A DNA stretch of 26,100 bases from an uncultured bacterium (GTDB lineage: Bacteria; Patescibacteriota; JACMRA01), in assembly GCA_963784355.1 (NCBI GenBank), contig CAWAQU010000013.1, positions 1 through 26,100 of the forward strand, read 5' to 3'. This document shows positions 1-26,100 of this stretch, in pieces. Under the pieces are notes generated by a model. It saw only the letters and a program-made list of their open reading frames with translations. It was not told where the DNA came from and made no database searches. Position 1 is the stretch's first letter, and each line of letters begins with the position of its first letter. The position numbers and the translations under genes are program-made.

Positions 1-29
1 ACTGTAGCCCTTGGTTAGACGATTACGTA

Positions 30-317
30 TTGCTAAGAACGGCTGGGACTGACGCTCGAAGCATCGAGGCTCGACACGCTTCCGAACTCGCCGTCTTCGG
101 GCCCAAGCTCCAGCCCATGCGGCATCTGCTCACCTACCAGCCCTTCATCGGCGGGCAATCGCCGCTGTTTGCCGATTATATCCTGTTCGGCGCGCTGCAA
201 TGGGCGAGGGTGGCGTCTCGAAAAGATATGGCCGATGATGACCCGGTCAGCGACTGGTTCAATCGTTGCCTGGATCTTCATGGCGCACGTGCAAGGCAGA
301 CAGCCGCCGCCGCATAG
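30..317 (+). CDS. Glutathione S-transferase family protein, C-terminal fragment (5' end garbled or truncated)
   Basis: [28 protein letters not shown]...[11 protein letters not shown] matches the GST C-terminal helical domain of the alphaproteobacterial type; the first ~25 codons look corrupted. Confidence 0.75.
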
Positions 318-447
318 GCCGACATTGCGACAATCGCATGAAATTCGTCGCAGGCGCTGGCCGCAGGCGATCGCGCCCCCTTGTTTTCGTGGCCGAAGGC
401 GGCTAAGAGCCGCCCACCCCAAGGAAACCAAGACAAAGGACACAAAG

Positions 448-870
448 ATGGCGATCGAACGCACCTTTTCGATGATCAAGCCGGACGCAACCCGGCGCAA
501 CCTGACCGGCGCGATCACCAAGATGCTGGAAGACGCCGGCCTGCGCGTCGTCGCCTCCAAGCGCGTCTGGATGAGCCGCCGCGAGGCCGAAGGCTTCTAC
601 GCCGTCCACAAGGACCGCCCGTTCTTCGGCGAACTGGTCGAGTTCATGTCGTCCGGCCCGACCATCGTGCAGGTTCTGGAAGGCGAGAACGCCATCGCCA
701 AGAACCGCGAAGTGATGGGCGCGACCAACCCGGCCAACGCCGCCGAAGGCACGATCCGCAAGGTGCACGCCCTGTCGATCGGCGAGAACTCGGTGCACGG
801 CTCGGACGCGCCGGAAACCGCTGCGGAAGAGATCGCCTACTGGTTCTCCGACACCGAAATCGTCGGCTGA
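448..870 (+). CDS. ndk: Nucleoside diphosphate kinase
   Basis: [14 protein letters not shown]...NSVHGSD (catalytic His), 140 aa; AAAGGA SD-like sequence before ATG 448. Confidence 0.98.
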
Positions 871-914
871 TTTAGGGCCTGAGGCATAAGCCTCAACATA
901 TTGATAGATCGGGA

Positions 915-946
915 GAAACCGGGATGCCCAGCATTCCGGGTTTTTC
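915..946. terminator. Intrinsic terminator, probably bidirectional
   Basis: CCGGGATGC-cca-GCATTCCGG stem with A-rich and T-rich flanks, between convergent genes. Confidence 0.7.
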
Positions 947-2380
947 TATTTCGTGCACCTGATCGAAATCGTAGTACAGCGCCGCTGAACCCATCACGCC
1001 TTCGCCCGGAAAATAAAGCCTGCTGTCGCACAGGCGGTCCAGCCGCGTGGAGAAGTCTTCGGCAAGACGCAGCTTCAGCCAAGTCGACGGGACGGAACGG
1101 CGATCAGTTCGCTCAACGCCCGATAATCGCCGCGTCGCGAAAGACAATTCCGCAGCGATCGCGACCGCCTTCTCGTTCCGCTCGTCGAATCACGGACAAG
1201 TCGCCCGTCTTTACCGCGTTCGCCGTTGCGCGCCATGTCGGCCAGTTCACCCGCAGGCTCTCGCCGGCCTCAGGCGGCATATCGGGAAATGCGCCGTCTG
1301 GACTTTTCAGCCATGGCAGGATTGCCTTCAACGGCCAGCATCCAGTTCAGGATCTCGCCGCATTGGTCGTCAGGTGCCGCCTGCCGTAGAAGCCGCTGCG
1401 CGCCATATTTTCCATTGTTCCGCGCACATCTTTTCTGCGGGCTGCAATCTCGCGAAAGGCGATAAGCCAGCTTTCGTCCATGTTGTCCGTCGCTTTGATC
1501 GCGCCTTGGTCGAGAAGCTTGATCAGTGCGTCACTCGCCTTGGCGGGGAAGAGAGGCTCAAAATGGATCGTCGATCCATAGTCCAGCGCCAGCGACGTCA
1601 GTGGCAGGCGAAAGCTCGCGGCATAGACCGTCCGCGAAATATTTCCGAATCATTAGCGAATTGCGATAGTTGCGCGGGTCGGGCAGGGTGGCAGTTCGGG
1701 TGATAGGCTGAAAATGCCAGGAACGTGAGCGCAGGCGGGAAATCCCGGCTTCTTGAAGTTCCGCTTCACATAACTTGCCCAGTCGCTCCGGTCGCCCATC
1801 GAGGCGTAGATGCCGCCCGCCATCGCATAGAGCCCGGCTGCTTCGGCAGCCTGTGCAAAGCGGGCGCTTGTCGGCATCGGGAAAATCCATCACCGCCAGC
1901 GCATCGCCAAGTGGCAGCATTGGTGTCGGGGGCTGTGGTCCTATTGACGAGGGCGTCGATGGCGACATCGAACCGCTTGGCCTTCGCCAATTGCCGGATC
2001 ACCGTAATGTCAAGCGATCCGCTCCCACGGTCTGGCCCATAGACCGCAACATTTGCGCGGCGCCGTCATATCCGTAGCGAGAAATCAGATAGGCCTGCAC
2101 AAAACTCCGCCCGGCCACAACGTCCTGCGCGATCAAAGCCTTGAGGAGGCCGTCGGCCTCCAGCCTCGGTGCCGTTTCCATAATGCAGCGTGAGATATGC
2201 GGCATCCGCGCCATAAGTCGTTTGGCGAGCGTCGGTGAAGGGCTTGCCAGGTCGCCAGCACCAGCCCGGAAGATCGGTGATCTCCTGGTATGTGCGCAAT
2301 GCTTCCCGCCGGCGATGCGCGGGCGTAGAGAACAGGAATTCGTCGAGATCGAAGAGCGAACAGATCAGGCTTGGCTTCAT
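946..2380 (-). CDS. Secreted hypothetical protein, paralog B (~475 codons, many frameshifts; end approximate)
   Basis: Assembled from minus-strand fragments: MKPSLICSL...TPAH signal-like start, METAPRLEADGLLKAL, IRQLAKAKRFDVAIDAL, AEAAGLYAMAGGIYASMGDRSDWASYV, LRVNWPTWRATANAV, LRLAEDFSTRLDRLCDSRLYFPGEG; its ATG overlaps the upstream TGA (ATGA at 2377-2380). Confidence 0.6.
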
Positions 2381-3784
2381 GCCTGCGGCTCGAACCTGAA
2401 CATCGGCGCGGCGGGCATCAAAACCGCTCGGCGGAAAAGGCGAGAAGCCGTTGCATTGGCGGTCGAGCGCTTCGGCAAACGCTTCGGCCAGCCGGATACT
2501 GTCGGAATTCGGCACGGTGCTGGTCAGGAATTTCGCCAGTTCGTCATAACGCCCGGAAGCAAACAGACAGGTTTGCGGCGATCAACAGCTTGTGGCCGCT
2601 GGAACGGAGGCCGCGAGGTCGCCGCCGGCGGCGATCACGGCGGCTGAGTTCCTGCCATGCCTTATACTGGGGCTCGAAATCCGCCGAGGCACCCTGGAGT
2701 TCCGGCGGCCGGAAGCGCCGCCATTGGCAGCGTGCACCTTCAACGCCTCGACTCGCCAGCATCTCGATCGAGCACTCGCGACATTGTCGCCACCGAAGCG
2801 CACGCCCTCACGGGGATGCTCTTGAGCTCCTCGTCCGTCGCCGGCGCGGTTGCCGAGGATTCACCGGCGATCTAGATCACCAGCCAGGCCGTCTCCATGT
2901 CGATCTTGGCGCCGTCGCGCGTCAGATCGTTGATCGCCGCTGCTGCCCGGCCGGCCGCGCGAAAATCGCCGATCTGGTTGAGATAGGTCACAAGATAATC
3001 CGCTCGGGTATCCGCGCTGCGGCGATCGTCGTTTCGTGGATCAGGGTGCGGATCAGTTGTCCCTGCGATCGGGCGGGCGGGACGAGGCAGCGGCGGTTTG
3101 CCCTTCAGCGCCGGCAACCAGTAAAGCATGCCGGTCAGCGTCGGCGCGGTTATCGTCTGCAATGCCGCGAGGAATACAGGCCAGGCGTCTGGGTCGTCCT
3201 GGGTGGCGGCAAGGCTGCCGGCCAGCACATAGAGCTTCCGGGCCAGCGCCTCTTCGCCGAGTACCTTCTTGGACTCGTCATCGACATCGATCACCGACAG
3301 GGCGATGCCCATTTCAAGATCTGCTATGTGTCCTCTTCGGGCAGCGCGGCGAGCTTGTCGAAGAAGAAGGCAACCTCGCCGGAGCGGATCGCGGCCCTAA
3401 GCGGCGAGGGCCGCCAACGGCGCCAGGAAGTCCGCCTCGGCTCCGGCTGGAGCCATTCTTCAGCGTATCCTCGAGTCTCATTGGTGCTGATCTGCCACGT
3501 CAAGAAGCAGCTCACGGGCGCGATCGACCTTGGCATTGGCCAGGGGCTCCACCAGCGCCGCGACCTGCTCGGCGCCCAGCCCTGGTACAAATCTTGAGGT
3601 AGGCCGAGATCGCGCCATGGCGACGGTTCTGCAGCTTCGGAAGCTGGAGCGGTTGGCGATCACATAGTCGGCGAGCAAGCACGATATGCGCCTGCGACGC
3701 GCAGGCCTCCTGCGCGAAAACCGGCCGCAGTCCTACGAACAGCGGCAGGGTCGATCCCAGGAGAAATGCACGTCTCGAAATCAA
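2377..3784 (-). CDS. Tat-secreted hypothetical protein, paralog A (~470 codons, many frameshifts)
   Basis: MISRRAFLLGSTLPLFVGLRPVFAQ twin-arginine signal (TTG 3784, alternative start 3802); fragments EALARKLYVLAGSLAATQDDPDAWPVF and IRLAEAFAEALDRQCNGFSPFP; ends MFRFEPQA-TGA. Confidence 0.6.
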
Positions 3785-3865
3785 GGATGTTCGCCTTTGC
3801 AAAAGCGCGAAGCCTACCCCGGATTCACTAAGGCTTCTCTATGGCGAACCTATAAGGCCGAGGAT

Positions 3866-4388
3866 TTATTTCAACCCCGGTGATGGGTCTAATAATACTG
3901 CCGCACTTCTTTCGGAACTTGATCGAGCCGTCGGGATTGAAGGCCCCGGATTCCGGTCGTATTTCGCACCCTCCACGAGCGCCTTTTCCGGCAGCATGGT
4001 CTCGTCGAGCGTCGAATTCAGCGTCGTGTCGATGGTCTGCAGCGCCTTGCCCTCGGCGCTCTTGAGCGTGATCTTGATCTTGTAGGGCTTGCCGGTGACC
4101 ACGCAATTGACATCCGGGCTCTGGAGATCGATCCGCGTCATCTTCGGAAACACCTTCTGTTCCTTGACGAGCGGCGGCCCGCCGGCGGGGTCTTCGAACT
4201 CGGCCACGACAACGGCATTATCGGGGGTCGTCGGCAGCCGGTTCAGCGTCAGCATGTAGAAGGCGCTCGCCACCCGGATATTGAAGATGAAGACCTTGCC
4301 CTTGATGGTAATATATCTTCGGCTTCGCGCTGGCAACCCGCGACCAGCAGCCGGCCAGAAGAACGGGGATGATCACGAGCGTCTTCAT
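3866..4388 (-). CDS. Conserved hypothetical lipoprotein (frameshifted near both ends; 3' end approximate)
   Basis: MKTLVIIPVLL...LLVAGC lipobox across a frameshift, then KGKVFIFNIRVASAFYMLTL...FEDPAGGPPLV...LQSP. Confidence 0.65.
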
Positions 4389-4948
4389 GGCGACCCCTCT
4401 TGCGCTTCTTCTGGTAGTGAAGCCGCGCCTTGGCGCGGTTGCCGCAGACCGACATGTCGCACCAGGTCCGGCTGCGGTTCTTGCTGCGGTCGATAAACAG
4501 CCATTCGCAATTCGGGCAGATCTTCAGCCGTTCCTTATCGGGAGAAGCGATCAGCTTCAGCGCCGAACGTGCGGTGGCGAGATCGACAGGGCAGGGCTCG
4601 GGATTGCCGGGATGGGCTGCGAATATCAGGGAAAGCCGACCAAGCAGGCTCGCGACCAACCGGTTGTCGTCCATGCCATGAAGCGCGCGATGCCTGAAAT
4701 GCGCGTCGATGGCTTCCCGGAGCGCCAGGAAGTCCGCCTTGCGTTCCTCCGCGACGGGTGCAAGCGCGGGAAAATCCGTCCGCTCCGCCGACAGTTCACG
4801 CGCAGCCTCGGCAAAGGCGCCGAAGCTGTTCCGGCACCGCGAAACGATCGGTCCGGCGCTTCGCGTCGAAGCGCAGGATCACGCTGTTGGCGACATCGAG
4901 CGCGAGAGCGCCGCCGGTAAAGCGATGTGGTGTCCATTGAAATGTCAT
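4385..4948 (-). CDS. CGNR zinc-finger / ABATE domain protein (frameshifted)
   Basis: N-terminal MTFQWTPHRFTGGALALDVANSV and C-terminal LKICPNCEWLFIDRSKNRSRTWCDMSVCGNRAK. Confidence 0.85.
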
Positions 4949-4998
4949 GACTCGGAATTATAACTGGTAAAAAGGATTTTGCCAGTTATAATTTTGCC

Positions 4999-5390
4999 AT
5001 GCTCAGTGACAGCCCAGATCGCCTATTTCCTCCAGCAAATGCTGAATGCCGCGCCGCATCGCGGCACTCTATGCCATGCTGGCCTTCGGCTATTCGCTGA
5101 GCTTCGCGCTGACCAAGCGGGCGGATTTCACGCCCGGCGCGCTCTTCGCTTTTGCCGGCCAGGTCTTCGTCTATTTCACGTCCTTCGGCTATGACCGGCT
5201 GTGGTTGATCTATCCTGCGGCGCTCGCCGTCGGTGCGGCGGCATCCATCCTCTACACGCTGCTGACGGCCGCCATCGTCGGCGATAAGGTGATCCGGCCG
5301 CTGTCGCATATCTCGCCGAATTCGGTCATCACCGCCTCGCTCGCCATCATGATCGTGCTGATGGAACTGGTGCGCATTGCGGCAAGCGCC
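4999..5390 (+). CDS. Branched-chain amino acid ABC permease (LivH-like), 5' half only, cut at the junction
   Basis: YFLQQMLNA..IAALYAMLAFGYSLSFALTKRADFTPGALF resembles the LivH N-terminal motif; frameshifts near 5015-5060. Confidence 0.75.
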
Positions 5391-5400
5391 GAGGATAACT
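5380..5400. other. Junction between high-GC and low-GC sequence (probable chimera)
   Basis: Codon usage changes abruptly within one ORF (gcggcaagcgcc|gaggataactatacc); both flanking genes are truncated here. Confidence 0.9.
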
Positions 5401-5936
5401 ATACCTACGCACTACCTTTGCTCAAAAAGTATAATTTGGTAGGAGATTTTGCTATTGTTACAAGCACAGTGGGTAAACCGGAATATATGAATTGGCAACA
5501 ATTAAATGATTTAAAAAACATTGGAATGGGTATAAGCTCGCACACTTTTAATCACTGTTATTTAGCAGTAAATGTAGATCCAAAAACTGCAACAAAAGGT
5601 CCTTTTGCAAAATCTCCAGTTAACGATAGTCCAAATCAAATATGCCCAAACTTTACTTCAGGCAATCAATTAAATACAGGGCAGATTAGAGGTGAGTTAC
5701 TTAAAAGTAAGCAAGATTTAGAAAATAAATTGAGTATTAAAATCAAAAGTCTTGTGTATCCGTTTGGTAAATATAATGAGCAAGTAATCTCTATAGCCAA
5801 AGAATTAGGATACGAAATTGGGTTTACCGTAGAGCCCCAAGACAAAAAAATGTTAGATTTAAACAAATTATTTGAATTACCTAGAATTAGAATAAACGGC
5901 CAACAGACTGGCGAAATTGTAAAGTTTCTAGAATAA
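5391..5936 (+). CDS. Polysaccharide deacetylase (CE4/NodB), 3' part
   Basis: EDNYTYALPLLKKY (normally follows TFDDG), SHTFNH, YPFG and ELPRI motifs. Confidence 0.88.
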   Translation, partial: EDNYTYALPLLKKYNLVGDFAIVTSTVGKPEYMNWQQLNDLKNIGMGISSHTFNHCYLAVNVDPKTATKGPFAKSPVNDSPNQICPNFTSGNQLNTGQIRGELLKSKQDLENKLSIKIKSLVYPFGKYNEQVISIAKELGYEIGFTVEPQDKKMLDLNKLFELPRIRINGQQTGEIVKFLE

Positions 5937-6041
5937 AAGTATTTTTCTAATTAAAAAAGTGTTGACAGTTTTGCTAAAAATCTTGAAGCATCTAAATAGA
6001 TCCTGAAATTAGGATTTTCAATAAAATAATACAAAACACAT

Positions 6042-6605
6042 ATGTCTACAATTATAGCAACATACAAAAACATGAACGAAGCAAATGCAGTAGTTGATCA
6101 CTTAATCACTAACGGTATCTCTAGAGATGAAATAAGTATTGCAACTTTAGAAAATAATACAACTACTACCAAAACAGCAGCAGGACATGACAGTTCTATC
6201 AGTGGAGCTGTTTCAGGAGCAGCAGGTGAAACTATGTCAGGTGCAGTAGGAGGAGCCACTTTAGGTGGAGTTTTAGGCTTACTTGCAGGTGTAGCTGCCT
6301 TGTCAATCCCAGGTCTAGGACCACTTTTAATTGCAGGACCAATAGCAACTTCACTAGGTTTAGGTGGAATCGCTGCTACAACAGTATCTGCCGCAGGTGC
6401 AGGAGGTGCAATTGGAGGATTAGCAGGATTAGTTGGACATCTTGTGAAAGCAGGTATTTCCGAAGCTGATGCTCATGAAGTAGAATCTACTTTACAGAGC
6501 GGAGGAGTGCTAGTTTCAGTAAAAGACACACAATTAGCAACTGGAACAAGTATACTAGAAGTATTAAATTCTGGAAACCCTTCTAAGTTATTAACAGTAC
6601 AATAG
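6042..6605 (+). CDS. General stress protein (YflT-like N-terminus) with glycine-zipper membrane segment
   Basis: ATYKNMNEANAVVDHLITNGISRDEISI...GGATLGGVLGLLAG...IPGLGPLLIAGP...GISEADA...GGVLVSV. Confidence 0.8.
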   Translation: MSTIIATYKNMNEANAVVDHLITNGISRDEISIATLENNTTTTKTAAGHDSSISGAVSGAAGETMSGAVGGATLGGVLGLLAGVAALSIPGLGPLLIAGPIATSLGLGGIAATTVSAAGAGGAIGGLAGLVGHLVKAGISEADAHEVESTLQSGGVLVSVKDTQLATGTSILEVLNSGNPSKLLTVQ

Positions 6606-6636
6606 ACTGAGTAATTTATACTAAATGATAAATATT

Positions 6637-6657
6637 GAGCCCCCGAAAGGGGGTTTT
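6637..6657 (+). terminator. Intrinsic terminator
   Basis: GCCCCC-GAAA-GGGGG followed by TTTT. Confidence 0.8.
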
Positions 6658-6710
6658 GACATTTTCTGAAATTTAGCCCTAAAATATATTTTAATAATAA
6701 CATTATTCTG

Positions 6711-7622
6711 ATGTCATCACAAGATCATTCTATTGTACTCTATTATAAGTACGTTACCCTACCCGATCCAGAAGCCGTACTCTTGTGGCAAAAAGAACTT
6801 TGCGAAAAAATGGATCTTACAGGAAGAGTTTTAATATCAAAAGAAGGAGTTAATGCAACTTTAGAAGGCAGCAAAAAGAATATTAGAAAATATACTAAAA
6901 TTATTAGTAAATATACTCCATTTGAAAATATTCATTTTAAATTTAGCGACGGTAACGGACAATCGTTTCCTAAATTATCTATTAAATTAAGGGATGAAAT
7001 AGTTAGTACACATTTAGGTCCTAGAGATATAAATCCAATTCAAATAACAGGTAAGTACCTGACTGCCGAGCAACTTCACCAATGGTTTTTAGATAAAAAA
7101 GAATTTTATATTGTGGACATGCGAAATGACTACGAGCAGACTGTAGGATACTTTGAAAACTCTATTTTCTCAGACTTTGGACACTTTAGAGATCTACCAA
7201 AAATACTTAAAAAGCTCGACCATTTGAAACATAAAACAATAGTGACTGTTTGTACTGGTGGTATAAGATGCGAGAAAGCCTCAGGTTTCTTAGTTAACAA
7301 TGGTTTTGAGGACGTTTACCAGCTTTACGGTGGAATTGTCACCTACATGGAAAAATACCCTAACGAGCACTTCTTAGGCAAACTATATGTTTTTGATCAA
7401 AGAGTAATTATGGGCTTTAATACAGATAGTGATAAACATATTATTGTAGGTAAATGTGCTAAATGCGGGAAACCCTCCGAAAATTTTGTAAACTGTACTT
7501 ACAATGATTGCCATAAACATTTTATTTGCTGCACAAATTGTTTAAGTAAAGATGGCAAAGCATATTGCGACACCAGCTGTGAATCTAAAAATGAGCAAAA
7601 ATATAGCTATTTAGAAGCTTAG
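6711..7622 (+). CDS. trhO: Oxygen-dependent tRNA U34 hydroxylase (rhodanese-related, UPF0176/YceA family)
   Basis: LYYKY, GRVLISKEGVNATL, DMRNDYE, CTGGIRCEKAS, LYGGIVTY, GKLYVFDQR and a C-terminal Cys cluster. Confidence 0.9.
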   Translation: MSSQDHSIVLYYKYVTLPDPEAVLLWQKELCEKMDLTGRVLISKEGVNATLEGSKKNIRKYTKIISKYTPFENIHFKFSDGNGQSFPKLSIKLRDEIVSTHLGPRDINPIQITGKYLTAEQLHQWFLDKKEFYIVDMRNDYEQTVGYFENSIFSDFGHFRDLPKILKKLDHLKHKTIVTVCTGGIRCEKASGFLVNNGFEDVYQLYGGIVTYMEKYPNEHFLGKLYVFDQRVIMGFNTDSDKHIIVGKCAKCGKPSENFVNCTYNDCHKHFICCTNCLSKDGKAYCDTSCESKNEQKYSYLEA

Positions 7623-7635
7623 TTAGTCCAGGCAA

Positions 7636-7660
7636 TAAAATACCCTGCTGGTTGCAGGGC
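7636..7660. terminator. Terminator between convergent trhO and GST
   Basis: CCCTGC-tggtt-GCAGGG stem with a T-rich tail on the minus strand. Confidence 0.65.
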
Positions 7661-7691
7661 AAAGAAGTTACTTGTGAAAAAATTGATAGAT

Positions 7692-8285
7692 TTAGCTTGG
7701 ATTCGATTTTATAAAAGCTGGTCTTTGTGTCAATTGGCCTACCCATCTAGCGATATTTTGATAAGGCATCAAATTTACTTTGACCAGTTGTCCAAATATA
7801 ATAATTGAGCCAACATTTATATCAGCGATACTAAATCCTGAAGGCAAAATATAATCTTTGTCTACTAAGTAATCATCTAAAATCTGGAGGTAAAGCGCTG
7901 CTGCCAGCCTAAATTTATCTAAAGCCTCTTCAGGTAAATTATTTCTTTGGCCGTAAAAAAGCTCGCTAAACTGAGAACTTAAGTGAATTAAAGCCCACAC
8001 ACTCCATTGATTTATTAATGATTTGTCTTCCAAGTTTTTGCCGAGCAATTCCGGTTTATATTTTTCTGCCAAGTATTGATTTATAGCTGAAGATTCCCAG
8101 AGCACAAACTCGCCATCTACTAGTGTCGGAACTTTTCCATTTGGATTAAGCTTTAAATAATCCTCAGATTTATTTTCCCTATCTTTTAAACTGATTTCGA
8201 TATTTTCAAATTCCAAACCAATTTCGTTTAGAGCCCAAAGACATCTTGAAGATGTAGACCATGCTGAACCGTATAATTTTACCAT
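7692..8285 (-). CDS. Glutathione S-transferase
   Basis: LKLNPNGKVPTLVDGEFVLWESSAINQYL and FSIADI motifs. Confidence 0.93.
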   Translation of the reverse strand: MVKLYGSAWSTSSRCLWALNEIGLEFENIEISLKDRENKSEDYLKLNPNGKVPTLVDGEFVLWESSAINQYLAEKYKPELLGKNLEDKSLINQWSVWALIHLSSQFSELFYGQRNNLPEEALDKFRLAAALYLQILDDYLVDKDYILPSGFSIADINVGSIIIFGQLVKVNLMPYQNIARWVGQLTQRPAFIKSNPS

Positions 8286-8306
8286 ATAAATATAAAAAGT
8301 TTTAAT

Positions 8307-8336
8307 ACTTTCCTAAATAAAGTTACTTTACAAAGT
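8307..8336. promoter_or_regulatory. Putative operator: two adjacent ACTTT...AAAGT inverted repeats
   Basis: ACTTT-N7-AAAGT (8307-8323) and ACTTT-N2-AAAGT (8325-8336) between the divergent GST and HxlR genes; the region is AT-rich, so support is weak. Confidence 0.35.
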
Positions 8337-8371
8337 TTCAAAAGTTGTCAAATATTTACACATAGATCTAT

Positions 8372-8695
8372 ATGACTAAAGAAAAAACTTGTACACTGAG
8401 TAAAGCCATTAGTTTGGTAGGTGATATGTGGAATTTACTGATTATTAAAAACTTGCTGGATGGCTCAAAAAGATTCTGCCAATTACAAGATAGCTTGGTT
8501 CAACCTGAATCTAATTCAATTATTAGCTCAAAAACTCTTAGCGAAAGATTGAAACTTTTGGAAGCAGAAAATGTCATTAACAGACGGGTTTTTGCAGAAG
8601 TACCTGTAAAGGTTGAATATACTCTTACTGAAAAAGGTCAGGCACTGTCAGGTATTATAGAAGCAATAGACAAATTTGGCAAACTTTACATGTAA
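8372..8695 (+). CDS. HxlR/DUF24 (YodB/HypR-like) winged-helix regulator
   Basis: CTLSKAISLVGDMWNLLII...KRF...ISSKTLSERLKLLE...VPVKVEYTLTEKG. Confidence 0.93.
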   Translation: MTKEKTCTLSKAISLVGDMWNLLIIKNLLDGSKRFCQLQDSLVQPESNSIISSKTLSERLKLLEAENVINRRVFAEVPVKVEYTLTEKGQALSGIIEAIDKFGKLYM

Positions 8696-8700
8696 TTTAT

Positions 8701-9483
8701 ATGGAAAAGTTTTTACTTAAAGATAATCATCAGGAAATTCAAATTTCTAGTACTGGCGCGCAAATTTTATCATGGAGAGTAAATGATCAAAATATTTTTT
8801 ATGAGGGCAGCAGTTATAAACGTTCAGGCATGCCCATTTTATTTCCATTTGCAAATCCTCTAGAAAATAATATTTTTGTGAAATCTAAATTACAAATACC
8901 TCAACATGGCTTTGCAAGAGATAGTGAGTGGAAAATGGTAGACAAAACTAATACTCAAATCACATTTGAATTGAATCAAGGTATGATTTCAAAGGAAATG
9001 CAGCTAGCCTACCCATATGAGTTCAACTTAGAATCAATAGTAACTATAAGCGAAGCCAACTGTTTGGACTATAGTTTAAAAATTTATAATTCAGGAAATG
9101 AACCTTTGCCAATATCTCCAGGATTACATCCATATTTTAGTGTAAATCACGAGAATAAGAAACAAATTAATATAGCTGAAATACAGGATTTTAATGCATA
9201 TCATTTTCCTTGGGATAAGGAACTAAGTGGTGATTTTTATAACTTTGATGGAAAAGCCGAAATTAAATTTTCAAATCAGCAGACAATATTACTGGACACA
9301 AGAAAATCTGAGGTTGATGTAAAATACTTAGTATTATGGTCACAAAATACAAATTACTCTGATTATGATTTTGTCTGCATAGAACCTTTTAGCAGAGAGA
9401 CAAATGCTATCAATACCAACCCTATTTTGATAAATCCACTAGAAACTAAGACCTTAAATTTAAAGCTAGTGTTGAGAAAATAG
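8701..9483 (+). CDS. Aldose 1-epimerase / galactose mutarotase-like protein
   Basis: GAQILSW, GMPILFPF, QHGFARD, GLHPYF and FVCIEP motifs. Confidence 0.9.
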   Translation: MEKFLLKDNHQEIQISSTGAQILSWRVNDQNIFYEGSSYKRSGMPILFPFANPLENNIFVKSKLQIPQHGFARDSEWKMVDKTNTQITFELNQGMISKEMQLAYPYEFNLESIVTISEANCLDYSLKIYNSGNEPLPISPGLHPYFSVNHENKKQINIAEIQDFNAYHFPWDKELSGDFYNFDGKAEIKFSNQQTILLDTRKSEVDVKYLVLWSQNTNYSDYDFVCIEPFSRETNAINTNPILINPLETKTLNLKLVLRK

Positions 9484-9489
9484 CCATGC

Positions 9490-9517
9490 AAAAGACCCGC
9501 TTAAACAGCGAGCCCTA
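9490..9517 (-). terminator. Intrinsic terminator
   Basis: Minus strand AGGGCTCGC-tgtttaa-GCGGGTCTTTT. Confidence 0.65.
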
Positions 9518-9548
9518 GTTTATTATTATTTATAATTTGTTGTTTATA

Positions 9549-9671
9549 CTATTGATTCCCATCAGCTTCTGAACTTGATCCCCCACTGTTTTTATTGTTT
9601 GAACCTTTGCTCTGACTGTTAGAATTAGTCTTACTTCTGATTTCGTCCAATAGTTTTTTGATATCAGACAT
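9549..9671 (-). CDS. Small 40-aa hypothetical protein (not in the supplied ORF track)
   Basis: MSDIKKLLDEIRSKTNSNSQSKGSNNKNSGGSSSEADGNQ*, with a consensus promoter upstream and a terminator downstream. Confidence 0.6.
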   Translation of the reverse strand: MSDIKKLLDEIRSKTNSNSQSKGSNNKNSGGSSSEADGNQ

Positions 9672-9709
9672 AGTATTTTATTTATTGTTCCTTAAAAAGG
9701 TGTGGCTAA

Positions 9710-9738
9710 ATTATAACACATTCGGATTTAAATGTCAA
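9710..9738 (-). promoter_or_regulatory. Perfect sigma70 promoter with extended -10
   Basis: Minus strand TTGACA-tttaaatccgaatgtgt(17 nt)-TATAAT. Confidence 0.8.
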
Positions 9739-9785
9739 TCCAGTCTGATTTGTTTAATGTGTCCTATTGCAGGAAATCAGCTTAA

Positions 9786-10304
9786 TTACTGCATTATAGT
9801 TGTAAGTCTACTTTTTAAATATTTTATTGCCGATAGGGCTAAAAAACCAATATATACTCCTAAAGTATTAGCTAAAATATCTTTCCATGTGTCAAGTCGA
9901 CTGTAGCTGTATTGTTTATTTGTTAGTGTATCAAGCAAAAACTCCATCATTTCATTTAGACACCCTAATCCCGAAATAAGAAAAAATAATAAAGCTAATT
10001 GAGTAATAATTGATATTTTAATTTTTAGATTGAGTTTGATATATTCAAAAATTATACTAGTAACAACTCCGCCACCTAAAAAATGTAGTAAGAAGTTGCC
10101 TAAATTTTCATTATAAATTAATTGAGGTAAAACAAATAGAAAAGCCAACACTATTACAGGACATAATATAAGCAACTGGCTATTTTTTATTATTTCTCTA
10201 GAACTTAAGAACAGAAGCTTGAACTCTGGCAACTGCTTTAGTACTAGTAAAGACACAATTGGCAGCAAATAAATTGCTGATATCAAAATCAACCAATAAA
10301 TCAT
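9786..10304 (-). CDS. Integral membrane protein, DUF2238/VanZ-like
   Basis: Several TM helices with HFLGG, NEMMEF and DTWKDILAN motifs. Confidence 0.65.
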   Translation of the reverse strand: MIYWLILISAIYLLPIVSLLVLKQLPEFKLLFLSSREIIKNSQLLILCPVIVLAFLFVLPQLIYNENLGNFLLHFLGGGVVTSIIFEYIKLNLKIKISIITQLALLFFLISGLGCLNEMMEFLLDTLTNKQYSYSRLDTWKDILANTLGVYIGFLALSAIKYLKSRLTTIMQ

Positions 10305-10313
10305 ACTAAAAAT

Positions 10314-11687
10314 CTAGTTAATATTCCAGCCACCGGAAAAGACTCCTTCCATGTCTACTCTTTCATAAGTATGTGCTCCAAAGTAATCTCTTTGGCCCTG
10401 AATCAGATTTGTTGGTAATTTTGAGGCACTTAAAGTTCTTATATAATCCAATGTGGAATTAATAACAGGAAGCGGTAAATCTAGCAGTTTTGATACTTGT
10501 GATAAATTAATTATTCTATTTTCAAAATCAATCTCTTCTCTTAAGTATGAAGTTAATTTACTCAACATTTGACTTCGTATAATACAGCCACCTTGCCAAA
10601 TTCTAATTACCTCACCTAGATCAATCTGCCAGTCAAATTCAGTATTTGCAGCAATTATTAAATCAAGCCCTTGTAAATAAGCCGCTAGGTAAACTGATTC
10701 CAGTGTAGTATACAAAAGACTTTGTAAATCTTCTTTATTAATCTGGAGTTTATGAAGCTGACCTTCAATATTTTTTTTGACCATCACATTTGTATTCCTG
10801 CTTGAGAGTATTCTTGCAAAAAGACTTGCGGATATGGTTGGTACTGCAATTCCTAGATCTAGTGCGGACTCTACAGTCCATTTACCGGTACCCTTACTGC
10901 CTGCTTTATCTACCACCAAGTCTACTAGATGTTTACCTGTTTTTTCATCAACTGATTTTAATACATTTATACTAACATCCATTAAAAAACTCTGAACATC
11001 ACCAGTATTTAAACCTTCAAAAATTTGATTTACTATTACGTGGTCATAGTTTTCTCCATTCTTATATACATTTCTCAAAATATCATACACTTCTGCTATC
11101 CCTTGCATAATTGCGTACTCTATTCCGTTATGAACCATTTTCACAAAATGCCCACTACCTGAAAGGCCTACATTGGTGACACAAGCGTTACCTTCAAAAT
11201 CTTTTGCTGCAATTGCATTGAGCATTGGTAGTAAAGTTTTAATGCTTTCAACTCTTCCGCCAGGCATAATACTAGGGCCATGCAACGCTCCCTCTTCACC
11301 ACCACTAACTCCACAACCAACAAAATCTATATGATCACTTGCTAGCTCCAATTGCCTTCTTTGAGTATCTTTCCAGTGAGAGTTACCACAATCAATAATG
11401 ATATCGCCTTCTTCAAGATGTTCTTTAATGACTGCAATAAAATCATCTACAGCAGTGCCACTTTTTACCATCAATATAACTTTTCTAGGTCTCTCTAGAC
11501 TGTTAATGAATTCATTTATTTTCTCATAACCTATAATGTTATTGTAATTCTGATTCAGAAATTCTTCTGTTTTAGCAAAGGTTCTATTAAAAACAGCAAT
11601 TTTATATCCCTTATCAGCAAAATTTCGTGCTAAGTTTGCACCCATTACAGCAAGCCCAATTAAACCAATATTATTTTTATTATCCAT
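10314..11687 (-). CDS. gnd: 6-phosphogluconate dehydrogenase, NADP-dependent
   Basis: IGLIGLAVMG, GVSGGEEGA, HFVKMVHNGIEY, KGTGKWT, QGQRDYFGAHTY; start taken at MDNK (11687). Confidence 0.97.
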   Translation of the reverse strand: MDNKNNIGLIGLAVMGANLARNFADKGYKIAVFNRTFAKTEEFLNQNYNNIIGYEKINEFINSLERPRKVILMVKSGTAVDDFIAVIKEHLEEGDIIIDCGNSHWKDTQRRQLELASDHIDFVGCGVSGGEEGALHGPSIMPGGRVESIKTLLPMLNAIAAKDFEGNACVTNVGLSGSGHFVKMVHNGIEYAIMQGIAEVYDILRNVYKNGENYDHVIVNQIFEGLNTGDVQSFLMDVSINVLKSVDEKTGKHLVDLVVDKAGSKGTGKWTVESALDLGIAVPTISASLFARILSSRNTNVMVKKNIEGQLHKLQINKEDLQSLLYTTLESVYLAAYLQGLDLIIAANTEFDWQIDLGEVIRIWQGGCIIRSQMLSKLTSYLREEIDFENRIINLSQVSKLLDLPLPVINSTLDYIRTLSASKLPTNLIQGQRDYFGAHTYERVDMEGVFSGGWNIN

Positions 11688-11735
11688 ATGTAAACAAACT
11701 AACAATTAAAATACTAAAACTTATTTCTGCAAATT

Positions 11736-11756
11736 AAAAACCTCCGTGAGGAGGCT
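11736..11756 (-). terminator. Intrinsic terminator after rpsL
   Basis: Minus strand GCCTCC-tcac-GGAGGTTTTT. Confidence 0.75.
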
Positions 11757-11766
11757 GATATATTGA

Positions 11767-12177
11767 TTATTTAGGTCTCTTAGTACCGTACTTACTTCTA
11801 CTTCTCATTCTCTTAGCTGTACCTGCAGCATCAAGCTTACCTCTAACAATATGATACTTTACACCTGGTAAATCTTTTACACGACCACCTCTAATCAAAA
11901 CAACACTGTGCTCTTGTAAATTATGCGCTATACCAGGGATATAAGCCAATACTTCCATTTTATTTGAAAGCTTAACTTTTGCTATTTTACGAACAGCTGA
12001 GTTTGGCTTTTTAGGAGTTGTTGTATATACTTTGGTACAAACACCTCTTTTGAAAGGATTATTTGAAGGTAAAGGCTTATTTTCTAATCCATTCCAGTTT
12101 CTAGATAAAGCAGGAGATTTTGTTTTTTTCAAGATTTTAGTTCTTGATTTTCTAATTAATTGATTTATAGTTGGCAT
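11767..12177 (-). CDS. rpsL: 30S ribosomal protein S12
   Basis: [32 protein letters not shown]. Confidence 0.99.
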
Positions 12178-12181
12178 AATA

Positions 12182-12628
12182 TTAAATTATTTCTGTCATT
12201 TTGTTAGGAAAATTATGATCACCAGAAAAAATATGTAAGCGATTGTTAAGTCTTAAATCTCTGTGTCTATTTTTTGGAAGCATGCCGCTAATAGCTCTGT
12301 AGATAGGAACTGAAGGATCTTTTTTAACTAAGTCTTCAAAAGAAATAACTTTTAAGCCACCTACCCTACCCGAGTGAGTAAAATAATTTTTCTTTTTAGG
12401 TTTTTGACCAGTAAGTACAGCCTGTGAAGCATTTATTACTACTACAATTCCACCTAAGTCAACATCAGAAGAATAATCAGCTTTGTTTTTACCAATAAGC
12501 ATTCTTGCTGCTTCAGTAGCTAATCTTCCAATTGGTTTTTTTGATGCGTCAAAAAGATACCACTCACGTTGTAGCCCTCTTTTGATACCTCTGGTAGTTT
12601 TAGTTGAATTTACAATTGTTTGAGACAT
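12182..12628 (-). CDS. rplM: 50S ribosomal protein L13
   Basis: REWYLFDA...[29 protein letters not shown]. Confidence 0.96.
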
Positions 12629-12646
12629 TTTATAGAATTAATTTAA

Positions 12647-13003
12647 TTATTCGGATAACATTACTACACTTTTATCTAATGTACTGAAATCTTGTGCTAG
12701 TTTTAACTGAGCAGTATAGCCACCCTGACGATCTAAAAATTTTGGTACAATTTCCTCAATCATTTTCCTGCTATCTTTTTCAGATAAATAGGGCCTTAAT
12801 CTTCTATAGGCAAGTTGAGTATCACCCCCAGTATTTTTACACCAAGTTATCATTCTTTCGAATTTTGGTCTAAACCATTTAGCTCTAGCAGTAAAAGTAA
12901 CTATTTTTCCGTTTTGAATAAGCCCTCTGGATAAATCAACCCAAAGTCTTTTTCTTTCTTCTTCTGTTCTTTTAAATTTTTTAGTTTTTCTCAAGTGACG
13001 CAT
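12647..13003 (-). CDS. rplQ: 50S ribosomal protein L17 (divergent)
   Basis: MRH start, KIVT..RAK..RP..ERMIT, RQGGYT. Confidence 0.9.
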   Translation of the reverse strand: MRHLRKTKKFKRTEEERKRLWVDLSRGLIQNGKIVTFTARAKWFRPKFERMITWCKNTGGDTQLAYRRLRPYLSEKDSRKMIEEIVPKFLDRQGGYTAQLKLAQDFSTLDKSVVMLSE

Positions 13004-13013
13004 AAATTACTGA

Positions 13014-13289
13014 TTATTTTACTAACTCTAAAATTGTTTGAAATGGTCTAAAACCGTATTGTCTATGATAATTTGACTTAGCTTTATATTTTACTACACG
13101 AATTTTTGCACCTTTTTGGTGTTTTATTACCTTAGCTTTTAAAGATTTTAACTCTTTATCTTGGCCAAAAGCATGTACAACATTAACATCAATTACAGAA
13201 CCTTCTTCAGCTTCCAATCTATCAACGATAAATTTTTGTCCGTAATTAACTACATATTGTTTTGAACCTGATTGTACTACAATAGACAT
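13014..13289 (-). CDS. rplU: 50S ribosomal protein L21 (short form)
   Basis: IVVQSGSKQYVV...KIRVVKYKAKSNYHRQYGFRP. Confidence 0.93.
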   Translation of the reverse strand: MSIVVQSGSKQYVVNYGQKFIVDRLEAEEGSVIDVNVVHAFGQDKELKSLKAKVIKHQKGAKIRVVKYKAKSNYHRQYGFRPFQTILELVK

Positions 13290-13302
13290 ATTTGAAATTT
13301 CA

Positions 13303-13770
13303 CTATAATATTTCTAAAATTTTTACTTTTACTTGCTTATTTCTATTTTTAAAACTGACTTCTTGCCCCGGCTTTTTTCCAATTAATGCCTGCGCTAAAG
13401 GGGATTCGTTACTGATTTTATTACTAATTACATCTGCTTCACTATTACCAACAATCTTTATCTCAAACTCAGTATTATCTATTGAATATTGAATTTTTAC
13501 ACTACTTCCAATCTGGATTACCTTAGAATTCATTACTGATTTTTCATCAATAATCTCATAATTTGATAATACATCTTCAATTTCCTGCTGTCTTGTAACT
13601 AGCTTATCTCTTTCATTTTTAGCTGCATCAAGACCTGAATTTTCCTTAACATCTCCCTCAGCCAAAGACCTGTTTATAGCTTCTAAGGCATTGGGCACTT
13701 TAATTTCAAGAATCTCCTTCAATTCAGCCTCTAATTCAGCTAGGCCTTGCTTGGTCAGGTAATTAGTCAT
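13303..13770 (-). CDS. greA: Transcription elongation factor GreA
   Basis: YLTKQGL..LEAEL, GDVKENS, IVG..EAD, ISNESPLAQALIGK. Confidence 0.95.
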   Translation of the reverse strand: MTNYLTKQGLAELEAELKEILEIKVPNALEAINRSLAEGDVKENSGLDAAKNERDKLVTRQQEIEDVLSNYEIIDEKSVMNSKVIQIGSSVKIQYSIDNTEFEIKIVGNSEADVISNKISNESPLAQALIGKKPGQEVSFKNRNKQVKVKILEIL

Positions 13771-13800
13771 GGGTATATCCCCCTAATAAACGAGAATATT

Positions 13801-15387
13801 TTATATTTTGTCAAGCGCTTCTTTGCTTAAAGGCTTTTCAATACTTAATATCTGCCGTGATAAGATGTATAGAATTATAAATGCGGTAAAGGATGCTAGT
13901 GAGCTAAATTTCCAATAGTTAAAATTTTGAGTCAGTAAAAAATTATCTACCCAAGCCGGTTCTTTATTTACAAGGCCAAAGATGACAACGGTAAACACAG
14001 CCATTTGATTCAAAGTATAGCTTAGATGCAAAACTACACTAGCCCATAACCATTTCCAAAAGTTCCCATCAACTTTCAGGCTTGTTAAAGTTAGTAATGC
14101 AAATATTACTCCAAAATGTAGGTAACGTGAGTGCATTTTAGTTAAAAACAGAAAATAAACAACAGAGCTTATAGTCATAAAAATTAACATAGATTGCAAG
14201 CTCAACTTTTTATTAAAAATTTTTTTCAGATTTAAGCTTCTAAGTTTTGATATGTTTAAGTTTTGCCACGACCAAGTCATCATAATTATTAGTATAAAGT
14301 AAATTAGGATAGCTGCTGTGCTTACAGAAAGTATATTTGGCTTAAATATTGGGTCACTTGCCATCCCGGTCATTTCAATCAAGCTCCAAAAAGTCGCCCC
14401 ACCGTTACTGATTACATTACTTCTCCCCACCACTGCAAAAAGTGTAGAGCCTAATCTTTCATAATTTAGTATGATACAAGGCACAACGATTAGTAAGCTT
14501 GTCAGACTAAAACCAAACAATTGCATTCTTAAGTCACGCCAAACCCCAGTTTTATACAAAAAAATAAACTGTGATAAAAATCCTACAGCCAAAACCACTA
14601 CACCTAAAACTAAAGCATTTGTATATCCCCCTAACTCATAAAATTTAATTCCTGCATAAATTGCAACCAAAGTAGTTACACCTAATACTTTAGGTACTAT
14701 TAAATCTGACCATTTTTTACCATACGCATGGTATAGCAAAATTACAGGAATTACTAAAATAGCCTGTTGTTTCGTCCAGAAAGCTAGACCTAAAAGTACA
14801 CCTGACAGGAAAAAATTGCTCTTGTAAAAGCTATAGTTATGGTCTTCCTGGTTATACATCAATTCTAGAGCTACAGCACATATCAATGCTATTAAAGTAT
14901 CATTTTGCCCCCAAACTCCAGACACAAACCACAGAGAAGGTAAAATATAACCGACAGCAGCTAAACCAAAAGCTTTGAATAAATTCTGTGGATTCAGCTT
15001 TAGAGCAAGGTGATAAATATAAGCTACAAAAGCTATATCTACAAGCCAATTTGATAATTTAACAACAGTTACAAAAGCTTGGGCAGAGCCACCAAACAAA
15101 AGTGATATCGTGTAATAAATGGTTTCAAGTATGAGACTTAAAAATGAGTAATCAAAAAATCCCGTATAATTTCTCCAAAAGCCAAACACTCCCATTTCAA
15201 AACCGGCCTTGCCCCAGGTATATTGAGTTGTGACCATATCAAACAAAAACCCGGGGTTAAATAAATTTACAAATCTAACATAGGAACCGAAAATAAGACT
15301 GGAAATTAAAAATATTTTAACGTATAGAGGCAAGTTTGCAAAATTACTTTTGAGGTTATGTAAGTAATTTATGAATTTCGTGATCAT
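13801..15387 (-). CDS. Multi-pass GT-C glycosyltransferase (lipid-phosphosugar dependent, mannosyltransferase-like)
   Basis: Many TM helices with FDM, SGVWGQND, KQQ and MHSRY motifs; ATG 15387 preferred, alternative TTG 15429. Confidence 0.72.
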   Translation of the reverse strand: MITKFINYLHNLKSNFANLPLYVKIFLISSLIFGSYVRFVNLFNPGFLFDMVTTQYTWGKAGFEMGVFGFWRNYTGFFDYSFLSLILETIYYTISLLFGGSAQAFVTVVKLSNWLVDIAFVAYIYHLALKLNPQNLFKAFGLAAVGYILPSLWFVSGVWGQNDTLIALICAVALELMYNQEDHNYSFYKSNFFLSGVLLGLAFWTKQQAILVIPVILLYHAYGKKWSDLIVPKVLGVTTLVAIYAGIKFYELGGYTNALVLGVVVLAVGFLSQFIFLYKTGVWRDLRMQLFGFSLTSLLIVVPCIILNYERLGSTLFAVVGRSNVISNGGATFWSLIEMTGMASDPIFKPNILSVSTAAILIYFILIIMMTWSWQNLNISKLRSLNLKKIFNKKLSLQSMLIFMTISSVVYFLFLTKMHSRYLHFGVIFALLTLTSLKVDGNFWKWLWASVVLHLSYTLNQMAVFTVVIFGLVNKEPAWVDNFLLTQNFNYWKFSSLASFTAFIILYILSRQILSIEKPLSKEALDKI

Positions 15388-15459
15388 AAAAACTGGATGA
15401 AGCTCATATGATACTGAAGATTTTGTCAATTTTCAATCTAATTTTGAATTTTCTAATAC

Positions 15460-15681
15460 TCATGGCAAGCCGATATTACCAATAAACTCAAGGTCTTCTT
15501 CATCTACAACCACGTCTTCACCTAAATTTGTCCCGTCAATATAAAACTGCACTGTATAAGTATTACTTTCATTTCCTCCAATTACAGCATGTTTACCTAC
15601 AATTATTCCCACACTATTAGAACCTATGTTTTCTTCGGGAATAGCATTTTTAATTCTAACTTCATCGCCTATTTTAAACAT
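15460..15681 (-). CDS. DUF4926-like small protein
   Basis: MFKIGDEVRIK..IPEE....VGIIV...YTVQF...EDLE pattern. Confidence 0.6.
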   Translation of the reverse strand: MFKIGDEVRIKNAIPEENIGSNSVGIIVGKHAVIGGNESNTYTVQFYIDGTNLGEDVVVDEEDLEFIGNIGLP

Positions 15682-15837
15682 ATACTATTTAATTTATATT
15701 TTATTAACGACGATTCTATTTTAAAATTTCTGCTATTTTTGTCAATTATTTTTATTATTTTAGGTGGTTAAAAAATTAGCGTGTCAGTAGAATATGATCA
15801 ATTTGCATAAATCTATAAGTTGTGCTAGCAGGATAAT

Positions 15838-16179
15838 ATGGAAGAAAATAATTCGCATCATAATATTGAAAATTCAGAGACAGAGAATATACAAAAACGA
15901 TTAGCGATACAAATAGGTTTGGCCCGTCTTCAGTGTGATTTGATATCAGTTCAGCAAGAATTAGATAATTCTATCAATAAGAAGTTTGATATAAAAAATA
16001 AAACTCTTAATGAACTTAATCATCAGTATTCTAAACTAGCTAAAAAATATGAAGAATTAAATCTCAGAGACCCAAGTGAAGTTAAATTAGAAATACAACA
16101 AATTGAAGTCGAAATGGAAGAGATTCAGAGAGAAATAAATGAAATTATTTGGAATAAAAAAACTGATAGGATGGATTAG
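15838..16179 (+). CDS. Hypothetical coiled-coil protein
   Basis: 113 aa with heptad-like E/Q/K/L/I composition; AGGA precedes the ATG. Confidence 0.6.
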   Translation: MEENNSHHNIENSETENIQKRLAIQIGLARLQCDLISVQQELDNSINKKFDIKNKTLNELNHQYSKLAKKYEELNLRDPSEVKLEIQQIEVEMEEIQREINEIIWNKKTDRMD

Positions 16180-16185
16180 CCAAAA

Positions 16186-16210
16186 AAACCTCCTAAACTT
16201 ACTGCTAGGA
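16186..16210. repeat. Direct repeat copy 1 (partner at 16869-16893)
   Basis: AAACCTCCTAAACTTACTGCTAGGA, 24/25 identical to copy 2. Confidence 0.85.
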
Positions 16211-16254
16211 AATGTGTTATTTACAATTCAATCTTTTTGTGTATAAAAAAATCT

Positions 16255-16728
16255 ATGCTTGAAAATCGGAAACTTATATCTTACAAAATCAATTCTAACA
16301 AAAAACAATTATATCTAATTAATCGTGAGGGCAGAGCTGCCTACAAAGAAAAACAGACTTTATACCGAATCAATTATTTGATACACTCTTTAGAAAAAAC
16401 AATAATTGCAAATATAAATTTAGTTGAAGTAAAGCTACTGCTTTTAAGTGAAAATACTAAAAACGTTCTTAAAATTAATTTAGATTACTATTCTGATATA
16501 GTAAATGGATTAATAGAAGTTGATCCAGCAATGCTTAGCATAATTAGTAATAGCCTTGCCAGATATACCAATACGCTTAAAATTATTCACCATTCCTTAA
16601 TATTTGATAAATTAATTACTTCTACCACAAAGTTAGAATTTATGAAAACGCTTGACCTGCTTAATGATATAAAAATATATTTTAATTATCTTATTGAAAA
16701 AGAAAAGCTTACCAAAAAGATTAATTAG
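16255..16728 (+). CDS. Hypothetical protein
   Basis: ~157-aa open frame in very AT-rich DNA; no recognisable motif. Confidence 0.55.
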   Translation: MLENRKLISYKINSNKKQLYLINREGRAAYKEKQTLYRINYLIHSLEKTIIANINLVEVKLLLLSENTKNVLKINLDYYSDIVNGLIEVDPAMLSIISNSLARYTNTLKIIHHSLIFDKLITSTTKLEFMKTLDLLNDIKIYFNYLIEKEKLTKKIN

Positions 16729-16861
16729 CTAGTGTATTCAATATTTTGCATTAATATAACAATTGCCATGCTAATTATAAAAATTTGGTGTATTTTGCTA
16801 GTCTTCATTAACAGGTGGTATATTAACATAAATGCTATCTACATAAACTCGGAACATACCC

Positions 16862-16897
16862 AAAAAAGAAACCTCCTAAGCTTACTGCTAGGAGGTA
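16862..16897 (-). terminator. Terminator downstream of the tRNA (contains repeat copy 2)
   Basis: Minus strand ACCTCCTAGC-agtaa-GCTTAGGAGGT followed by TTCTTTTTT. Confidence 0.75.
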
Positions 16898-16991
16898 GAT
16901 TGTTATTTGATTTAAATTTTGGTTTGCGAACCACCACTTTCTCCAGTGATTATCTACTCATTCGGGAGCTTGATGCTCGTAATTTTTATGA

Positions 16992-17068
16992 TGGTAGCGG
17001 CGAGTGGGATCGAACCTCTGACCTCGGGCTTATGAGTCCCGCGCTCTAACCAACTGAGCTACGCCGCC
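16992..17068 (-). tRNA. tRNA-Met (CAT), probably elongator
   Basis: GGCGGCGTAGCTCAGTTGGTTAGAGCGCGGGACTCATAAGCCCGAGGTCAGAGGTTCGATCCCACTCGCCGCTACCA; cloverleaf with encoded CCA and no C1:A72 initiator mismatch; Ile2 identity not fully excluded. Confidence 0.93.
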
Positions 17069-17194
17069 AACTCTACTTAACTATAAAAATGGTAAAATTC
17101 TTGTTATTGTCAAGATATAAAGACAATTAGAACCTAGTGATAAATTAAATCCAGTGCAATTTAGACCCTAAATTAAGTTCAACATACACCAGTT

Positions 17195-17998
17195 TTACCC
17201 AATTTCCAGCTCAGCAATTATCGGTAAATGGTCAGAGACACTAATATTTGGCACACTCCACTTTGATACTTCAAAGCCCTTCTGAAAAATATAATCCACG
17301 TTCAAACCTTCAGGCAATCTTTTAAAAACTCCATGCACATTTGGATTTAAAGTATTTGAGTTATTTTTATTAACCAGTACTAGCTCTTCAGTAAGCATTT
17401 TTATCGAGGCAGAATCAGGATGAATATTTAAATCCCCAGTAAAAATAGTCGGAAGCGACTTAGTATTTTTCAAAAAACTCAATAAAGATCGTGTTTGTTG
17501 GATCATTTGCATAGTTTCAGTACATAAATAAGAAACGGTAAAATGGCTGGTGACATTACGAATATATTTATCTTTATATTTCAACACTCCCCAAACAAAA
17601 TTTTTAGATTCTTCAAAAACTGTATAATAATCCTCTTTTTGATCATGTAAAATTGTTTGAATTAAAGGGTGCTCTTCATTATATTCTGTATATTCAGGTA
17701 AAGTCTTTTCAAAAAAACAGCCATAGTCCACCATTTCCAGATCTGTTAAAAACCCATTTCCACTATAAGAAATTTTGTCATCACTGGATTTTAAACCTGT
17801 ATATGGAACAAAATAACCCTCATAATCAAGTTCTTTTTTTAAATATTCAAATGGCTCAACAATATTAGGACTACAATAATTAAATCTACCTGTAGATACT
17901 TCCTGCAAATTAATAATGTTAGGTTTCTCAGCTCTCAAAAAGTTTACTAATTCATCTAGAAATTTAAAATGCCAAGCGTTGATTTGAACAATTTTCAT
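17195..17998 (-). CDS. Endonuclease/exonuclease/phosphatase family protein
   Basis: MKIVQIN, NLQEV, TGDLN, VDYIF and SDHLP motifs. Confidence 0.92.
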   Translation of the reverse strand: MKIVQINAWHFKFLDELVNFLRAEKPNIINLQEVSTGRFNYCSPNIVEPFEYLKKELDYEGYFVPYTGLKSSDDKISYSGNGFLTDLEMVDYGCFFEKTLPEYTEYNEEHPLIQTILHDQKEDYYTVFEESKNFVWGVLKYKDKYIRNVTSHFTVSYLCTETMQMIQQTRSLLSFLKNTKSLPTIFTGDLNIHPDSASIKMLTEELVLVNKNNSNTLNPNVHGVFKRLPEGLNVDYIFQKGFEVSKWSVPNISVSDHLPIIAELEIG

Positions 17999-18065
17999 AT
18001 TGTCTTTAAAACAGAGCGTAAAACCTGCTTTTGTCAAAAGCTTCAGCTTCAAATTTTACAAGCAT

Positions 18066-18452
18066 TTATAAAGGCATCGGGTTTTTAAACACTGGTGTTT
18101 CTTTAATCTCACCTTTTACTTCCAGTTTACCTGAATTGTCTGTACCCTGATTCCATTTTGATTTGTGCAATTCCCTATTTCCGCCAACAAACTCTCCATT
18201 TACAAAAATTTGAGGTTTACTACAATACTGCTGATGACTGCCAGGCTGCCAACCAAATTCTTTTACCAAATCCGTCAAAAGCTGGTTATCAAAATCCTCA
18301 TCTAGATAATACATACTGAAACTATCCAGAATGTTTCTTGCAACTAGTTCAGTCATCAGTTTTTCACTTGCAATACAAAACGGACAGTCATGTTTGTAAA
18401 ATATTACATTTTCAGTTTGAGCTATTTCACGCATTTTTTCCGGGCTAAACAT
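18066..18452 (-). CDS. Glutaredoxin
   Basis: CPFC active site and KPQIFVNGEFVGG. Confidence 0.9.
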   Translation of the reverse strand: MFSPEKMREIAQTENVIFYKHDCPFCIASEKLMTELVARNILDSFSMYYLDEDFDNQLLTDLVKEFGWQPGSHQQYCSKPQIFVNGEFVGGNRELHKSKWNQGTDNSGKLEVKGEIKETPVFKNPMPL

Positions 18453-18653
18453 ATAATATATTTTTCTTATATATCTTGAATTATGTCAATTACTTCATGC
18501 AAAACAAATATGATAAAAATTCACACAGAGCACCCATATTTACAAGCTCAACAAAATATGCTATTGTTGAAGTTAGATTTAATTAATAACAATATGGAAA
18601 TATAAAAGAGCTTTAATACCAAAATTTTTGAGAAAGCAGATTTAATTGCATCA

Positions 18654-19769
18654 GTGAAACAAATTTTAGCTAACGAAACAGAATTTCAACCAAACCAACT
18701 AATTATAAAATTGAAGCAAGTTTTGGGTAAAATAGCTCAAGAAAAAGCCGGCTTTGAAAATCCTGAATATTACCCTTTTCATATGGGTGAGAACCCATTT
18801 AGACATACAGAAGATGTAATGGCCAGAGCAGCAAAATCAGTTAAGGCTTTCGTATCGGTGGGAGTTTTAAGCCCTAAACAAGCAAATTCTATAATTTTGG
18901 CAGCTGCATTTCATGATGTTATTCAGAAACACAGTGAAAGAGGTTTAAATGAATTGCAAAGTAGTGACTTGGCAATAAAATTTATTAAGGATAACAAATT
19001 GGAGTCAAATTTAGATACAGATTTGGTGGAAGCATTTATTCTTTCAACTCTGCCAAGTTTTAAGTCAGCTGAAATTAAACCAGAAGCTAAAACTACTGAA
19101 GAAAAAACTAAAATTTACAATGGTTCTAAGATATATATTGAAGCAAAAGAAATAAAAAATCTTAGCTCAGAAAAATATTCTAAATTGCAAAAGTTAATTA
19201 TAGAACTAATTGTATTTTTGTCAGATTTAGGTGGAGCTTCCTTGGTAGGTAACAGAAGATTTAATGTTTTACGTTTAAACAGTCTCTCTGCAGCCAAAAT
19301 ACCGGAATACTCAAAAAATGTTGAGGTGTATCAAAAAATTATAAAAACAGATGCAATTTTATATAGTAACCAATTATTTTTAGAAATGCTAATCAAACAA
19401 GCAAATTTAGCTAATGAAAATGCTATAGCAAAACTCAATACTATTAAAGGTAGAGAAGTTAGTCAGCCTCAAGTGCAGGAACTTATTAACAGCTTCATAA
19501 AATATCGAGAAGGAGAGGTAGTATTTCAACATTATATTTTAGAAAAATTTAATAACAAAATCACCCAGATATTAGAATTTCTTGAAAATACAAATACTAC
19601 CACAGACATAGAAATTAGGGCCTTATTTGAAAAATTACAGTCACAAGTTTATAAAAATGGTGTTCAGGACGCAATTGAAGTTTATCATAATTTAGTCAAC
19701 GACGAGGCTAAAGTTTTGGAATTATTAAAGCAAGTATACGAAAAATCAATTCCTACCAAAACAATGTAA
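18654..19769 (+). CDS. HD-superfamily metal-dependent phosphohydrolase
   Basis: FH...RHTEDV, LAAAFHDV, NELQS and SDLG motifs; true start uncertain (see findings). Confidence 0.7.
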   Translation: MKQILANETEFQPNQLIIKLKQVLGKIAQEKAGFENPEYYPFHMGENPFRHTEDVMARAAKSVKAFVSVGVLSPKQANSIILAAAFHDVIQKHSERGLNELQSSDLAIKFIKDNKLESNLDTDLVEAFILSTLPSFKSAEIKPEAKTTEEKTKIYNGSKIYIEAKEIKNLSSEKYSKLQKLIIELIVFLSDLGGASLVGNRRFNVLRLNSLSAAKIPEYSKNVEVYQKIIKTDAILYSNQLFLEMLIKQANLANENAIAKLNTIKGREVSQPQVQELINSFIKYREGEVVFQHYILEKFNNKITQILEFLENTNTTTDIEIRALFEKLQSQVYKNGVQDAIEVYHNLVNDEAKVLELLKQVYEKSIPTKTM

Positions 19770-19844
19770 AATTATTAAGAAGGGATCGTTTTTTATCGCG
19801 TACATTTTATTGACATTTTTCTATATTCCAGTTTGAATTTCTCC

Positions 19845-20126
19845 ATGAGTTCTGGCCAATCAGATGATTTAAATCACCTTAGAAGTAGAATAGATCAAGT
19901 CGATGCAAAATTAATTCAGGTTTTAAAAGAAAGATTTGAGTTAGTGGAAAAAATAGGCCAGTACAAAAAACAACATAATCTACCTGCATTAAATCAAACT
20001 AGATGGCTAGAAGTGCTTGCCAAACTTGAAGAAAGAGCAAAAGAAGAAGGACTAGATTACCAAACACTTGAAGAAATCTGGAATATAATTCACAAATACT
20101 CTATTAAAATTGAAGAGAAAATCTAA
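19845..20126 (+). CDS. Chorismate mutase, AroQ/type II, standalone
   Basis: LNHLRSRIDQVDAKLIQVLKERFELVEKIGQYKKQHNLP...R. Confidence 0.88.
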   Translation: MSSGQSDDLNHLRSRIDQVDAKLIQVLKERFELVEKIGQYKKQHNLPALNQTRWLEVLAKLEERAKEEGLDYQTLEEIWNIIHKYSIKIEEKI

Positions 20127-20128
20127 AT

Positions 20129-20461
20129 ATGTATAACCCATCCTATATTATTGCCGACCATATTAGAGCTGCTTGTTTTATAATTGCTGAGGGTGTACAT
20201 CCAAGTGGTAAACAGCGTGGCTACATTTTAAGAAGATTAATTCGTAGAAGCCTAGCGGCCAGTCTTAAATTGAACATAGACATCAGTAGTAACAAATACT
20301 TTGAGGAATTGGTAGATGCTACAATTGCTATATATGACGGGGTATACGATGAGGTCAAAGAAAACCGAGATACAATCATCTCAACTTTGATTACCGAAGC
20401 TCAAAAATATCAAAAAGCTATCGTAGTAGGCCAAAAAGAATGGGCCAAAATCTTAAAATAA
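20129..20461 (+). CDS. alaS: Alanyl-tRNA synthetase fragment: helical tRNA-recognition domain
   Basis: IIADHIRAACFIIAEGVHPSGKQRGYILRRLIRR...EAQKYQKAI..GQKE. Confidence 0.88.
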   Translation: MYNPSYIIADHIRAACFIIAEGVHPSGKQRGYILRRLIRRSLAASLKLNIDISSNKYFEELVDATIAIYDGVYDEVKENRDTIISTLITEAQKYQKAIVVGQKEWAKILK

Positions 20462-20505
20462 TTATTTTGATTGTTTTTTATAAGACTTAATTTTAACAAA
20501 AATTT

Positions 20506-21168
20506 ATGACAACACAAGAATTAACACCTCAATTTTTAGCACAAAAGACCTGGGATTTATATCAAACCCATGGTGTCCCTATTGAAGTTTCCGAAACTAT
20601 ATTAGAAGAAAAAGGTTATAAACTAGATTTAGATGAATTAAACAAATTGATTGAAGCACATCAAAAACTATCTCAAACTACTTCAAGCGGACAGTTCAAA
20701 TCCGGCCTTGGGGAAAATACAGAGAAAACCACAAGACTACATACTACAACTCACATTTTACATAAGGTTTTGAAAGATACTTTTGGACCAGAAGTCAGGC
20801 AAATGGGGTCAGCAATTACTAGTGAAAAAGCCCGCTTTGATTTTGTTTTAGAAGAGAAAATGGATGAAGAAAAAATCCGGGAAATTGAAAAAAGGGTGCA
20901 AGAAATTATTGATATGCATTTAAAAATGGATAAAAAAGAGATGCCCGAAAAAGAGGCACGTGATCTTGGAGCTATTGGGCTTTTTGGTGAAAAATATGGA
21001 GAAAGAGTTACTGTTTATACACTAGAAGATGACAATCACATCGTTTATTCTAGAGAATTTTGTGGAGGACCACATGTTTCAACTACTGACGAGATAGGTA
21101 AATTCAAGATTTTGAAGCAAAAATCAATTGGGCAAGGACTAAAAAGGCTCGAATATAACGTAGAGTAG
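20506..21168 (+). CDS. alaS: Alanyl-tRNA synthetase fragment: end of recognition domain plus editing (AlaX-like) domain
   Basis: DLYQTHGVP, HTTTH, ARFDF, LFGEKYG, EFCGGPHV. Confidence 0.9.
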   Translation: MTTQELTPQFLAQKTWDLYQTHGVPIEVSETILEEKGYKLDLDELNKLIEAHQKLSQTTSSGQFKSGLGENTEKTTRLHTTTHILHKVLKDTFGPEVRQMGSAITSEKARFDFVLEEKMDEEKIREIEKRVQEIIDMHLKMDKKEMPEKEARDLGAIGLFGEKYGERVTVYTLEDDNHIVYSREFCGGPHVSTTDEIGKFKILKQKSIGQGLKRLEYNVE

Positions 21169-21210
21169 TTGGTTTGAAAGATTTATTAGCCAAACTAAGG
21201 CATTTATGTA

Positions 21211-21239
21211 TTGCCTATATTGACTTTTTAAGCTATACT
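21211..21239 (+). promoter_or_regulatory. Putative sigma70 promoter
   Basis: TTGCCT-17 nt-TATACT upstream of 21269. Confidence 0.5.
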
Positions 21240-21268
21240 TGATATGTAGAATAGATGAATAATCAAAC

Positions 21269-22945
21269 ATGGACAATAACCCTTTAGCCGATTTAGCTGT
21301 GGATTTGAAAACTAGTATATGTTATTTTGGGACTACCAATAATAAGGGGGTTAGTAAGACCTTCGGAGTTTTATCTGAAGATCGTAGAAAACACCTGTAT
21401 ATATTGGGTAAAACCGGCATGGGTAAAACTACCCTACTCCAAAATATGGTACTCCAAGATATTTATAACGGTTTTGGGGTATGTTTTGTAGATCCCCATG
21501 GCGACCCATCCGAGTATATTTTAGATAGAATTCCAACTCACAGACAAAATGATGTAGTGTATTTTAACCCTGCAGATACAGATTTTCCCATCGGTTTAAA
21601 CATGTTTGAGGCAACTCACGGAGAAGAAAGATTTTTAATTGCTTCCGGTCTAATCGCAGTTTTCCACAGATTGTGGCAAGGCATGTGGTCAGCTAGAATG
21701 GAATATATTTTAAATAATACACTATTAGCTTTACTGGAAAATCCTGATAGTACACTTCTCAGCATTATACAAATGTTGACTGATATAGATTTTAGAAAAA
21801 AAGTGGTAGAAAATATTACAGACCCGTTAATTAAAAACTTTTGGACCAAAGAATTTTCCAATTTCAACGATCGATACAGGCAAGAAGCTATTAGTCCGAT
21901 TCTAAATAAAATAGGTCAATTTTTAGCTAATGATCTTACTAGAAATATTGTGGGTCAAAAGAAAAGTACTATAAATTTTAGAGAAATAATTGATAACCAA
22001 AAAATTCTGGTAGTAAATCTATCTAAAGGTAAATTAGGTGAAGACAACTCTAACTTGCTGGGCTGCCTAATAGTTACCAAACTTCAACTTGCAGCTTTGA
22101 GTAGAGCAGATGTACCTGAGAAAGATCGTAAGGATTTTTATTTATATGTAGATGAGTTTCAGAATTTCACGACTGATAGTTTTACTACAATTTTGAGTGA
22201 GGCTAGAAAATACAAACTAAATTTAATTCTAGCGCATCAATATATTTCTCAACTGACCGAAAGCGGCAATGATAAGATTAAAAGTGCTATTTTTGGTAAC
22301 GTAGGGACTATTATCTCGTTTAGGCTGGGTTCAGAAGATGCTGATTTTATGGCAAAAGAATTTGCTCCGATTTTTGAACCAAAAGATTTTTTAAGTCTAG
22401 AAAAAACTCAAATTGCCCTATCCTTATCAATTAAAGACAACAAGAGTAAGCCATTTTTAGCCAATACTTTAGCTCCGATTTTTGACAAATTAGCTGGGAG
22501 ATTTATTGTAAATGCAGGTGTATCTAGACAAAAGTATGGTATCCCAAAAAATCAGGTAGTCGATGAAATCAACAAAGTGATGAAAAATAAGGTTGAGGTA
22601 AATTCAAACTTAAAATCACAAGCAAACCCCTCAAACATAAAAATTAATAGAAACTCAGGAGGTGGAACTGAGAAACTAAAAAATTTAAGAAATTCACGGC
22701 CTAGCATTCAACTTAATAATCAAACAAATCAAGTACAACCAAAGTTACCTTTAGTGCCAAACACAAATTTAAGTCTACCTCAAAATGGTCAATACAGTGA
22801 TGGTAATTTAGCTGCCCTTAAAAGAGCAAAAGCACAAGTAGCGGCAACAAATAGTGTGAAAGGACCTAAATTGATTTTAGGAAAAACTCCCCCACCCGAT
22901 TTAAACCCGGATGATAATTTTTTTCACGTACCCGGCTCAAAGTAA
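21269..22945 (+). CDS. VirD4/TraG/TrwB-like (HerA-FtsK superfamily) ATPase
   Basis: Walker A GKTGMGKT, DPHGD, Walker B LYVDEFQNF, SEARKY..AHQ, IFGNVGT; low-complexity C-terminal tail. Confidence 0.88.
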   Translation: MDNNPLADLAVDLKTSICYFGTTNNKGVSKTFGVLSEDRRKHLYILGKTGMGKTTLLQNMVLQDIYNGFGVCFVDPHGDPSEYILDRIPTHRQNDVVYFNPADTDFPIGLNMFEATHGEERFLIASGLIAVFHRLWQGMWSARMEYILNNTLLALLENPDSTLLSIIQMLTDIDFRKKVVENITDPLIKNFWTKEFSNFNDRYRQEAISPILNKIGQFLANDLTRNIVGQKKSTINFREIIDNQKILVVNLSKGKLGEDNSNLLGCLIVTKLQLAALSRADVPEKDRKDFYLYVDEFQNFTTDSFTTILSEARKYKLNLILAHQYISQLTESGNDKIKSAIFGNVGTIISFRLGSEDADFMAKEFAPIFEPKDFLSLEKTQIALSLSIKDNKSKPFLANTLAPIFDKLAGRFIVNAGVSRQKYGIPKNQVVDEINKVMKNKVEVNSNLKSQANPSNIKINRNSGGGTEKLKNLRNSRPSIQLNNQTNQVQPKLPLVPNTNLSLPQNGQYSDGNLAALKRAKAQVAATNSVKGPKLILGKTPPPDLNPDDNFFHVPGSK

Positions 22946-22996
22946 TTTGAGAATTTAATTTAGTGATAGTAAATTTGGGAAGTGGCTTATACATGC

Positions 22997-23021
22997 AAAA
23001 ACCCACCTAATATAGGTGGGC
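22997..23021. terminator. Terminator between convergent genes
   Basis: AAAAA CCCACCTA-ata-TAGGTGGG. Confidence 0.75.
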
Positions 23022-23062
23022 TGAACTTAGTTATATTTGCTTTTATAGCTATAATTCTATAA

Positions 23063-26000
23063 TTAATTATTGACCATGGTTTTAGGTTTTCTATCTCTTA
23101 ATGCCATCACAATAATATAAATTGGAAAGAATGGGAAGAATAAAATCTTACTATACCATTTGAGTGCGGCAAATTGCTTGGATAACCACCTAAAGAAAAC
23201 AAATAGGATTGGTGTGGTTACAAGTGACAAGAACCCCGAAGTCAGCAAACCGAACATAATTACCAAAGCAATAGAGCGATAAAATACACTGAGGAAAGCT
23301 AGAGGAGCTAATGAGGCAATCGCGGTAAATTTAGTCATCATTACAGCTCTCAATCTTACACCTGAAGCGAAGCTGATAGCTCTTTTTTCATCCCATCCTT
23401 CAGCAATTTTCTGTTTTGCAGCGTCAATCAAAAATATAGCTACATTTTCCACAATACCAATTAAAATTATAATACCGATGATTTCCAAGAAACCGATTTG
23501 TCCGGCACCTAAATAGGCAAGTGCAGGGAACATTCCAAGGAAAGTAAGAGGAATGGTATATAAAATGACCAAAGGTTGCGTAAATGACTGGAAGAAAACC
23601 GCAAGTACAATATAGCTAACTACAATTGCAAGAAGTAAAGCAATTAGTAAATCCGTAAATGATTTTGCATTTGCAGCTGTATTACCTTCGCTATAAGCCT
23701 CTATGTTTTCTTTGTTTAATCCAATATCTTTAGCTCTGTCCCCTTCTTTATAATAATTCACTAGACTGCTACTTACTAAAGCTGCAGTGCCTTGGTCTGT
23801 ATGACCCCCTGCTAATCTAGCTTGAACCACACTTATAGTTTGGCCCTTAACTCTCTGTATTGTATTTTTAGGAGTTTTTTCATTAATTTGGGCAATATCA
23901 CCTAGCTTAATTGCTTGGCCGGTGGTATTAAAGATAGTGACGTTTTTAATACTTTCCAAAGTTTTAGGGTCTTCAAAGTTTTTATCCAAGATTACATCAA
24001 CACTGTCACCATTGTCAGTTAAGGTAATCACACTTTTATTGTCATTAATACCAAATAGTTGCTTTAGTTGTTGATTTACTAAAATGCTTAGTGGAGCATT
24101 AGGGACTACAAGCTGCGACTGAGCTAATTTTTCACGGTCGATTAAAACCTCAATAGTTTTATTTTGCTTGTTTGTGTATCCATCATCTACTTTAGTCACG
24201 ATTTTTTGCCCGTTGTCACATTTTTCGTCAATTACAACTTTTTTATCACTAGTTAGACAAGTATTTTTAAGAGTTTGACCTACAGCTAAAGATGCTGATT
24301 GAAGAGTATTTAAATTATCTGTTTTTATAGCAATTGATACTTGATAGTCAGTTTGCGGTGGCCCTGTTTGTTGTATATCAGCTTTTATATCAAAAAACTT
24401 AGGATTAGTTGAGTCTATACCGTATTTATTATTTATTTCACGGTTGATAGTTTCAGCAATTTTATTTGATTTGATCTCTCTTTGCGAAGTTGGTTTAAGC
24501 TGTATAAAATAAGTTAAGCCGTTACCACCACTTTGAGAAGGGAAGGGAAATACTTCTTTTACTTCATTTTGCTGATTAATAATATTAATTACATCTGACC
24601 TAACTTCTTCTCTACTATTTTTTGTAACTTCCGGTAAAAATGATCCACTTATTATAATAGTATCACCATTATCATTACTAGAAAACTGAACTGTTTTTAT
24701 CTTTCCCAAGTTGAAAAGCAAACCTGCCAAAGCAAACGGAATAATAATACCCAGTAAAATAATAAATACTCTCAATAATCTACTACCATTTAAAAGTCTC
24801 TCATTTAAGGCAATCAACCATTTAGCTACTCCCCATAAATTCTTCTCTTCATCTTCTGTTTTATTCTTGCTAGGTTTTAAAACTAGACCTCCGAGCCATG
24901 CTAAAAATACTAACGGAACAATGTATGAACCAATAATTGCAGGAATAATGGTTAAAGGAATATAAGAAAAAATTTGACCTATAATTCCCGAAATTACACC
25001 AAATGGTACAAATACAATTATATTTGTTAAAGTAGCTAAAAATAAACCGTTACCTACATCTTTTACAGCTGCAAGTACAGCATCATTTCCCTTTAAGCCT
25101 GTATCCAATTTTCTCTGGATAGATTCCAAAATTACTAAAGCTGGATCAACTACTAAACCAATTACCAAAACTAGAGAAAACAGCACTAGAGTGTTTAAAC
25201 TTTCACCTATAAAATACAAATAAATATTTGAAAATACTAAACTAAGTGGAATCGCGATTGCTGCAATGATAGCTGCTCTCCAAGAAACAAAGGCAAGCAT
25301 TACTAAAAATACAAGCTGGATTCCTCCAAGTAACCAACCTATGTTGGCTGCAGGTCCATTTACTCCTTTTATTTTACCACCAATTAAGCCACTAATTACT
25401 TCATTCACCTGTTCTTTATTTTGGTCATTTACAGAAAAATTTTCAATGATCAATACTTTGTCATCTTCTATATGGTCAGCCTCTTTACCAATTAAATACT
25501 TTGCATCTTCATAGCTATTGAATTTATCAGTGATTTTCTTTGTATATGCACTTAAGTCTGATCCTTTTGCAGCTTTAATAGTCAATACCACAGCAGGTAA
25601 CACTGTTTTTTTATCTTCATTTTTAAGCCCGATATTTGTCTGATCCCCTATAAAACTATACTTGGTTGTAAAAGTGGCAAAATCACTTAGTTTGGCCAAT
25701 TTAGGAGCTTGTGCAACTTGAGTTCCTTGTCCAGGAATTATTTGTCTTGTTCCTTGAGCTGCAGCAACTTGAGTAGGTGTAGGCAAAAATACAATATTTT
25801 TAACATCCTCCACATTATCACCTTTCACTGTGGTTACAATTGAGTAATTTTTGTTATCCAATGCTACATTGGCTGCGGCTGGGATTGATTCACCAAAAAG
25901 ACTTAACTGACTTTGGATTTGATCAACACTGACTCCGGATTCTCTCATTTTTTGAAGATCTAGAGTTACTACGAGTTGTTTTCTAAAATTTACAAAGGCT

Positions 26001-26100
26001 CGACACTAGCTGTCTCGGGTATTTGGGTCAAGTCTTTAGAGACTTTATTATACACGGAATAAACTTTTTCAAGGTCATTTCCGGCAATAGAAAAAATTAA
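23063..26100 (-). CDS. RND (AcrB/AcrD/AcrF family) efflux permease, 5' end outside the window, one frameshift near 25990
   Basis: AIPLS, LNTLVL, GLVVD, YTIPLT, RLRAVMMT, PLA; the upstream frame LIFSIAGNDLEKVY...VEP joins VNFRKQLVVTLDLQKM by a 1-nt shift. Confidence 0.9.

What the first reader, a model, noticed from the sequence alone, without database searches (positions are those of the whole stretch)
20129..21168. Alanyl-tRNA synthetase apparently split into at least three separate genes
Seen: ORF1 (110 aa) starts 6 residues before the IIADHIR motif, 2 nt after the stop of an intact chorismate mutase, so the class II catalytic domain is not upstream. ORF2 (220 aa) starts after a 44-nt AT-rich spacer in a different frame and holds the LYxTxGxP helix plus an intact editing site (HTTTH...CGGPH). 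The spacer has stops in both frames (TAA then TGA in the ORF1 frame; TAA at 20494-20496 in the ORF2 frame), so no single sequencing error can fuse them. Known: a two-piece AlaRS exists in Nanoarchaeum equitans, and AlaX proteins edit in trans. Inference: a three-subunit AlaRS with the catalytic gene elsewhere, which I do not know as described in bacteria, or a repurposed tRNA-binding plus trans-editing pair.
Basis: partly seen in the sequence, partly recalled or inferred. Interest (0 to 1): 0.82.

Follow-up and report, generated by a model that had tools for sequence, protein, structure and literature searches.

The report
Three-gene alanyl-tRNA synthetase in CPR bacteria
In this tiny-genome bacterium the essential enzyme that loads alanine onto its tRNA is encoded by three separate genes instead of one, an arrangement kept under selection across a whole bacterial class and not found in the papers searched.

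Summary
ORF1 (20129-20461, 110 aa) and ORF2 (20506-21168, 220 aa) are two separate pieces of alanyl-tRNA synthetase (AlaRS). The predicted missing piece exists: a 308-aa catalytic core ending about 30 residues after motif 3, on another contig (G000:C9:41085-41969). No full-length alaS was found in this genome.

The catalytic|rest break is shared by 26 of 27 genomes of the class. The second break is shared by 10 of 27, and in nine of those the two genes are no longer adjacent. One three-piece relative is a single 1.27-Mb contig holding exactly these three matches. The public protein set holds 73 clusters of stand-alone ORF1-like proteins.

All pieces keep their catalytic, zinc-editing and interface residues, and dN is far below dS. 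Both tRNA-Ala genes carry G3:U70. A complex model docks ORF1 onto the other two pieces (0.87 against 0.32 for the best control), though this may reflect solved single-chain AlaRS structures.

The most likely reading is a non-covalent three-subunit AlaRS without beta-barrel or C-Ala. Two-piece AlaRS is known only from Nanoarchaeota, and the second break here falls in about the same linker. The first break, the bacterial setting and the three-gene form appear undescribed.

The parts
20129..20461 (+). AlaRS piece 2 ('p2', 110 aa). It is the helical first half of the tRNA-recognition domain, starting at IIADHIR and ending in KEWAKILK.
   Evidence: Pfam tRNA-synt_2c 272-370, E 4.7e-25. Residues 6-99 align to residues 281-371 of a 441-residue AlaRS chain, 3hxu/3hxz. 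There are 73 clusters of stand-alone homologues, 63 of them 110-123 aa. dN/dS is 0.05 in the pair G018/G022.
20462..20505 (.). A 44-nt AT-rich intergenic spacer between p2 and p3, with stops in both gene frames.
   Evidence: Read directly. No terminator-like site lies between the ORFs. G000 is the only one of the 10 three-piece genomes in which the two genes are adjacent.
20506..21168 (+). AlaRS piece 3 ('p3', 220 aa). It holds the second half of the tRNA-recognition domain (three helices with LYQTHGVP), a short linker with the conserved FKSGLG, and an AlaX-S-sized editing core (HTTTH, CGGPH). There is no beta-barrel and no C-Ala.
   Evidence: Pfam tRNA-synt_2c 384-453 and tRNA_SAD 168-216. 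Residues 16-55 align to 446-487 and residues 76-217 to 597-734 of chain 2ztg/3wqy, the A. fulgidus AlaRS. The AlphaFold model has pLDDT 88.3. Foldseek covers the small AlaX chains at TMt 0.81-0.84 but AlaX-M chains at only 0.50-0.51. Invariant residues are H79, T82, H83 and H86; C186-H190 are at least 90% conserved.
19833..20126 (+). Context only: an intact chorismate mutase gene whose stop lies 2 nt before the p2 start. p2 and p3 are probably co-transcribed with it.
   Evidence: Pfam CM_2, E 6.7e-24. This neighbourhood was not seen in the 16 relatives compared, 9 three-piece and 7 two-piece. The third subunit, the catalytic core, lies outside the window at G000:C9:41085-41969(-), which is L001:1486-2412(-).

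Best explanation
The cell's only alanyl-tRNA synthetase is made from three separately encoded proteins that assemble without a covalent link.

The alpha piece (308 aa, on another contig) is the class II catalytic core that makes alanyl-adenylate. In the model, its last helix (about residues 285-303) inserts into the helical bundle of p2 (ORF1), so the first break is closed by helix packing.

The last helix of p2 packs on the N-terminal three-helix unit of p3 (ORF2). That unit carries the LYQTHG motif, which faces the G3:U70 pair in solved AlaRS-tRNA complexes. The C-terminal zinc-type editing core of p3 clears mischarged tRNA-Ala.

The enzyme has no beta-barrel and no C-Ala domain, so it should be a 1:1:1 assembly that reads the acceptor stem only.

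Shown here: the three genes exist, they are the only AlaRS sequences found, their breakpoints are conserved, and they are under purifying selection.

Inferred: assembly, stoichiometry, aminoacylation and editing activity.
For: 1. The catalytic piece exists and ends where p2 begins. The alpha ORF matches Pfam positions 2-259 and ends about 30 residues after DTGMGFER. p2 starts at position 272 with no overlap and no missing segment.

2. No other AlaRS was found. G000 has only these three matches plus one sub-threshold hit (E 0.014). G018, a single 1.27-Mb contig, has exactly three matches even at E<=10.

3. The breaks are conserved. Of the 27 genomes in the class, 26 have a stand-alone alpha, 10 also have p2 and p3 apart, and 16 have them fused. 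The breakpoints sit in the same alignment columns, inside linkers of variable length in single-chain CPR AlaRS.

4. The genes are independent. In 7 of the other 9 three-piece genomes p2 and p3 lie on different contigs. In G018 and G022 two unrelated genes lie between them.

5. The public protein set holds 73 clusters of stand-alone p2 (the window's own among them), 63 of them 110-123 aa.

6. Selection is purifying. For G018/G022, dN/dS is 0.084, 0.050 and 0.096 for pieces 1, 2 and 3, with dS saturated. The motif 2 Arg, DTGxGxER, ADH, HxxxH and CxxxH are invariant or at least 90% conserved.

7. The substrate is canonical. Both tRNA-Ala genes have G3:U70 and A73.

8. The complex model gives p2 an ipSAE of 0.87 in three runs (0.87, 0.87, 0.88), against 0.32 for the best of 3 controls. 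The calibration mark was reached by 58 of 80 solved complexes and by 2 of 110 mismatched pairs. The runs share at least 89% of contacts and the partner pLDDT is at least 88.

9. There is a precedent. In N. equitans the two AlaRS halves are active together and G3:U70-specific (PMC11392972, passages read).
Against: - There is no evidence of expression or assembly. No RNA run was listed.
- Solved single-chain AlaRS structures exist, so the complex model may pass from memory. It shows likeness, not binding.
- Both side chains that read G3:U70 in solved complexes are replaced. A. fulgidus Asn359 aligns with Gly in PSGKQ (G, P or A across the class). Asp450 aligns with Gln20 of p3, which is invariant in the class.
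- C-Ala, the main tRNA-binding module of E. coli AlaRS, is absent. The E. coli N461 fragment binds tRNA poorly (PMC10036535, passages read).
- The spacer before ORF2 shows no Shine-Dalgarno-like purine run (read directly).
- The nearest species, G001 and G010, have p2 and p3 fused. Public reads do not bridge the spacer.
- G000 is only 81% complete.
Confidence: 0.85

Rival explanations
1. Division of labour rather than one enzyme. p2 and p3 (or p3 alone) act as a free tRNA-Ala-binding or trans-editing factor like AlaX. Charging is done by alpha with only transient or no contact, or by alpha with p2 only.
For: The editing core of p3 is the size and fold of the small free-standing AlaX proteins (TMt 0.81-0.84). 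G000 has no other AlaX-type gene: the only other tRNA_SAD hit lies in a 993-codon frame. N. equitans alpha alone charges tRNA weakly and without G3:U70 specificity (PMC11392972, passages read).
Against: The alpha piece here stops before the whole tRNA-recognition domain. That is far shorter than N. equitans alpha (about E. coli 368N), and even E. coli 368N cannot charge tRNA (PMC11392972). p3 keeps the N-terminal recognition half (Pfam 384-453), which plain AlaX proteins lack. p2 and p3 are orthologues of the fused second subunit and of single-chain AlaRS. The model places p2 against both alpha and p3.
Confidence: 0.08
2. An artefact in this genome. G000 really has a fused p2-p3 gene like its sister species, and the stops and spacer are assembly or sequencing errors.
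For: The closest species by ribosomal proteins, G001 and G010, have the fused form. The only public contig found covers 20262-20464 at depth 2.8 and does not cross the spacer. The contig also has a compositionally foreign first 5.4 kb, so the assembly is not flawless.
Against: A fusion would need two in-frame stops read through, a frame change and a 44-nt AT-rich insert. The 203-nt contig repeats the ORF1 end and its TAA letter for letter, although it may come from the source sample. The p2 end (KEWAKILK) and the p3 start (..LTPQFLAQK) match those of the nine other three-piece genomes. All ten share a Pro that none of the 15 complete fused forms has.
Confidence: 0.03
3. Decay. The pieces are remnants of a dying alaS, and alanylation is supplied by an unassembled full-length gene or by a host.
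For: G000 is 81% complete. One class member, G005, carries a contiguous, foreign-looking alaS, so replacement does happen.
Against: All three pieces are intact in 10 genomes and the two-piece form in 16, after synonymous sites have saturated, with dN/dS of about 0.05-0.1. The single-contig genome G018 has no other AlaRS. G005, which has the contiguous gene, has no split pieces.
Confidence: 0.03

Closest known systems
Split AlaRS (alpha/beta) of Nanoarchaeum equitans and other Nanoarchaeota
   Same: AlaRS is encoded by unlinked genes whose products work together. The p2|p3 break here lies in about the same linker. The text of PMC11392972 says N. equitans alpha corresponds to E. coli 368N, and its beta starts before the LYISKG motif. 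Here p2 aligns up to residue 371 of the 441-residue chain 3hxu, and p3 starts just before LYQTHG. In both systems the Asp that reads G3 is replaced: by Ile in N. equitans and by Gln here.
   Different: That system is archaeal and has two pieces. Its alpha keeps the first half of the recognition domain and its beta keeps C-Ala. This one is bacterial. It has an additional break between the catalytic core and the recognition domain that is class-wide. It lacks the beta-barrel and C-Ala. Ten of 27 genomes have three genes. The alignment in Fig. S1 of that paper could not be seen because supplements were closed, so the match of the break sites is approximate.
Single-chain reduced AlaRS of other CPR/Patescibacteria (about 580-650 aa)
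   Same: It has the same domain content as alpha + p2 + p3. Pfam matches end near position 436-459 of 552, followed by a short editing core and no C-Ala. It is the direct homologue of the pieces.
   Different: It is one polypeptide. Most keep the PSN asparagine, which this class has lost.
AlaX-S free-standing trans-editing proteins (PDB 1v7o, 1wnu)
   Same: The C-terminal 150 residues of p3 have the same fold and size (TMt 0.81-0.84), with the HxxxH and CxxxH motifs.
   Different: p3 carries an N-terminal 60-residue piece of the aminoacylation domain (Pfam 384-453). It descends from the cis-editing domain of AlaRS, not from an AlaX lineage.
Tupanvirus mini-AlaRS (PMC10036535)
   Same: It is a natural AlaRS without C-Ala. 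It lacks the canonical Asn and Asp yet is still G3:U70-specific and reads the acceptor stem only (abstract and passages read).
   Different: It is a single chain, eukaryote-derived, and has no editing domain.
Heterodimeric LeuRS of Aquifex aeolicus and the alpha/beta subunits of bacterial GlyRS and PheRS
   Same: These are aminoacyl-tRNA synthetases built from separately encoded chains.
   Different: They have two kinds of chain, not three. No three-gene synthetase is known to me (recall). The paper searches made here dealt with split AlaRS and CPR synthetases and turned up none.

Membership tests
Alanyl-tRNA synthetase (class II, Pfam tRNA-synt_2c + tRNA_SAD) | Class II catalytic core with motifs 1-3 | tested here: met
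   Found on the separate alpha gene. It matches Pfam positions 2-257/259 (E 2.9e-65 and 8.7e-65). DTGxGxER and the motif 2 Arg are invariant in 24 class sequences.
Alanyl-tRNA synthetase (class II, Pfam tRNA-synt_2c + tRNA_SAD) | tRNA-recognition domain following the core | tested here: met
   It is present but divided. p2 matches Pfam 272-370 and p3 matches 384-453. Both align to solved AlaRS chains.
Alanyl-tRNA synthetase (class II, Pfam tRNA-synt_2c + tRNA_SAD) | Conserved Asn and Asp that read G3:U70 (A. fulgidus N359 and D450) | tested here: not met
   N359 aligns with Gly of PSGKQ (through the fused G001 protein; G, P or A in the class). D450 aligns with Gln20 of p3, which is invariant in 25 sequences. 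Functional exceptions are known: N. equitans has Ile there, and the Tupanvirus enzyme lacks both (PMC11392972, PMC10036535).
Alanyl-tRNA synthetase (class II, Pfam tRNA-synt_2c + tRNA_SAD) | Editing domain with HxxxH and CxxxH | tested here: met
   HTTTH at residues 79-83 and CGGPH at 186-190. They are invariant or at least 90% conserved. The beta-barrel part is missing: about 20 residues stand where A. fulgidus has 488-596.
Alanyl-tRNA synthetase (class II, Pfam tRNA-synt_2c + tRNA_SAD) | C-Ala domain and a single polypeptide ('prototype structure') | tested here: not met
   p3 ends 4 residues after tRNA_SAD. The only DHHA1 match above cut-off in G000 lies in a 644-codon frame elsewhere. There are three genes.
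Alanyl-tRNA synthetase (class II, Pfam tRNA-synt_2c + tRNA_SAD) | Cognate tRNA-Ala with G3:U70 | tested here: met
   tRNA-Ala(TGC) and tRNA-Ala(GGC) both have G3:U70 and A73.
Alanyl-tRNA synthetase (class II, Pfam tRNA-synt_2c + tRNA_SAD) | Alanylation and editing activity | not testable with these tools
   This needs purified proteins.
Nanoarchaeota-type split AlaRS | Two unlinked genes, with alpha equal to the core plus the first half of the recognition domain (about E. coli 368N) | tested here: not met
   Alpha here ends before IIADHIR, at about Pfam position 259. The first half of the recognition domain is a separate gene, or is fused to the editing part in 16 genomes.
Nanoarchaeota-type split AlaRS | A break between the two halves of the recognition domain, before the LYxxxG motif | tested here: met
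   p2 ends at about residue 380 of the 3hxu-type chain, and p3 starts 18 residues before LYQTHG. The comparison with N. equitans rests on the text of PMC11392972 only.
AlaX trans-editing proteins | Free-standing editing domain with no part of the aminoacylation domain | tested here: not met
   p3 residues 12-83 match tRNA-synt_2c 384-453. p3 is co-linear with the C-terminal part of single-chain and fused forms.

The most novel reading that the evidence does not exclude
The three proteins form an obligate heterotrimer that is the sole AlaRS of these cells. That would make it the first natural aminoacyl-tRNA synthetase encoded by three genes and the first split AlaRS in Bacteria. The catalytic|recognition break arose once at the base of a class-level CPR lineage. 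The second break changed state several times, or spread laterally, at the same linker that Nanoarchaeota cut independently. This would mark two natural seams between three autonomously folding modules of AlaRS. The enzyme reads G3:U70 without the canonical Asn and Asp and without C-Ala.
Probability: 0.6. Interest if true: 0.8.

Novelty: new variant of a known kind. Interest (0 to 1): 0.72.

Why it matters
A paper read here (PMC10036535, passage) calls AlaRS the only synthetase that keeps one prototype structure throughout biology, with the N. equitans split as the stated exception. A whole bacterial class with a two-gene AlaRS, and ten genomes with a three-gene one, breaks that picture further.

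It also gives natural cut sites that define three self-folding modules: the catalytic core, the helical adaptor, and the recognition end plus editing core. This makes several old questions directly testable with natural proteins:
- How much of AlaRS is needed to read G3:U70.
- Whether the catalytic core alone is a relic-like minimal enzyme.
- How editing is coupled to charging when it sits on a separate chain.

There is a practical consequence as well. Genome annotation and completeness tools that expect one alaS gene will miscall these genomes. JGI names the 110-aa pieces 'alanyl-tRNA synthetase'.

Tried and rejected
Read support. One public DNA run held 12% of the sampled words. Laid on 19800-21300, it gave one 203-nt contig (20262-20464, identical, depth 2.8) that covers the ORF1 stop but does not bridge the spacer. 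The two other runs gave nothing. The run may be the source sample. No RNA holder was listed.

Promoter and terminator scan of 19600-21400. It found 4 promoter-like sites against 7.8 expected from shuffles. No terminator-like site lies between ORF1 and ORF2. This is not informative.

Mobile-element context. The neighbours are ordinary chromosomal genes (ribosomal proteins, GreA, 6-phosphogluconate dehydrogenase). One TrwB/TraG-like ATPase lies downstream. Nothing supports a mobile cassette.

Origin of the second break. The alpha tree and a tree of S10+L3+L4+L23 both reject a single clade of three-piece genomes. The p-AU values are 0.00018 and 2.6e-5 (25 of 27 genomes, with G009 and G023 lacking the marker). 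The p2+p3 tree rejects neither a three-piece clade (p 0.36) nor the species grouping G000+G001+G010 (p 0.149). Repeated fission and lateral spread therefore cannot be told apart. The groups were defined by the trait itself, which weakens these tests.

Protein trans-splicing was rejected. The piece ends leave only about 5-10 non-conserved residues, which is no room for split inteins.

Other split lineages.
- In 251 phylum genomes only the 13 sampled class members with split genes showed a stand-alone core.
- Family f40 (5 of 5 genomes) has two matches inside a single open frame of 642-800 codons, caused by an insert.
- G183 has a second, broken copy.
- Five partial matches were seen (G058, G096, G107, G110, G239). 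Three start within 8 bases of a contig end, and two were not resolved.
- 115 match rows were not listed. For those genomes I relied on the per-genome columns.

Its record title reads 'Candidatus Paceibacterota bacterium'.

Literature. Searches found no bacterial or three-piece AlaRS. Only CC-licensed PMC papers and bioRxiv are searched. Supplements were closed, so Fig. S1 of PMC11392972 was not seen.

Full report
**What is in the window**

- An intact chorismate mutase gene (19833-20126; Pfam CM_2, E 6.7e-24) is followed 2 nt later by ORF1 (20129-20461, 110 aa).
- After a 44-nt AT-rich spacer comes ORF2 (20506-21168, 220 aa), in another frame.
- ORF1's frame has TAA and then TGA. ORF2's frame has TAA three codons before its ATG. 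From stop to stop the frames are 115 and 223 codons.
- ORF1 ('p2') matches Pfam tRNA-synt_2c positions 272-370 of 552 (E 4.7e-25).
- ORF2 ('p3') matches positions 384-453 (E 6.5e-8) and tRNA_SAD (E 1.4e-14).

**The third gene**

The window is contig C13 of a 1.14-Mb, 13-contig genome (G000, 81% complete). A search of that genome with the AlaRS family found one more strong match. It lies at C9:41085-41969(-), covers profile positions 2-259 and has E 8.7e-65.

The ORF is 308 aa. It carries the class II motifs and ends about 30 residues after DTGMGFER. Its neighbours are a membrane protein gene on one side and the S10/L3/L4 ribosomal genes on the other.

There is no full-length alaS and no other match above cut-off. 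The only other tRNA_SAD match lies in a 993-codon frame. The only DHHA1 (C-Ala-type) match above cut-off lies in a 644-codon frame.

The three pieces tile the AlaRS profile without overlap or gap: 2-259, 272-370 and 384-453 plus the editing core.

**Relatives**

The class of G000 is also its order, and it holds 27 species genomes here.
- 26 of 27 have a stand-alone catalytic gene of about 300-330 codons. In G011 it is interrupted in frame; see the oddities below.
- Only G005 has a contiguous AlaRS.
- In 16 of the 26, the rest is one gene of about 330-366 codons. For G041 that gene is cut by a contig end but is continuous across the second break.
- In 10 genomes (G000, G002, G006, G008, G009, G011, G013, G018, G020, G022) the rest is two genes, like ORF1 and ORF2.

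In a joint alignment the breaks sit in the same columns.
- Alpha ends 2-8 residues after a conserved '...V..KW/Y'.
- The next gene starts about 5 residues before IIADHIR.
- p2 ends within 0-5 residues of 'KEWxKIL'.
- p3 starts 2-6 residues before '[LI]xPxFLAxKTWDLYQTHG'.

Both breaks fall in linkers that vary in length in single-chain AlaRS of other CPR families.

G000 is the only genome in which p2 and p3 are adjacent. In G018 and G022 two unrelated genes lie between them. In the other seven they are on different contigs. No neighbour gene is shared with the window.

G018 is a single 1.27-Mb contig and holds exactly three AlaRS-family matches, even at E<=10. The three genes are therefore not a binning artefact, and no hidden full-length gene needs to be assumed.

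Outside the class, 15 of 15 genomes have one ORF of 582-644 codons. So do the out-of-class genomes of a 251-genome phylum sample, with the exceptions listed under Tried and rejected.

The 5.8-billion-protein collection holds 73 clusters of stand-alone p2 homologues at E<=1e-10, out of 77 candidates, the window's own among them. 63 of the 73 are 110-123 aa.

**Selection and function**

For the closest three-piece pair (G018/G022), dN/dS is 0.084 for alpha, 0.050 for p2 and 0.096 for p3. dS is 1.3-3.7, which is saturated, so the ratios are rough. Even so, dN is far below dS.

Several residues are invariant or at least 90% conserved across the class:
- the motif 2 arginine and DTGxGxER in alpha;
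- ADH and the GYxLRRLxRR helix in p2;
- YQ..GVP, FKSG, HxxTH and CGGPH in p3.

Both tRNA-Ala genes of G000 have G3:U70 and A73.

**Architecture**
- p2 residues 6-99 align to residues 281-371 of the 441-residue AlaRS fragment 3hxu/3hxz.
- p3 residues 16-55 align to 446-487 and residues 76-217 to 597-734 of the A. fulgidus enzyme (2ztg/3wqy).
- About 110 residues lie between those two blocks in A. fulgidus. By recall, that segment is the beta-barrel subdomain. Here it is reduced to about 20 residues.

An AlphaFold model of p3 (pLDDT 88.3, pTM 0.68) shows three N-terminal helices, a weak linker (residues 60-64) and an alpha/beta core. Foldseek covers the small AlaX proteins almost fully (1v7o and 1wnu, TMt 0.81-0.84). 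It covers only half of AlaX-M (2e1b and 9iuw, TMt 0.50-0.51). p3 ends 4 residues after tRNA_SAD, so there is no C-Ala.

Two residues contact G3:U70 in the A. fulgidus complex: Asn359 and Asp450, equivalent to E. coli Asn303 and Asp400 (PMC11392972 and PMC10036535, passages read). Both are replaced here.
- Asn359 aligns with the Gly of PSGKQ (G, P or A in the class).
- Asp450 aligns with Gln20 of p3, which is invariant.

This counts against a textbook recognition mode. Two working enzymes are precedents. N. equitans has Ile at the Asp site. The Tupanvirus mini-AlaRS lacks both residues and C-Ala, yet it is G3:U70-specific.

**Assembly**

One complex job was run with alpha, p2 and p3 as alignments, with p2 as the scored partner.
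- The score was 0.87 (runs 0.87, 0.87, 0.88), against 0.32 for the best of 3 controls.
- The calibration mark was reached by 58 of 80 solved complexes and by 2 of 110 mismatched pairs.
- The runs agree in at least 89% of contacts, and the partner pLDDT is at least 88.
- Alpha residues 285-303 (its last helix) pack on p2 residues 2-14 and 57-68.
- p2 residues 94-109 touch p3 residues 6-38.

Single-chain AlaRS structures are solved, so this pass may come from memory. It shows that the pieces can rebuild the known fold, not that they bind.

**History**

In a tree of the concatenated pieces with single-chain CPR AlaRS, the 25 split sets form one clade (SH-aLRT 100). G005's contiguous protein falls among the other-class sequences. 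On a ribosomal-protein tree G005 sits inside the class. Its alaS therefore looks like a replacement by transfer, or like a mis-binned contig. The first break thus most simply arose once, at the base of the class.

The second break is patchy.
- G000's nearest species, G001 and G010 (99/97 support on S10+L3+L4+L23), have the fused form.
- A single three-piece clade is rejected on that tree (p-AU 2.6e-5) and on the alpha tree (p-AU 0.00018).
- The p2+p3 tree rejects neither a three-piece clade (p 0.36) nor the species grouping (p 0.149).
- All ten p3 proteins share a Pro-containing N-terminal motif that none of the 15 complete fused forms has.

This fits common descent with lateral spread. It also fits repeated fission followed by a new constraint on the free N-terminus. 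I cannot decide between the two.

**Comparison with what is known**

Split AlaRS is described for N. equitans and other Nanoarchaeota. There are two unlinked genes, alpha corresponds to about E. coli 368N, and beta begins before LYISKG. Both are needed for strong, G3:U70-specific charging (PMC11392972, passages). The p2|p3 break here is in about the same linker, so it is a convergent or at least parallel cut.

The alpha|p2 break, the bacterial host, the loss of the beta-barrel and C-Ala, and the three-gene form were not found in five literature searches. PMC10036535 states that AlaRS is the only synthetase keeping a prototype structure throughout biology, apart from the N. equitans split.

**Verdict**

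The finding is a new variant of a known kind, the split AlaRS. Confidence is 0.85 that the three genes together encode the organism's AlaRS as a non-covalent assembly.

Not shown: expression, binding, activity, and read support across the spacer in this particular genome.

**Oddities seen in passing**
- The first 5.4 kb of the window is 61% GC against about 32% for the rest. The switch lies inside an ORF.
- G011's catalytic gene carries an in-frame insert of about 650 residues with kinase, Ham1 and hydrolase domains.
- One family has an insert of about 180 residues in the catalytic core.
- One apparently complete genome has a 447-codon AlaRS with no editing part found.

Noticed in passing
window 1-5400: The first 5.4 kb is 56-65% GC, while the rest of the window and all other contigs are about 29-36%. 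The switch occurs within 200 nt near 5400. It lies inside ORF 5046-5936, whose N part hits a permease family and whose C part hits polysaccharide deacetylase. This is a probable chimeric contig end or very recent foreign DNA. An NDK gene lies at 169-870. The first kb of contig C4 is also above 50% GC.
   Followed up: partly
L077:1080-4001 (G011:C72): The catalytic AlaRS gene of relative G011 is a 974-aa open frame. The core (Pfam 1-162 and 146-259) is interrupted by about 650 residues with guanylate kinase, Ham1-like and serine hydrolase domains, all in frame.
   Followed up: partly
L158-L167 (G075, G099, G122, G143, G162): All five sampled genomes of another CPR family have a single AlaRS open frame of 642-800 codons (the 642-codon one lies on a short contig). 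An insert of about 170-185 residues sits in the catalytic domain near Pfam position 214.
   Followed up: no
G144:C2:17086-18363: A genome scored 100% complete has a 447-codon AlaRS frame covering only the aminoacylation domain (Pfam 1-432). No editing part was found with p3 as the query. This may be a bacterial mini-AlaRS.
   Followed up: partly
L022 (G005:C27:633-2075) and L184: G005 sits inside the class on ribosomal proteins, but its contiguous 647-codon AlaRS groups with AlaRS of other CPR classes, and it has no split pieces. This is either replacement by transfer or a mis-binned contig.
   Followed up: partly
genomes G026-G263: Most CPR AlaRS are about 580-650 codons and match the Pfam model only to about position 436-460. 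They therefore lack the beta-barrel part and C-Ala. Four sampled genomes (G044, G095, G148, G216) have longer forms that match to positions 536-550.
   Followed up: no
L054:2376-4282 (G018) and L058:2385-4178 (G022): Two co-oriented genes of about 256-284 and 337-346 aa sit between p2 and p3. The two G018 genes have no Pfam match. The G022 genes were not scanned.
   Followed up: partly
L168:2798-3408 (G000:C9): In the S10 operon next to the catalytic gene, the L23-like ORF is followed directly by an S19-like ORF, with no L2 gene between them. These ORFs were named from their position and first residues, not by a family search.
   Followed up: no
window 21269-22945: A 558-aa TrwB/TraG-type coupling-protein-like ATPase lies directly downstream of p3. 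No other conjugation genes were seen in the window.
   Followed up: no
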